Below, one piece after another: positions 1-64,000 of a stretch of DNA of 64,000 nucleotides. A program made the translations under genes and the position numbers. The notes beneath the pieces are model-generated. The model made no database searches, was not told the DNA's origin, and saw only the letters and a program-made list of their open reading frames with translations. Source of the DNA: Alphaproteobacteria bacterium (GTDB lineage Bacteria > Pseudomonadota > Alphaproteobacteria > UBA7887); assembly GCA_965216755.1 (NCBI GenBank), contig CBDCGL010000011.1, forward strand, positions 3,968,001 through 4,032,000. Direction: 5' to 3'. Numbering within the stretch: position 1 is the first letter of the stretch; the number at the start of each line of letters is the position of its first letter.

Positions 1-559
1 AAAGCGGCAGATGATCCGCGTATTTACCCACCAACACATGGGCTATGGCCGCCTCGGTCGGCAAGCCGCCTTCGATCAGGCGTGTCGGCGCTGGCGCCTG
101 CATAATCCCGGTCTCACACGCCCGGCAGGCATATTTGGGCCGGCGCGTTACCAGGACCCGGAATTGCGCCGGTACGATATCCAGCCGCTCAGAAACATCT
201 TCACCGATCACATGCAGCGCATGACCGCACGTGCAGGTCGTGCTGTTCGGTTCGATCACCGTTTCGACGCGCGGCAAATGTTTCGGTAGGGCACCACGTG
301 TGACGGATTGCGTCCGATTACGCGCTGCCGCGGTGACAGGCCGACTGTCTGCTTCCGCTTCGACAGCCGCAATTGCGCTTTCGATGTCTTCAAACACCAA
401 AGCCAGCTGGTCTGGATGCAGCCGTTCCGATTTGCGCCCAAATAGCGCCCGCTTGAGCTCTTTGACCAGGCGCTCAAGCCGATCGTTGCGCTGCGCCAAC
501 GCCACCAACATCGCCTTGAGAACAGACGGTTCATCCGGCAGATCAGCCATGGTGCCCAT
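1..559 (-). CDS. tnpC: IS66 transposase TnpC, N-terminal part (partial)
   Basis: Not in the ORF track because it runs off the edge; minus-strand translation MGTMADLPDEPSVLKAMLVALAQRNDRLERLVKELKRALFGRKSERLHPDQLAL, with the FGRKSE leucine-zipper signature of IS66 TnpC. Confidence 0.9.
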   Translation of the reverse strand, partial: MGTMADLPDEPSVLKAMLVALAQRNDRLERLVKELKRALFGRKSERLHPDQLALVFEDIESAIAAVEAEADSRPVTAAARNRTQSVTRGALPKHLPRVETVIEPNSTTCTCGHALHVIGEDVSERLDIVPAQFRVLVTRRPKYACRACETGIMQAPAPTRLIEGGLPTEAAIAHVLVGKYADHLPL

Positions 560-607
560 CACCGGACTATACGATGCTCGCTCCGCTAAGGCTAACAATT
601 AGGCCGG

Positions 608-961
608 TTATTGAACCGCTTGCGGACGCGCACATTTGAGGGCATGAACACGGCGCCAATCGAGCCCTTCGAACAACGCGCCCAATTGCGCCATTGACAG
701 CCGCATGACACCGTCCTCGATCCGCGGCCAGCGAAAGGCGCCGCGCTCCAATCGTTTATAGATCATCGTCAGGCCTCCACCATCCCACACCAGAAGCTTG
801 ACACGATCCGCACGTTTGGCCCGGAACACAAAAATCGCGCCACAGAACGGATCAAGCCGAAGTTGGCTTTGGACCACCGCCGCCAACCCGTCTAATCCCT
901 TTCGGAAATCCACCGGCCGGGTGGACACAAATACCCGCGCCGGACCACCCGGCAAGATCAT
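608..961 (-). CDS. tnpB: IS66 accessory protein TnpB (Orf2)
   Basis: PVDFRKGLDGL, FVFRAKRADRVKLLVWDGGG, YKRLERGAFRWP motifs. Confidence 0.95.
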   Translation of the reverse strand: MILPGGPARVFVSTRPVDFRKGLDGLAAVVQSQLRLDPFCGAIFVFRAKRADRVKLLVWDGGGLTMIYKRLERGAFRWPRIEDGVMRLSMAQLGALFEGLDWRRVHALKCARPQAVQ

Positions 962-1470
962 GCCACCGCCTTCACCGCAGCCAGCACCAGCGCCAACAGC
1001 TTCGCATCGCTGCCCGATCGCACGCGGACAACCGCATCACCAAAGGCGACCTCGATCCATTCTGCACCGCCACTCGCTGACCGGACAGCGCAGGAGCAGG
1101 ACAGTGACGGTGATGGCGCGCGCACATCGGCAACATTTGATGCATCATCCGCGACCGCCTTTACCGGTACAAACCCGACAGCGTCATCTGACCGATGATC
1201 CATCGACCCACGCGCCAGCACGCTCATCATCTCTTCAGGCAAGGCCAGCCGCCCCCGCTTGGCCTCATGACGCCAGGCGAACAATTGCTGCGGACGCAAA
1301 CCATGCCGCCGCGCAACCTCCGAGACCACAACCCCCGGCACCAGACTCTCTGCTACAATTCGGCCTTTCTCACCAGCCGTCCAATTGCGCCGGCGAACAT
1401 CGCCCGTCATTACCTCGATACACCGAACCTCATGGACCTCGCTGTCAAACGTATGGTCAAAACTCGACAT
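958..1470 (-). CDS. tnpA: IS66 accessory protein TnpA (HTH)
   Basis: RRRNWTAGEKGRIVAESL...VSEVARRHGLRPQQLFAWR HTH_Tnp_1 pattern; 4-nt overlap with tnpB. Confidence 0.92.
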   Translation of the reverse strand: MSSFDHTFDSEVHEVRCIEVMTGDVRRRNWTAGEKGRIVAESLVPGVVVSEVARRHGLRPQQLFAWRHEAKRGRLALPEEMMSVLARGSMDHRSDDAVGFVPVKAVADDASNVADVRAPSPSLSCSCAVRSASGGAEWIEVAFGDAVVRVRSGSDAKLLALVLAAVKAVA

Positions 1471-1546
1471 CTCGCAATCCTCCCTCAGACCGCCAACATG
1501 TCAGCTCAAAACATCGTCACAAAGGTGGCAACGAAACACCGCTTAC

Positions 1547-1899
1547 GAATTTCCGTCGGCCTGCCAAACGATCAGATGTTCCATGCATATATTGCGAAGG
1601 CGCTTGAGGACGAGATCAAGCTCGGCGATTTGATGGACTCAAACGGCAATATCATCCTGGCGATCAAACTCAAGGAACTGAATTTCTCGTCATGGGAAGG
1701 AACGTGGCAGCTCGTGGTCGATGTACTTGCCAACGGTGACCAGCTATTTGAGGCGATCGGCTTTCACGACCATGATGCCACATTCGCGGCTGCCCAAGAG
1801 TGCGAGAATGCGGCAGACAATTTCGAGTACGCGGTCCAAGACTTGACCAAGAACATTATCGATCACCCAAAGTTCAGAGCAATGTTGGCGAGTTCATAG
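1547..1899 (+). pseudogene. 3' remnant of a probable small lipoprotein/exported protein interrupted by IS66
   Basis: Protein-like frame (FHAYIAKALEDEIKLG...LNFSSWEGTWQL...ECENAADNFEYAVQDL) begins exactly at the IS end; its 5' part is missing. Confidence 0.6.
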
Positions 1900-1913
1900 A
1901 AACGAACTTGTTG

Positions 1914-1937
1914 AGCTGCTCTCACTAGCGAGCAGCT
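1914..1937. terminator. Hairpin after the interrupted gene
   Basis: AGCTGCTC-8 nt-GAGCAGCT inverted repeat 15 nt after the stop codon; weak U-tract. Confidence 0.35.
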
Positions 1938-2251
1938 ACTTCACGCTGCGCCCTGTGCGCCTTGACGTTGGCCGAGAGATTTCGCGGCGGCGAGGACGCC
2001 TTGGGCCTCGTCCGGCGATTGGTCCGTATGTCTACCGGCATCTTCACGAGGACGCCCGGCTGTGTGTTTTGGGATTCTTGTCAAACGGGCGTGAGTTCGA
2101 ATCGCTTTTGAATAGGTTTTCTAATACGAAATACTCTTGGGTTTTATCAACACGCAAAAGTGCTCTAAATAATTGCATTGTCTAGTCGCGCATTAAGATG
2201 CAATATATGTCCTATTACAATCATATGTAGAAATTTTGTTTACTCAATTCT

Positions 2252-2803
2252 ATGTGCGAAATCGAAGACAGGGAAAGGCGCCGTTTCTTGTATTCGGCCA
2301 CTGCTGCTGTAGGCACTTGCGGTGCGGTTATTTCCGCTTGGCCGATTATCGATAGCATGAATCCGGGGGCCGATCTTCCGAAGTTGTACGAAATGGAGGT
2401 TGATCTAACTGTGATTCATGATGGGGGAAGCAAAACTGTCGTTTGGAGGAACGAGCCGATCTTTATCCGTCATCGGACACAGACCGAAATTGAGGCGGCG
2501 AGACGTGGCGATATCTCCGACTTGCGTGATCCAGAAACAGACTCGGACCGTGTTCACTCGCCGGAATGGTTGGCCGTGGTCGGCGTATGCACCCGATTGG
2601 GTTGTGTCCTGCATGGTCAGGAGGTGGTGGAACACAGAGGCGATTACGGTGGCTGGTTTTGTGTCTGCTGTGCCAGCCATTTCGACACTTCAGGCCGCGT
2701 CCGCGCTGGGGCCGCGCCAAAGAATTTGCGCGTCCCCATGTATGATATCCTGAACGGTACAACGATGGCTTTTCGCACACGGCCAACCCCCCCCATCGTA
2801 TAG
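2252..2803 (+). CDS. PetA-like Rieske Fe-S protein with non-canonical ligand motifs
   Basis: Tat-like RRRFL plus TM helix (AWPIIDSMNP), WRNEPIFIRHRT, DTSGRVRAG; boxes read CTRLGC and CVCCAS instead of CTHLGC and CPCHGS. Confidence 0.88.
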   Translation: MCEIEDRERRRFLYSATAAVGTCGAVISAWPIIDSMNPGADLPKLYEMEVDLTVIHDGGSKTVVWRNEPIFIRHRTQTEIEAARRGDISDLRDPETDSDRVHSPEWLAVVGVCTRLGCVLHGQEVVEHRGDYGGWFCVCCASHFDTSGRVRAGAAPKNLRVPMYDILNGTTMAFRTRPTPPIV

Positions 2804-3114
2804 AATAGTTCGTCCGATTCGCAGATCGCCCAGATGCGTAGCGCCTGTTTCGTCTTCGTCGTCCCTTGATCCTGTCGCACGCTGACAAATGGCGTGATTT
2901 GTTTTTGAGGCCCATCGAACGTCCGCGGACGACAACAACGGGAAGGTTTCTGCTGCCTAGCTGGCGGCGCTCTCAACGGGATCGTAGGTCGGGCGCGTTA
3001 CATTGCGCCTGCGCGTTTGGTCGCGGCCAGACCTTCGGCGCAATTGACCGGCTTGTCGCCGCATCGATATGCTACCGATTCTTTGCTCAATGTGAATTCG
3101 TCAGAGACGGCGAC

Positions 3115-3671
3115 ATGATTGTTGATGCGTGGGGGCAACATCCCACCCTGAGACACAGTCAGGATCCGATTCTTAAGTCGTTGCGCCGTTGGACCAAGAC
3201 GTGGGCGCCCGAGAAACAGATCCCGGTGTTCGCAACCATTCGGACGATGGATGATGGCGGCGTCGATAGAATGCTGATTGGTGCCTGGGAGGTGCCGCCG
3301 ACCGACAGTCTATTCTATCCGGTATACACGGCATGCGTCGAAGAGCGGGTGCCGTTTTGCACCCAGATTGGCCATACCGGGCCGTTGATGCCGTCGGAAG
3401 TCGGGCGCCCGATCTATTTGTGCCATGTCGCACTCGATTTTCCCGAATTGACGATTGTTGGCGGCCATATCGGCTATCCCCGGACTCAAGAAGCGATCGC
3501 TGTGGCGACCAAACATGAAAACGTTTTCATCGGCACGCCGGCTTACACGGCCCGCCGCCCCGGATAGCAAACAGAATCGACTCCACATTGTCCGAAAGGG
3601 CTCTAGGCTTGTCCGAGCAAACGAAAGCGCTTTTTCTGGGCAAAAACGCCGAACGCGTTTTCCGGTTGTAG
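3115..3671 (+). pseudogene. Amidohydrolase_2-family pseudogene
   Basis: MIVDAWGQHPTLR..., CTQIGHTGPL, DFPELTIVGGHIGYP, KHENVF motifs; central segment appears missing; stop at 3567, then the family-like C-terminus GLSEQTKALFLGKNAERVFRL* ends at 3671 in another frame. Confidence 0.75.
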
Positions 3672-3787
3672 GTTCGCCACTGCGAGCAGGCTTTGCGAAC
3701 CACAAGGTCAGACACGGGCCGCAGCGGTTGGCTGAAAGAGTTTCGGAGCCGATTGGCACGCAGTAACTAAGGCGAGTCGATTGGGCC

Positions 3788-5683
3788 TCACGGCGCTGAT
3801 TTCGGCTGTAAGAGCACCACGCGTGCAATTGGATCGGAAACGTCGACCAATTCGTAGTGTTCGCGGACATACGTTCCGGTTGCACTATCTCTCACTGCAT
3901 TCAACAGTTTGTGCTCCAAGGGGCCTTGTCGGAAATGCACGGTCGCCAGCCAACTGGCCAGCCATTTCGGCATCGAAAACGGACGTTCGCGTGTCGATTC
4001 GGGATCTTTTAGCCCAAACACCCGCGCATAATCACGTTGCACCATCACCACATAGCTCTCCGGATTCTGCTGTAGAAACGCCCATTCGGGAAATTCGTTA
4101 GCAGAATACATAAGCGCGTCCATCTTATAATCCTGTGGGCACACGCCGATCCGTGGCGAGGCCGCCCAAGCACGCCCGTAATAAAGAACCGGTCTGTGCG
4201 CGCGTTCCGGCGCGCCCAAATAGCGGCCGATCGCAGAGAAGGTCGGGTCAGCATAGGAACGTTCCGGCTCGGTGCTGATATCCCGAAAATCAGCCTGGTC
4301 CACCGCCGCTGTCGGCACGCCCCTTTTGATATCCCGCGCACCCAGATAAAAGGAATCGGCGTAGTAGCGCCCGGTTGGGTAGATCCCAACCAGATAGGTC
4401 GCCGAGGCCACGGCGATCAAAACCACTGCGGCGCGATCGACACCTTTGCTCAGGTGCACGGCGCGCCGCGGCATGTCGGTGAGAAATACAAAGAAAAGCG
4501 GCAGAAACGCGGCGCCCAGATGCCAGTGGTCCGCGCGGTTCAGCCCGCTTTTCAGTGTCACCAATGCAAAACCGACCGCGCCCACGAGCAACAAATCACC
4601 CGAAAATGCGCGTTCGCGAAAACGCGGCAGCGCAGCGCCCAGCCCAACAATCGCAATCGCCAGCACGGCAAAAAGCGCGATTGAGTTCACGGTCCAGTAG
4701 AACTCAAAGCTCAAATGCCCCTGCGACATCACGCCGACAACGCGCCGGACCGCGGCGAGATAGTCCCGCCACCCGGTGCCCAACAACGCATAGATGCCGA
4801 TTGCATAAGTCAACAGAGTGGTTGCCGCCACTACCGGGCCTGAGCGCAGGGATCTCAGCCGGTCAGGCCCAAGCAGCGCGGCCCCGTACATGGCGCCGAT
4901 ACCGACCAGCGTTGCCGCCGCATATTCGTGCGAGTAAGTGGCATAAAGCCCGACGATCACGCCCACGGCAATGTTGGCACGCAAATCAAATGGCCGGGCC
5001 GCGGCCAACAAGAGTGCAAAAACTGCGATCAGACGTCGCCCCGCGCTCCAATTCAAACCCAACATGGTGTCGACCAGAATCGGCGCAAGTATGATGAAAA
5101 CCAGAATACGCCAGCGCCGATCCGTGATCGTTAGCTGCAAGGCAACCGTCAAAATCGCAAATTGCACGGCCTCTTGTGTGGCCAGAAAGCTGTAATACGA
5201 CTTGAGCGATGGACCAAAAACCTGCGCCCAACCCCACAGTCCGTAGATCATGGATGGGCCATAAAAAAACTCAAAATCCCTGTATGGAACTTGCCCACAG
5301 GCCATCCGAAAGAGCGATACGATAAAACCGTGATCTTCCATCATCGGGCCGTACCGCGCCACGATGAGCGGGAAATAGGCCAGGAAGAACACCACAAAAA
5401 TACCGACAATTTCTGTTGGGTAGAGACGCACGGCCGGCGCGCCGGCGGCCCGAACCGGTGTGGCCGAAGCCCAGCGGCGGCTCAAAATCGCCGCCAGGCC
5501 CAACACAAACACCGACCAGAGAACCGCCACCCAATAGGCAACCGGCGCATTGTAACCGCGTGCGGCGGCGGCGCTGATCGCCCGGGTGTCGCTCGGAATT
5601 GGAATCAGGTGTGGGACCCACGGCATAAGCACGAGAAATCCGGCCATTGCCGCGATCATTGCTGCTATCGGAGATCGAATCAT
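3788..5683 (-). CDS. Polytopic membrane protein, probable GT-C glycosyltransferase
   Basis: About 12 hydrophobic segments; first-loop motif EDHG...R...GQVPYRDFEFFYGP; soluble C-terminal domain; divergent from gtrB-gtrA. Confidence 0.7.
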   Translation of the reverse strand: MIRSPIAAMIAAMAGFLVLMPWVPHLIPIPSDTRAISAAAARGYNAPVAYWVAVLWSVFVLGLAAILSRRWASATPVRAAGAPAVRLYPTEIVGIFVVFFLAYFPLIVARYGPMMEDHGFIVSLFRMACGQVPYRDFEFFYGPSMIYGLWGWAQVFGPSLKSYYSFLATQEAVQFAILTVALQLTITDRRWRILVFIILAPILVDTMLGLNWSAGRRLIAVFALLLAAARPFDLRANIAVGVIVGLYATYSHEYAAATLVGIGAMYGAALLGPDRLRSLRSGPVVAATTLLTYAIGIYALLGTGWRDYLAAVRRVVGVMSQGHLSFEFYWTVNSIALFAVLAIAIVGLGAALPRFRERAFSGDLLLVGAVGFALVTLKSGLNRADHWHLGAAFLPLFFVFLTDMPRRAVHLSKGVDRAAVVLIAVASATYLVGIYPTGRYYADSFYLGARDIKRGVPTAAVDQADFRDISTEPERSYADPTFSAIGRYLGAPERAHRPVLYYGRAWAASPRIGVCPQDYKMDALMYSANEFPEWAFLQQNPESYVVMVQRDYARVFGLKDPESTRERPFSMPKWLASWLATVHFRQGPLEHKLLNAVRDSATGTYVREHYELVDVSDPIARVVLLQPKSAP

Positions 5684-6281
5684 GGTCGCTATGAGCTCCC
5701 GGACGCGGGCCGCGCTTACCTGGACTTCGCGCGCCGTTCAATCACAGCGCGCCGTGGCTGACAATTGCTTAGACCGCAACCGGAAAACCGTGCTCGCAAA
5801 GAGCCTTATGGAAATGCCGACACCGAACCAAATATGCCAGAATGGCGAATTTCCATCGGACAAGAGCGCCGCGACAATGGAAACTCGCGGCATGTTGCAG
5901 TTACCGCCCCAAGAGTGTCAACGGTGGTGGGAAACGGAATCGGTGCGGTTGCGTGAGACGGCGCCACAGGCTGTCTGGTCGGTGGCGGTGCGGTCCACAT
6001 GCGGCGGCGCCTGCGTGCGCCGCATGCCGTATCACATAAGGCCGACAGGACAGCCCGCACCGGGTCGGGTGCAGACTGGCACGATATCGGCAAATTGCGT
6101 GTTTGGTGTCAGCGGGGCAGACGGGGACTAACTTTAAACATGTGCTTATTTTTGACCGGTTTCGGCGCATTGAAGTCATCACGGGATCAAACCCTGGGCG
6201 TATTGGTCCATAATTGTCGGCGGAGCGCCTACGGTGAGCGCGATTATTCGTGAAACTACGGGACGATTTGAAAGAGACACG

Positions 6282-7301
6282 ATGACATCAATGACGGCGC
6301 AAGAGGAATTCGTGCGAGAGGGCCGACAGCTGATTTCCGTCGTGGTCCCTTGCTACAACGAAGAAGAGGTCGTGCGCCACACCCATGAGCGGCTCGCCGG
6401 CGTACTGTCCGCCCACGCGCCGGATCACGAGATCATTTATGTGGACGATGGCAGCTCCGATCAAACCGCTCTTTTGCTGCGGGAGATCCAGGCGGTGGAT
6501 GCGCGTGTTGGCGTGGTGCGCTTGTCGCGGAATTTTGGCCATCAGGTGGCCGTGACCGCCGGCATCGAATATGCGAAAGGGGATGCGATTGTCATTATAG
6601 ACGCCGATCTTCAGGATCCGCCCGAAGTGATCCCGGAGATGGTTGCCGCGTGGCGCAAAGGCTTCGACATCGTCTACGGCGTACGCAATTCACGTGAAGG
6701 CGAAACGTCGTTCAAGCTCTGGTCGGCCAAACTGTTTTATCGGATCATCAATGCGCTTTCCGAGGTGCCGCTGCCCCTCGACGCGGGTGATTTCCGACTC
6801 ATCGACCGCGCTGCCGCCGCCGCGTTGCGGCAGATGCAAGAACGCCACCGCTTGTTGCGTGCGATGACGTCGTGGGTCGGTTTCAAACAAACAGCGATCC
6901 CATATGAACGGGAAAAACGCTTCGCTGGTGTCACAAAATATCCCCTCCGCAAAATGATCTTGCTTGCCCTCGACGGCATCGTGTCGTTCTCGACCGTGCC
7001 ATTGCGCGTCGTCACTTTCATCGGCCTCGTTCTGTCGGTACTGTCGGTCGTGGGTATCATATACGCATTGGTTTCGCGCCTGCTCACCGACATTTGGGTG
7101 CCTGGCTGGACGTTGCTGTTCATCTCGTCGCTGATGCTCGGCGGACTGCAGCTCGTGTTTCTAGGCGTGATCGGTGAATATGTCGGTCGCATCTATGGCG
7201 AGGTCAAACAACGGCCTCTATTCATCGTCATGGAAACACTCGGCACGGATGAATTCCGGCGGCGATGCACCGAAAGGACGCAAAAGGCAAACCAGGCGTG
7301 A
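6282..7301 (+). CDS. GT2 polyprenol-phosphate glycosyltransferase (GtrB-like)
   Basis: SVVVPCYNEE, VDDGSSD, LSRNFGHQ, IDADLQDPP, GDFRLIDR motifs; two C-terminal TM helices. Confidence 0.93.
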   Translation: MTSMTAQEEFVREGRQLISVVVPCYNEEEVVRHTHERLAGVLSAHAPDHEIIYVDDGSSDQTALLLREIQAVDARVGVVRLSRNFGHQVAVTAGIEYAKGDAIVIIDADLQDPPEVIPEMVAAWRKGFDIVYGVRNSREGETSFKLWSAKLFYRIINALSEVPLPLDAGDFRLIDRAAAAALRQMQERHRLLRAMTSWVGFKQTAIPYEREKRFAGVTKYPLRKMILLALDGIVSFSTVPLRVVTFIGLVLSVLSVVGIIYALVSRLLTDIWVPGWTLLFISSLMLGGLQLVFLGVIGEYVGRIYGEVKQRPLFIVMETLGTDEFRRRCTERTQKANQA

Positions 7302-7708
7302 TCCCCCAGAGAATCTTGTCTTTGGTGCCGGAGCGTTTCCGTCAATTCTTCCTTTACGCGCTGTGTGGCGGCAGTGGTGTCACCTTCGACTTTCTATTGT
7401 ATGTTGCTCTCGTCACGTCGGGCGTGGGCTACCAATTCGCCAATCTCCTCGGTTACGCGGGAGGCACGATCCTTAGCTTCCTTCTTAATCGGGTGATCAC
7501 ATTCGGCGTGCTCGACGCGCCGTTGCTGCGTTTCGCGGGATTTCTAACCGTCGCCGGCATTGGCTATGTCTGCTCCGCCGCGGTTCTTTGGGTCATGATC
7601 GACCGGTATTCGGTCAACGAAATCGCGTCAAAAATTTGCGCCATTATTGTCGTCGTGGTTGTGCAATATACACTGAACGCACGTTTCACCTTCCGAAGGG
7701 CGAAGTAG
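7298..7708 (+). CDS. GtrA-family flippase
   Basis: Small protein with 4 TM segments, SFLLNRVITF and YTLNARFTF motifs; GTG start overlaps the upstream stop. Confidence 0.9.
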   Translation: MIPQRILSLVPERFRQFFLYALCGGSGVTFDFLLYVALVTSGVGYQFANLLGYAGGTILSFLLNRVITFGVLDAPLLRFAGFLTVAGIGYVCSAAVLWVMIDRYSVNEIASKICAIIVVVVVQYTLNARFTFRRAK

Positions 7709-7721
7709 TCCGGGGACAACA

Positions 7722-9044
7722 ATGACGGCGACAGATGTGTACGACTGCGCGATCATCGGCGGCGGTTTCACCGGCCTTGCGGCAGCGGCTGAACTCTCGC
7801 GTACCGGTCGTTCGGTAATTTTGATCGAGAAGGAACATGAACTCGGCGGTCTTGCCGCAGGCTTCAACGTTGGCGAATACGAGCTGGAACGGTTTTATCA
7901 TCACTGGTTCACGAGTGATCGTCACATTTTCGATCTCGCCCAGCAGATCGGCGTATCGGACCGGGTGGTTGTGCGTGATTCCGTCACCGGTATGTATTTC
8001 GCTGGCAAGAACTTCCGCCTGTCGACGCCGCTTGACCTACTCGGCTTCACGGCCCTGCCATTCCACGATCGCGTTCGCACCGGTGTCGCCGCACTGCGCG
8101 CTCGCCGCGTCAAGGAATGGCGCGATCTCGAAGGCGTTACGGCAAAGGACTGGCTTATTAAGCTTTTTGGCGCGAATGCGTTCAGTGTCATTTGGGAACC
8201 TCTGCTGGTCGGAAAGTTCGGTAAACACGCCGATCGCATTTCCGCCGTTTGGTTTTGGAACAAGCTTGCGCTCCGCGGTGGCAGCCGCGGCAAAAGGGGC
8301 GCCGAGCAACTGGCCTATTTTCGTGGCGGGTTTGCGCAACTTGCCCGTGACGTGGCCGCCTATGTCACCGCCAAGGGCGGACATATCGAATCCGGCCTTG
8401 AAGCCAAAACCATCCGAAGATCGGAATCTGGCGTCGCTGTTGAAACCGCCCGTGAACCCATTCACGCGCGGACGGCGCTTGTTACGACGCATTTGCCCGT
8501 TGCGGCGAGACTGTTGGCCGAGAGCGCGACGGCGGCGGAGCTGAAGGCGTTTCGCAAAATCGAATACCTTGGCAATGTTTGCCTAATACTGGAAATGAAC
8601 CGCAGTTTGTCTCAATTCTATTGGACCAATATCAACGATCCGAATTTCCCATTCGTCGGCATCATCGAACACACGAATTTCGAACCCATGGCCTCTTACG
8701 GCGGGCGCCATATCGTGTATCTGTCGAAATATCTCGCAACCGACGACTCGCTCTTTGACAAGGATTCCCATCAAATGTTCGAATTCGCTGTGCCGCACAT
8801 ACAAAGGATGTTTCCGGAGTTCAGGTGCTCTTGGGTCGACGGCTATCATTTGTGGAAAGCCGAATACGCGCAGCCTATCGTTGTGCGACATTATTCGCGA
8901 CTGATCCCTGAATTCGAGCTGTCCGTGCCTGGCGTGTTCTTGGCGACCATGGCCCAAATTTACCCCGAGGATCGTGGGACCAACTACGCTGTTCGCGAAG
9001 GTACCCGCGCCGCAAAGGAAATCGACAAAAGGTTGCCGCGCTAA
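7722..9044 (+). CDS. FAD-dependent oxidoreductase of unknown function (HemY/amine oxidase/UGM-like fold)
   Basis: IIGGGFTGLAAA dinucleotide motif, LGGLA, LERFYHHWF, YPEDRGTNYAV. Confidence 0.85.
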   Translation: MTATDVYDCAIIGGGFTGLAAAAELSRTGRSVILIEKEHELGGLAAGFNVGEYELERFYHHWFTSDRHIFDLAQQIGVSDRVVVRDSVTGMYFAGKNFRLSTPLDLLGFTALPFHDRVRTGVAALRARRVKEWRDLEGVTAKDWLIKLFGANAFSVIWEPLLVGKFGKHADRISAVWFWNKLALRGGSRGKRGAEQLAYFRGGFAQLARDVAAYVTAKGGHIESGLEAKTIRRSESGVAVETAREPIHARTALVTTHLPVAARLLAESATAAELKAFRKIEYLGNVCLILEMNRSLSQFYWTNINDPNFPFVGIIEHTNFEPMASYGGRHIVYLSKYLATDDSLFDKDSHQMFEFAVPHIQRMFPEFRCSWVDGYHLWKAEYAQPIVVRHYSRLIPEFELSVPGVFLATMAQIYPEDRGTNYAVREGTRAAKEIDKRLPR

Positions 9045-10900
9045 GGTAGAGCCGACAGGCGGCGGGCGTCTTCGCGCGTGATCAGCACCTGCCCGTCGGT
9101 GACATCGTCAAAGTCCACATCCTCAAGCGTTCGCGTTGTGAGCCGAGAAAACTCTTCAACCAGTCGCGCTTCATATGGTGAGCCTTTCCGCACGTAGAGG
9201 AAATGCGTGTAGTCACGGCTGATTCCCCAAGGATAGGGAAACTCGCCAACCGATATCCAATTGTCGCGCAGCTCGCGCATTCGGTAGTGGAGTGCGGTGG
9301 CCAACGCGCCATCGCTCATTGTGGCCGCGGCCCGCCCATAATCGGCCAGGGTCTTCCGCGATAGCAGTACGTTTTCGGCATAAGCTGTTTGCCACAGCGG
9401 TTCCTCCGCGGCCGAAGTCGCGCCGGTCGAGGCAGGCGGCACCGGACCGAGATAGGCATCTGGTCTACTGCCCCATATATATTGCTCGCGTTCGATCGGT
9501 GTAATCGGTTCACGGCCGGAAAGAACGTTGTCCACCAAACCAACCGGATCAATGAAAGACACGCGACTGGTAAACGGGATGTAGCCGGCCGCGTCATAGA
9601 CCAACGTCACCTCTGGTCCGCCGCCGGCGCGGATCAATGCGGCCGCCATCGGCTCGTAGTGGTGCCACTGAACCCGGGCAAACCACGGTCGATGATGTCG
9701 GCGGTCCAGATGCATGGTGATCGCCAAGACCACCACGGCAAATCCGGCGGTCGTCATCACCGCGACGGTCGGGCCGCTGAACCGACCAATCAAAACTTGC
9801 AACCGCTCAAAGGCCTTACCCGAAGCCAAAAGCCATCCCACCGCAACCCAAAACAGCGCTTCGACAGGAAACTCCAAGCGATGGTGGTAGTTGACCACGT
9901 GCAATGTCGTTGAATTGTAAAATAGCACCAGCGCCATCGGGACGCACAGAAGCGCCACCTGCGACCATGAGGTTCTGGACCCCGCGGTCGCGAGGGCACG
10001 CCAGTCCAGAAACAGAATCAGGGGCGCAAGGTAGACCGCCTTTTTTGCCAGGTTGAGCGTAAAGCGAAGCACATCCGCCAGCCCGCCGAATGCTAGGTTT
10101 TCCGTGGTCTTTACATAAAACGAATTCGGCAACAGGTAGCCGAAGTAGGCATATTTCCAAGCCAGGTAGGCCGTACCGATCGCGCCAACAATTCCATATG
10201 CTAGAAATAAGGCGCCGAGCATGCCGCTATCACCGTGGCGCCGGCGCATGATCGCCACGAGCCCAAGAACGACACCCTGTCCCGCCAGAAACGGCGCCGT
10301 GTCCGGGCGTGACCAAAGGCAAAGCAGGCTGACCAAGGCCAGCGCAACCGCGAGCGATCGGCGCGGGTGCGATAAAACGTGCAGGCTCACCAAGAAACTT
10401 GTGCTCAGCAGGGCGGCCGCAACGATTGTGTCCATGCCCGAATTCACGTGGACCGAAAACCGCGCGCTTCCTAGATACAAGGCCAGTGGGAGCGCGGCCG
10501 CCAGGGTCAACCGACCGTTCAACCGGGCCGCGATTCGGACCAATACCAACACCAGAACGAGGACGCTGACCGTGCTGATCAGATAGGCCCCGGTCAGCAA
10601 CGGCAGACCAAGCCGCATGGTCGTCGCCACCAATATCGTCTGCAATATCGATGTCGATCCTTCGGTTGGTGGGCCATCGATGTTCCAGACGATACCGAAA
10701 CCCCGCACCAAGTTTTCGGCGAAACGAAAGGTGATGAAGGCATCGTCGGGAAAATGTCCGCCAAAGCGCCAGCTCCGATAAGCCAGCGCCAGAAGAGCCA
10801 GGGCAATCACTGCCCACGGCAGCAGCCGCCGTAAGACCAGCCAAGTGCCGCCGGACCGAACGCCTTCACTGGCTGTTTGTTGGGATTGCCGCAGCGACAT
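9041..10900 (-). CDS. GT-C membrane glycosyltransferase, AftB-like
   Basis: DDAFITFRFAENLVRGFGIVWN...EGSTS first loop, SGMD, RPD, PNSFYVK, AGYIPF..IDPVGLVD motifs; many TM segments. Confidence 0.78.
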   Translation of the reverse strand: MSLRQSQQTASEGVRSGGTWLVLRRLLPWAVIALALLALAYRSWRFGGHFPDDAFITFRFAENLVRGFGIVWNIDGPPTEGSTSILQTILVATTMRLGLPLLTGAYLISTVSVLVLVLVLVRIAARLNGRLTLAAALPLALYLGSARFSVHVNSGMDTIVAAALLSTSFLVSLHVLSHPRRSLAVALALVSLLCLWSRPDTAPFLAGQGVVLGLVAIMRRRHGDSGMLGALFLAYGIVGAIGTAYLAWKYAYFGYLLPNSFYVKTTENLAFGGLADVLRFTLNLAKKAVYLAPLILFLDWRALATAGSRTSWSQVALLCVPMALVLFYNSTTLHVVNYHHRLEFPVEALFWVAVGWLLASGKAFERLQVLIGRFSGPTVAVMTTAGFAVVVLAITMHLDRRHHRPWFARVQWHHYEPMAAALIRAGGGPEVTLVYDAAGYIPFTSRVSFIDPVGLVDNVLSGREPITPIEREQYIWGSRPDAYLGPVPPASTGATSAAEEPLWQTAYAENVLLSRKTLADYGRAAATMSDGALATALHYRMRELRDNWISVGEFPYPWGISRDYTHFLYVRKGSPYEARLVEEFSRLTTRTLEDVDFDDVTDGQVLITREDARRLSALP

Positions 10901-10918
10901 CTTATTGCCAAGTGCCGT

Positions 10919-11116
10919 TCATGGCTGAGTCGTCTCCCTGGTCGTGACCAACGCCGGCGCTGCCCCCGCCGCGGTTATCACTCCCATCAGAATGGAAGTA
11001 AATACAGCCCAAATCACGCAGAGAAAACGATACGGCCGCGCAGCGCGGGCGCGCGTCATGTCACTCAGGGCGGGATCGAGCGCAAGCAGATCGGTGCGCC
11101 GCATCAGCACAGCCAT
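10919..11116 (-). CDS. Possible small membrane protein
   Basis: ATG 2 nt after the MBL stop, fills the intergenic gap, one hydrophobic stretch (FLCVIWAVFTSILMGVITAA). Confidence 0.3.
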   Translation of the reverse strand: MAVLMRRTDLLALDPALSDMTRARAARPYRFLCVIWAVFTSILMGVITAAGAAPALVTTRETTQP

Positions 11117-11118
11117 TG

Positions 11119-11805
11119 TCACCGCACGACCAATGGCAACTCGGCGGTCCCTTCCCACAAAAACACGCCGTCGCGTTTTATGAGTTCGGGAAAATGGCCG
11201 GGTACAATCCGATCGGCCATGGCTAAAATGCGTTCGATGGAGGCCGTGCCGGCTTCGACCGTGTCAAAGGCCAAATCACAGCACCGGGTCAGCGCTTCCT
11301 TGGCGTATTTGATCGCGTCGCCAGCCACCACCACACAGCCCGCCGGGTCGGTCGTGAGTTTGAGCGCGAATGAACCAGGCGTATGCCCCGGTGCAGGGAA
11401 GTAGGTTACGCCGTCGCTTACCCGGCCCTCGCCGTCGATCAGTTCCAGATCATGCTTCTGCAATTGTTCGCGCACCATCCATGGAATGAAAAGATCGTCC
11501 TTATGCGGGTTGGCTGCGTAGTCCCATTCGCGGCGGCTTACCAGCACTTTGGCGTTGGTAAACAGATCGATATTGTTGGCATGGTCGAAATGCAAATGGG
11601 AAAGAAACACAGCTTTCACATCGCCCGGCGTCATGCCCTTGCCGGCCAGACCTTGCAGCAAAGCCAGCCGGTTACAGAAATGGCCGACGTCAAACAGAAC
11701 CGGTCCATCGGCGCAGGTGATCAGGGTGGCATTGGCGAGGCCCAAAAACCCATCTTTTGTCTTGAGGTTGTTGCCGTGCACAATGATGTCATAGTCAACG
11801 GACAC
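11119..11805 (-). CDS. MBL-fold metallo-hydrolase (AHL-lactonase-like)
   Basis: SHLHFDH, PGHTPG, AGDA, PGH motifs; GAGGAG RBS. Confidence 0.88.
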   Translation of the reverse strand: MSVDYDIIVHGNNLKTKDGFLGLANATLITCADGPVLFDVGHFCNRLALLQGLAGKGMTPGDVKAVFLSHLHFDHANNIDLFTNAKVLVSRREWDYAANPHKDDLFIPWMVREQLQKHDLELIDGEGRVSDGVTYFPAPGHTPGSFALKLTTDPAGCVVVAGDAIKYAKEALTRCCDLAFDTVEAGTASIERILAMADRIVPGHFPELIKRDGVFLWEGTAELPLVVR

Positions 11806-11850
11806 GCTACATCTCCTCTGGTGCCTGGAATTGATACGGTGTCGTGCGGC

Positions 11851-13368
11851 CTATCCTTGGCCCGCGGCCCAGTCGGGAACCAAGCCGGGTTCGATGCCGA
11901 ACACGACCAAGACAATCGAATAACTAATCGCCGTGATCAGGGTGACGCCCAAAATGTTCAACCAAATGCCGGCACGGATCATCTGGCCGATCTGGATATG
12001 GCCACTGCCGAAGACGATGGCGTTGGGCGGCGTCGCCACCGGCATCATGAAGGCATAGCTGGCCGCCAAGGCTGCGGGGATCACCATGAGCAGCGGGTTT
12101 TCACCAAGGCCTATGGCGATCGAGGCGACGATCGGCACGAAGGTCGCGGCGGTTGCGGTGTTGCTGGTCAACTCGGTGAGGAAAATGATCAGTGCAACCA
12201 CGGCCAAAATCACCAACACGATCGGCAGACCACCCAACGCTGTGGTCGCGCTGCCGATCCACGCGGCCAACCCGGTATTCTTGATCGCGCCCGCCAGGCT
12301 GAGACCACCGCCAAACAGGATCAAGACCCCCCACGGCAAACGGTTCGCCCACGCCCAGTTCAGCGCAAACACACCGCGCCGAAAATCGACGGGGAGCAGA
12401 AACAGCGACAAGGCGCCGATCATGGCGATGGTCGAATCATTCAGGCCGATCGTCTTCGCCGCGTCGGCAAACAATGAGCGGCCGATCCACAAAATCGCGG
12501 TGGTGGCGAAAACGCAAAGTACGATCCGTTCGCCACGCTGCATGGGCCCCATTTTGTCGAGCTCACCCCGTATCACGCCGGTGAAGTCATGGCCGTGGGG
12601 GAGCCGGAAAGAGAACAAGACACGCACCAACAATAGCCAGGCGATGGGCAGCATGATGGCAACCAAGGGTAGGCCGACCAACATCCAGCGGCCGAAACCG
12701 ATATCGAGCCCGTAACTATCGGAAACAAAACTGGCCATGAACGCGTTCGGCGGCGTGCCAACCAAGGTGCCGACGCCGCCGATTGACGCGGCATAGGCGA
12801 TCGCCAGCATCAGCGACGTTGCAAAGGCCGTTTCGCTGCCTTCCGGCCCGTCGCCGTCGTTTCTACTGTTGGCTTGGAGCAGCTGCACCACCGATAACGC
12901 GATCGGTAACATCATCAGGGTCGTCGCGGTGTTGCTGACCCACATGCTGAGGAACGCGGTCGCCAACATAAAGCCGAACACCAGGCCGTGGGGGTGATCG
13001 CCGGTCAACAGTATCAAGCTGAGCGCGATCCGCCGGTGCAGGTTCCAGCGCTGCATCGCCAACGCGATCAGAAAACCGCCGGCGAACAAGAAAATCAGCG
13101 GGTGGGCATAGGGCGCGGCTGTTTCGCGAATGCCGCTGATTCCGAGAAGCGGAAACAAAACCAGAGGTAGCAAAGCCGTGGCCGGGATTGGCATGGCTTC
13201 GGTGATCCACCAGGTTGCCATCAACAGGGTAACACCCGCGGTCCGCCAAGCGGTGGGGTCGAGCCCGGCCGGTGCTGGTGTCAGCAAAATGCCGACAAAC
13301 AGGGCCGCGCCCAAGACGGCGCCCACACGATTGTGTGCGGCATATGTCGGATCCGTGCCGTCACTCAT
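11851..13368 (-). CDS. SLC13/DASS sodium-coupled anion (dicarboxylate/sulfate) symporter
   Basis: SMWVSNTATT, GTPPN, TELTSNTAT, MPVATPPNAI motifs. Confidence 0.93.
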   Translation of the reverse strand: MSDGTDPTYAAHNRVGAVLGAALFVGILLTPAPAGLDPTAWRTAGVTLLMATWWITEAMPIPATALLPLVLFPLLGISGIRETAAPYAHPLIFLFAGGFLIALAMQRWNLHRRIALSLILLTGDHPHGLVFGFMLATAFLSMWVSNTATTLMMLPIALSVVQLLQANSRNDGDGPEGSETAFATSLMLAIAYAASIGGVGTLVGTPPNAFMASFVSDSYGLDIGFGRWMLVGLPLVAIMLPIAWLLLVRVLFSFRLPHGHDFTGVIRGELDKMGPMQRGERIVLCVFATTAILWIGRSLFADAAKTIGLNDSTIAMIGALSLFLLPVDFRRGVFALNWAWANRLPWGVLILFGGGLSLAGAIKNTGLAAWIGSATTALGGLPIVLVILAVVALIIFLTELTSNTATAATFVPIVASIAIGLGENPLLMVIPAALAASYAFMMPVATPPNAIVFGSGHIQIGQMIRAGIWLNILGVTLITAISYSIVLVVFGIEPGLVPDWAAGQG

Positions 13369-13589
13369 GCCCCTCTCTCCACCCAGAACAGCCGTCGGGC
13401 CTCGCCGGTGCGGCCGGTTGTAACTCACCGCGGCGATGCGGTCACGGCCGCTGGTGGTCATTTGATGGTCGTCACAAGCCGGTCAGATCACCATGGCCTA
13501 TGGCACCGGCCGAGCTTACTTTCCGTTGGGGTCGTTGTCTGGCGTTTGCCGCGCGATCCAGGTGGATGAGGACAAGCCAAGGTGCGGCC

Positions 13590-14270
13590 ATGATCGAAAC
13601 AAGCTTTAAAGCCGGCTGGGCGGTTTTTGTGACGGTCGTCACACTTTTCGCCATGCCTGGGGTGACACGCGCCGACCTCGCCGAAGGTGTTCATGCGTTT
13701 GACAATCGCCAGTATGACGAGGCCTATCGGGCATTTTTGCCCTTGGCCGAGCAAGGCAACCCGATCGCGCAGACTCGCCTGGGCACGATGTACCGCAGCG
13801 GTGTTCTGGGCCAGTCCGACATGCCCATGGCGGCCCGTTGGTTCGAGCGTGCCGCCGAACACGATTATCCTGAAGCACATTACAATCTGGGGTTGATGTA
13901 TCTCTACCATGAGGCCTTGGCACCGGGCGTTCCGGCCAGCGCCCGAGCGCTAGAGCGCGTTGCGGTCACCCATTTCGCGCGGGCCGCGGAATATGGCCAT
14001 GCACAAGCCCAGCTCTACCTCGGCCACTTGCTGGCCAAAGGCAAAGCAGTGCGCCGCGATCCGATCCACGCGTTCAAATGGTTTCAATTGGCGGCGTGGC
14101 AGCGCTCTAGCTTGGCGGCGGCGGCACGCGACCAACTGGCCGCAACCATGCGACCGGAGCAGCTGGCCGAGGCCAAAATCCTTGCTCGCGATTGGCAGCC
14201 ACTGGAGCTCGTCGACATGGAGATTGCCGCAGCCGAAACGGGGCATAAGGACTCCGGCGCTACGCACTGA
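13590..14270 (+). CDS. Exported Sel1-like repeat protein
   Basis: Signal peptide; LAEQGNPIAQTRLG, WFERAAEHDYPEAHYNLG, AAEYGHAQAQLYLG repeats. Confidence 0.87.
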   Translation: MIETSFKAGWAVFVTVVTLFAMPGVTRADLAEGVHAFDNRQYDEAYRAFLPLAEQGNPIAQTRLGTMYRSGVLGQSDMPMAARWFERAAEHDYPEAHYNLGLMYLYHEALAPGVPASARALERVAVTHFARAAEYGHAQAQLYLGHLLAKGKAVRRDPIHAFKWFQLAAWQRSSLAAAARDQLAATMRPEQLAEAKILARDWQPLELVDMEIAAAETGHKDSGATH

Positions 14271-14308
14271 CCCGTCGCGATCGTCGTATGGCGTGGCTTG
14301 TGCGCCGG

Positions 14309-14539
14309 TTATTTCGAATTCGCGATGTCTTTGCGCGCCGCGGCGATGGCTTCGGACAAGACCGCGATATCGCCGATGTGATTGGCGAGTAGCAAGACCA
14401 ATTTGGCGGTCACCAATTGCGCTTGCTCGTCATCGAGATCGGCGGTCATTTCCACCAACATTTCATAAAAGGCGTCGCCGTCGGCAAATCCCAGCGTCGC
14501 CCGCAGCGCGCCAGTGCCCGGTTGCCGCGCTTCAGTCAT
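14309..14539 (-). CDS. DUF2783-family small protein
   Basis: DAFYEML...LDDEQA...AKLVLLLANHIGD..VLSEAIAAAR pattern; overlaps the monooxygenase stop. Confidence 0.85.
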   Translation of the reverse strand: MTEARQPGTGALRATLGFADGDAFYEMLVEMTADLDDEQAQLVTAKLVLLLANHIGDIAVLSEAIAAARKDIANSK

Positions 14540-16232
14540 GGTGGCGTGCCCCGGTCGGCATGGTGGGGTCGCGATCTACGATGCGGTCGACCGCCGCCAT
14601 CACCCGATCCACGTCCAGTGCCCGCCATCGACCACAAATATGCTGATCGGGACGCACCAGAACGAAGCCACCGGGATTCAGGCCATACAGTGCGGCGAGG
14701 TGGCCGCCGGGATCTCGGATGGTCTCTGTGTGATCTGAGTTCGCAGCGCGCGCGTCGACCGCAAGGCAGGCGACCGGCACTGGCGCCGCAGACAGGCGTG
14801 CCGCCGTGGTTTGGATCTCGCCATCGGCAGCATCGCGCGGCACCCGCCACAAGCCGCAAAATCGATCGCCCAGCCGGTCGAGCAGCCATTCACCTTTGCC
14901 GTCGCCGTCCCGATCAAGCCTGATATTCGGCGCCACCGCACCAACACCGGCGCCGCCGGGGGAACCGTCGTCGTCGCCCAACAAAGGCGCCAGGCCGGCG
15001 TAATCGTGTGGTCGCGACAAACGACCGCTGTTCACCAGATCGCGGGCAAAAGGCCAATCGCGGGCGAGCGCCAAGGTGGCGTCGCGCAAGGCCTGACTGG
15101 CGGTGCTTTTCGGGGTGATGAAGTCGGTGCTGCGGGTCGAATTGAGGATGTTCTCGTCGGCGGCGCGGATGCGCTCGCGGTCGTAGCTATCCAGCAAGGC
15201 GGCAGGTGCGTCGCCCGCTAACACCAAGGCCAGTTTCCAGACCAAATTGTCGACGTCTTGAATGCCGCTATTGGCGCCACGCGCCCCGAACGGCGAGACC
15301 TGATGGGCCGCGTCGCCGGCAAAGATCACGCGGTCGTGGCGAAACCGCGCCAGCCGCCGGCATTGAAAGGTGTAGACGCTGGTCCATTGCAGCTCAAAGG
15401 GGATGTCCGGGCCCAACATGCGTTCGAGCCGCGGAATGACATTCTCTGGCTTGCGCTCGGCGTCAGCATCGGCGTCCCAGCCCAGTTGCAGGTCAATCCG
15501 CCATATGTCATCGGCTTGCATATGCAAAAGCGCCGATTGACCGCGATTGAACGGCGGGTCGAACCAGAACCAGCGCTGCGACGGAAACGGTGCCTTCATC
15601 CGCACATCCGCAATCAGGAAATGATCCTCGAACACGCGCCCTTCAAAACTTAATCCCAGCGCGCGCCGCACAGTGCTCTTGGCGCCGTCGGCGGCAATCA
15701 CATAGTCGGCGTCGATTTCGTATCGACCGGCCGGCGTCTCGACCGCCAGGTGAGCCGCCCCGGCATCCTGGCTGACGGCGACCACCTGGCTTTGCCACCG
15801 CAAGTCAATCTGGGGCATGGTTTGGGCGCGGTCGACCAAGTCTTCTTCGACGTAGTATTGTTGGAGATTGATAAAGGCGGGATGTTTCTGGGTGCCTTGG
15901 TCGGCCAAATTGAACGTATAGAGCGGCTCTTCGTCGAAGAACAGCTTGCCGGTGTTCCAGGTGACGCCTTTTTCTAGGATCGGACCGCCGACGCCCAACC
16001 GATCAAAGATTTCGAGTGTGCGCTTGGCCCAACAGATTGCCCGGCTGCCGACGCTGACAGTGTTGTCGTCGTCCAAAACCACGGACGGCACGCCGCGTTG
16101 TGCCAAATCGATCGCCGCGCACAAGCCAATGGGGCCGGCACCGACGATCACGACGGATACCTGGCGTTTTTGATTGTCCGTCAATTCAGGCGGCGGCGTG
16201 AACGCGTAAGTGGGATATTCGTATGTCGCCAC
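14532..16232 (-). CDS. FAD-dependent aromatic-ring monooxygenase (FAD_binding_3, MhpA/PheA-like)
   Basis: VGAGPIGL, ADGAKS, AGDAAHQVSPFGARGANSG, VRPDQHI motifs; start placed at GTG 16232. Confidence 0.88.
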   Translation of the reverse strand: MATYEYPTYAFTPPPELTDNQKRQVSVVIVGAGPIGLCAAIDLAQRGVPSVVLDDDNTVSVGSRAICWAKRTLEIFDRLGVGGPILEKGVTWNTGKLFFDEEPLYTFNLADQGTQKHPAFINLQQYYVEEDLVDRAQTMPQIDLRWQSQVVAVSQDAGAAHLAVETPAGRYEIDADYVIAADGAKSTVRRALGLSFEGRVFEDHFLIADVRMKAPFPSQRWFWFDPPFNRGQSALLHMQADDIWRIDLQLGWDADADAERKPENVIPRLERMLGPDIPFELQWTSVYTFQCRRLARFRHDRVIFAGDAAHQVSPFGARGANSGIQDVDNLVWKLALVLAGDAPAALLDSYDRERIRAADENILNSTRSTDFITPKSTASQALRDATLALARDWPFARDLVNSGRLSRPHDYAGLAPLLGDDDGSPGGAGVGAVAPNIRLDRDGDGKGEWLLDRLGDRFCGLWRVPRDAADGEIQTTAARLSAAPVPVACLAVDARAANSDHTETIRDPGGHLAALYGLNPGGFVLVRPDQHICGRWRALDVDRVMAAVDRIVDRDPTMPTGARHHD

Positions 16233-16252
16233 AGGCGTGAGGGTCGCAAAAC

Positions 16253-16270
16253 TAGTTGCAAATGAAACCA
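16253..16270. promoter_or_regulatory. Imperfect palindrome, candidate operator in the divergent promoter
   Basis: TAGTTGCAAATGAAACCA, core GTT(G/T)CA-NN-TG(A/C)AAC; AT-rich within a GC-rich context. Confidence 0.45.
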
Positions 16271-16412
16271 AGCGCCTTATAGCAGAGCCCTGCAACGGTG
16301 CAAAGATCTCCAGGTTGGGCTCGGCGCTGTCACTTGCGCCGGCCGGTCTTGCGCGATAGGGAGTATGGGGTCCGAACCGGGATGCGCCGGGCCGCCTCCG
16401 ACAAAGGGATGA

Positions 16413-17369
16413 TTGATGGCTAAGGAATTTGCCTCGCGTGGCGACATGGAAGACAAAGTCGGCACATTTAGCGAACTGGCCGATGGCGTTTATGCCTATA
16501 CGACTGAGGGCGACCCCAATACCGGCGTGGTCATCGGTGACGAGTCGGTCCTGGTCATGGACGCACGTGCGACGCCGGTCCAGGCGCAAGAGTTAATCGA
16601 CGTTATTCGCACAGTGACCGATAAACCGATCGACTATGTCGTGCTCAGCCATTATCACGCCGTCCGCGTGCTCGGTGCGTCGGCGTATGGGGCGCGCCAT
16701 ATTATCGCCAGCGAAATGACCCGCGATCTGGTTGCCGAACGGGGCCAGCAGGATTTCGATTCGGAAGTCGGTCGCTTTCCGCGGCTGTTCAAAGCGGTCG
16801 AATCGGTTCCCGGCCTGACTTGGCCGACCATGACATTTCCGGACAAGATGACCCTCTATCTAGGCGCGCGCGAAGTCCAGCTTATGCATCTGGGCAAGGG
16901 CCATACCAAGGGCGACATTGTTGCCTGGTTGCCGAAGGAAAAAGTCTGCTTCAGTGGCGACTTGGTCGAATATGGCGCGACACCTTATGCCGGCGATGCC
17001 TATCCCAGCGAATGGCCGGACACGTTGGAGCGCGTGCGCGCATTGGGTGCTGAAAAGATGGTTCCGGGGCGCGGCGACGCCCTGGTGACCCCGTCGACCG
17101 TCAACGAGGCCATCGATCAAACGCAAGCGTTTGTCAAAGCTCTGCACGATAGCGTCCGCGATGGTGTCGCCGCCGGACATGACCTTAAGACCGTGTTCGA
17201 CGCCACCCGCGATGTCCTGAAGCCACGTTTCGGCGACTGGGTGATTTTTGAACATTGCCTGCCGTTCGACATCAGTCGTGCCTATGACGAGGCCAAAGGC
17301 ATTGTCGATCCACGCATTTGGACCGATCAGCGCGATCGGGAAATGTGGGCGGCCTTGCAGGACGGCTAG
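16413..17369 (+). CDS. MBL-fold metallo-hydrolase (cyclase-like), degenerate metal motif
   Basis: SHYHAVR in place of HxHxDH; GHTKGD, SGDL, PGRG. Confidence 0.85.
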   Translation: MMAKEFASRGDMEDKVGTFSELADGVYAYTTEGDPNTGVVIGDESVLVMDARATPVQAQELIDVIRTVTDKPIDYVVLSHYHAVRVLGASAYGARHIIASEMTRDLVAERGQQDFDSEVGRFPRLFKAVESVPGLTWPTMTFPDKMTLYLGAREVQLMHLGKGHTKGDIVAWLPKEKVCFSGDLVEYGATPYAGDAYPSEWPDTLERVRALGAEKMVPGRGDALVTPSTVNEAIDQTQAFVKALHDSVRDGVAAGHDLKTVFDATRDVLKPRFGDWVIFEHCLPFDISRAYDEAKGIVDPRIWTDQRDREMWAALQDG

Positions 17370-17407
17370 AGTTGAATCCACGAAACGCGGCGGAATAGGG
17401 GACACGC

Positions 17408-19093
17408 TTGGCGAGCCATCAATATGTCTTTGTGATGAACGGCCTGAACAAAGTGTATTCGGGCGGTCGCCAGGTGCTGAAAGATGTGCGCCTGTCGTTT
17501 CTGCCGGGCGCCAAAATAGGTGTTCTGGGGGCAAACGGGGCTGGAAAGTCGACTTTGTTGCGGATCATGGCCGGCACGGACACCGACTTTGACGGTGAGG
17601 CGTGGGCGGCGGAAGGCTTGCGGGTCGGTTTTCTGCCCCAGGAACCGGTTTTGGACGATACCAAAACAGTGCTTGAGAACGTGACCGAGGGGGTCGCGGA
17701 GACCAAGGGGCTGTTGGACCAATTCGAGGCGGTCAGCGCCAAATTCGCCGAAGTGAGCGACGACGACGAAATGGCGGCGTTGCTGGACGAACAAGCGACG
17801 TTGCAGGAACGCATTGACGCCGCTGATGCTTGGGAACTTGACCGGCAGATCGATATTGCGCTGGACGCATTGCGCTGTCCGCCGAGCGGGTCGCCGGTTG
17901 ACAGTCTGTCCGGCGGTGAGCGGCGGCGCGTGGCCTTGTGCCGCCTGTTGCTGTCGCGCCCGGACATGCTACTGCTCGACGAACCCACCAACCATTTGGA
18001 TGCCGAGTCGGTCGCCTGGTTGGAACGCTTTCTGGACGATTATGAGGGCACCGTGGTGGCGGTCACCCATGATCGCTATTTTCTGGACAACGTCGCCGGC
18101 TGGATCCTGGAGATCGACCGCGGTCACTGCATTCCCTGGCAGGGCAACTACTCGTCGTGGCTGGACCAAAAGGAAAAGCGGCTGGCTCAGGAAGCGCGCG
18201 AGGACGTGGCACGCCGACGCACGCTGAAAGGTGAGCTGGAGTGGATTCAGGCCAGTCCGCGTGCCCGCCAAGCCAAGGCGAAAGCGCGCATTACGGCCTA
18301 TGAATCGCTGCTCGCCGAAGCCGATGCCCGTGAGTCCCGCGCTGGCCCGGCGCAGATCACGATCCCGCCAGGCCCGCGCCTTGGCGATGTCGTTATCGAG
18401 GCCGACAAGGTCTCCAAGGCGTTTGCCGACAAGTTCCTTATCGACGGGCTTTCGTTCCAGTTGCCGCCCGGTGCCATTGTTGGCGTGATTGGCCCGAACG
18501 GTGCTGGCAAGACGACCCTGTTTCGCATGATTGTGCGGCAGGAAACGCCTGATTCCGGGACATTGCGTCTTGGTGATACCGTCCAACTGGGATATGTCGA
18601 CCAGTCGCGCGAAAGCCTGGATCCCAAACGCTCGGTCTGGGAGGAGATCTCTGACGGTCTGGATACAATCGCGCTGGGCAAACGCGAGGTCAACAGCCGC
18701 GCTTACGTGTCCTGGTTTAACTTCAAGGGCGCCGACCAGCAGAAGCCTGTGGGGGTGTTGTCGGGCGGCGAACGAAATCGCGTCCATTTGGCGAAGATGC
18801 TCAGGTCCGGCGCCAATGTGTTGCTTTTGGATGAGCCGACCAATGATCTTGATGTCGAAACCCTGCGCGCGCTAGAGGAGGGGTTGGAGTCCTTTGCCGG
18901 TTGCGTCGTGGTGATCAGCCATGACCGTTGGTTCTTGGATCGGATCGCGACCCATATTCTGGCGTTTGAAGGCGATAGCCATGTCGAGTGGTTTGAGGGC
19001 AACTACGCTGACTACGAAGCCGACCGCCGCCACCGCATGGGCGACGACGCCGATCAGCCACATCGGATTCGCTATAAGCCGATTTCGCGTTAG
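17408..19093 (+). CDS. ettA: Energy-dependent translational throttle ABC-F protein EttA
   Basis: [20 protein letters not shown], tandem ABC domains, RQAKAKAR linker, FEGNY, PHRIRYK C-terminus. Confidence 0.95.
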
Positions 19094-19125
19094 GTGGCTC
19101 GCCCAGACCGGGCGATTGGGCCGGT

Positions 19126-19758
19126 TTAGGATTCGGCGCGGCCCGATTGGTTCATGGTGCTCAGCAAACCGATCAAGCCGTCGAGCCCGTCGCGGGCGAT
19201 GACCGATGTGAACTCGGACCTTTTGGTGGTCATCATGCTGACCCCCTCGGCGGCCACGTCGATGATGCGATGTCCGTTATCGGTTGAACGCACAAGCCAG
19301 TCCAAACGCAGCGCCGGATCCGCGCCACGTTCGATTTCCGTAAACACGATGGTGTCACCATTGTTGCGCGCGACAATCTGCTTGATCACCACTTTTTCGT
19401 TGTTGTAAGCGCCAAGCTGCGAGACGTAGACGTTCAAAATATGCTCGCGGAAGACACGGGCGAACACTTCCCGCTGGTTGTCGTCGGCGCGGCGCCAGTA
19501 ACGCCCGATCACCAGCTTGGTGATCAAGGGCAAGTCGAAATTTGCGTCGATAAGATGTTCAAACCCGGCGCGGCGGGCGGTGGTGTCATCAACCGGCACC
19601 TGCAGGACGGCGATCGCCTCGGCAATCATCTGCTCGACGAAGGCGCCCATCTCCGCGTCTTGTTGACCCGCCTGTGCCGGCGGCGCCAGCAAGGCGGCGC
19701 CCGCCAGGATCGCCCCCACCCCTGCCATGAATGTCCGTCGCATCATCATCTGACTCAT
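19126..19758 (-). CDS. mlaC: Phospholipid-binding periplasmic protein MlaC/Ttg2D
   Basis: Signal peptide; FDLPLITKLVIGRYWR, IIDVAAEGVSMMTTKRSEF. Confidence 0.9.
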   Translation of the reverse strand: MSQMMMRRTFMAGVGAILAGAALLAPPAQAGQQDAEMGAFVEQMIAEAIAVLQVPVDDTTARRAGFEHLIDANFDLPLITKLVIGRYWRRADDNQREVFARVFREHILNVYVSQLGAYNNEKVVIKQIVARNNGDTIVFTEIERGADPALRLDWLVRSTDNGHRIIDVAAEGVSMMTTKRSEFTSVIARDGLDGLIGLLSTMNQSGRAES

Positions 19759-20606
19759 TCCGCATAACTCAGGTCATTGTCAAACGGGTCTGCCGGGCTC
19801 CCCAAGAACGGGTCAACCTCTTGCGGCTTGCCGTTGTCAATCAGATCCTTACGACGTTGACGATAGGCACTTCTGAGGGCCGCGTAGAAATCGATCGACG
19901 TGCGTTCAATCTCATCGAGCACATCGACATTGCGCGCATATTGGTCGACGCCACTTACGGCTCCCATAATGGGCCCTATGAACTCAACGTTATGATCTGC
20001 AAAGACGTAAGTAAGTGGATCGAGGAAGATATCAACACCTCGGCCTATACCATCGCGAACACTTGACGGACCAAAAAGTGGAAAAACAAGATAGGCGCCA
20101 TCTTTTGACCCCCACACCGCCAATGTTTGGCCGAAATCTTCGTCCAGGGGCTCCAGCCCGAAATCTTCTTTTGCCACGTCAATCATGCCGCCAATGCCCA
20201 ATGTGGTATTGATCACGATGCGGCCCAGGATGTGGGTAGCCCGTCGAAAATCGCCCTGCAGGGTGGCGTTAAAAAAGTTGACCGGTTCGCCCGCATTGTC
20301 CAAGACGCCACGGATCGCATCGCGAATTTCTTGTGGCAAAACAGCGGTATACGCATTTGCGGCCGGGCGTAGCGCAACCCTGGCAAAAAAGAGATTGAAA
20401 TCGAAAATGGCCCGGTTCATGGGCTCGAGCGGATCGTTCGTCGCTTCGAATTCGGCGACGGCCTCAAGGTCATCGGCCGGCGGCGGCGTTGCGCAGGCGG
20501 CGACGAAATAAGACACGACCGCAACCAACAACAACGGTGCGCGGCTTGCGCCATGCTCGTGGTTCGCGCCACGAGCGGGTCCCAGGCGTTCTGGCATGAA
20601 AGTCAT
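19755..20606 (-). CDS. mlaA: MlaA/VacJ lipoprotein
   Basis: Lipobox VAAC; NDPLEPMNRAIFDFN, EDFGQTLAVWG, GPSSVRD, DFYAALRSAY. Confidence 0.93.
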   Translation of the reverse strand: MTFMPERLGPARGANHEHGASRAPLLLVAVVSYFVAACATPPPADDLEAVAEFEATNDPLEPMNRAIFDFNLFFARVALRPAANAYTAVLPQEIRDAIRGVLDNAGEPVNFFNATLQGDFRRATHILGRIVINTTLGIGGMIDVAKEDFGLEPLDEDFGQTLAVWGSKDGAYLVFPLFGPSSVRDGIGRGVDIFLDPLTYVFADHNVEFIGPIMGAVSGVDQYARNVDVLDEIERTSIDFYAALRSAYRQRRKDLIDNGKPQEVDPFLGSPADPFDNDLSYAE

Positions 20607-20860
20607 TGACCGCGAAGTGCGCTAATCACTCCGGCCCCCCGATTGAGCCATCCCTGAACAACTTGGCGTCGCATGAGTCAGGGCGCGTATAACCCCGATT
20701 AAGAGAGAATCGCATACGCCGATACGAAAATATAGTCGTTCTGTTGGCCAGTTTTCCAGCCGTCGCGGCCCAATTCGACGAATTTCCCGTCGACCGGGAG
20801 CAATTATGTGGATTTGTCAATGACATCAAGAATTCGCTGGACACGGATTGTCGTTAATCA

Positions 20861-20890
20861 TAACTATATAAGAATATCTTTATATAGTTA
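20861..20890. promoter_or_regulatory. Palindromic operator, probable SahR box
   Basis: TAACTATATAAGAATATCTTTATATAGTTA with 11-bp perfect arms, 10 nt upstream of the ArsR-methyltransferase start. Confidence 0.8.
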
Positions 20891-20900
20891 TTGAGTGGAG

Positions 20901-21890
20901 ATGTCGTCTGTCGACTACTTCCTGAATGCGCTCAGAGCTGCGGCCGAATCGACTCGTCTTCGGCTGCTGGCCTTGTGCGCCGAGGGCGAACTGACGGTGA
21001 CCGAGCTGACGGAGATTCTCGGCCAGAGCCAGCCGCGCGTCTCACGCCACCTGAAACTGCTGTGCGAGGCTGGGTTGCTGGAACGCTATCAAGAACGGAC
21101 ATGGGCATTCTATCGCCTCGCCGAACGCACCGAGGGCGCCGAGCTTGCGCGTCGCTTGCACGCTTTGTTGCCGCGGGACGACCCGACTTTAGCCTTGGAC
21201 CGGGAACGATTGGATGCGGTCAAACGCCTGCGGGCCGAGCGCGCCGCGCGCTTTTTTCGCGAGAACGCCGCGCGGTGGAACGAAATTCGCGCCCTATATG
21301 TATCCGAGGAGGAAGTTGAAAAGGCGCTGTTGAAGATACTCGGGACCGCGCCGATGGCGGAGTTCCTCGACATCGGCACGGGAACGGGCCGAATTCTGCA
21401 GCTGATGGCGCCCTATGCGGCGCGTGGCGTCGGCATCGATCTGTCGCACGCCATGCTTGATGTGGCGCGGGTCAATCTGGAAGAAGCGGGGCAGCATCAT
21501 TGTCAGGTTCGGCATGGCAACATGTACCAACTGCCGTTCGCGTCGCAGACCTTTGATGCGGTGTCGATCCACATGGTGCTTCATTTCGCCGATCGCCCGG
21601 CCCAGGCCTTGGCCGAGGCGGCGCGGGTCTTGCGGCCCGGGGGGCGACTGGCCGTGATCGACTTTGCACCCCACGACGTTGAGGCTTTGCGTGAAAACTT
21701 TGCGCATCGGCGCCTGGGCTTTGCAGAGTCCGAGGTCGACGGATGGCTTAGAACAGCCGGCGTGCGTCCCGGCGCGACGGTCCGACTGCCGGGGGATCCG
21801 CTGACTGTGCTGATTTGGCATGGCGTGCGTGACAACATCGTGCGCTTGGATGACTCGCAGACGGCCATAGCGCGGAGCGCCTCATTGTGA
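20901..21890 (+). CDS. sahR: ArsR HTH + SAM-binding domain regulator (SahR-like)
   Basis: SQPRVSRHLKLL HTH; LDIGTGTG SAM motif; heads the metF-metH operon. Confidence 0.85.
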   Translation: MSSVDYFLNALRAAAESTRLRLLALCAEGELTVTELTEILGQSQPRVSRHLKLLCEAGLLERYQERTWAFYRLAERTEGAELARRLHALLPRDDPTLALDRERLDAVKRLRAERAARFFRENAARWNEIRALYVSEEEVEKALLKILGTAPMAEFLDIGTGTGRILQLMAPYAARGVGIDLSHAMLDVARVNLEEAGQHHCQVRHGNMYQLPFASQTFDAVSIHMVLHFADRPAQALAEAARVLRPGGRLAVIDFAPHDVEALRENFAHRRLGFAESEVDGWLRTAGVRPGATVRLPGDPLTVLIWHGVRDNIVRLDDSQTAIARSASL

Positions 21891-22807
21891 CGGCCGCGCG
21901 TTCTGGAAATGGGTCGCCATCGCGCCGCGTGGCGCCAACAGTGTCATTTGAGTTCTTCCCGCCAAAGACCGACAAGATGGCCCAGGCTTTATGGCGATCG
22001 ATCGAGCGCTTGGCGCCGCTGAATCCGCAATTTGTTTCGGTTACGTACGGTGCGGGTGGCGGCACCCGCGAGCGCACCCACGCCGTGGTCGAGAGAATTC
22101 GGGAGACCACAGCGCTTGAACCAGCGGCCCATTTGACATGTGTCGGCGCGAGTCGCGCACAAGTCGACGAGGTTGCCAAGCGATACCGCCATGCCGGCGT
22201 GCATCACATCGTCGCGCTGCGTGGCGATCCGCCGGACGGCGGTGGCGGGTTCACGCCGCACGCCGATGGTTATGCCGGCTCGGTCGACCTTATCGCCGGA
22301 TTGCGGCAGCTCGGGGATTTCGAGATCAGCGCCGGCGCCTATCCGGAACCCCATCCTGACTCGCACGGGCCCGTGCGGGACATCGAGCTGCTCAAACGAA
22401 AGATCGATTCCGGTGCCGGTCGGCTGATCACGCAGTTCTTCTTTGACAACGAAGTCTTCCTGCGTTTTCTAGACCGGGTCCACGCTGCCGGTATCGCGGT
22501 GCCCATCGTTCCCGGTATCTTGCCGGTGACCAATTTCAAACAAGTCGCGCGTTTCAGCGCCCAGTGTGGCGCCACGGTGCCGGATTGGTTGGCAGCGCGT
22601 TTTGAAACCTTGGACGATGATCCGGGCACAAGGACGTTGGTTGCCGCGGCAACGGCCGCCGAGCAATGTCTGGCGTTGCACGAATCGGGCGTTGATCACT
22701 TTCATTTTTACACCCTCAACCGGGCGGATCTGGTCTACGCGATCTGCCACATGCTTGGCTTGCGGCCGGCGCCCGCTGTCGCGGCGATGCCGCGCGCGGC
22801 GGAATAG
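21887..22807 (+). CDS. metF: 5,10-methylenetetrahydrofolate reductase
   Basis: SFEFFPPK, SVTYGAGG, AHLTC, ALRGDPP, ITQFFF, HFYTLN. Confidence 0.97.
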   Translation: MTAARSGNGSPSRRVAPTVSFEFFPPKTDKMAQALWRSIERLAPLNPQFVSVTYGAGGGTRERTHAVVERIRETTALEPAAHLTCVGASRAQVDEVAKRYRHAGVHHIVALRGDPPDGGGGFTPHADGYAGSVDLIAGLRQLGDFEISAGAYPEPHPDSHGPVRDIELLKRKIDSGAGRLITQFFFDNEVFLRFLDRVHAAGIAVPIVPGILPVTNFKQVARFSAQCGATVPDWLAARFETLDDDPGTRTLVAAATAAEQCLALHESGVDHFHFYTLNRADLVYAICHMLGLRPAPAVAAMPRAAE

Positions 22808-22819
22808 GACTGCAACAAG

Positions 22820-25800
22820 ATGATCGATCTGTGGGCATTGCTGCGCGAGCGGGTTTTGCTGGCCGACGCCGCCATGGGCAGTCAGACGCAGTTGCTCGAT
22901 CTTGACATCGATCGCGATTTTCGGGGCTGCGAGAACTGTACGGAAATCCTCAACCAGAGCCGCCCCGATCTGATCCGCGGGATTCACGAAACGAGCTTGG
23001 CCGCAGGGTCGGATCTGGTCCAGACCAACAGCTTTGGCGGATCACCGATGACCCTGGCTGAATTTGGCTTGGCCGATCAGGCGTTTGTTCTCAACAAGGG
23101 GGCCGCAGAACTCGCCTGCGAGGCGGTGGAACAGTTTTCCGGCGATGGTCGGGTGCGCGGCGTTTTGGGGTCGATCGGGCCCGGCACGAAATTGCCGAGC
23201 CTTGGCCATGTCGCTTACCAAGACGTCGAAGACGCCATAGCCACGCAGGCGGCCGGCCTGATCGCCGGAGGCGTGGACGGATTCATTATCGAGACCGTGC
23301 AGGACGTCTTGCAGGCAAAAGCCGCGGTAAACGGAGCGCGCCGCGCCATGGCCGAGGTTGGGCGCGAATTGCCCTTGATCGTACAGGTTACCGTGGAAAC
23401 CAACGGCGCCTTGTTGATGGGCGCCGATATTGCGGCCGCGATCACCGCGTTACATGCCATGCGTGTGTCTGCTGCGGGTCTGAACTGTGCCACCGGACCG
23501 CAGGAAATGGCAGAGCATCTGCGTTGGCTGTCGTCCAACTGGCCGGGGCCGATCGCCGTGCAACCGAACGCCGGGCTTCCCGAGTTGGTCGAAGGCAAGC
23601 CGCACTATCCACTCAGCCCACAGGAAATGGCGGCGTGGTTGGAGCGCTTCGTCGAGGAAGACGGTGTCTCGCTGATCGGTGGTTGTTGTGGTACCACGGC
23701 GACACATATCGAGGCGCTAAACGCCATGTTGATGGCCCGTGCGGGCGGCGCGGCGCGACCGGCTCCGGTCAAGCGTCAGGTGCATTGGGTGCCATCGGTG
23801 GCCTCGATTTATCAGCAAGTGCCGCTGCGCCAAGAGAACGCCATTTTGATGATCGGCGAGCGCTGCAACGCCAACGGCAGCCGCAAATTCCGCGAATTGC
23901 AGGCCGCTGAATCGTGGGACGGCTGCGTGGCCATGGCGCGCGATCAACAGGCCGAAGGTTCGCACTGTATTGATTTGTGTACTGCCTATGTCGGGCGTAA
24001 TGAAACGCACGATATGTCGACGTTGATTGAGCACGTGCGTGGCGCCGTGGCGTTGCCACTGGTGTTTGATTCAACCGAACGCGATGTGCTTGAGGCCGCG
24101 TTCAAGCTCTACGGTGGCAAAGCCATCTTGAATTCGATCAATTTCGAAGATGGCGAAGGCCCGGCGGCAGAGCGCTTGGCTCTGGCACGCCGATTTGGCG
24201 CGGCGGTCATCGCCTTGACCATTGACGAGCAGGGCATGGCCAAGGATGCGGCCGGCAAACTGCGGATCGCCAAGCGGCTGCATGACTTTGCGACACGTGA
24301 ACACGGTTTGGCGTCATCCGACATTTTGATCGATCCGCTGACGTTCACAATTTGCACCGGCAATGAAGATGATCGCAAGTTGGGGATCGAGACGCTCGAC
24401 GGCATCGAGCAGATCGCGCGCGCACTGCCCGATTGCCAGATCGTGCTCGGCTTGTCGAACATCTCGTTCGGTTTGAAGCCGGCGGCACGCCATGTCCTGA
24501 ATTCGGTTTTCTTGGATCACGCGGTGAAACGCGGCATGAACGCGGCGATTGTCCATGTCGGCAAGATCGTATCCTTGCACAAGATTCCACCAAACGAAGT
24601 TAAAGCAGCGGAAGATCTGATCTTCGATCGGCGCGCACCCGGTTTTGATCCCTTGCACGCCTTTATCGCATTGTTCACCGATCGCAAGGCCGCGACCGCC
24701 AAGACCAAGAAACGCGCACACAAGATCGAAGCGCGGTTGGCTGAACGCATCGTCGATGGCGATCGCGAAGGGTTGGACGCGGATCTTGATCGCGCGCTGA
24801 AACAACATCCGCCGTTGACGATCATCAACAAGTTTCTGCTTGATGGGATGAAAACTGTCGGCGAGCTGTTCGGCTCAGGCAAAATGCAACTGCCTTTCGT
24901 TTTGCAGTCCGCCGAGACGATGAAGGCGGCGGTGTCCTATTTGGAATCCTTCATGGATCGCGTCGACGGTGAGCACAAGGGGACGATCGTTTTGGCCACG
25001 GTCAAGGGCGACGTCCACGATATCGGCAAGAATTTGACCGATATTATTTTGTCCAATAATGGTTATCGGGTGATCAATCTGGGGATCAAGCAGCCGATCG
25101 GGGATATTCTTTCCGCGTCGAAAGTGCATCAGGCGGACGCCATCGGTATGTCTGGCTTGTTGGTCAAGTCGACGGCAATCATGCGCGAGAATCTCCAGGA
25201 AATGACACGCCAGAGTCTGGAGGTGCCGGTGTTGCTGGGCGGCGCTGCCTTGACCCGGCGTTATGTGGAAGATGATTGTGTCCGTGCCTATCAAGCCGGC
25301 CGCGTCGCCTATGCCCGTGACGCCTTTGACGGTTTAAAACTGATGGATGCGATCGTCGACGGCACGTTTGATTCGCGCCTTGCCGACATCGCGCAAAAGC
25401 GTTCAAAAACAGTGGTGCGCGACGCTGAATTTTTGGCCGCGCCCGCCGCGGCCGCGTCCGAGGAAGGCGCGGTTGCTGTCGCCGTGGCGCTAAAAGGGGG
25501 GCCACAGACTCGCGCCAAGCCGCGCCGCACGGAACATAGCGGGCAAGCGCGCAGGCCGGGCGCCGATGACCACGTCGTTCCCCTGAGGCCGGTTGAGGGC
25601 AAACGCCACATTCTGCACAATGGCGATCTGGCGGCCGTCGCCGACATTCCGGCGCCGCCCTTCTGGGGCGCCCGAATCATCGAGGAAGTGCCCATTCGGG
25701 CCTTATTGCCCTATCTCAACACCCACATGCTGTACCAGTTTCACTGGGGTTTCAAAAAGCAGGGGCGCCGTTTTCACGAGTTCAAAGCGTGGGCCAAGCG

Positions 25801-26449
25801 CGAGCTGCGGCCGATCTTGGAACGGGTCATCAATCTGTGCGAGCAGGATCATGTTTTGAAACCGACCGCGGCCTACGGCTACTGGCCCGCCGCGGCCGAC
25901 GGCGACGATATCGTGCTATACACGCCGCCGAACGGCGCGGGTCCGGGCGCCGAAGTCGCGCGCTTCGCCATGCCGCGTCAACAGCGGCCGGGTGGTCTGT
26001 GTCTTGCCGACTTTTTGCATCCGGTCGGCAATGGGGTACGCGACGTGATCGGGCTGCAAGTGGTCACCGTTGGCCAGCGGGCGTCAGATGTGGCGCGGCA
26101 ATGGTTCGCTGACGATCGCTATCAGGATTACCTTTATTTGCACGGACTCGGTGTGGAAATGGCGGAAGCGATGGCCGAATTCACCCACAAGCGAATCCGC
26201 GACGAACTCGGCTTTGGGCACGAAGACGACCGCGATATGGAGAAACTGCTCAAGCAGGGTTATCGTGGCGCGCGCTATTCGTTCGGCTACCCGGCGTGTC
26301 CCAATTTGCACGATCAGGAACAGCTTTTGGCATTGTTGGGCGCCGACCGCGTCGGCCTGGTGCTCGGCGACGAAGACCAACTCCATCCCGAGCAGTCAAC
26401 GTCGGCGATCGTGCTCCACCATCCCCAGGCTTGCTATTTCACGATTTAG
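22820..26449 (+). CDS. metH: Cobalamin-dependent methionine synthase
   Basis: [48 protein letters not shown]. Confidence 0.97.
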
Positions 26450-29400
26450 CCGGCTTTACCGCGCCGAATCCGCCGGCACCCGGCGTCTTGATGACAAATA
26501 CATCGCCGGTGTTGACCGCGATTTCTGCCGCACCGCTCAATTCCTCGACCCCGCCATCGGCACGTTCCACGTAATTGTGACCGCATTGACCGGGCGCACC
26601 GCCGGCAACACCAAACGGTGCGACGCGCCGATGGCTGGACAAAATCGCCGCGGTCATGGGCTTCAAAAAACGCACCCTGCGCACGGTGCCGTCACCGCCG
26701 CGATGGCGGCCGTCGCCGCCGGAGCCGGCGCGTATGGCGAACTTTTCCAACAGCACCGGAAAGCGCCATTCCAGAACTTCCGGATCGGTCAGGCGTGAAT
26801 TGGTCATGTGCGTGTGGATGGCGCTGGTGCCGTCGAAATCCGGCCCGGCGCCGGCCCCGCCACAAATCGTCTCGTAATACTGCCAGCGCTCATCGCCGAA
26901 CGTGAAATTGTTCATGGTGCCCTGCGATGCCGCCAAGACGCCAAGCGCACCATACAATGTATCGACAATATTTTGGCTGGTTTCCACATTGCCCGCGACG
27001 ACTGCGGCCGGATAGCTGGGACTCAGCAAGCTTTTTTCCGGAATGACCAGGTCCAAGGGCTCCAGACAGCCTTCGTTCATGGGAATGTCGTCGTCGACCA
27101 ACGACCGGAACACATACAAGACCGCCGCCCGACAAACAGCCGTCGGCGCGTTGAAGTTGCTGTTTTGCTGGGGTGACGTGCCGGTGAAATCAATCCGTGC
27201 CCGGCGCGCCGTTTTGTCGATCGTGATCGCCACTTGGATGACGCTGCCGTCGTCGAGCGCATAGGCAAAGGAGCCGTTGGTCAGGACGTCGAGAACTCGT
27301 CGCACCGACTCAGCCGCATTGTCCTGTACGTGGCCCATATAGGCCTCGACCACGTCCAGGCCGAAATGGGCGATCATGCGGCCGAGTTCGATGACGCCTT
27401 TCTGATTGGCGGCGATTTGCGCCTTTAGATCCGCGATGTTTTGATCGATGTTGCGCGCCGGATACGGGCCGGACCCGAGGATCGCACGCAGGGCGTCTTC
27501 CTGCAGGCGTCCCTTGGCCACCAACAAGACATTGTCGAGCAATACGCCTTCTTCTTCGACGGTATGGCTGTTGGGGGGCATGGAGCCCGGGGTCAGGCCG
27601 CCAATATCGGCGTGATGGCCTCGGCTCGCGACGTAAAACAGCACGCGCGTTTGGTCCGCGTCGAACACGGGCGTAATCACGGTTACGTCAGGCAAATGTG
27701 TGCCACCGGCATATGGCGCATTGAGCACATAGACTTCGCCCGCTTTAACCGAACCGGCGCGGGCGCGAATAATTGTGCGCACGCTTTCGCCCATCGACCC
27801 CAAATGGACCGGCATGTGCGGGGCGTTGGCGACCAGATCGCCGTCGCGGTCGAACACCGCACAGGAGAAATCCAGGCGCTCTTTCATGTTCACGGAGTGA
27901 CTGGTGTTTTCAAGCACGCTGCCCATTTGTTCGGCAATCGACATGAACAGGTTGTTGAACACTTCCAGCATGACCGGATCGACAGTGGTGCCAATTGCGG
28001 CGCGTACGGCGCGGGGCGTGGTGCGGTCCATTACCACGTGATTGCAGTCGCTGATCGCGGCCGTCCAGCCCGGCTCGATCACCGTGGTTCCCGTGCGCTC
28101 GACAATGATGGCGGGGCCGGCGACGCGATTGCCAGGACCCAAATCGTCACGTTCATAGATGGCGGCATCGTGGCGGACCCCGTCGGTGATCATGGGTGTT
28201 GTCAGGCGCGGCGACGGCAGGGGCCCTACGGTCGTGTCGTGACGGGCGTCAGTTTCGGTTTCGGTGGCGCCGATCAATTCGACCGCGATCGCCTCGACGA
28301 TCAGACGTTTATCCGGCGCGACGAACCCGTATCTTTGCCGATGGGCGGCCTCAAACGCCGTGATGATCGTCGCGATATCACCGAAATCGACGGTCAACGG
28401 CGCGTCGGTGCCGTCGTAGCGGACGTGGAGCTTGCGCAACACCGTGATCTGGTCGGCCGTTACGCCTTGGCGCAGAATTTCGACGCGCGCGGCAGCCGCC
28501 AATTGATTAAGGCCGTCTTCCAAGACGCGTACCAATCCGCTTTCGAGCGGCGCCTCGACCGCCTTCTCGCGCAGCACGCGGATGTCGGCAAGGCCCATAC
28601 CATAGGCGGACAAGACGCCGGCAAACGGGTGAATCAGAATCCTGCTCATGCCCAGGGTGTCGGCAACGGCGCAGACATGTTGGCCGGCGGCGGCGCCAAA
28701 CCCGCACAATGTGTATTCGGTGACGTCATAGCCGCGCTGAATCGAAATGACCTTGATGGCATTGGCCATATTATCGACGGCTATACGTCGAAAGCCTTCG
28801 GCAACCGCGGCGGCGTCGCGCTTGTCGCCGGTCGCGGCCGCGATATCTGCCGCCAGTTTGTCGAAACGGCGACGCACAATCTCGACATCTAAGCCCTGAT
28901 CGCCGTTCGGACCGAACACTTTGGGAAAAAATGCCGGTTGAATCTTGCCAAGCATAACGTTGCAGTCGGTGACTGTCAGTGGACCGCCGCGGCGATAACA
29001 GGCGGGACCCGGATTGGCGCTGGCTGAATCCGGCCCGACCCGGTAGCGGGCGCCGTCGAAATGGACCACCGAACCGCCGCCGGCGGCAACGGTATGGATC
29101 CGCATCATCGGCGCGCGCACCCGCACACCGGCGACCATGCTGTCAAAGGTCCGCTCAAAGTGGCCGTCGAAATGGGACACATCGGTCGACGTGCCACCCA
29201 TGTCGAAACCGATAATCTTATCAAAGCCGGCCATGGCCGCCGTGCGAACGACGCCGACAACGCCTCCGGCGGGGCCGGACAAAATGGCGTCCTTGCCCTG
29301 AAATCGGCCGGCCTCGGCCAATCCGCCATTGGATTGCATGAACATCAACCGGGTATCGCCCAGCGCGCCAGCGAGGCGATCGATATAGCGCGCCAAAATC

Positions 29401-30071
29401 GGCGACAGATAGGCGTCGGCGACCGTCGTGTCGCCGCGGCTGACCAACTTCATCAAAGGCGTTACGGCGTGGGACGCCGAGACTTGGGTAAAGCCAAGCT
29501 CGCGCGCAATATCGGCGACGCGCCGCTCGTGTTCAGGATAGCGATAGCCGTGCATGAACACGATCGCACACGCGCGGAGTCCTGTGGCGAACGCTGCGCT
29601 GAGCGCGTCACGGGCAGCTTGTTCATCGAGCGCCGTCAGCACCGCGCCGTCGGCGGTGAGCCGCTCATCGATTTCGACCACCCGTTCGTACAGCATGTCC
29701 GGAATACGAATGTTGCGATCGAACAGGCGCGGCCGATTTTGGTATCCGATGCGTAGGGCATCGGCGAAACCGCGCGTGGTGACCAAGCCGGTGCGATCGC
29801 CTTTGCGCTCGAGCAGCGCGTTGGTCGCGACCGTTGTGCCCATTTTGACGGCGGCGATCGCCGCGGCCGGAATCGCCTGTCTGCTATCCAAATCGAGCAG
29901 GCAGCGAATACCCTCCAGCGCGGCGTCGTCATATTGCTCGGGGTTATCCGACAACAGCTTGTGGGACAGCAGCCGGCCATCGGGGCGCTTGGCGACAATA
30001 TCGGTAAACGTGCCACCGCGATCGATCCAGAATTGCCATTGGGGCGAAACGGTATCGGCATTTTGGGTCAT
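26439..30071 (-). CDS. 5-oxoprolinase (fused hydantoinase A/B)
   Basis: [59 protein letters not shown]. Confidence 0.93.
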
Positions 30072-30216
30072 GGTCGCACTCGTTTTTGGGTGTTTGGCCA
30101 CCGCGGCGCGATAAGGTTTAGCAAATCTCGCCGCCATTGGTCCCGCCGTCTGGTGACCCGGGTCAGCGCGGCATGATACCCTCAAGGCGTGATGCGGCAA
30201 TTTGGCGGGAGATAGA

Positions 30217-31557
30217 ATGGATCGATGGAGCGCGCCGTGGCTAACGTTGTTTGTCATGGTGCTGGGCGCCGCGGTCGGGTCGGCCGTCCCCGCCACGGCG
30301 GCAAGAGTGGCGAAAAAGCCCAACCCGGCGGAAAGCCTGCCCTGTGCCAATGTCGTTCAATGGTCAAATGCAGCGGCGATGCCCGGATATTCGGATGATA
30401 TTGGGGCCACAGGTCGGTTCGGGGTCGGGTTCGCCAATGGCCGATCGGATACCCTGGTGGTCGCGCTGGATGAGCCGGGGGTGGTCTCGCTCTCGTGGCG
30501 TGATGCCGGCGTGGCCGCGTTTGTCATGCCCGAAGGTGTCTTCACCTATGGCTTTTGCCGCTGTGCCGAATTCCGCGGTTTGGAACGCGACGATCGGATT
30601 ACCATCGCTGGCTTGGACCCGGGCCACGTGGCTCGCAGTCTTGGCATTGGCTATGTGCATTTGAGCGACGCATTGCCGGTTACGCATGCGCGCCAACAGG
30701 CTATCGGCAGGATCGAAGACTTGACCGGGGCGGGCGCGCGCGGGGTCGAGGTTGGCAGTTTGGCGCGCGATCACGCGGATGGCGCCGGTTGGGCCGTGGC
30801 AGCCCGCAATAGCGTCGCGGTCGTCGTCCACGGCAGCGCCTATGCACGCCGCAGAAACGGCGCCATCGTGCGCGCCGATGACCGCCGTGCGGTGATCGTT
30901 GGCGGTGGCACGATCGTTCGGGTTCGCGAGCGACTGGTTGTTGTGACGGCGGCGCACGTGGTGCCGCCGATGGATCGCCGGGGCGGCATCAGCGTCGTGA
31001 CCGTTGACGGACAAAACTATTCGATGCGACTGATCTTACATGGCGGCCGGCGTTATGACGTGGCCATCCTGACGTTTGGCGATCAGGACATTGAACATGA
31101 CGTGGCGGCGCGGTTTTCCGGCGTCACCTTGGCCCCATCGCAAGTTGCCGCGGGCGATTTCGGATTTCACATCGGATTCCCGAAAACCTGGCAGGATCCG
31201 GCCGCCGCAAGACGCGAGGGGCGCCGCCCGGCCTTTGCGACGGCCGCCGAGCCTGACGCCACAATGTCGCGAGATCTGTCGGCGCCCATGGTGTTGAATT
31301 CCGGTGTGGTTTCGGTATCGAGGCCGACCTTTGTCCATTTGTCGGCACGGATCGGCCATGGCGACTCGGGCGGCGGGTTATTTGTACTGGACGACAAAGG
31401 CAGCCCTCTTCTCGTTGGTCCGGCATCGACTGTTCGGATCCGCGAAGGCGACGGCAATCCGCCGCAATCGACGCCGCTCGGTCCGGTCATCGGCCGGTAT
31501 CTCGCGTTGCACGCGTTCGACGTGGGCAAGATTCTCATGCGCCAATCCACGCGTTGA
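30217..31557 (+). CDS. Exported trypsin-like (S1) serine protease with unrecognised N-terminal domain
   Basis: Signal peptide; catalytic motifs TAAHV, YDVAIL, GDSGGG. Confidence 0.75.
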
Positions 31558-31634
31558 CAAAGTGAAGGCAGGCCTATCCAGGTGACGACCCCGCGGCTCT
31601 ATTACAGATCAATTATTTTTCAAGGAGTTAGACA

Positions 31635-32567
31635 ATGATCGATAAAATCGGACGAAGCGTGACGGCGGTTCTTCTGCTGGCGATTGGCGGCGGATACGCA
31701 CCAAGCGTTTTCGCCCAAGATGAGCCAAGCCTGCCTCATGTTGCGCATACGGTCGCCGGTGGCGATGGCCTGGCGCTTGCGGTTCAGGAATGGGGCGACA
31801 AGACCGGTCCCGACATCTTGTTCATCCACGGCTTTTCCCAGAATCACATGTCGTGGGTCAATCAATTGGAAAGCGGCTTGGCTGATCGCTTTCACATGGT
31901 TTCCTTCGATATTCGTGGCCACGGCAATTCGGCAAAGCCGCTGGCGCCCGAGCATTATGGTGATAGTCGCTTGTGGGCAGATGACGTCAACGCCGTCATC
32001 ACCACACTGGCACTTAAAAAGCCTGTGTTGGTGGTCTGGTCATATGGCGGCTTCATCGTTTCCGATTACCTGCGGTTCTATAGTGACGATGACATTGGCG
32101 GCGTTGTCATGGTGGCTGCGGCCACGAAGATCGGCACCGACGATGCGCCGCGTTTTCTGGGCGATGGGGTCCTCGAGATCCTGCCGGGCATGTTGTCGCC
32201 CGACTACCGAACCCAATTCAATGCGACAGTCGGCTTTGTGCAGGTGCTGACCGCCGAACCCTTACCGCATGATCGGTTTCTTGAAGCCATCGGCATCAAT
32301 ATGATGACGCCGCCGGCCGTGCGTCTGGGTTTGGTGTTGCGTGAAGTCGACAATGACGATGTTTTGGCGCAGATAACCGTGCCGGTTTTGGTCAGCCACG
32401 GCACCGCTGATCGCATCGTTTTGCAAGCCGCAGGCCAACATACGGCGAAACTCGTGCCGCACGCGACCGAGTCATATTATGAGGGTATCGGTCACGCGCC
32501 CTTTATCGAGGCGACATCGCGATTCAATAATGAACTCGTCGAATTCGTGACATCGGTTCAACCTTGA
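31635..32567 (+). CDS. Exported alpha/beta hydrolase (non-heme haloperoxidase-like)
   Basis: AAGGAG RBS, signal peptide, IHGFSQ, DIRGHGNS, WSYGG, HGTAD, GHAPF. Confidence 0.88.
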   Translation: MIDKIGRSVTAVLLLAIGGGYAPSVFAQDEPSLPHVAHTVAGGDGLALAVQEWGDKTGPDILFIHGFSQNHMSWVNQLESGLADRFHMVSFDIRGHGNSAKPLAPEHYGDSRLWADDVNAVITTLALKKPVLVVWSYGGFIVSDYLRFYSDDDIGGVVMVAAATKIGTDDAPRFLGDGVLEILPGMLSPDYRTQFNATVGFVQVLTAEPLPHDRFLEAIGINMMTPPAVRLGLVLREVDNDDVLAQITVPVLVSHGTADRIVLQAAGQHTAKLVPHATESYYEGIGHAPFIEATSRFNNELVEFVTSVQP

Positions 32568-32619
32568 CGCTCACGGTCGTCCCTGCTGCGCGATACAAAT
32601 CACAACGCGGCGTTCGCTT

Positions 32620-33963
32620 GTGAGCGCCAATCCGACGAGACTATCGGGGTGGGGGCGCTATCCGGTGGTTTCGTGCACGTTGCGCGATGCCAGCCCTGGG
32701 ACGGATCCGTCCAAATGGTTTGACGTCGCGGATACGGTCATCGCGCGCGGCAATGGGCGGGCCTATGGTGATGCCGCGATCAATCCGGCTTTGACGTTGT
32801 CTATGTTGGGCCACAACAAGCTGCGCCATTTCGATCCACAGACCGGGTTGCTGACTTGTGAGGCGGGCGTCCTGCTCGATGATATTCTGACCGTGTTTGT
32901 CCCGCGTGGGTGGCTGCCGGCGGTGATGCCGGGGACCAAATTTGTCTCGGTCGGCGGGATGATCGCGGCCGACGTCCATGGCAAGAACCACCATCACAGC
33001 GGCACCTTCGGCCGTCATGTAGAGGACATTGAATTGGTCGCCGCCGATGGTGCGGTTCTGGCGTGTTCGCGCGACTCGCACTCTGAGATTTTCCGCGCGA
33101 CACTTGGCGCCATGGGGCTCACCGGCGTCATCAGGTCGGCGCGATTTCGGCTGATGCCAATTGAAACCGCCTATTTGCAAGAAGAAACCCACGCGGCTGC
33201 GGATTTGGACCAAGCCATGGCGCTATTCGAAGAGTCACGTGACTGGCCGTATAGCGTCGCCTGGATCGATTGCCTGGCGCGCGGCCGCAAAAGTGGCCGC
33301 GCTTTGGTATCGCGTGCACGTCCGTTAAGACGCGATCAACTGCCGCCGCCGCTGCAAGCTGCGCCACTGCGGTGCCACCGCCAAGGCGGTCGTCGGATTC
33401 CGTTTGATGCGCCGGGCGCGGTGCTGAGCGGGCCGACCGTGCGACTTTTCAATTGGGCGTACTACACGAAAGGTACGGTTCTCGCCGGCGAACGGATTGT
33501 CCACTATGACCCGTTTTTTTTTCCTCTGGATCGGCTGTTGGAGTGGAACCGACTCTACGGGCGGCGGGGTTTCGTGCAGTTTCAGTGTGTGCTGCCGAAG
33601 GCTGAGAGCGCGCGGGGGCTGGCCGTCCTGCTAGAGCAGATCGCGGCGGCGAGGCGCGGGTCGTTTTTGGCGGTGCTGAAATTGTTGGGGCCCGAAGGCG
33701 AAGGCGCGATGTCATTTCCGATGGAGGGATATACTTTGGCGCTCGATTTTCCGCTTCGGTCCGGAACTTTGGCGTTACTTGCGACGTTGGAGAAAATTGT
33801 TTGCGCCCACGGCGGGCGTATTTACTTGGCCAAGGATGCGTGCGGATCGCCCGATGGTCTACGGGTTGGCTATCCGCGGCGCGGCGCTTTTGACGAGCTA
33901 CGCCACGCCGTTGGCGCCGCTGAGAAATTCGCGTCCGACATGTCGCGCCGGCTGGCGCTATGA
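32620..33963 (+). CDS. DprE1-like FAD-linked oxidase (polyprenylphosphoryl-ribose 2'-oxidase family)
   Basis: RGNGRAYGDAA, PGTKFVSVGGMIAADVHGKNHH, YSVAWID, SFLAVLK, GGRIYLAKD. Confidence 0.88.
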   Translation: MSANPTRLSGWGRYPVVSCTLRDASPGTDPSKWFDVADTVIARGNGRAYGDAAINPALTLSMLGHNKLRHFDPQTGLLTCEAGVLLDDILTVFVPRGWLPAVMPGTKFVSVGGMIAADVHGKNHHHSGTFGRHVEDIELVAADGAVLACSRDSHSEIFRATLGAMGLTGVIRSARFRLMPIETAYLQEETHAAADLDQAMALFEESRDWPYSVAWIDCLARGRKSGRALVSRARPLRRDQLPPPLQAAPLRCHRQGGRRIPFDAPGAVLSGPTVRLFNWAYYTKGTVLAGERIVHYDPFFFPLDRLLEWNRLYGRRGFVQFQCVLPKAESARGLAVLLEQIAAARRGSFLAVLKLLGPEGEGAMSFPMEGYTLALDFPLRSGTLALLATLEKIVCAHGGRIYLAKDACGSPDGLRVGYPRRGAFDELRHAVGAAEKFASDMSRRLAL

Positions 33964-34703
33964 GTGATCCGGCGGGACCGGCGCTGATCGTGGGCGCGAC
34001 GTCGGATATTGGTCGCGCCATAAGCCGCGCGTTGGCCGCGCAGGGCTATGCGTTGCAACTGGCCGGGCGTAACATCGAACTCTTGTCGCGCGAAGCCAGC
34101 GATTTGGAAACGCGTTATCGGGTGCGGGTCAGTTGCCATTCTTATGACGCATTAACAGTGCCTGCCGACGTCGATGTCTGGGCGGCACTCGATCCGTTAC
34201 CAGAGATCGTGGTCTGTGTTATTGGCTTGCTCGGTGTTCATGCCGAAGATCAGCATGACTTGGATGCGGCCGAGCGGACCATGATCACCAACTATCTGGC
34301 GCCGGCACGACTGATGGCTGACTTCGCCAACCGGTTCGCCGCACGTGGTTCGGGCACGTTGGTTGGTGTCAGCTCTGTCGCCGGTGACCGGGGCCGAGCC
34401 AGCAACTACATTTATGGTTCGGCCAAAGCCGGGTTCAGCGCGTTCTTGTCTGGACTGCGCAATCGCTTGGGGCGGCAGGGCGTGCAGGTGGTGACGGTGA
34501 AACCTGGCTTCGTGCGAACGCGCATGACCGCCGGCAAGAGCTTGCCGAATGCGCTGACCGCAACACCCGAAAGAGTCGCGGCAGCGGTTGTCGCGGCTAT
34601 TGATCGCCGCCAGGACGTCGTTTATGTGCTGCCGATATGGCGTCTGATCATGTGGATCATACGGGCCGTTCCCGAGCCCATTTTCAAACGGCTACGGCTG
34701 TAA
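33960..34703 (+). CDS. DprE2-like short-chain dehydrogenase
   Basis: GATSDIG, SSVAGDRGRASNYIYGSAKAG, KPGFVRTRMT; ATGA-coupled to the oxidase. Confidence 0.88.
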   Translation: MSDPAGPALIVGATSDIGRAISRALAAQGYALQLAGRNIELLSREASDLETRYRVRVSCHSYDALTVPADVDVWAALDPLPEIVVCVIGLLGVHAEDQHDLDAAERTMITNYLAPARLMADFANRFAARGSGTLVGVSSVAGDRGRASNYIYGSAKAGFSAFLSGLRNRLGRQGVQVVTVKPGFVRTRMTAGKSLPNALTATPERVAAAVVAAIDRRQDVVYVLPIWRLIMWIIRAVPEPIFKRLRL

Positions 34704-34736
34704 AATCGTCTCCAACAGTATTGAACGCGTTGAATT

Positions 34737-36563
34737 GTGTCCCCGCTGATCGAACTTCGTGATGTTGCTGTTACGTTTGGCGGCGCGCCATTATTTGCGG
34801 GCATCGATTTGCACGTGGTGCGAGGCGACCGTTTGGCGCTGGTTGGGCGCAACGGCAGCGGCAAGACCACCATGCTCAAGCTCTTGGCTGGCTTGGTGGA
34901 ACCCGACCGTGGCCGGCGCAGCTTGGCCGCCGGCGTGCAAATTGGCATGCTTGCGCAGGATGTTGATTTTGGTCGCGCGCGGACGCTGGCGGACTATTTG
35001 GCGACGCCCGCGCTGGCCGGGTCGCAGCAACCGCCGCGGCATGAGATTGAAGCGAGCCTGGCGGCATTGGGCTTATCGCCGGATCAACCGTTCGCGAACC
35101 TTTCGGGCGGCGAAACGCGGCGGGCGGCACTGGCGAATGCGTTGGTTGGCAAACCCGATCTGCTGCTGTTGGACGAGCCGACCAACCATCTGGATCTCAC
35201 CGCGATCATATGGTTGGAACACACCCTGGCGGCCTATCCCGGCGCCATTGTCATGATCAGCCATGACCGCAGTTTGTTGCGGCGCGTGGCGACCAACGTT
35301 GTCTGGCTCGATCGGGGTCAATCGCACCGACTGCAGGCCGGATTCGACCAATTCGATGGGTGGATGGAAGGCATCATTGCCGAGCAGGTCCGCGCCGAGC
35401 ACCAACGCGATCGCAAGCTGGCGCGCGAACTTGCCTGGTTGCACAAGGGGGTCACGGCGCGCCGACGGCGCAATCAAGGGCGGTTGCGATCGCTGCAGGC
35501 CCTGCGTCGAGAGCGACAGGCAACATGGCCGCGTCGCGGGTCCGCAAAGCTTTCACTGGCCGCGGCGCCGCCATCTGGTGATGTCGCGATCGAGGCCGAG
35601 GCAATCACCAAGTGGTTCGGTGACAAGGCTGTCGTCAAGCCCTTCTCAATCCGCGTGATGCGCGGTGACCGCATCGCCCTCATCGGCCCGAATGGCGCCG
35701 GTAAGACGACCCTGGTGCGTTTGTTGGTCGGTGACATGTCGCCTGACACCGGCCGTGTTCGCCACGGCACGCGGCTGCAAACGGCCTACTTCGATCAGCG
35801 GCGGGAGGCGCTGGACGAGGCGCAGACACCGTGGGCATTCCTGTGTCCGCGCGGCGGCGATCACGTCGAAGTCCGGGGCCGGTCGCGCCACGTGATCGGC
35901 TATTTGCGCGATTTCTTGTTTGACGAGGCGCAAGCGCGGATGCCGATCGAAGCTTTATCTGGCGGTGAACGCAGTCGTCTCTTGTTGGCACAATTGTTCG
36001 CGCGCCCGGCGAATCTGTTGGTCCTGGATGAGCCGACCAACGATTTGGACATGGAAACCCTGGATCTGTTGCAAGAGGTAATTGCCGGATTTGACGGCAC
36101 TGTATTGGTAGTCAGTCACGACCGCGACTTTATCGACGGATTCGCCACCAGCACGATCGTTCTTTCGGAGGACGGGCGCGCGGAGAGTTTCGTTGGCGGC
36201 TTCACCGATTTGCCGGCCGCGGTTCGGCCCGGCGGACCCGCGGCTAAGCCCGATGTGGCACCTAACCCGGGCAAAAAAGCTCGCAAGGGCCCGCGTCCGC
36301 GAACCCGCCTGAGTTACAAGGAACAACGAGAGCTCGATGCCTTGCCTGCCCTGATCGAGGCGCATCAAGGTCATATCCGAGATCTTGAGGCACAGCTTTC
36401 AGATCCTGATCTGTTTGCCAGGGACGGAGACTGTTTCGCCGCGGTGACGGCGTCATTGGCGGCACGGCGGGCGGCGCTGGATGCGGCCGAGGCGCGTTGG
36501 CTGGACCTAGAGGAAAAACGAGAGCAATTGGCAGATGCCGCCAAGGCGGATGTCTCCCGTTGA
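34737..36563 (+). CDS. uup: ABC-F ATPase, Uup-like
   Basis: Two ABC domains, GVTARRRRNQGR linker, C-terminal LSYKEQREL coiled coil. Confidence 0.88.
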   Translation: MSPLIELRDVAVTFGGAPLFAGIDLHVVRGDRLALVGRNGSGKTTMLKLLAGLVEPDRGRRSLAAGVQIGMLAQDVDFGRARTLADYLATPALAGSQQPPRHEIEASLAALGLSPDQPFANLSGGETRRAALANALVGKPDLLLLDEPTNHLDLTAIIWLEHTLAAYPGAIVMISHDRSLLRRVATNVVWLDRGQSHRLQAGFDQFDGWMEGIIAEQVRAEHQRDRKLARELAWLHKGVTARRRRNQGRLRSLQALRRERQATWPRRGSAKLSLAAAPPSGDVAIEAEAITKWFGDKAVVKPFSIRVMRGDRIALIGPNGAGKTTLVRLLVGDMSPDTGRVRHGTRLQTAYFDQRREALDEAQTPWAFLCPRGGDHVEVRGRSRHVIGYLRDFLFDEAQARMPIEALSGGERSRLLLAQLFARPANLLVLDEPTNDLDMETLDLLQEVIAGFDGTVLVVSHDRDFIDGFATSTIVLSEDGRAESFVGGFTDLPAAVRPGGPAAKPDVAPNPGKKARKGPRPRTRLSYKEQRELDALPALIEAHQGHIRDLEAQLSDPDLFARDGDCFAAVTASLAARRAALDAAEARWLDLEEKREQLADAAKADVSR

Positions 36564-36595
36564 CCTGGACCACTTCGGCGCTTAGCTATGAGCTG

Positions 36596-37007
<412 letters not shown>

Positions 37008-37261
37008 ATTCCCTGTCCCATGACATCCCATGCTGGTCCGTGTTCCAGGGTCGATGTCGGACGAGCGGCCGATTGGCGGCCACAAGCCGGTCAACATTCT
37101 TCCAATTGCGAACATACATCGAACACAAATGCGCCCTATTCGACAGCTAGCGTATGACGCGACGAATTCATACTAAACCTAGAAAGCTGCAAATTGAACG
37201 GTCTGACAATCTAAGAGATTCGCGAAGAATCATTTGGTCTGCTTTTCAAATTTACTGTTGA

Positions 37262-37298
37262 AGCCCGATTGGCCCCATGATATCCCATGCTCTCCCAA
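37262..37298 (-). promoter_or_regulatory. MraZ-binding direct repeats
   Basis: CCCG/CCCA/CCCA/CCCA at an exact 10-bp period (TGGG on the minus strand) upstream of mraZ. Confidence 0.7.
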
Positions 37299-37415
37299 AT
37301 TCGCACCATAGAGTGGCTGTGACGGGGCGGTCCGGTGCGACGGACGCGACCGCCATGGCCGGGTCAAATAGGGTCGAGGGCACAGTCCGGTTGGGTCCGG
37401 ACGACGGGGAGACCA

Positions 37416-37904
37416 GTGAAATTTTTCGTCGGAACGCACAGGAACAAAGTCGACCGAAAAGGGCGCGTGTCGATTCCGGCTGCGTTTCGCACGGTTCTGG
37501 GCGTCGAGAGTTCATTCTATGCGTTTCCGTCTTTTGCCCATGACGGTGTTGAATGCAAAACCGAAGCGTTCATGGAAATGCTGAGTGAGCGCGTCGATTC
37601 TTTGGACTTGTTTTCGGACGAGCAAGATACGCTCGCCGAGCAGACGTTCGCCCGCAGCCATTTAATGACCTTCGATCGCGAAGGGCGGGTGGTGATTCCT
37701 AAAGAGATCCTTGATCACGCCGGCATTGACGGCGAAGTGATTTTTGTTGGCAAGGGGAAGGCGTTCCAAATCTGGGAGCCTGCCGCACATGAAGCTTACC
37801 AGAAAGCAACGCGGGAACGTGCCCCTGCCGACCGTCAGGCGCTACGTCGGCGCCCCCGGGCCGATAATCTGGGCAGAGTTGGGCCCGTGGAGAGTGGCAC
37901 GTGA
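37416..37904 (+). CDS. mraZ: Transcriptional regulator MraZ
   Basis: VDRKGRVSIPAAFR, FDREGRVVIP, FQIWEP. Confidence 0.95.
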   Translation: MKFFVGTHRNKVDRKGRVSIPAAFRTVLGVESSFYAFPSFAHDGVECKTEAFMEMLSERVDSLDLFSDEQDTLAEQTFARSHLMTFDREGRVVIPKEILDHAGIDGEVIFVGKGKAFQIWEPAAHEAYQKATRERAPADRQALRRRPRADNLGRVGPVESGT

Positions 37905-38896
37905 CCGATGAGTTACCCTCCCATCGCGTCGGTCACGTGCCCGTTCTTTTGGACGCGGTCGTTGCTGCCATGGCACCCCGTGACGGGGCGTCGTTTGTGG
38001 ATATGACATTTGGAGCGGGGGGCTATAGCCGCGCCATATTGGCGGCTGCGGCGACGCGTGTTTGGGCGATCGATCGCGATCGCACCACGCACGCTTATGC
38101 GCAGGCGTTGATGGCGGAATTTGGCGATCGACTGACCTGGATCGAGGGACGTTTCGGTGACGCGCGACGGTTGCTGGCCGGGCATGGCGTTGACGCCGTC
38201 GATGGTGGCGTCATGTTTGATCTGGGCGTCTCGTCAATGCAAATCGACGAGAAGGCACGCGGTTTTTCGTTTCGTCATGATGGCCCCCTTGACATGCGTA
38301 TGGGGGATGCCGGGCTGAGCGCGGCGGAAGTCGTCAATAGTTACGAAGAACGTGAGCTGGCGCACATTCTTCGTCGTCTTGGCGAGGAACGTCGCGCCCG
38401 GCGCGTTGCCGGCGCGATCGTTCGCGCGCGGCAAAAGCGGCCCTTTGCGCGCACTGCGGAATTGGCCGACGTGGTGCGCGCGGCAGTGCCGCGCGCGGCC
38501 GACGGGATCGATCCGGCGACGCGCACATTCCAGGCCCTGCGAATACACGTCAACGATGAGCTTGGCGAGCTCGGTCGTGGTCTCACGGCCGCAGAACAGT
38601 TGCTGCGGCCGGGCGGACGCTTGGCGGTGGTCTCGTTTCATTCATTGGAAGACGGTGCGGTCAAAAGGTTTTTGCGGGTGCGCAGCGATGCATCGGCGCG
38701 GCCGTCGCGCCACATGCCGGCGCCTGCCGTGACGCGGCCGCCATCATTTCAGCTGCTCAATCGACGGCCGATACGACCAAGCGCGGAGGAGGTGCGCCGC
38801 AATCCGCGTGCCCGATCCGCCAAATTGCGCGGCGCGGAAAGAACCGGCGCTGGCCCATGGTCGGATTCGGGCACGTCGGAGGGGGGACGATCGTGA
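37901..38896 (+). CDS. rsmH: 16S rRNA m4C1402 methyltransferase
   Basis: HVPVLL, DLGVSSMQ, PLDMRM, SFHSLED, NPRARSAKLR. Confidence 0.97.
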   Translation: MTDELPSHRVGHVPVLLDAVVAAMAPRDGASFVDMTFGAGGYSRAILAAAATRVWAIDRDRTTHAYAQALMAEFGDRLTWIEGRFGDARRLLAGHGVDAVDGGVMFDLGVSSMQIDEKARGFSFRHDGPLDMRMGDAGLSAAEVVNSYEERELAHILRRLGEERRARRVAGAIVRARQKRPFARTAELADVVRAAVPRAADGIDPATRTFQALRIHVNDELGELGRGLTAAEQLLRPGGRLAVVSFHSLEDGAVKRFLRVRSDASARPSRHMPAPAVTRPPSFQLLNRRPIRPSAEEVRRNPRARSAKLRGAERTGAGPWSDSGTSEGGRS

Positions 38897-39276
38897 TCCG
38901 GCGTTCGACGATCATTTTGCTGTTGGTTCTGGTCATGGCCAGCCTGGGTTTGTACCGGCTGAAATATAGCGTCCAGGGGCTCGAAATCGCTTTCGCCGAC
39001 TTGGAACGACAGGTCGCCGAGGAGCAAGAAGCGATCCATGTTCTGGACGCCGAATGGGCACATCTCAATCAACCGGAACGGTTGAGTGTCCTGGTTGCGC
39101 GTTACTTGCAGTGGTCGGCGATCGAAGCCAACCAGTTTGTCGCGATCGACGGTCTGCCGTTACGCGACACGCGCGACGGTCAAGTCGATCAGGTACTGAC
39201 ATTGTCGCCGAAACAACCTGACGTGGCCGCGACAAATGACGGTGACATGTTTGCCAAGGTGGGGGGCAGGCAATGA
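38893..39276 (+). CDS. ftsL: Cell division protein FtsL (alphaproteobacterial type)
   Basis: N-terminal TM, LYRLKY, IHVLDAEWAHLNQPERL; position between rsmH and ftsI. Confidence 0.88.
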   Translation: MIRRSTIILLLVLVMASLGLYRLKYSVQGLEIAFADLERQVAEEQEAIHVLDAEWAHLNQPERLSVLVARYLQWSAIEANQFVAIDGLPLRDTRDGQVDQVLTLSPKQPDVAATNDGDMFAKVGGRQ

Positions 39277-41036
39277 TTGGTCCGATAATTAACGATCAAC
39301 TTGCTGCGCGGCGCGTGGCGTGGGAACGGCGGCGCCGTCCGCGCGCGCTGCTGGGTCTAGAAACGACGAACAACGCACCCGAAAGTGTCAGCCGAAGCCG
39401 TGTAATGATCATGGCATTGCTTTACGCGATCGGGTTTTCGGTACTGTCGGGAAGACTGGTCATGGTGACCCTGCTGGATAGTGGTGGCACACAAAGTACG
39501 CCGCCGGCGGTCGCACAGTCGCCGACAATGATAGCACGAGCCGAGATCCTCGATCGCAACGGCATCGTTCTCGCAACCGATCTCGAAACACAATCATTGT
39601 TCGCAGACGCGCGTTTGGTGCGCGACCCAGCGCGTTTGGCGACAGCCTTGGCGGCGGAGTTCCCGGAACTTGATGTTGCCCGCCTCCGTAACAAGTTGGC
39701 ATCAGGCCTCAGTTTCGTTTGGCTCAAGCGAAATCTGACGCCGCGCCAAGTATTCGCGGTGAACAGCCTTGGCCAGCCGGCATTGGCCTTCAAGAGCGAA
39801 AAGCGGCGCGTCTATCCGCAAGGCCGGTTGCTGTCGCATGTGGTCGGTTATACCGATGTCGACAATCACGGGCTGGGCGGCGTCGAAGGCGCTTTTGATG
39901 ACGAATTACAGGGGGCGCCCACTTCGCCACTGCGTTTGTCGCTCGACGTGCGATTCCAGCATGTCTTGCACGACGAGTTGTCGCGCGCGATGGATGAATT
40001 CCGCGCTGCTGGGGCGGCCGGTTTGATTGTCGAGGCGACCACCGGTGAAGTTGTTGCCATGGCAAGTTTGCCCGATTTTGATCCCCAAGATCCGGGTGCG
40101 TCGGACAAGGCAAACTTGTTCAATCGGGCGACTCTCGGCGTTTACGAGATGGGATCGACCTTCAAGGCAATTACAATCGCGATGGCGCTGGAGTCCGGTG
40201 TTGCAACAATCCACGATGGCTATGATGCGTCGACACCGTTGCGGTTAGCGCGCTATACGATTCGCGACTACCACGCCAAGAATCGGTGGCTTTCGGTGCC
40301 GGAGATCCTGATGTATTCGTCCAATATCGGCGCCGCAAAAATGGCCTTGGATGTTGGCGCCGCGGGCCAGCGCGCTTTTTTAGACAAACTCGGATTGCTG
40401 GCGCCGCTCGGCATTGAACTCGAAGAAGCGGCGCGCCCAATCATGCCCGATGGTTGGGGCGATGTGACCACGGCCACGGTTTCCTTCGGCCACGGCGTTG
40501 CGGTCAGCCCCTTGCATCTTGCGCGTGCTTTCGCCGCCCTGGTTAATGGCGGCGTACTGCACACAACGACGGTTTTGGCGTCGACCGTCGGGCCAATGCC
40601 GGCGCCGGTGCGCGTTGTGACTCCTCAAACATCGCGGCAAATGCGACGTATGTTGCGGTTGGTTGTGGCTGAAGGCACGGGCCGTCAAGCCGATATTGCT
40701 GGCTATCTGGTCGGTGGCAAAACTGGCACGGCTGAAAAAGCCGGCGAACGCGGTTATGATCGCCGTCGTCTTCTGTCATCGTTTGTCGCGGCGTTTCCGA
40801 TGAGCCAGCCGCGGTATGTCGTCCTGGCCGTGCTCGATGAACCGCAGGGAACCGCAGCCACGCACAACTACGCGACCGGCGGCTGGACGGCGGCGCCGGT
40901 CGTCGGGCGCATTATCGCGCGGGTTGCGCCGATGGCTGGGATTTTGCCACTGCCACCGACGGCGCCAGAGGCGGTAGAGGCCAACGCCCTACTGCCGCGC
41001 CCGCAGCGCGACGGGATACAGCTTGCAGCTTACTGA
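39273..41036 (+). CDS. ftsI: Peptidoglycan transpeptidase FtsI/PBP3
   Basis: ILDRNG; STFK, SSN and KTG active-site motifs. Confidence 0.96.
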   Translation: MIGPIINDQLAARRVAWERRRRPRALLGLETTNNAPESVSRSRVMIMALLYAIGFSVLSGRLVMVTLLDSGGTQSTPPAVAQSPTMIARAEILDRNGIVLATDLETQSLFADARLVRDPARLATALAAEFPELDVARLRNKLASGLSFVWLKRNLTPRQVFAVNSLGQPALAFKSEKRRVYPQGRLLSHVVGYTDVDNHGLGGVEGAFDDELQGAPTSPLRLSLDVRFQHVLHDELSRAMDEFRAAGAAGLIVEATTGEVVAMASLPDFDPQDPGASDKANLFNRATLGVYEMGSTFKAITIAMALESGVATIHDGYDASTPLRLARYTIRDYHAKNRWLSVPEILMYSSNIGAAKMALDVGAAGQRAFLDKLGLLAPLGIELEEAARPIMPDGWGDVTTATVSFGHGVAVSPLHLARAFAALVNGGVLHTTTVLASTVGPMPAPVRVVTPQTSRQMRRMLRLVVAEGTGRQADIAGYLVGGKTGTAEKAGERGYDRRRLLSSFVAAFPMSQPRYVVLAVLDEPQGTAATHNYATGGWTAAPVVGRIIARVAPMAGILPLPPTAPEAVEANALLPRPQRDGIQLAAY

Positions 41037-42519
41037 CCTTGTGCAGAGTAACGCGATGGCAATGACTTCAGGAGTACGGCATGCAGACATTGTCGGCTTG
41101 ACGGCCGACAGCCGCCAAGTGCGGCCCGGATATCTGTTTGCCGCCCTGAAGGGCGTGCGCGAGGATGGCGCGGCCTACATCGACGACGCCATTGCGCGCG
41201 GCGCCACCGCCGTGCTCGGCGTGCCGGACGCGGTGCATGCTTATCGCGCCCGCCAAATCGCCGTCATCGCAGATCGCAATCCGCGGCGCGCCTACGCCCT
41301 GATGGCGGCACGTTTTTATCGCGCGCAACCGAAGACAATTGTTGCGGTCACGGGCACCAATGGGAAGACTTCTGTGGCAACCTTCGCGCGCCAGATTTGG
41401 TCGACGCTCGGCCGTCGGGCGGCAAGCATTGGCACCCTGGGGATTCACGGTCCGGGCATGACCAATCCCGGCTCTCTGACCACGCCGGATCCCGCTCAGT
41501 TACACCAAAACCTGGTTCGGCTGGCGGAAAATCGTGTCGACCACCTGGCGATCGAGGCCTCGAGCCATGGTCTGGACCAGCACCGTATGGACGGCGTACG
41601 TTTGACAGCTGCCGGGTTTACCAATTTGAGCCGTGATCATCTTGATTATCACGGCAATGAAGCCCGTTACCTGGCGGCGAAAGCACGCTTGTTCGAAACG
41701 GTGATGGCGCCGGGCGGTGTTGCGGTGCTGAATGCCGATGTCCCGCAATATCAATCTCTGGCCGAGAGTTGCTATGCCCGGGGCCATCGGATTATCGCCT
41801 ACGGGGCTAAATATGGCGACGGGACGCGGCGCGATTTGCGAATCGTGCGTCGCGAGACGAGCGCACGCGGCCAAGTGCTGTCGGTCCGCATCGGCGGTAG
41901 CCAGCACGTTATTGACACCAGTCTGGTTGGCGATTTCCAAGTTATGAATTTGCTGTGTGCTGTGGGGCTTATCATCGGCAGTGGCGAAGATGTTGGGGCA
42001 GCGGTGCGCGCGGCGGCTGGGGTCAGCGGGCCGACCGGTCGCATGCAATGTGTCACGGTGCATCCCAATGGCGCCGCAGTCTATGTCGATTACGCGCACA
42101 CGCCGGATGCTCTGCAAACCGTGTTGACCGCGCTCAGGCCACATGTTCGCGGCCAACTACATCTGGTGTTTGGGTGTGGCGGTGATCGTGATCGCGGCAA
42201 GCGACCGGTGATGGGTGAGATCGCGGCGCGTTTGGCCGATCGGGTTTTCGTGACCGACGACAATCCACGATTCGAAGATCCCAGCGCAATCCGGGCCGAA
42301 ATCTTGGCCACGTGCTCGAACGCCACCGAGATTGGCGATCGGGGCAAAGCGATCAGGACGGCGATCGCCGACCTGACCGGTGGCGATCTTTTGTTGATCG
42401 CGGGTAAGGGGCATGAGACCGATCAGCTTGTCGGTGATCAAGTTTTACCTTTTGACGACGCGGCCGTTGCGCGTGACGCGGTGGCGGCGATTGGCGACGG
42501 AAAACGAGCGGGAAGGTGA
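41023..42519 (+). CDS. murE: UDP-MurNAc-dipeptide:mDAP ligase
   Basis: TGTNGKT, EASSHGL, DYAHTPD, DNPR (mDAP-specific), AGKGHE. Confidence 0.97.
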   Translation: MQLTDLVQSNAMAMTSGVRHADIVGLTADSRQVRPGYLFAALKGVREDGAAYIDDAIARGATAVLGVPDAVHAYRARQIAVIADRNPRRAYALMAARFYRAQPKTIVAVTGTNGKTSVATFARQIWSTLGRRAASIGTLGIHGPGMTNPGSLTTPDPAQLHQNLVRLAENRVDHLAIEASSHGLDQHRMDGVRLTAAGFTNLSRDHLDYHGNEARYLAAKARLFETVMAPGGVAVLNADVPQYQSLAESCYARGHRIIAYGAKYGDGTRRDLRIVRRETSARGQVLSVRIGGSQHVIDTSLVGDFQVMNLLCAVGLIIGSGEDVGAAVRAAAGVSGPTGRMQCVTVHPNGAAVYVDYAHTPDALQTVLTALRPHVRGQLHLVFGCGGDRDRGKRPVMGEIAARLADRVFVTDDNPRFEDPSAIRAEILATCSNATEIGDRGKAIRTAIADLTGGDLLLIAGKGHETDQLVGDQVLPFDDAAVARDAVAAIGDGKRAGR

Positions 42520-44009
42520 TAACGACGGCGCCGTTATGGACAGCCGACGATGCGGTAAAAGCCACTGGTGGTTCAACCAGCGCGCGATGGTGCGCGACCG
42601 GTATTTCGATCGATAGCCGTACAATTAATAAGGGTGATCTGTTCGTGGCCTTGCCAGGGCCAAATTTTGACGGTCACGATTACGTCGCGGCGGCGTTTGC
42701 GCAGGGTGCGGCAGCGGCGATGGCGACCCGGCGACCGGCTGACATGGCCGCTGAAGCACCGGTGTTGATTGTGAAGGACACGCACGCGGCCTTGCAGGAT
42801 TTGGGGCGCGCGCGGCGCCGACAAACACAAGCACCGATGATCGCTGTTACGGGCAGCGTCGGGAAGACGGGCACCAAGGAGATGATGGCGCTGGCGCTGG
42901 GCACGCGCGGGCACTGTCACGCAAGCCGGGCGAGCTTTAACAACGATATCGGGGTACCGCTGACCCTGGCCCGTATGCCGTTGGCGGCGGACTATGGTGT
43001 TTTTGAGCTTGGCATGAATCACGCTGGCGAGTTGGCGCAGTTGACGCGCCAAGTTCGTCCACATATCGCGGTGATTACCACAATTGCCGCGACTCACCTC
43101 GGCCATTTTGCCAACGTTGACGCGATTTGCGACGCCAAGGCTGAAATTTTTGATGGCGTGTTGCCGAACGGCACTGCGATTCTCAATCAGGACAATCACT
43201 ATTTTGAACGCTTGCGCGCGGCAGCTGCCAGCGCCGGAATCGAACGCATTGTCGGCTTTGGCAGCGATCGTGCGTGCGCGGTTCGGCTCGATGACTATCA
43301 GCCTCAAGCCGGCGCAAATTCTGTGTCTGCACATATATTTGGACGACCGGTGCGGTACCGCTTGGCGGTTGATGGTCGGCATTGGGCGATCAACAGTCTA
43401 GCCGTTTTGGCGTGCGTCGCGGTTTTGGACGGCGACGTTGATCAGGCGGCGTCGGCGCTGGCGGCGATGACGGCACCGAGCGGGCGCGGTGCCCGCCATC
43501 TGGTACCCGTCGGCGAGGGAGATGTGACAGTGGTCGACGAAAGCTATAATGCCAGTCCGGCATCAATGCGCGCTGCGTTGATGGTATTGGCTTCAACTCA
43601 GCCAAGCACAAGCGGGCGACGGATCGCCGTGCTGGGCGACATGCTGGAACTCGGGAATGATAGTCGCGCCCTGCACGCGGCGCTTGCCGACGACGTGTCT
43701 GCGGCGAATGTCGACGTCTTGTTTACGGTTGGCGCGGACATGTGCGCGTTACGCAACACAATTGATCCAGCCAAACGTGGTGAACATGCGACGCGCAGCG
43801 AGGATTTGATTTCTGTTGTGCGCGAGTCATTGCGGCCGGGCGATGTGGTCATGATCAAGGGCTCGGCCGGCAGCCGCATGGGTGTGATCGTCGAAGCGCT
43901 GTTATCCAGCCCGAACGCGCGAGATAGTGGTGCGACCGACGCCGCGAAATCACACGCGCCGCAACAGACTTCTGCGGCGCCCGCCAAAACGGCAGTGAAC
44001 CCGCCATGA
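42516..44009 (+). CDS. murF: UDP-MurNAc-tripeptide:D-Ala-D-Ala ligase
   Basis: TGSVGKTGTKE, FNNDIGVP, ELGMNHAGE, DESYNASP, GDMLELG. Confidence 0.97.
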   Translation: MITTAPLWTADDAVKATGGSTSARWCATGISIDSRTINKGDLFVALPGPNFDGHDYVAAAFAQGAAAAMATRRPADMAAEAPVLIVKDTHAALQDLGRARRRQTQAPMIAVTGSVGKTGTKEMMALALGTRGHCHASRASFNNDIGVPLTLARMPLAADYGVFELGMNHAGELAQLTRQVRPHIAVITTIAATHLGHFANVDAICDAKAEIFDGVLPNGTAILNQDNHYFERLRAAAASAGIERIVGFGSDRACAVRLDDYQPQAGANSVSAHIFGRPVRYRLAVDGRHWAINSLAVLACVAVLDGDVDQAASALAAMTAPSGRGARHLVPVGEGDVTVVDESYNASPASMRAALMVLASTQPSTSGRRIAVLGDMLELGNDSRALHAALADDVSAANVDVLFTVGADMCALRNTIDPAKRGEHATRSEDLISVVRESLRPGDVVMIKGSAGSRMGVIVEALLSSPNARDSGATDAAKSHAPQQTSAAPAKTAVNPP

Positions 44010-44027
44010 GCAAAGAGGATCGCGCGC

Positions 44028-45116
44028 GTGCTTTACAATGTGTTGGTGCCACTCGCCGACGAGTTTGTACTGTTCAATTTGTTTCGCTATCTGACATTTC
44101 GCACGGGCGGCGCCATTATCACGGCGCTATTGGTGAGCTTTATCGCCGGGCCGACACTGATCAATTGGCTGCGCAGCCGACAGGGCACCGGTCAACCGAT
44201 CCGCGACGACGGCCCCGAAGGCCATTTGGAAACCAAGCGTGGCACCCCAACAATGGGTGGGTTTCTTATCTTGTTGGCGCTTTCGGTGGGAACCTTGCTG
44301 TGGGCAGACCTGACCAGCCCGTTCGTTTGGGTGGTGTTGTTGGTGACCTTCGGCTTCGGTGGTGTTGGTTTTCTCGACGACTATTTGAAGGTGACTCGCC
44401 AACATCACGGTGGCTTGCCGGGCAAAGCCAAGCTGGTCGTGCAGTTCGCGGTTGCCTTGATCGCGGTTCTGATCACCAGCCATTTGCTGCCGGCGGATCT
44501 GTCGCAAAGCTTGGCCGTGCCGTTTCTAAAGAACGTGCTGATCGATCTCGGTTGGGTATTCATTGTGTTTGCCATGCTGGTCATGGTCGGGGCATCGAAC
44601 GCCGTCAATCTGACCGATGGTTTGGATGGGTTGGCGATCATGCCGATCATGATCGCGGCGGCTTGCTTCGGTTTCATATGCTACCTGGTCGGCAACGCGG
44701 TTTTTGCCAACTACCTGCAGATCCACTTTGTTCCGGGCACTGGCGAGTTGGCGGTGTTTTGCGGCGCCTTGGTCGGTGCCAGTCTGGGGTTCTTGTGGTT
44801 CAACGCGCCGCCGGCGATGGTGTTCATGGGCGATACCGGCAGCCTCTCAACCGGCGGTGCGTTGGGCACGATCAGTGTTATCACCAAGCACGAACTGGTG
44901 CTGGCGATCGTCGGCGGCCTGTTCGTGTTGGAGGCGGTGTCCGTCATCGTGCAGGTCGCATCGTTCAAGCTCACCGGCCGCCGCGTGTTTCGCATGGCAC
45001 CTCTTCATCACCATTTCGAACAAAAGGGCTGGCAAGAGCCGACGATTGTGATTCGTTTTTGGATAATCGCGTCAATCTTGGCCCTGGCGGGCTTGGCGAC
45101 GCTGAAACTGAGGTGA
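44028..45116 (+). CDS. mraY: Phospho-MurNAc-pentapeptide transferase
   Basis: [35 protein letters not shown]. Confidence 0.98.
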
Positions 45117-45123
45117 CAACGTT

Positions 45124-46557
45124 ATGATTCGTGTCAGGGGGTATCAGGACGCGCGTGTGGTCGTGTTGGGTTTGGGTGTCAGCGGTCTGGCCACCGCGCG
45201 TGCTTTGGCGGCCGGTGGCGCCGACGTTGTGACGTGGGATGATTCGCACGAGATGCGGCAACGGGCGGCAGATCAAGGATTGGTCGTGCGCGACCCGGCG
45301 ACGATTGACTGGCAGGCGGTGGCTGCTTTGGTGCCGAGCCCGGGTGTGCCGCGCACGCATCCAACACCCCATCCGGTGATCGCCGCGGCATGTGCCGCAG
45401 GCGTCGACGTGTTGGGCGATGTTGAGCTGCTGGCGCGGTCAATGCGCAACGCCGGTTTTGTCGGCGTCACCGGTACCAATGGCAAATCGACGACCACGGC
45501 CTTGCTGGCGCACATCTTGGATGATGCCGGGCTGCAGATCGGTGTTGGCGGCAATCTCGGCGTTCCCGCGTTGCAATTGGCTCCGGTGCGGATTGGCGGC
45601 TATTACGTTTTGGAATTGTCGTCCTATCAATTGGACCTGATCGATCTGATCGAACTTGATGTCGCGGTGCTGCTGAACATCAGTCCGGACCATTTGGACC
45701 GTCATGGCGGGATGGATGGATATGTTTCCGCCAAGCGCAAAATATTTGGTCATCAAGATACCGGCGACATCGCCATCGTCGGCGTCGACGACGCTTATTC
45801 CCGCGCGGTTTACGATGATTTGGTGGGGCTGGGTCGCCAGCGCGTTGTGCCGATCTCGGCGACGCGCGCCGTTGACGGTGGCGTTTATGTCATCGACGGC
45901 ATCTTATTCGACGCCCGTGGCGAGCGCGTGCGGTCGGTTGCGGATTTGACAAGGCATGGCGCGTTGCCTGGCCGCCACAACTGGCAAAACGCTGCGGCCG
46001 CCTATGCCGCCGCGCGTGCCCTTGACGTGCCAGCGGACCGCATCGTCAAACTGATCGGCTCGTTTGCCGGTCTTGCCCATCGCCAGGAAGCGGTCGCCGC
46101 GATCAATGGTATTCGTTACGTAAATGATAGCAAGGCGACCAATGTCGTCGCGGCCGCGCAGGCTCTCGGTTGCTACGAGAACATTTATTGGATCGCGGGC
46201 GGGCAGGCCAAGGATGAACCGTTTGATCAACTGCGGCCGCACCTCGACCGCGTTGTCCAGGCGTTTTTGATCGGCGAATCTGCGCCCCACTTTGCCGCCC
46301 GATTGGCCGGCGACGTGGCCACGACGATCAGTGGCGACCTGGCGACCGCGGTTGCCCAGGCCACGGCCTGTGCTCAGGCCCAAGGTGAGTCCAACGCGGT
46401 CATATTGCTGTCGCCAGCCTGTGCATCGTTCGACCAGTTCAAGAATTTCGAAGCGCGCGGCGATGCCTTTAGGGACTTGGTCAAAGCGCTACCGCGGCGC
46501 GCGCCGTCCAAAGCGAAGCAGGCTATTGGTCGTGGTTTGACTCGGATCGCTGTATGA
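45124..46557 (+). CDS. murD: UDP-MurNAc-L-Ala:D-Glu ligase
   Basis: GLGVSG, TGTNGKSTT, ELSSYQL, NDSKATN, LSPACASFDQF. Confidence 0.97.
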   Translation: MIRVRGYQDARVVVLGLGVSGLATARALAAGGADVVTWDDSHEMRQRAADQGLVVRDPATIDWQAVAALVPSPGVPRTHPTPHPVIAAACAAGVDVLGDVELLARSMRNAGFVGVTGTNGKSTTTALLAHILDDAGLQIGVGGNLGVPALQLAPVRIGGYYVLELSSYQLDLIDLIELDVAVLLNISPDHLDRHGGMDGYVSAKRKIFGHQDTGDIAIVGVDDAYSRAVYDDLVGLGRQRVVPISATRAVDGGVYVIDGILFDARGERVRSVADLTRHGALPGRHNWQNAAAAYAAARALDVPADRIVKLIGSFAGLAHRQEAVAAINGIRYVNDSKATNVVAAAQALGCYENIYWIAGGQAKDEPFDQLRPHLDRVVQAFLIGESAPHFAARLAGDVATTISGDLATAVAQATACAQAQGESNAVILLSPACASFDQFKNFEARGDAFRDLVKALPRRAPSKAKQAIGRGLTRIAV

Positions 46558-47678
46558 GCCCAGTCCCGCGCACAGATAACAGTCTGGTTGGGCGATGGTG
46601 GTGGACCGTCGACCGATGGCTTTTGTCAGCGGTGATCGCGGTCGCGTGCATTGGCGCGTTGATGGTTTTGGCCGCGAGCCCACCGGTCGCGGAACGGCTT
46701 GAGCTGCCGCCATTTCATTTCTTTAGGCGCCATCTTGTCATGTTGGTACCGGCGGCGGCGATCATCTTCGGGGTTTCGATGTTGTCACAGACCGGTGTTC
46801 GCCGGTTGGCGGTGCTGGTCCTGGCGGTTGGGCTTGTGCTTTTGGCGATGACGCTGATCGTCGGCATAGAGATCAAAGGCGCAAGGCGATGGTTGACGAT
46901 CGCCGGGTTTTCGGTGCAGCCCTCTGAATTTGTCAAGCCGGCGTTTATTGTTTTGAGTGCCTGGCTGTTCACGATGCAACGCCGCTATGGCCTGTTTCCC
47001 GGTGATTTGGTTGCGGTCGCTCTCCTGGTATGTGTGGTTGGTTTGTTGGCTTTGCAGCCAGATTTCGGCATGGCGGTCACGGTGTGCGCGATTTGGGGGG
47101 CGCAATATTTCATGGCCGGCCTGCCCTTGCTGTGGGTGGTTTTGTTGGTCGCCATAGGGGTGGGCTCCGTTGTGTTGGGGTACAATTTGTTGCCTCATGT
47201 GAAAAGCCGCATCGATCGGTTTTTCGATCCGGCATCCGGCGACAGTTATCAAGTCGATACGTCGTTAAGGGCGTTCTCCAATGGCGGCTTGTTCGGTCGT
47301 GGGCCGGGCGAAGGCGTGGTCAAGGATATGTTGCCCGACGCCCACGCCGACTTCATTTTTGCGGTGGTTGGCGAAGAATTTGGACTAATCGCGTGCTTGG
47401 CGGTGGTGGGTCTGTTCGCCTTCATCGTTGTTCGTGGTTTGGCCAAGCTCAGTGACGAGAGCGACCTGTTTATTCTGCTTGGCGCTGGTGGCTTGGTCGC
47501 CCAATTTGGCTTGCAAGCCATGATCAATATGGCCGTGACGCTGCACTTGGTGCCGACCAAGGGCATGACGTTGCCATTTATCTCTTACGGCGGGTCGTCT
47601 TTGTTGGCTCTGGCACTGGGTATGGGCATGCTTTTGGCATTGACGCGCCGCCGCCCCACGGTGCGGGGGCCGTTATGA
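46554..47678 (+). CDS. ftsW: SEDS peptidoglycan polymerase FtsW
   Basis: GARRW, QPSEFVK, QPDFG, HADFIF, PFISYGGSS. Confidence 0.97.
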   Translation: MSPVPRTDNSLVGRWWWTVDRWLLSAVIAVACIGALMVLAASPPVAERLELPPFHFFRRHLVMLVPAAAIIFGVSMLSQTGVRRLAVLVLAVGLVLLAMTLIVGIEIKGARRWLTIAGFSVQPSEFVKPAFIVLSAWLFTMQRRYGLFPGDLVAVALLVCVVGLLALQPDFGMAVTVCAIWGAQYFMAGLPLLWVVLLVAIGVGSVVLGYNLLPHVKSRIDRFFDPASGDSYQVDTSLRAFSNGGLFGRGPGEGVVKDMLPDAHADFIFAVVGEEFGLIACLAVVGLFAFIVVRGLAKLSDESDLFILLGAGGLVAQFGLQAMINMAVTLHLVPTKGMTLPFISYGGSSLLALALGMGMLLALTRRRPTVRGPL

Positions 47679-48823
47679 GCGCGCGCCGACAGCCATCACC
47701 GGGGCGCGTGGTGATCGCCGCCGGCGGGACGGGCGGCCATGTCTTCCCCGCGCGGGCCTTGGCGCGTCAGCTTCGTGAGGACGGTTTTGCGTTAGCGTTT
47801 GTGACTGATCGGCGCGGCGCCCACTTTGGCGATGATTTGGCGGATGTTGCGTGCCATATGGTTGCATCGCGTGGCATCGCCGGGCGCGGCTTGCGTGGTA
47901 TGGCCGGCGGTGCACTGAGTATCGCGCGCGGCACCGTGCAGGCTTGGTTTCTGATGCGTCGATTGGCGCCGGATGTGGTTGTGGGATTTGGCAGCTACGC
48001 GTCGGTGCCGCCATTGATCGCGGCAGGCCGGTTGGGTGTCCCAACGGTGATTCACGAGGCCAACGCCATATTGGGACGCGCCAACCGTCTTTTGGCTCAT
48101 ACGGTCGACCAGATTGCCACGGCATTTGAGACGACGGCTGCCGTGCCGGCGCGTCAACGGCACAAATTGTGCGCGGTCGGCAATCCTGTCCGCGCGGAGA
48201 TCATTGCGGCGCGCGACGTGCCCTATACACCGGCCGACAACGACGGGCGCATGCGTATATTGGTCACCGGTGGTAGCCAGGGCGCGACAATTCTCGGTCG
48301 GACCGTTCCCGCGGCGCTGGCGCGGCTCGACGAACAATTGCGGCGGCGTCTGTTTGTGTCGCAACAATGTCGGGGCGAAGACCTGGAGCCGGCGCGCGAA
48401 ACCTATCGGAGCGCCGGCATTGCTTGTGACGTGGCGCCATTTTTCGATGATATTGCGGATCGACTGACGACAGCCCAATTGGTGGTGAGCCGTTCGGGCG
48501 CGTCGACCATGGCCGAATTGTGCGTGGTCGGTCGGCCGGCCCTGCTGGTGCCTTTCGCGCGCGCAATCGATGATCATCAAACAGCCAATGCACGCGTTTT
48601 CGCCGACGCGGGCGCCGGTTGGTTGACGCCCGAGGCAGACCTCATGCCGGATGGGCTGGCCGATCAACTCGGGCGCGTCTTGGGCGACTCACAATCCCTT
48701 GTCACGGCCGCGCAACATGCGCGCGCAATCGGTCGAACAGACGCCGCCACACGGCTGGCGGCCATGGTCGCCGGTCTTGCCGATAACGGCAATGATCGTG
48801 GTGGCTATCAGGAGGCGGCATGA
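47675..48823 (+). CDS. murG: Lipid II GlcNAc transferase
   Basis: GGTGGH, HEAN, GNPVR, GGSQGA, RSGAST. Confidence 0.97.
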
Positions 48824-50256
48824 CCAAGCTTCCCCTCGACATCGGTGTCATTCACTTCGTCGGCATCGGTGGCATCGGCATGAGCGGCATCGCCGAAGTG
48901 ATGTGCAATCTCGGCTATGCGGTCCAAGGCAGCGATTTGTCTGAGAATGCCAATGTGCAGCGCTTGCGTGCGCTTGGTGTGCCAATTGCCGTGGGCCATA
49001 GCGCGGAGAATATTGGCGACGCCAGCGTGGTCGTCATTTCGTCGGCGGTTAAAGGCGACAACCCTGAAGTCGCGGCCGCCCGCAAGCGGGGGCTGCCGGT
49101 GGTCCGCCGCGCCGAGATGTTGGCTGAATTGATGCGGCTCAAATCGTCGATTGCGGTGGGCGGCACCCATGGCAAAACCACGACGACCTCGTTAATTGCG
49201 GCGCTATTGGATGGGGCTGGCATGGACCCGACCGTGATCAACGGCGGCATAATTAACGCTTACGGCACGAATGCTCGGCTGGGTGGCGGCGAGTGGATGG
49301 TTGTCGAAGCCGATGAATCGGATGGCAGCTTTGTGCGCTTGCCGTCGACCATAGCCGTGGTCACGAACATCGACCCTGAACATCTGGAGCATTTCGGCGA
49401 CTTTGATGCGCTGCGCGTGGCGTTCCAATCGTTCGTTGAGAATATTCCGTTCTACGGATTTGCTGTTCTGTGCCTGGACCATCCTGAAGTGCAGGCCATG
49501 TTGGGGCGCATTATCGACCGGCGCATTGTCACCTATGGCTTGAGTCCACAGGCCGACATACAGGCCGTCAATCTGGGAACCGACAGCCTAGGCACACGGT
49601 TCGACGTGGCGATTGGGGCGCGCGGTCTGGGAACGGCGCGCGTCATCGAAGGATTGCGATTGACCATGCCTGGTCAGCACAATGTGCTAAATGCGCTGGC
49701 GGCGATTACGATCGCCGTCGAGTTGGGCATCGAAGACGACAGGATTCGCCAGGCGCTGGCGAACTTCAGCGGTGTCAAAAGACGATTTACCACGGTTGGC
49801 CAGGCGCGTGGCGTGACCGTTGTCGATGACTATGGTCATCATCCGGTCGAAATAGCCGCTGTGTTACGTGCCGGGCGCGAGCGCTGCCGCGGCACACTGA
49901 TCGCCGTTGTGCAACCGCATCGCTATTCACGCTTGCAGGATTTGTTTGAAGAATTCTCATCCTGTTTTAACGATGCTGATGTGGTTGTCGTCGCTGATGT
50001 CTATGCGGCCGGTGAACCGCCCATTGCCGGCATTGATCGTGATGCCCTGGTCGATAGTTTGCGTGCTCATGGCCATCGCCATGTCGTCGCTCTGCGATCG
50101 CCCGATGATCTTGCCGCGGTGATTGCCGGGCAATCTGCGCCGGGCGACATGGTGATCTGTCTCGGCGCCGGCAATATCACCCAATGGGCGCAGGCTCTAC
50201 CGGCCGCGCTGGAAGAAATCGATACCGCCGGTGCGGTCGGCGGTGGCCGCGCATGA
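48820..50256 (+). CDS. murC: UDP-MurNAc:L-Ala ligase
   Basis: [35 protein letters not shown]. Confidence 0.98.
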
Positions 50257-51206
50257 ACGCGCACACAAACCGTGGCTTGATTGCACGCTTGCCGCCTGTG
50301 CGCGGGCGATTGCAGTCCGGTGCACCGCTCGGCAAACGCACTTGGTTTCGTGTCGGAGGCCCGGCCGAAGTGTTGTTCGTGCCAGCCGATCGCGATGATT
50401 TGTGTGCTTTTTTGGCCGCCAAGCCGGCTGACGTGCGGGTGACGGTGCTGGGCGTGTGCTCGAACGTTCTGGTGCGCGACGGCGGTGTCGACGGTGTCGT
50501 CATCATGCTGGGTCGCGGCTTTATGGACATCATCGTGGATGGCACAACGTTGGTCTGCGGGGGTGGCGCGCTTGATATTCAGGTCGCACGACGGTCTGCC
50601 GCCGCCGGCATTGCGGGGTTGGAATTCTTGTCCGGCGTGCCGGGCACGATTGGTGGTGCCTTGCGCATGAACGCGGGTGCTTATGGGCGCGAGTTGGTCG
50701 ATGTCGTCACTGCGGCCGAAGCGGTCGACAGTGCCGGTCGCGTTCACCGTTTGGATAAAGCTGATCTCGGTTTGAGCTATCGGCGTTGCGCGGCGTCTGA
50801 TGATCTCGTCTTTACTGAGGCCGTTCTTTCCGGTGTGCGTGGCAACGTGGCGGAGATCACCGCGCGCATGGCGGAAATCGACAATGCCCGTCAAGGGACG
50901 CAGCCGGTGCGCACGCGGACCGGTGGCAGCACATTCGCAAATCCGCCCGGCGACAAGGCATGGCGCTTGATCGACGCGGCCGGGTGCCGCGGCCTGCGCC
51001 GTGGCGCCGCACAAGTCTCTGAAATGCACTGCAACTTCTTGGTCAACACGGGAGGGGCCACCGCGACGGATCTGGAAGATCTCGGCGAAGACGTGCGCCG
51101 GCGCGTGCGCGATGAAACCGGCGTCACACTTGAATGGGAAATTCGGCGTGTCGGGCGTGCTTTGCCGACGCCTGACGCGGTGAAGCACGGGATGGCCGGC
51201 TCATGA
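50253..51206 (+). CDS. murB: UDP-N-acetylenolpyruvoylglucosamine reductase
   Basis: [37 protein letters not shown]. Confidence 0.97.
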
Positions 51207-52117
51207 GCTTGCGCGTAGCGGTTTTGATGGGTGGGATGTCGGCGGAACGGGAAGTTTCGTTGGTCAGCGGCGCGGCAGTGATTGGCGCACTGCAACGGCT
51301 CGGGCATAAGCCAACGGCGATCGACATTGGTCGCGACGTTGCCGACAAGCTTACGGATTTGCGCCCTTATACGGATGTCGTGTTCAACGCGTTGCACGGT
51401 CGCTATGGCGAGGATGGGTGTGTGCAGGGGCTGTGCGAACTTCTGCGCCTGCCATATACCCATTCAGATGTCTTGGCATCTGCGCTGGCTATGAATAAGC
51501 CCATGGCAAAGATGCTGTTTAACATGGTAAACATACCAATTGTTGACAGCGCGGTTGTCACCAGAGATCAGTTGTTAGCGGGCGACCCGTTGCCGCGACC
51601 TTACGTGATCAAACCAATCAACGACGGATCAAGTGTCGGCGTGTCATTTGTTTATCCAAATCAAAGCACCCCAGTCACGACGGAACCCTGGCACTATGGC
51701 GAAAATGTCATGGTTGAACGCTACGTTCCGGGGCGTGAGTTGACCGTCGCGATGATGGGGGAGCGACCACTCGGTGTCTTGGAAATCCGGCCTCAGGGCG
51801 GTTTTTATGATTACGACGCCAAATATACTGAGGGCCGGGCTGAACATTTGATGCCGGCGCCGGTGCCCCAGCCGATTTATGAGCAGGCAATGGATATTGC
51901 TTTGCAGGCCCATCGGGTACTTGGCTGCCGCAGTGTGACCCGCGCCGATTTGCGTTATGACGACAGTGAACAGGGCTTGGGTTTGCGTCTGTTGGAGATC
52001 AACACGCAGCCCGGCATGACTCCGTTGTCGTTGGTGCCCGAGATCGCGGCTCATGCTGGCGTGGATTTCGACGCGCTTGTGGGGTGGATACTGGATCATG
52101 CGCAGTGCGCCGAATAG
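51203..52117 (+). CDS. ddl: D-Ala-D-Ala ligase
   Basis: SAEREVSL, LHGRYGEDG, GSSVG, FYDYDAKY, EINTQPGMT. Confidence 0.97.
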   Translation: MSLRVAVLMGGMSAEREVSLVSGAAVIGALQRLGHKPTAIDIGRDVADKLTDLRPYTDVVFNALHGRYGEDGCVQGLCELLRLPYTHSDVLASALAMNKPMAKMLFNMVNIPIVDSAVVTRDQLLAGDPLPRPYVIKPINDGSSVGVSFVYPNQSTPVTTEPWHYGENVMVERYVPGRELTVAMMGERPLGVLEIRPQGGFYDYDAKYTEGRAEHLMPAPVPQPIYEQAMDIALQAHRVLGCRSVTRADLRYDDSEQGLGLRLLEINTQPGMTPLSLVPEIAAHAGVDFDALVGWILDHAQCAE

Positions 52118-52141
52118 ACAACCAACGTTGACGGACATGGC

Positions 52142-53164
52142 ATGACCGCGCGCAAGAACAGAGCCGAAAAAGTCGTCGCAGAAATCTTTGACTGGCGCTT
52201 GGTGCGACCCGCACGCCGGCGCCGCCGTCAAAAACGCGGAACGAAGTCCTGGTTCGGCATCACGTGGTTTCGCGCCAGCACCGAGAAACTGCGCTGGCGT
52301 CCGGCTTCGTCACGGCGCGCCGGATCGGGGCGGCGGCGCGCCACGCGACGAACCAACCGACGTCAAGTTCCGTTTTGGCGGGCCATAGCATGGCGTCGCG
52401 TGTGCGTGATTGGCGCGACCGCCATTGTCGTCGGCGGCGTGATTGGTATGTGGCGGTCAGGCGCGATCGCATCTGCCCATGAGACGATTCAGGAAACAGT
52501 GGTCAGGCTTACCGCGGGCGCCGGTTTCACCGTTGATGAGATTTTGGTCGAAGGACGTACGCGGACCCCAATGACTGCATTGCGCGAGGCGCTTGCGGTC
52601 GATCATGGCGATCCGTTGATGTTATTGGATCCTGCTGCAGCACGAACGCGGCTTGAAGATATTGGTTGGATCGAATCCGCCGCTGTCGAACGACGACCAC
52701 CAAACCTGGTTTATGTACGCTTGGTCGAGCGCCAACCCATGGCGCTTTGGCAGCATGAAGGGCATGTGACGGTGGTTGACCGTGGTGGACAAGTGATTGC
52801 CGGCGCGATCGTTGACAAGCATCGGGATCTGCCCCTGGTTGTGGGTATGGATGCACAGACCACGGCTTCCGATTTGATCGATATCATGGCAACGGACCCG
52901 GGTTTGCGCGACAAAGTGGCGGCTGCCGTGCGCGTCGGCGATCGCCGATGGAATCTGCGCTTGGACAATGGCATCGATGTTCGTTTGCCAGAGTCCGACA
53001 TCGCCGCAGCCTGGGGAAAATTAGTTGACTTGCGACGTTCAGATAGGTTGCTGGATCGCGATATTACGGTTATTGATTTGCGATTCCCGGATCGAATTAT
53101 TGTTCGCGTGTCTGGCGAAGACTCCGGGCCAGAGACCGAGACGCAACGCGGTAGTGACGCGTAA
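52142..53164 (+). CDS. ftsQ: Cell division protein FtsQ
   Basis: TM followed by POTRA domain, ERQPMALWQ, RRWNL, IDLR; position between ddl and ftsA. Confidence 0.92.
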   Translation: MTARKNRAEKVVAEIFDWRLVRPARRRRRQKRGTKSWFGITWFRASTEKLRWRPASSRRAGSGRRRATRRTNRRQVPFWRAIAWRRVCVIGATAIVVGGVIGMWRSGAIASAHETIQETVVRLTAGAGFTVDEILVEGRTRTPMTALREALAVDHGDPLMLLDPAAARTRLEDIGWIESAAVERRPPNLVYVRLVERQPMALWQHEGHVTVVDRGGQVIAGAIVDKHRDLPLVVGMDAQTTASDLIDIMATDPGLRDKVAAAVRVGDRRWNLRLDNGIDVRLPESDIAAAWGKLVDLRRSDRLLDRDITVIDLRFPDRIIVRVSGEDSGPETETQRGSDA

Positions 53165-53184
53165 GCATGGTTTGATGAAGGCGC

Positions 53185-54438
53185 TTGTTGGGTGGGCATA
53201 GGGTGCGAAATGATTTGATTGCCGCACTGGACGTTGGCACATCGAAAGTCTGTTGCCTTATTGCGGCGACGGATGGTGATGGCGACGTGCGCGTTGTTGG
53301 TATCGGACACCAACTCGCGCGCGGTCTGCGCAGTGGTGCCATCGTCGACATGGAAGCCGCCGAAGAGTCTGTTCGGGCCGCGGTTCACGCCGCCGAAGAG
53401 ATGGCGGGCGATACCATTAATGGCGTGGCCCTGAATGTCGGCGGTGGCCAGCTCACCTCGCATGCCGTGAATGTCGAAATGGCAATCGGTGGCCACGAAG
53501 TCAGCGATGGCGATGTCCAGCGCGTGCTCGATGAAGGGCGGGGCGCCAATGATCGTCGCGACCAGGCGGTTATTCATACCCTACCGGTTGGTTACGCCAT
53601 TGATGGTGTGAATGGCATTCGCGATCCGCGCGGTATGAGTGGCGAAAAGCTGGGTGTCCGGCTGAACGTTGTGACGACGGCGCGCGGGCCTGCGCGAAAT
53701 CTGGTGGCTTGTGTCGGGCATTGTCATTTGGACGTGGATATGTTGGTTGCCGCGCCTTATGCGTCAAGTCTAGCATGCTTGGTCGAAGACGAAATGCGGC
53801 TCGGCGTGACCTGTATCGATTTGGGGGCGGGTACAACAACATTTGCGGTTTTCGTTGACGGTGAAATGGTGCATTTGGACGCGCTGCCGATCGGCGGCCA
53901 GCACATCACCAATGATATCGCCCGCGGATTGTCGACACCGGTGGTTGCGGCGGAGCGATTGAAGACGCTTTTTGGCAGCCCCATCGCGGCGTCAGCCGAT
54001 TTCCGCGAGCTGATCGAAATCCCTCAAGTCGGCGAAAGTGACAATGGGACAGGCAATCATTTGCCGCGGTCATCGTTGGTTCGCATCGTCCGCGCGCGAA
54101 TCGAAGAAACGTTTGAGCTCGTGCGCTCGCGACTTGACGGTGCCGGTGTGGCACGTGCCGCTGGTCGCCGCGTGGTGTTGACCGGCGGCGGCAGCCAGCT
54201 TAGCGGCATTCGCGAAGCGGCGGCGCAAATTCTCAACAAGCAGGTGCGGTTGGCGCGGCCAACGGTCTTACCTGGCTTGACCGAGGCCGCGCGCGGCCCG
54301 GCCTTCGCCGCTTGTGCGGGGCTTTTGGTCTACGCGGCGAAACAAGATATGCCGAAGCCAGATCGGGCGCATCGGGTGGCGCGTAGCGCCAGCGGTCGGT
54401 TTAGCCGATTTGGCCAATGGCTTCGGGAGAACTTTTGA
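53185..54438 (+). CDS. ftsA: Cell division protein FtsA
   Basis: LDVGTSKV, IDLGAGTT, GGQHITNDIA, VLTGGG, C-terminal amphipathic WLRENF. Confidence 0.97.
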   Translation: MLGGHRVRNDLIAALDVGTSKVCCLIAATDGDGDVRVVGIGHQLARGLRSGAIVDMEAAEESVRAAVHAAEEMAGDTINGVALNVGGGQLTSHAVNVEMAIGGHEVSDGDVQRVLDEGRGANDRRDQAVIHTLPVGYAIDGVNGIRDPRGMSGEKLGVRLNVVTTARGPARNLVACVGHCHLDVDMLVAAPYASSLACLVEDEMRLGVTCIDLGAGTTTFAVFVDGEMVHLDALPIGGQHITNDIARGLSTPVVAAERLKTLFGSPIAASADFRELIEIPQVGESDNGTGNHLPRSSLVRIVRARIEETFELVRSRLDGAGVARAAGRRVVLTGGGSQLSGIREAAAQILNKQVRLARPTVLPGLTEAARGPAFAACAGLLVYAAKQDMPKPDRAHRVARSASGRFSRFGQWLRENF

Positions 54439-54519
54439 TGGTTGGGGCACGAATGGCAGTCAGCCGCCGAGCTGCGTTCGCGTCGGGGGATGTTATCGGG
54501 GCAATTCTTGGAGGCATGT

Positions 54520-56124
54520 ATGACAATCAACCTGAGCGTTCCGGTGACCCACGAACTCAAACCTAAAATTACGGTTATCGGTGTCGGCGGCGCCGGTGGG
54601 AATGCCGTAAATAATATGATTACGGCGCATCTTGAGGGCGTCGAATTTGTCGTCGCCAATACCGATGCCCAAGCTTTGGCCCAGTCCTTGACCGAACGAC
54701 GCGTTCAATTGGGTGCCATGCTTACCCAAGGTTTGGGCGCCGGCGCCCGGCCCGAGGTTGGTCGCGCCGCGGCTGAAGAAGGTCTCGATACATTGATGGA
54801 CCATATTCAAGGCGCCAACATGGTGTTCATCACCGCCGGTATGGGCGGCGGAACCGGCACGGGCGGTGCGCCGGTCATCGCTCAGTCGGCGCGCGATCAA
54901 GGCGTTTTGACGGTGGGGGTGGTGACCAAGCCATTTCACTTCGAAGGCCAGCAGCGCATGCGCATTGCGGAAGAGGGAATCGACGAACTACAGCGCTGTG
55001 TTGATACGCTGATCGTGATTCCAAACCAAAACCTGTTCCGTATCGCCAACGAAAAGACCACGTTCGGCGAGGCCTTCAAGATGGCCGACGATGTTCTTTA
55101 TTCGGGCGTCCGCGGCGTTACCGATTTGATGGTCATGCCCGGTCTGATCAATCTCGATTTTGCCGATGTCCGTTCAGTGATGATGGAAATGGGCAAGGCG
55201 ATGATGGGTACCGGCGAGGCCGAGGGCGAAAGGCGGGCCTTGGATGCGGCCGAGGCGGCGATCAACAATCCGCTGTTGGATGATGTCTCGCTAAAAGGCG
55301 CGCGGGGTGTTCTGGTCAATATTACGGGCGGCCCCGACATGACCCTGTATGAGGTTGACGAGAGTTGTAACCACATCCGCGATCAGGTTGATTCGGACGC
55401 CAGTATTATTTTTGGCTCAACATTCGACGAACAATTGGCTGGCCGGGTCCGGGTATCCGTGGTGGCGACTGGCATTGAAGCGGACGTTGCGACCGTGGGC
55501 GACATCAGCGAGCCGGTCGCGAATATCCAGCGCGCCCAGAATATCGTGCTGCCCATGACCGCGCCTGCGGACCAAGCAAAGACCGGGGTCATTGACGAAT
55601 TGCCGCGCGCGAAGCCAACCGCGCCAAAGATCGTCGAAGCGCCGACGGTGCCGGCAGATGACGCGGCTGCGGCTGCGGATTCAGGCCGGCCGGTTGCTGC
55701 ACCGGCCGTTGCCCGTGCCGATGCGCCCGCGAAACGCAACCCTTTGCGCATTGAGCCGGTGGTCGAAGGACGTGCCGGTTCGATGGACGGAAGTTTCATT
55801 CCGCCGCGTCCGATAGAGCCTGCCAAACCGGCGGCATCGGTGGCCAAGACGGAGACACCGGCGACTGAAAGCCCTTCCGCGCCGGTTCCGACGGTGCAAG
55901 ACCACCAGGAACTCGAACCGCGGTCAGGGCAATCGGGAGCCCGGCTGGGATTGTTTGAACGCATGACCCGCGGCGGGTTGGCGCGTACCGAGAGCCGTAC
56001 GGATCGTCGTCCGGAACCGGTATTGGAAATGGTCGAAGGGACGACGAATTCGTCTCAAGGGAAGCCGGAGACCGAAGCAGATTTGATCGACATCCCCGCT
56101 TTCTTGCGCCGTCAATCAAACTGA
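54520..56124 (+). CDS. ftsZ: Cell division GTPase FtsZ (long linker)
   Basis: GGGTGTG, NLDFAD, C-terminal [10 protein letters not shown]; GGAGG RBS. Confidence 0.98.
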
Positions 56125-56356
56125 GTCCTGTCATTGCGGACCGCCGGTACGGCCGCTGTAACATTCTGTAACAAAGCGTGATTTGTAAGCTCCGGAGGGC
56201 TTTGCTAAATGCCCCCGGAGCGTTCTTTATGCGTATCCGTAACAGGGGCAATCTCAGAGCGGCATGATGCCGGCTCTGGGTTCGTGACGGGAACAGGATC
56301 GTTGGGCAGGGGGCTGCTTGTAGCTCTCGCTCCATAGTGGGGGAAGCAAGATCGTT

Positions 56357-57319
56357 TTGAACGCGGTGACCGACGGGGGCGCCACCCGAAAAGCGGTGCT
56401 TCGGCCGACGAAAGTTGCGCGGCAACGCACGCTGAAAAACGCAGTCAATTGTATCGGTATTGGGTTACACAGCGGTGTGCGCGTCGCCATGACATTGCGG
56501 CCGGCCGCTGCCGATACGGGAATTGTTTTTGTTCGCACCGATCTGGGTGGCGCGAGTATCCCGGCAAACTATGACCGGGTCTGCGACACCCGGCTGGGGA
56601 CCACCGTTCGCGGTGACAATGGAGTCAGTGTCGCCACCGTTGAGCATCTGATGGCCGCGCTGTGGGGGTGCGGCATCGACAATCTCTATGTCGAGCTCGA
56701 TGGACCCGAAGTGCCGGTGATGGACGGTAGCGCAGCGCCATTCGTGTTTCTGGTCGAGTGCGCTGGACAGATTGAACAAGACTCGCCGCGCCACGCGCTG
56801 CGTGTGCGCAAGACCGTCAGTGTCGAAGGCCAAGGCGGCCGTCTCTCGATCCAGCCTGCGGACGGATTTTCGGTGTCCTTCGAGATCGAGTTTCCCCAAA
56901 GTGCCGTCGCCAGCCAAACGTTTTGGTTCGGCGACCGCGATGGCGCGTTTAAAGCCGATCTCAGTCGCGCCCGAACCTTCGGCTTTTTTGAGGATGTATC
57001 CGCGTTGCAGGCGGCCGGATTGGCGCTTGGCGGTTCATTGGACAACGCGGTGGTCGTGCATCGCGACCAGGTCCTGAACGAAGAGGGACTTCGCTATGCA
57101 AACGAGTTTGTGCGCCACAAGGTGCTGGACTGCATCGGCGACCTTTATTTGTCCGGCGCCATGATTATGGGTCACGTAACCGCGGTCCGATCGGGTCATG
57201 ATCTCAACAACCAGCTCTTGCACGCGCTATTCGCCGATGAGACAAATTTTCGTCACGGATTTGGCGTGCCGCGCCGGACCGTGCCGCGGTCTAGCGAAGC
57301 GGTAAGCGCCATAGGCTAA
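56357..57319 (+). CDS. lpxC: UDP-3-O-acyl-GlcNAc deacetylase
   Basis: GIGLHSG, TVEHLMAAL, ARTFGF, RHKVLD. Confidence 0.97.
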   Translation: MNAVTDGGATRKAVLRPTKVARQRTLKNAVNCIGIGLHSGVRVAMTLRPAAADTGIVFVRTDLGGASIPANYDRVCDTRLGTTVRGDNGVSVATVEHLMAALWGCGIDNLYVELDGPEVPVMDGSAAPFVFLVECAGQIEQDSPRHALRVRKTVSVEGQGGRLSIQPADGFSVSFEIEFPQSAVASQTFWFGDRDGAFKADLSRARTFGFFEDVSALQAAGLALGGSLDNAVVVHRDQVLNEEGLRYANEFVRHKVLDCIGDLYLSGAMIMGHVTAVRSGHDLNNQLLHALFADETNFRHGFGVPRRTVPRSSEAVSAIG

Positions 57320-57520
57320 AGTCGCGGGCTGAAAAGATCCCCGATCGAGACCTCATTTCTCAAGTAAGGCGTCGCGCCCGCTGAACCGGTGTCCGTGCGG
57401 TTGCGCACTTACTTTGCCGGCGCGTTATTGTAATCTTGAGATGGGGTCGACGTGGTTTGTCGTTGGCCCGACGGGTCTTTCCGGAACCCATATTGATTTC
57501 AGTGAGAAACGGCGGGCGAC

Positions 57521-58510
57521 GTGTCTAGTACGGATCGGTTTGAGCTACGCGGGCGACGGGTTTGGGTCGCCGGTCATCGGGGCATGGTCGGCGCGGCCAT
57601 CGCACGTCGCTTGGCTACAGAATCGTGCGAAATTGTCACGGTCGGGCGCGAGAGTGTCGACTTGCGCAATCAAGCTGATGTGCGTGCATGGCTCGAAAAT
57701 GAGCGGCCCGATGTGATTTTCATGGCGGCGGCCACTGTCGGCGGTATTTTGGCCAACGATACGCGGCCGGCAGAATTCCTTTATGACAACCTTGCGATTG
57801 AGACCAATGTCATCCACGGTGCCTGGCGGGCCAACGTGCGAAAGCTAGTTTTTTTAGGGTCAACGTGCATTTACCCGCGCTTGGCGCCCCAGCCGATTGC
57901 CGAAGACAGTTTACTCACCGGGCCCTTAGAGCCGACCAATCAATGGTATGCCATCGCCAAAATCGCCGGCATCAAGCTATGCGACGCGTACCGACGCCAA
58001 TATGGCTGCGATTTCATTTCGGCTCAGCCAACCAATCTTTACGGTCCCCACGACAATTTCGATCTCCAGGGCAGCCATGTCTTGCCGGCGCTGATGCGCA
58101 AAGCGCATGAGGCGAAGGTGGCCGGGGCCAAGGACATGGTTGTTTGGGGCAGCGGCAAGCCCTTGCGCGAATTTCTGCATGTGGATGATTTGGCGGATGC
58201 ATTGGTTTTTCTGGCCAAGAATTTCAGCAATGAAGGCCCGATCAATGTCGGCAGTGGCGAGGAGGTCTCAATTCGCGCCTTGGCGGAACAGGTGGCGGCG
58301 ACCGTTGGGTTTGAGGGGACATTGGCCTTTGATACCGGCAAACCAGATGGCACACCGCGAAAATTGACCGACGTGACGCGCTTGCACGAACTTGGTTGGC
58401 GGGCGCGGATCGGCTTGGCTGATGGCTTGCAGTCGACTTATGCCTGGTTCCTGGCGCATGTGGCGACGGGCGCCCATTCGGGTGCGGCGGTGGAGGTGTT
58501 GCCGCCGTGA
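57521..58510 (+). CDS. fcl: GDP-L-fucose synthase family epimerase/reductase
   Basis: GHRGMVG, GSTCIYP, YAIAK, PTNLYG, SHVLPAL, PDGTPRK. Confidence 0.93.
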   Translation: MSSTDRFELRGRRVWVAGHRGMVGAAIARRLATESCEIVTVGRESVDLRNQADVRAWLENERPDVIFMAAATVGGILANDTRPAEFLYDNLAIETNVIHGAWRANVRKLVFLGSTCIYPRLAPQPIAEDSLLTGPLEPTNQWYAIAKIAGIKLCDAYRRQYGCDFISAQPTNLYGPHDNFDLQGSHVLPALMRKAHEAKVAGAKDMVVWGSGKPLREFLHVDDLADALVFLAKNFSNEGPINVGSGEEVSIRALAEQVAATVGFEGTLAFDTGKPDGTPRKLTDVTRLHELGWRARIGLADGLQSTYAWFLAHVATGAHSGAAVEVLPP

Positions 58511-59205
58511 TCGCGGCCGCCGCCGTCGGGCAGGCGGATCTCGACGGTTTCTCAGGTCATCTTGCCGACGGTGTCGGCCTATGGCGACAAGTTGGTGTGC
58601 GGCCGGCGCGCACCGATCCGGTGCCGGCGTTGTTTCTGGATCGTGATGGGGTGATCGTCGAAGAGGTCGGCCATCTCCACCGAGTCGCCGACGCGCGCTT
58701 GATCGAACCAATAATGAACGTGATCCGGCGGTGCAATCAGCGCGAGGTGCCGGTGGTTGTGGTTACAAATCAATCGGGCGTTGGCCGAGGGCTATTCGAC
58801 TGGCGTGACTTTGCGGCCGTGCAGAATTGGATCGTGGCGACCCTGGCGGCGCATGCCGCCCACGTCGACATGGTGTTGGCCTGCGGCTACCACGACGTGG
58901 CCTTGCCGCCATTGAATATCGGCGCCCACAGTTGGCGCAAGCCGGCGCCGGGCATGCTGCTGGAAGCCGCGGAAACCTTGAAGATCGACCTGCCCCGGTC
59001 GTGGATTGTCGGCGATCGCGGCACCGACATGGAAGCCGGCCGGGCGGCCGGGCTGGCCGGCGGATTGCACGTCCGCACGGGCCATGGCCGCCACGATGTG
59101 TCGGCCGCCAAGGCGGTGGGGACCGCGGGCTTCAATGTCCGGTTCGGCGCGGACGTGGCCGCCATAATGGACCTTATGCCCGCTCTCGCCGGCGCAGACC
59201 TTTAG
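58507..59205 (+). CDS. gmhB: Heptose-1,7-bisphosphate phosphatase (HAD-IIIA)
   Basis: FLDRDGV, TNQSG, RKPAPGM, VGDR; Zn-binding Cys set incomplete. Confidence 0.87.
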   Translation: MIAAAAVGQADLDGFSGHLADGVGLWRQVGVRPARTDPVPALFLDRDGVIVEEVGHLHRVADARLIEPIMNVIRRCNQREVPVVVVTNQSGVGRGLFDWRDFAAVQNWIVATLAAHAAHVDMVLACGYHDVALPPLNIGAHSWRKPAPGMLLEAAETLKIDLPRSWIVGDRGTDMEAGRAAGLAGGLHVRTGHGRHDVSAAKAVGTAGFNVRFGADVAAIMDLMPALAGADL

Positions 59206-59962
59206 CCGGCGGCGTCTCAAGCACGAACAATGCGCGCAAACCGACATGGCGCATGAGCCACTGCGGCAGACACTTTTCCATGTAGATCAGCGCTTTAATT
59301 ATGGCTCTGGGAGCGCCCCAACGCTGAAATCCGCCTGTTGCGAGATAGGCTAGGGCGCCAAAGACCTCGCAGTGGATTAGCTTGAAGCCCACGGCGTGGT
59401 CAGGCCATCGGTTGGCTTGATCCGCCAAAACGGCCTTCGGAATCCATGCATTGCCAGCCATGGGATCCTTGTCGGGCGGCAGCGCCTGCCGCCACGGGTC
59501 GTCAACCCGCGCGCAGCTCTCGTGGTGGACATGGCGATAGAACAGCCATCCCAACGTGCCGGCCCAGGGCTCGATCAAAATAAGTCGACCGGAACGCGCG
59601 AGGATACGCGTGGCTTCGGTCAGTGCCGATTCCGGTCGCGCCAAATGGTGCAGAACATCCACAGCGACGATGTTCGTGAAATGGCCGCCGGCGAAGGGCA
59701 GCGCGTGCGCATCGGCTTGAACCGTAATTTTCGGCGCCGCCGTCAGGTCGACGGCGATCCAGTGCGGGTCGTCACTTGTCATCAGACCCGGCCCCGCGCC
59801 AAGCTCCAAGGTCGGCCCTGCTGTCATATGCTTGCGGATACGTGCGAAGATTTGTGTGCGGTAATACCATCGAAGACCGGCCTTTTCGTCCCAGATTCTC
59901 CTATGCTGGCCGATCCATTCGGGGATGTGGGTTCCGCTCGGTGATGACGTCAGCACGGCCAC
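59174..59962 (-). CDS. Class I SAM-dependent methyltransferase
   Basis: LELGAGPG, ADAHALPF, DVLHHL, LIEPW. Confidence 0.85.
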   Translation of the reverse strand: MAVLTSSPSGTHIPEWIGQHRRIWDEKAGLRWYYRTQIFARIRKHMTAGPTLELGAGPGLMTSDDPHWIAVDLTAAPKITVQADAHALPFAGGHFTNIVAVDVLHHLARPESALTEATRILARSGRLILIEPWAGTLGWLFYRHVHHESCARVDDPWRQALPPDKDPMAGNAWIPKAVLADQANRWPDHAVGFKLIHCEVFGALAYLATGGFQRWGAPRAIIKALIYMEKCLPQWLMRHVGLRALFVLETPPAKGLRRRERA

Positions 59963-60040
59963 GACACGCGTGCGCTTGATAACGGGTCGAGATATCTTGC
60001 GTCTGTCACAATCGCAGGCTCAGATGGTAGGTCCGCCGGC

Positions 60041-60607
60041 ATGTCATTGCACGCATATTTCCAGTCGACCATCGGCAGCTTGACTGCGTGTCTCGATGCC
60101 GGTCTTGACGCGCCGACCAGCGCCGCGATCGACGTCGTCGTGGCGGCGTTGGCGGCCGGTCACCCGCTGTTGATCTGTGGCAACGGCGGATCCGCAACCG
60201 ATGCCAACCATATCGCCGGCGAACTGGTGGGGCGCTACCGGCGCGAGCGGCGCGGCCTCAAGGCGATTGCCTTGACCGCGGATCCGGCTGTCATAACCGC
60301 GTGGAGCAACGATTATGGTTTCGACGGTGTATTTGCCCGGCAAGTCGAAGCTTTGGGCGCGCCGGGCGGCGTCGTCATGGGGTTGAGCACCAGCGGTAAT
60401 TCCGAAAACGTCGTCCGAGCTCTGGACGTCGCACGTCACAACGACATGACCACGATCGCTTTGACAGGCGCGGGTGGCGGCCGCTTGGCGCCGCTGGCAG
60501 ACATCCTGATCGCCGTGCCGGCGGACGAAACCGCACGTGTTCAGGAACTGCACACGGTCCTCTATCACTATATGTGCGAGAATATCGAGCGCCGGTTGGC
60601 GGCGTAG
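60041..60607 (+). CDS. gmhA: Phosphoheptose isomerase
   Basis: CGNGGS, NDYG, STSGNS, QELH. Confidence 0.92.
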   Translation: MSLHAYFQSTIGSLTACLDAGLDAPTSAAIDVVVAALAAGHPLLICGNGGSATDANHIAGELVGRYRRERRGLKAIALTADPAVITAWSNDYGFDGVFARQVEALGAPGGVVMGLSTSGNSENVVRALDVARHNDMTTIALTGAGGGRLAPLADILIAVPADETARVQELHTVLYHYMCENIERRLAA

Positions 60608-60625
60608 CCCGGTAACGGCCTGTGC

Positions 60626-61183
60626 CTATTCACCTTCGAACTCGCACAGTGTGAACACCGCGTAGCCGGCCGACTCCAGGCGTGCCCGCCCGCCGATATC
60701 GGGCAGGTCGACAACAAAACAAAACTCGACGACTTCGCCGCCTGATTGCTCAATCAGATGGGCGGCGGCCAGCGCGGTTCCACCGGTCGCGATCAGATCG
60801 TCGATCACCAACACGCGTTCGCCGGCGAGGATCGCGTCTTTGTGCACCTCGACGGCGTCGGTACCGTATTCCAGATCATAGTGGTGCTCGAGCGTATCGC
60901 CCGGCAACTTGCCGTGTTTTCGAATGGGGATGAAGCCAAGACCAAGCTGATGGGCGACTGGCGCCCCAATAATGAAGCCGCGCGCTTCGATGCCTGCAAT
61001 TTTGTCGATCTGTCCGCCCGTATAGCGATTGACGATATCATTGACCATCGTCCGCAATCCCTGGGCATCGCCAATCAATGTGGTGATGTCGCGAAACATG
61101 ATGCCGGGCTTGGGATAGTCCGGGATCGTTCGAATCCTCTGCCGAAGCGCTTGGCTATTTGGCGCAGGCGGTGTCTTGGTCAT
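60626..61183 (-). CDS. apt: Adenine phosphoribosyltransferase
   Basis: PDYPKPGIMFRDIT, EARGF, LEYG, VIDDLIATGGT. Confidence 0.97.
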   Translation of the reverse strand: MTKTPPAPNSQALRQRIRTIPDYPKPGIMFRDITTLIGDAQGLRTMVNDIVNRYTGGQIDKIAGIEARGFIIGAPVAHQLGLGFIPIRKHGKLPGDTLEHHYDLEYGTDAVEVHKDAILAGERVLVIDDLIATGGTALAAAHLIEQSGGEVVEFCFVVDLPDIGGRARLESAGYAVFTLCEFEGE

Positions 61184-61366
61184 GGTCTATGCTCCGTCTC
61201 AGGAACGCTTGGACGCGGGCAATTCCGCGCATAGAATAGCCGCCGTCCGCCAAGCCGGCCAGTCGAGTTATGGCGGCCACACGGACGACAGCCGGCTATT
61301 GCGCGCGGTCCTGTCGCCGCGGTACCCCGAACAGGAGCCGCCCATAACCATGACCGGTAGACGTCT

Positions 61367-62629
61367 ATGAATATCCGACGCGTAGCGGTCGTCGGTTTGG
61401 GCTATGTCGGACTGCCATTGGCAGTGGCCCTGGCGCGCCACGTGACCGTTGCCGGTTACGATATTGCTGCCCGGCGGATCAAAGAATTGTCGTCTGGTTT
61501 CGATCGATCTGGCGAGGTCGACCGCGCTGCCCTGGACCAGGTCGAAATCGCATATACCAACGATCCAGCGGCGATTTCCGGCTACGATGCCTATCTGATT
61601 ACGGTGCCCACACCGGTTGACAGTGCCTGCCAGCCGGACCTGTCCGCTGTCGCCATGGCCTGCGAATATGTCGGCCGCGCCATGGCGCCGGGCGCCATCG
61701 TGGTGTTGGAGTCGACGGTTTACCCGGGCACGACCGAAGAATTTTGCGGACCCATTCTTGCGCGCGCATCTGGGCTGGCTTTGGGCTCTGATTTCTATCT
61801 TGGCTACTCGCCCGAGCGGATCAATCCCGGCGATCCGAACCATGGATTGGGCACGGTCACCAAAGTGGTCGCGGGCCAAACCGCGGATGTCCTGCGGGCG
61901 CTGACCGCGCTTTACCGGAAAATCGGTCCTGTCCACGAGGCCGAGTCGCTCCGTGTGGCGGAGGCGGCCAAAGTCATCGAGAATGCTCAGCGCGACATCA
62001 ATATTGCCTTTGTGAATGAACTTTCGCTTATTTTTCATAAACTTGGAATTGATACGACGGCCGTATTGCGGGCGGCACGTAGCAAGTGGAATTTCGCGCC
62101 CTATGCGCCGGGTCTGGTCGGTGGCCATTGTATTGGCGTTGATCCCTATTACCTGACATTCGCCGCCCAGCGTGCTGGCTATCATCCGGAAGTCATTCTT
62201 GCCGGCCGCAAGATCAACGACAACATGGGAAAGTATGTGGGTGGCGAGATCGCACGCGTGATGGTGCGCAACGGTTTGCGCCGGCGCGCGCTGGTGTTAG
62301 GCATCGCTTTTAAGGAGAATGTGCGCGACGTGCGCAATTCAGGGGCCGTTGGCGTTGTTCGAGAATTGCAGGAATATGGCATCGCTGTCGACGTGCATGA
62401 TCCCCTGGCGGATCCGCAAGAGGTCGCCGATGAGTATGATTTGGCTTTGGTGCCGCCGGGCGAAGCTGCCTATGGCGCGGTTGTGTTAACGGTCGGCCAC
62501 CAGGAATTCCAAGCTTGGGATGTTGAAAAGATTGAGACCCTGCTGGAGCCCGGAGGGGTAGTAGCGGATGTACGCGGCGTGTGGCAGGATCACGTGTTCT
62601 CGCCGGAGACCCAGTTGTGGCGGTTATAG
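61367..62629 (+). CDS. UDP-HexNAc 6-dehydrogenase (TviB/WbpO-like)
   Basis: GLGYVGLP, ESTVYPG, SPERINPG, KVIENAQRD, GGHCIGVDPYYL. Confidence 0.92.
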   Translation: MNIRRVAVVGLGYVGLPLAVALARHVTVAGYDIAARRIKELSSGFDRSGEVDRAALDQVEIAYTNDPAAISGYDAYLITVPTPVDSACQPDLSAVAMACEYVGRAMAPGAIVVLESTVYPGTTEEFCGPILARASGLALGSDFYLGYSPERINPGDPNHGLGTVTKVVAGQTADVLRALTALYRKIGPVHEAESLRVAEAAKVIENAQRDINIAFVNELSLIFHKLGIDTTAVLRAARSKWNFAPYAPGLVGGHCIGVDPYYLTFAAQRAGYHPEVILAGRKINDNMGKYVGGEIARVMVRNGLRRRALVLGIAFKENVRDVRNSGAVGVVRELQEYGIAVDVHDPLADPQEVADEYDLALVPPGEAAYGAVVLTVGHQEFQAWDVEKIETLLEPGGVVADVRGVWQDHVFSPETQLWRL

Positions 62630-62649
62630 GGCAATCGAAGGAGGAAACC

Positions 62650-63642
62650 GTGGATGACGTCCAAGTAACGCGTGCATGCGCACCCAAAGGGAAAACAACA
62701 AGCTGGTACGTCTTGCGGGCCTTACGCCTTTTTTGCGTAGGCTGCTGTGCCACACTTCTGGCGACCGCCGTTGCCGCCCAGGAGACCGACCAAGGCCAAG
62801 CGGGCGATGATTCAGCCGAAACCGCGGTTGAGGCCGACACCGAAGCCGCCGCCGAGGCGGTCGCGGATCCGGCTGGCGACGAAGGTGCACTGACGCTGAA
62901 GAGCGGCGTCATAACTTTTGCCAGTGGCAGTCGATATGAAGGCGAACTGCAAAACGGCAAGATGCACGGTCAAGGGACCTTTGCTTACGCCAATGGCGAC
63001 GTCTACGAGGGCGGCTTCGTCGAGGGCGAAATGGAAGGCGATGCAAAATTGACCTTCGCCAATGGCGATGTCTACGAAGGGCAATTTGTTGCCGGCCGCC
63101 GGCAGGGCCAGGGCACGTTAACGTTTGCCACCGGCGACGTGTACGAGGGTAGTTTTGAAGACGGCCAAATGCATGGCGAAGGGACGTTCACGTTCGCCAA
63201 TGGCGATGTCTATGTCGGATCGTTTGCCGAAGGGCTGCGCGAGGGCCAAGGCAAACTCACCTTTGCGCGCGGTGGCACATATGATGGCGGCTTTTCCGCT
63301 GGCGAGATGCACGGCACTGGCGCCTTCACGTTCGAAAATGGCGACATTTACGAAGGTGACTTTGTCAATGGCCGTCGTCACGGCCAGGGCATCTATAAGT
63401 TCGAAAACGGCAATCTTTATGAGGGCGCGTTCAACGAAGGCCAGATACACGGCCAAGGCAAACTGACCCTTTCAAATGGCGACGTGTACGAAGGCGGATT
63501 CAGCAACGGTGTGCAAGATGGCGAGGGGACCTACATTTATGCAGATGGGATCCGTTTTGAGGGAACCTATGTCAACGGTGCGCGCAGCGGTCATGGAGTG
63601 CTGATTTATCCCAATGGCGATCGGGTCGAAGGGGAGTTCTGA
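62650..63642 (+). CDS. Exported MORN-repeat protein
   Basis: AAGGAGG RBS, signal-like segment ending AVAA, acidic linker, ten 23-aa YEGxFxxGxxHGxG repeats. Confidence 0.9.
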   Translation: MDDVQVTRACAPKGKTTSWYVLRALRLFCVGCCATLLATAVAAQETDQGQAGDDSAETAVEADTEAAAEAVADPAGDEGALTLKSGVITFASGSRYEGELQNGKMHGQGTFAYANGDVYEGGFVEGEMEGDAKLTFANGDVYEGQFVAGRRQGQGTLTFATGDVYEGSFEDGQMHGEGTFTFANGDVYVGSFAEGLREGQGKLTFARGGTYDGGFSAGEMHGTGAFTFENGDIYEGDFVNGRRHGQGIYKFENGNLYEGAFNEGQIHGQGKLTLSNGDVYEGGFSNGVQDGEGTYIYADGIRFEGTYVNGARSGHGVLIYPNGDRVEGEF

Positions 63643-63685
63643 CGATCAACACCGACCGCGGTCGCGGGTCGAGGGGGGCAGCGAC

Positions 63686-64000
63686 GTGGACCAACGACAG
63701 GACGTGTTGGCGGAATTAGACGCGACAAATAAGGAACTGAGGCGGCAACTCGAAGAAACCAACCAAGCCATGTGGGCTCTTTATAAAGAGCTCGACGACA
63801 AGAATGCCGAACTGGAACGGTCGAATAACGAACTCGACCAGTTTGCCATGATTGCCAGCCACGATTTACAAGAACCTTTGCGCAAAGTGATTGCGTTCGG
63901 CGAACGGCTTGGCGCGGAGTATTCGGACGGCCTGGATGCGCGCGCCCACGACTACATCGAGCGCATGCAAAACGCCTCGCAGCGCATGGTTCACCTGATC
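63686..64000 (+). CDS. Histidine kinase, N-terminal part (partial)
   Basis: Not in the ORF track; translation ...LEETNQAMWALYKELDDKNAELERSNNELDQFAMIASHDLQEPLRK with an H-box. Confidence 0.9.
   Translation, partial: MDQRQDVLAELDATNKELRRQLEETNQAMWALYKELDDKNAELERSNNELDQFAMIASHDLQEPLRKVIAFGERLGAEYSDGLDARAHDYIERMQNASQRMVHLI

Follow-up and report, generated by a model that had tools for sequence, protein, structure and literature searches.

Can a Rieske protein of the cytochrome bc1 complex be maintained without the two histidines that hold its cluster? These two ligands make the Rieske centre high-potential, and they link the transfer of electrons to the release of protons when quinol is oxidised. 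In the window, by which we mean the whole analysed stretch of 64,000 nucleotides, a gene at 2252..2803 (+) encodes a PetA-like accessory Rieske paralog that has arginine and cysteine at these two positions.

The protein encoded at 2252..2803

The frame is uninterrupted, and its 183 codons plus stop encode a PetA homologue (P0001). It was matched by NCBIfam TIGR01416, the model of the proteobacterial bc1 Rieske protein, with 161.3 bits (cut-off 97.4) and by chain C of the Paracoccus denitrificans structure 2yiu with an E-value of 9.9e-44; its best structure and profile matches were all bc1 ISPs. It resembles these canonical PetA/FbcF proteins in length, in the twin-arginine uncleaved anchor and in the Rieske head fold. 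The twin-arginine motif (R9 R10 R11 F L) and the uncleaved-type membrane anchor helix (residues 9-35) are encoded at 2276..2356 (+), and Pfam UCR_Fe-S_N (PF10399) matches residues 6-38 with an E-value of 3.7e-14. This match, together with helix 3-35 of the structure model, points to a PetA-type anchor. The AF2 model of the 183-aa protein has a pLDDT of 91.9, with 97-98 in the cluster loops, and the modelled head superposes on the bovine ISP fragment 1rie with an rmsd of 1.2 Å over 127 columns (TM 0.93 relative to the target). The preliminary description had claimed an intact ORF with an RRRFL anchor and all four canonical Cys, and our reading of the frame bore this out (RRRFL at residues 9-13; Cys 113, 118, 137 and 139).

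Box I (2588..2605, +) reads C113-T-R115-L-G-C118 where canonical PetA has C-T-H-L-G-C, and box II (2660..2683, +) reads C137-V-C139-C140-A-S-H-F instead of C-P-C-H-G-S-H-Y. Both ligand Cys, both disulfide Cys and the FIRHRT and D-x-x-G-R blocks are kept as in canonical PetA. Unlike it, the window protein has R115 and C140 for the His ligands and lacks the Cys2His2 set (C-x-H-x-G-C, C-x-C-H), carries a C-terminal extension, and scores only 14 bits with the Pfam Rieske domain, below the cut-off of 20.3. The extension, F-R-T-R-P-T-P-P-I-V (2771..2800, +), is absent from canonical PetA and common to the nearest relatives, which end in FRSPPRPTA (P0127), FRSVPRTPWPI (L034) and YSMRKPSELTG (P0010). 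The cysteines of the predicted disulfide pair next to the cluster, C118 and C139, are both present, as they are in 31/31 relatives. The neck, the Qo-docking tip (L-G, G-C-V-P) and the Pro loop of PetA were not found in their canonical form: the neck or hinge, G-A-D-L-P-K-L-Y-E (2366..2392, +), has A-D-L-P-K-L-Y for A-D-V-L-A-L-S, Leu120 replaces the Pro of G-C-V-P, and the Pro loop (2708..2719, +) is G153-A-A-P156 instead of G-P-A-P. Both SHF for SHY and GAAP for GPAP had been noticed before and are present in the 183-aa protein. The features of a low-potential Rieske-type ferredoxin (soluble, no anchor, no disulfide pair, Cys2His2) were not found. When compared to rubredoxin, box II is knuckle-like (C137-x-x-C140-A) and box I has C-x4-C rather than C-x-x-C.

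Re-reading the codons gave the same His-to-Arg (CTRLGC) and His-to-Cys (CVCCAS) changes that had been described: codon 115 is CGA (Arg, 2594-2596) and codon 140 is TGT (Cys, 2669-2671). Contigs of four public runs (two samples, one study), which are possibly the source data of the assembly itself, cover 2100-2950 with 0 differing letters; one of the four runs has a gap, away from codons 115 and 140. No RNA run was listed for the stretch. Each swap was said to require two nucleotide changes, which stands for His to Cys but not for His to Arg, reachable by one (CAY to CGY); CGA, the codon now present, is two letters away from CAY. That codons 115 and 140 stem from a sequencing or assembly artefact is extremely unlikely, since the motifs are common to relatives from unrelated assemblies and the four runs from two samples, though maybe source data, agree with both codons.

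The C-x-C-C group and its conserved residues

The altered box II is shared with a set of proteins that we call 'C-x-C-C PetA-like', a group delimited in this analysis and not a published family. It comprises about 30 non-redundant PetA-like proteins with a box II C-x-C-C, and all organism-labelled ones are alphaproteobacterial. C-x-C-C was found in 14 of 268 proteins from two database searches. When 185,579 species genomes were scanned for the motif at the DNA level, 18 loci were found, of which 16 are PetA-like. The record titles are alphaproteobacterial for 15 of these 16 loci, and the other one (L024) is titled 'uncultured proteobacterium' only. With the window genome (G000) left out, an even class-level sample of 400 genomes contains one carrier of the motif (2/401 including G000), and the 22 family relatives of the window genome contain one (2/23 with G000). 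A search of 61 genomes with the window protein gave a best non-self identity of 55%. Its nearest relatives are 54-60% identical and likewise have box II C-x-C-C: P0127 (60% identity) has CTRSGC and CPCCASHY, L034 has CSAPWRC and CPCCASHY, and P0010/L033 has CTYGWKC and C[HP]CCASHF. The window protein carries C-x-C-C, all five Cys and a PetA-type anchor, and its genome encodes a canonical PetA in addition; going by sequence, its gene is a member of a rare alphaproteobacterial group of His-altered PetA copies. In the full-text literature searched, which covered few subscription journals, an accessory PetA of the C-x-C-C or His-less kind was not described. Group members do decay: two among the 16 genomic ones look truncated, L019 with an open frame of 87 aa and L023 without an anchor.

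Conservation was compared in an alignment of 31 non-redundant C-x-C-C rows and 59 canonical rows. Invariant in all C-x-C-C rows are C113, C118, C137, C139, C140, W135, D145, G148, R149 and P162. Box I of the canonical rows has H, G and P120 in 59/59 and L in 55/59, and box II has H and G141 in 59/59. The C-x-C-C rows do not keep the canonical-invariant H115, G117, P120, P154 (59/59 canonical vs 14/31) and P156 (59/59 vs 18/31). The near-invariant L116 and A44 (57/59) are likewise lost from conservation, and at column 44 gaps and Pro are common instead of the canonical Ala. Tip, neck and Pro-loop positions are 93-100% conserved in the 59 canonical rows and vary among the 31 rows with C-x-C-C; the post-box I Pro is one of the positions set free. 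Judged by this alignment, constraint has been lifted from those parts of canonical PetA on which quinol oxidation at Qo depends (box I His, Leu-Gly tip, Pro following box I, Pro loop and mobile neck). The anchor is largely kept: of the 25 C-x-C-C rows filled there, 24 have R9 and 25 have R10, W30 is found in 21/27 rows and P31 in 22/27. G24 is also among the anchor features retained from canonical PetA.

Position 115 is R in 12 of the 31 C-x-C-C rows, H in 6, K in 4, Y in 4, F in 2 and N in 1, with 2 others; A and D were seen among relatives. H121 is present in 2/31. Across the aligned rows, the novelty conserved group-wide is the fifth cysteine and not Arg. The proposal that Arg115 serves as a cluster ligand was therefore not upheld, residue 115 being variable across the C-x-C-C relatives and the fifth Cys being conserved instead.

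All 28 columns that reach at least 80% conservation in the family are kept by the window protein, as are all 22 that reach at least 90% across the PetA-like rows as a whole. The terminal branch leading to it measures 0.51, those of its sisters are 0.56 and 0.70, and those of the genome's two canonical copies are 0.50-0.51. The NG86 dN/dS was 0.30 against L034 and 0.23 against L033, rough values since dS is near saturation; for L026 vs L029, with unsaturated dS (0.47-0.50), it was 0.16-0.18. Relatives at 85% identity, under purifying selection, differ by R vs H at position 115. The preliminary description had considered that the nearest homologues might all carry His and the copy be in decay, and we found the nearest homologues to be likewise His-less, with no decay sign.

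The tree, a quick search with many unresolved forks, places the window protein inside a clade of 5 C-x-C-C rows (SH-aLRT 96). The variant of G010 groups with the canonical petA that lies in tandem with it (69% identity, SH-aLRT 98). A single origin of C-x-C-C was rejected, as one clade of all 29 C-x-C-C rows had an AU p of 0.018, and the G010 pairing also speaks against it. These comparisons show at least two separate origins of the C-x-C-C state from duplicated petA genes.

Genomic setting of the window gene and its relatives

No petB or petC is present within 12 kb upstream and about 9 kb downstream of the window gene. This flank search and the profile matches support the earlier claim that the gene encodes a paralog of the PetA type with a Tat anchor and lies away from any pet operon. 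Whether a canonical petABC lies elsewhere in the genome had also been raised, and it was found at C11:3739894 onwards; its PetA is about 52% identical to the window protein. Unlike canonical PetA, the window gene is thus an extra copy, located outside the pet operon and beside a canonical one. The same genome has a canonical orphan petA copy adjoining a cytochrome c gene.

An IS66-family element at 2..1470 (-) contains a tnpA-like HTH, TnpB_IS66 and an N-terminal transposase part (PF01527, PF05717, PF13005, PF13007) and runs on upstream beyond the window, with DDE_Tnp_IS66 at L043:11036-11998. An IS3-like transposase is also found upstream of the window gene. Downstream, at 2866..3567 (+), there is a truncated Amidohydro_2 fragment covering profile positions 118-210 of 289 only. 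The A+T-richer stretch upstream (GC 0.47-0.49 across 1751-2500) has two promoter-like sites at 2144..2221 (+), and a terminator-like hairpin with a T run lies past the stop at 2878..2906 (+), both found by consensus scan only. Reading of the sequence before the ATG gave no Shine-Dalgarno-like purine run. The GC3 of the gene is 0.585 vs a median of 0.665 for the 41 long ORFs of the window. The window copy, in this IS-rich island, was probably acquired horizontally.

The order petA'-petA-petB(-petC) was found in 3 of 17 contexts (L020, L028 and G010/L037) and the remaining 14 are orphan, so the label 'orphan', given to the window copy, holds for that copy but not for the whole group. G010, a genome of the same family as the window genome, has the tandem duplicate inside petA'-petA-petB-petC. 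An all-against-all BLAST of ORFs from the window and 16 loci, together with an ORF map of the 16 contexts that have a variant ORF and Pfam scans of the flanks, revealed no shared neighbour besides petA-petB of L020 and L028. At L031 a cytochrome b561-YceI fusion gene lies directly upstream. A canonical-scoring PetA (211-252 bits) is present in 9 of the 10 other carrier genomes searched, and the tenth has a partial match at a contig end. Extra-copy status beside a canonical PetA is therefore found in the window genome, at the three tandem loci and in 9/10 other carriers.

Possible roles of the window protein

We hold with moderate confidence that the window protein is a functional, selectively maintained accessory bc1 Rieske paralog, non-catalytic or low-potential, predicted to be Cys-ligated and probably bc1-associated. 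It would be exported folded via Tat and then anchored in the membrane. Work outside Cys2His2 chemistry had been suggested before and is supported by the absence of both His ligands; the His-dependent proton-coupled quinol oxidation of bc1 should be impossible for this protein, and the group probably no longer oxidises quinol. A cysteine-ligated metal centre of lower potential is predicted: three or four Cys might hold a [2Fe-2S] cluster, or the Cys site might be mononuclear. The protein may occupy the ISP position of bc1, or associate with it, as a non-catalytic or modulating isoform. We counted the tandem petA'-petA-petB loci, the canonical PetA in carrier genomes and the genome's own petABC in favour of a link to bc1. 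Counted against our reading were the unconserved cytochrome b-docking head surfaces and neck, which fit a protein no longer working in bc1, the 14/17 orphan contexts, the rarity of the group and its two truncated members, as well as the IS66/amidohydrolase flanks, the missing Shine-Dalgarno-like sequence and the low GC3.

Part of this evidence would also suit a stand-alone periplasmic carrier, Tat-exported and anchored in the membrane, which has left bc1 and serves lineage-specific partners with a low-potential Fe-S (or rubredoxin-like) centre. The 14/17 orphan contexts share no conserved neighbour, the Cys set and fold are kept but not the Qo-docking tip, the Pro loop or the neck, and L031 has the b561-YceI fusion gene directly upstream. 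However, there are three tandem petA'-petA-petB loci, one being a recent in-operon duplicate, the canonical anchor features W30, P31 and G24 are retained, and no recurrent alternative partner gene was found in the contexts compared, and we consider this reading rather unlikely. The ligation proposed in the preliminary description was a [2Fe-2S] cluster held by three Cys and Arg115, as in the biotin synthase [2Fe-2S] cluster with its 3Cys+Arg ligation, or by three Cys and a nearby His. In its favour, three of the four canonical ligand positions hold Cys, position 115 in box I is more often Arg than any other residue (12/31), and H121 and H143 are near the boxes in sequence. It is nevertheless very doubtful, as position 115 is unconserved (R12, H6, K4, Y4, F2, N1, plus A and D) and flips between R and H in 85%-identical relatives under purifying selection, and H121 is unconserved as well (2/31).

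A decaying or silent paralog, that is, a horizontally acquired petA in an IS-rich island whose ligands were inactivated and which is unexpressed and being lost, would explain the IS66 and truncated amidohydrolase flanks, the IS3-like transposase upstream, the absence of a Shine-Dalgarno-like sequence and the GC3 below that of neighbouring genes. Two group members are truncated, and ligand-less Acidocella ISPs are termed 'deranged' in PMC10715153. Yet the frame is intact, all 28 family-conserved and all 22 pan-PetA columns are kept, and in terminal branch length the copy does not exceed its sisters or the genome's canonical copies. The His-less state is common to relatives at 54-60% identity with dN/dS of at most 0.30, and the two-nucleotide His-to-Cys change recurred independently. 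We find such decay improbable.

Loss of cluster ligands in an ISP has a precedent in acidophilic Acetobacteraceae, where Degli Esposti et al. 2023 (PMC10715153) describe the 'deranged' ISP of Acidocella. Conserved cluster ligands are lost there, and according to the authors' proposal the complex, though non-functional, has been kept because it serves structurally. The Acidocella ISP is like the window protein in being of the bc1 type, in having lost cluster ligands and in keeping the disulfide cysteine pair, while the C-x-C-C copy differs in having both Cys ligands and an invariant fifth Cys and in being accessory to an intact petABC.

The box II change itself has been made in the Sulfolobus solfataricus ferredoxin ARF. 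According to PMC2946596, replacing the box II His by Cys produces a [2Fe-2S] centre of low potential with 3Cys-1His ligation (Kounosu 2004 and Iwasaki 2005, via that paper), the same replacement in box I abolishes insertion of the cluster, and the variant with both replacements is largely impaired. A three-residue redesign led to a rubredoxin-like Fe(Cys)4 site, which needed Cys at the position equivalent to L116 here. Given the box I and double variants of ARF, a cluster in group members without the box I His, the window protein included, is far from assured. The likeness is the box II His-to-Cys change on a Rieske scaffold. The ARF variants are, by the same text, laboratory mutants of a soluble, disulfide-less archaeal ferredoxin, whereas the change in the C-x-C-C group is natural, recurrent and on a membrane-anchored, disulfide-bearing bc1 scaffold, and its box I His has become a variable, non-ligand-like residue rather than a designed Cys.

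The group is a natural experiment on the Rieske ligand rules, so far explored only through engineered mutants. Proteins of this kind also inflate the numbers of bc1 copies that are inferred. If its members bind metal and are seated in bc1, they would represent an unrecognised way of modulating complex III; if nothing is bound, they would be a clean case of a pseudo-subunit under selection. We only tentatively raise a bolder idea, which we regard as not very likely: a natural, repeated conversion of duplicated bc1 Rieske subunits to an all-cysteine (or Cys3-X) centre on an unchanged membrane-anchored scaffold, with the product taking the ISP slot of the bc1 dimer as a switchable, non-bifurcating or silencing isoform. 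Were this so, the Qo site would have a brake or electron-sink of its own, put to use in certain redox or iron states.

Additional copies as such have a background in bacteria, where 'multiple Rieske proteins' were reportedly treated in reviews of 2005 and 2013, cited in PMC6256036 and PMC4986455. The former paper gives Mll2707 and Mlr0970 of Mesorhizobium loti as extra canonical Rieske copies. Like these, the window gene is a petA-type gene additional to the main bc1 operon. The tip, post-box I Pro, Pro loop and neck, unconserved throughout the C-x-C-C group, set it apart from canonical PetA.

The window protein and its altered boxes

The reading frame at 2252-2803 (+) is open and encodes P0001, a protein of 183 residues. 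In box I, C113-T-R115-L-G-C118 (2588-2605, +), the first histidine is replaced by arginine (CGA, 2594-2596). In box II, C137-V-C139-C140-A-S-H-F (2660-2683, +), the second is replaced by cysteine (TGT, 2669-2671). Direct reading confirmed both boxes as first described, together with the twin-arginine stretch R-R-R-F-L (residues 9-13), S-H-F where canonical PetA, the Rieske iron-sulfur subunit (ISP) of bc1, has S-H-Y, and G-A-A-P where it has G-P-A-P. P0001 cannot hold a Cys2His2 centre. Across 2100-2950, contigs from four public runs, which come from two samples of one study and are possibly the source of the window assembly, carried both unusual codons and showed 0 differing letters, so the two odd codons are not an assembly slip. 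At 2339-2370 (the W-P-I-I-D-S-M-N-P region), 32 bases were also matched, with 2 differences, by short pieces of other run contigs. The loose ends of these pieces resemble an orphan canonical petA of the same genome (locus L002), which indicates cross-matching of a paralog and not a variant of the P0001 gene.

P0001 matched PF10399, the bc1-specific Tat/anchor domain (E 3.7e-14), and scored 161.3 bits on NCBIfam TIGR01416, the proteobacterial bc1 Rieske subunit (cut-off 97.4). The Pfam Rieske domain reached 14 bits, under its cut-off of 20.3. The AlphaFold2 model (41-row alignment) had a mean pLDDT of 91.9, rising to 97-98 over both boxes, and its head could be overlaid on bovine ISP fragment 1rie (1.2 A, 127 columns). 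All whole-chain structure matches were bc1 ISPs, and the best solved relative by sequence was the Paracoccus ISP 2yiu_C (E 9.9e-44).

Members and origins of the C-x-C-C group

We use the name C-x-C-C group for PetA-like proteins in which the box II histidine has become cysteine. A word-indexed protein search with P0001, itself a singleton there, gave 395 proteins at E <= 0.001, the top match at 60% identity; among the best 120 of these, P0010 and P0105 also had the box II C-x-C-C-A-S-H. When all three were used as queries in a profile search of 1.84 billion representatives, 4360 matches were obtained and the best 150 inspected. The 268 proteins gathered from the listed matches of both searches include at least 14 with C-x-C-C. 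The closest relative of P0001 among the matches listed, P0127 (60% identity, CTRSGC / CPCCASHY), has the C-terminal extension in common with it. Where annotated publicly, such proteins are named ordinary Rieske subunits. Other ligand losses were seen in the PetA-like proteins P0090 (CTYLGC/CPCHASH), P0112 (CTCSGFNC/CPCHNTQ), P0203 (CPRSGC/CPCDAC), P0156 (CAHLGC/CPCRGS) and P0254 (CTDLGC/CSCHGS); judging from these sequences, PetA-like proteins have lost Rieske histidines outside the C-x-C-C group as well.

One genome for each of 185,579 species was scanned with the back-translated motif W-x-C-x-C-C-[AG]-x-x-[FY]-D-x-x-G-R. The scan returned 18 loci, 16 of them PetA-like and the other 2 chance matches. 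Fifteen of the 16 are titled alphaproteobacterial (Hyphomicrobiales, Rhodobacterales, Caulobacterales, Rhodospirillales), and L024 is titled only 'uncultured proteobacterium'. A narrower motif found 4 further loci in a metagenome collection, including L034, a near relative of P0001. A looser motif detected C-x-C-C in two genomes among 23 from the window's family and in two among 401 sampled evenly at class level (window genome counted in both), and the group is therefore rare.

A second genome of the window's family, G010, carries a variant gene, petA', at 3017-3748 (-) of locus L037 (G010:C459:3500-9000). It lies between hemF and petA and heads the operon (hemF <> petA'-petA-petB-petC). Its product (CTHLPC / CVCCSSHY) retains the box I histidine, shares 69% identity with its tandem neighbour and 53% with P0001, and pairs with that neighbour in the tree (SH-aLRT 98). 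It is a recent tandem duplicate in which the box II histidine alone is altered, apparently an early step on the same route. Forcing all 29 C-x-C-C rows of the tree into one clade cost 76.6 log-likelihood units, and a single origin was rejected (AU p 0.018); given the quick tree search and the long branches, we conclude only that the state arose at least twice. At two other loci, L020 and L028, the variant lies directly upstream of canonical petA-petB. Of ten other carrier genomes searched, nine have a second PetA at 211-252 bits, and in the tenth a contig end cuts the match short. Wherever a carrier genome allowed the check, the variant accompanied the normal subunit and did not replace it. 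At L031:421-1629 (+), in Actibacterium, a cytochrome b561-YceI fusion precedes the variant on the same strand; it was the only redox-related non-pet neighbour seen.

Conserved and released positions, and the putative metal site

The comparison set 31 non-redundant C-x-C-C rows against 59 canonical ones. All five cysteines (113, 118, 137, 139, 140) are invariant in the former, as are W135, D145, G148, R149 and P162. The twin arginines are kept in 24/25 and 25/25 of the rows having an N-terminus, and W30 and P31, among other anchor residues, are likewise retained. In contrast, the box I histidine position is variable (R12, H6, K4, Y4, F2, N1, two others), and the Leu-Gly after it, fully or almost fully conserved in canonical PetA, is not kept. 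The proline following box I drops from 59/59 in canonical rows to 5/31, the first and last prolines of the Pro loop from 59/59 each to 14/31 and 18/31, and the neck alanine, present in 57/59 canonical rows, is not kept. In bc1, these released positions belong to the parts that touch the Qo pocket, shield and tune the cluster and allow the head to move between cytochromes b and c1. The quinol hydrogen bond is made by the box II histidine. The pattern indicates a specific release of catalytic features, while export, anchoring, fold and the Cys-rich site are retained.

The preliminary description raised the possibility of a decaying paralog, and two of the 16 genomic members do look truncated: L019 (about 6402-6674) has an 87-residue open frame, and L023:3825-4175 a head-only frame of 116-133 residues without the anchor, identical in L036 and L042 (three collections). 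Loss thus does happen within the group. P0001, however, keeps 28/28 columns conserved at >=80% in the group and 22/22 conserved at >=90% across all PetA-like rows, and no member outscores it on either count. It belongs to a five-row C-x-C-C clade (SH-aLRT 96, tree without box columns), and its terminal branch (0.51) is ordinary next to those of its sisters (0.56, 0.70) and of the genome's canonical copies (0.50-0.51). The dN/dS check gave 0.30 against L034 and 0.23 against L033 (Nei-Gojobori), ratios that are rough and, if anything, overestimates, since dS is 1.2-1.5, near saturation. Decay of the window copy is therefore quite improbable. The only unsaturated pair inside the group, L026:4445-5041 and L029:1-372 (85% identity, dN/dS 0.16-0.18), has CTRNSC in box I of one and CTHDSC in the other. 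With C-x-C-C in box II, the box I histidine seems no longer to be needed.

In an archaeal Rieske-type ferredoxin (PMC2946596), changing the box II histidine alone to cysteine gave a stable low-potential 3Cys-1His [2Fe-2S] cluster, the same change in box I abolished cluster insertion, and the double change largely impaired assembly. A three-residue redesign produced a rubredoxin-like Fe(Cys)4 site, and the Rieske loops are described there as akin to rubredoxin and zinc-ribbon knuckles. The members that keep the box I histidine (6/31, including the young G010 duplicate) may be regarded as natural counterparts of the 3Cys-1His variant. P0001-like members have lost it and show no conserved substitute, so any metal centre would need three cysteines plus a variable or non-protein ligand, or a recruited 'disulfide' cysteine. 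Recruiting one of the two invariant 'disulfide' cysteines would create a C-x4-C plus C-x-x-C ligand set. The strict retention of five cysteines and of the Tat motif suggests that the protein would still receive a metal site in the cytoplasm and keep it in the periplasm. As a rough estimate, we give a cysteine-ligated [2Fe-2S] cluster in P0001 somewhat less than an even chance, and the same holds for a protein that binds no metal; a mononuclear Fe or Zn site is rather unlikely.

The variant may be an isoform that takes the place of the ISP in bc1 without supporting Qo catalysis. Three things speak for this reading: tandem copies occur inside pet operons, the anchor resembles the canonical one, and the variant consistently co-occurs with petABC. 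On the other side, the docking surface drifts freely and many copies are orphans, which would also suit a stand-alone carrier outside bc1. In outline, the proposal that P0001 is an exported Rieske paralog of non-canonical type, and might modulate bc1, holds; an arginine ligand as a family feature is not supported, given the variable position.

Extra canonical Rieske copies are known in bacteria (PMC6256036), and Acidocella ISPs that lost three or four ligands, with damage to cytochrome b too, have been termed 'deranged' (PMC10715153). Unlike both, as these papers describe them, the C-x-C-C group has kept both cysteine ligands, gained and fixed a fifth cysteine, arisen recurrently and stands as an accessory copy beside an intact complex. 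We found no description of an accessory C-x-C-C PetA in the full-text literature searched, which comprised main texts other than subscription-journal reviews.

Genomic setting of the window copy

No petB or petC was seen in the flanks examined around the P0001 gene. Elsewhere, the genome has a canonical petA-petB-petC operon (L003, CTHLGC / CPCHGSHY). A second petA, an orphan with the same canonical motifs (L002:1486-2166, -), lies directly upstream of a gene for a monohaem cytochrome c of 144 residues (PF00034; L002:988-1422, -), which makes three PetA-type genes per one petB/petC. This pair lies at about 20.5-21.7 kb of contig G000:C11, near a P-type ATPase fragment.

Upstream of the P0001 gene, the window start cuts through an IS66-family element that looks complete (tnpA, tnpB, transposase; -; 2-1470, continued at L043:11036-11998), and an IS3-like transposase (HTH_21 + rve) lies at L043:10231-10998 (+). 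Directly downstream, an Amidohydro_2 fragment (2866-3567, +) covers only profile positions 118-210 of 289 and is likely a gene remnant. A consensus scan placed promoter-like and terminator-like sites on either side of the gene, and sequence reading showed no Shine-Dalgarno-like run ahead of its ATG. Its GC3, 0.585, is below the median of 41 long window ORFs (0.665), and 60 related genomes held no homologue above 55% identity to P0001. These features agree with the gene having entered an island by horizontal transfer. At L043:7016-7468 lies a gene for a 23S rRNA intervening-sequence protein. The cluster at 3788-10900 resembles a locus for modifying glycans or lipid carriers; it encodes a 631-residue multi-pass membrane protein (no Pfam match), a family 2 glycosyltransferase, a GtrA-like protein, an amine-oxidase-type flavoprotein and a DUF2142-like membrane protein.
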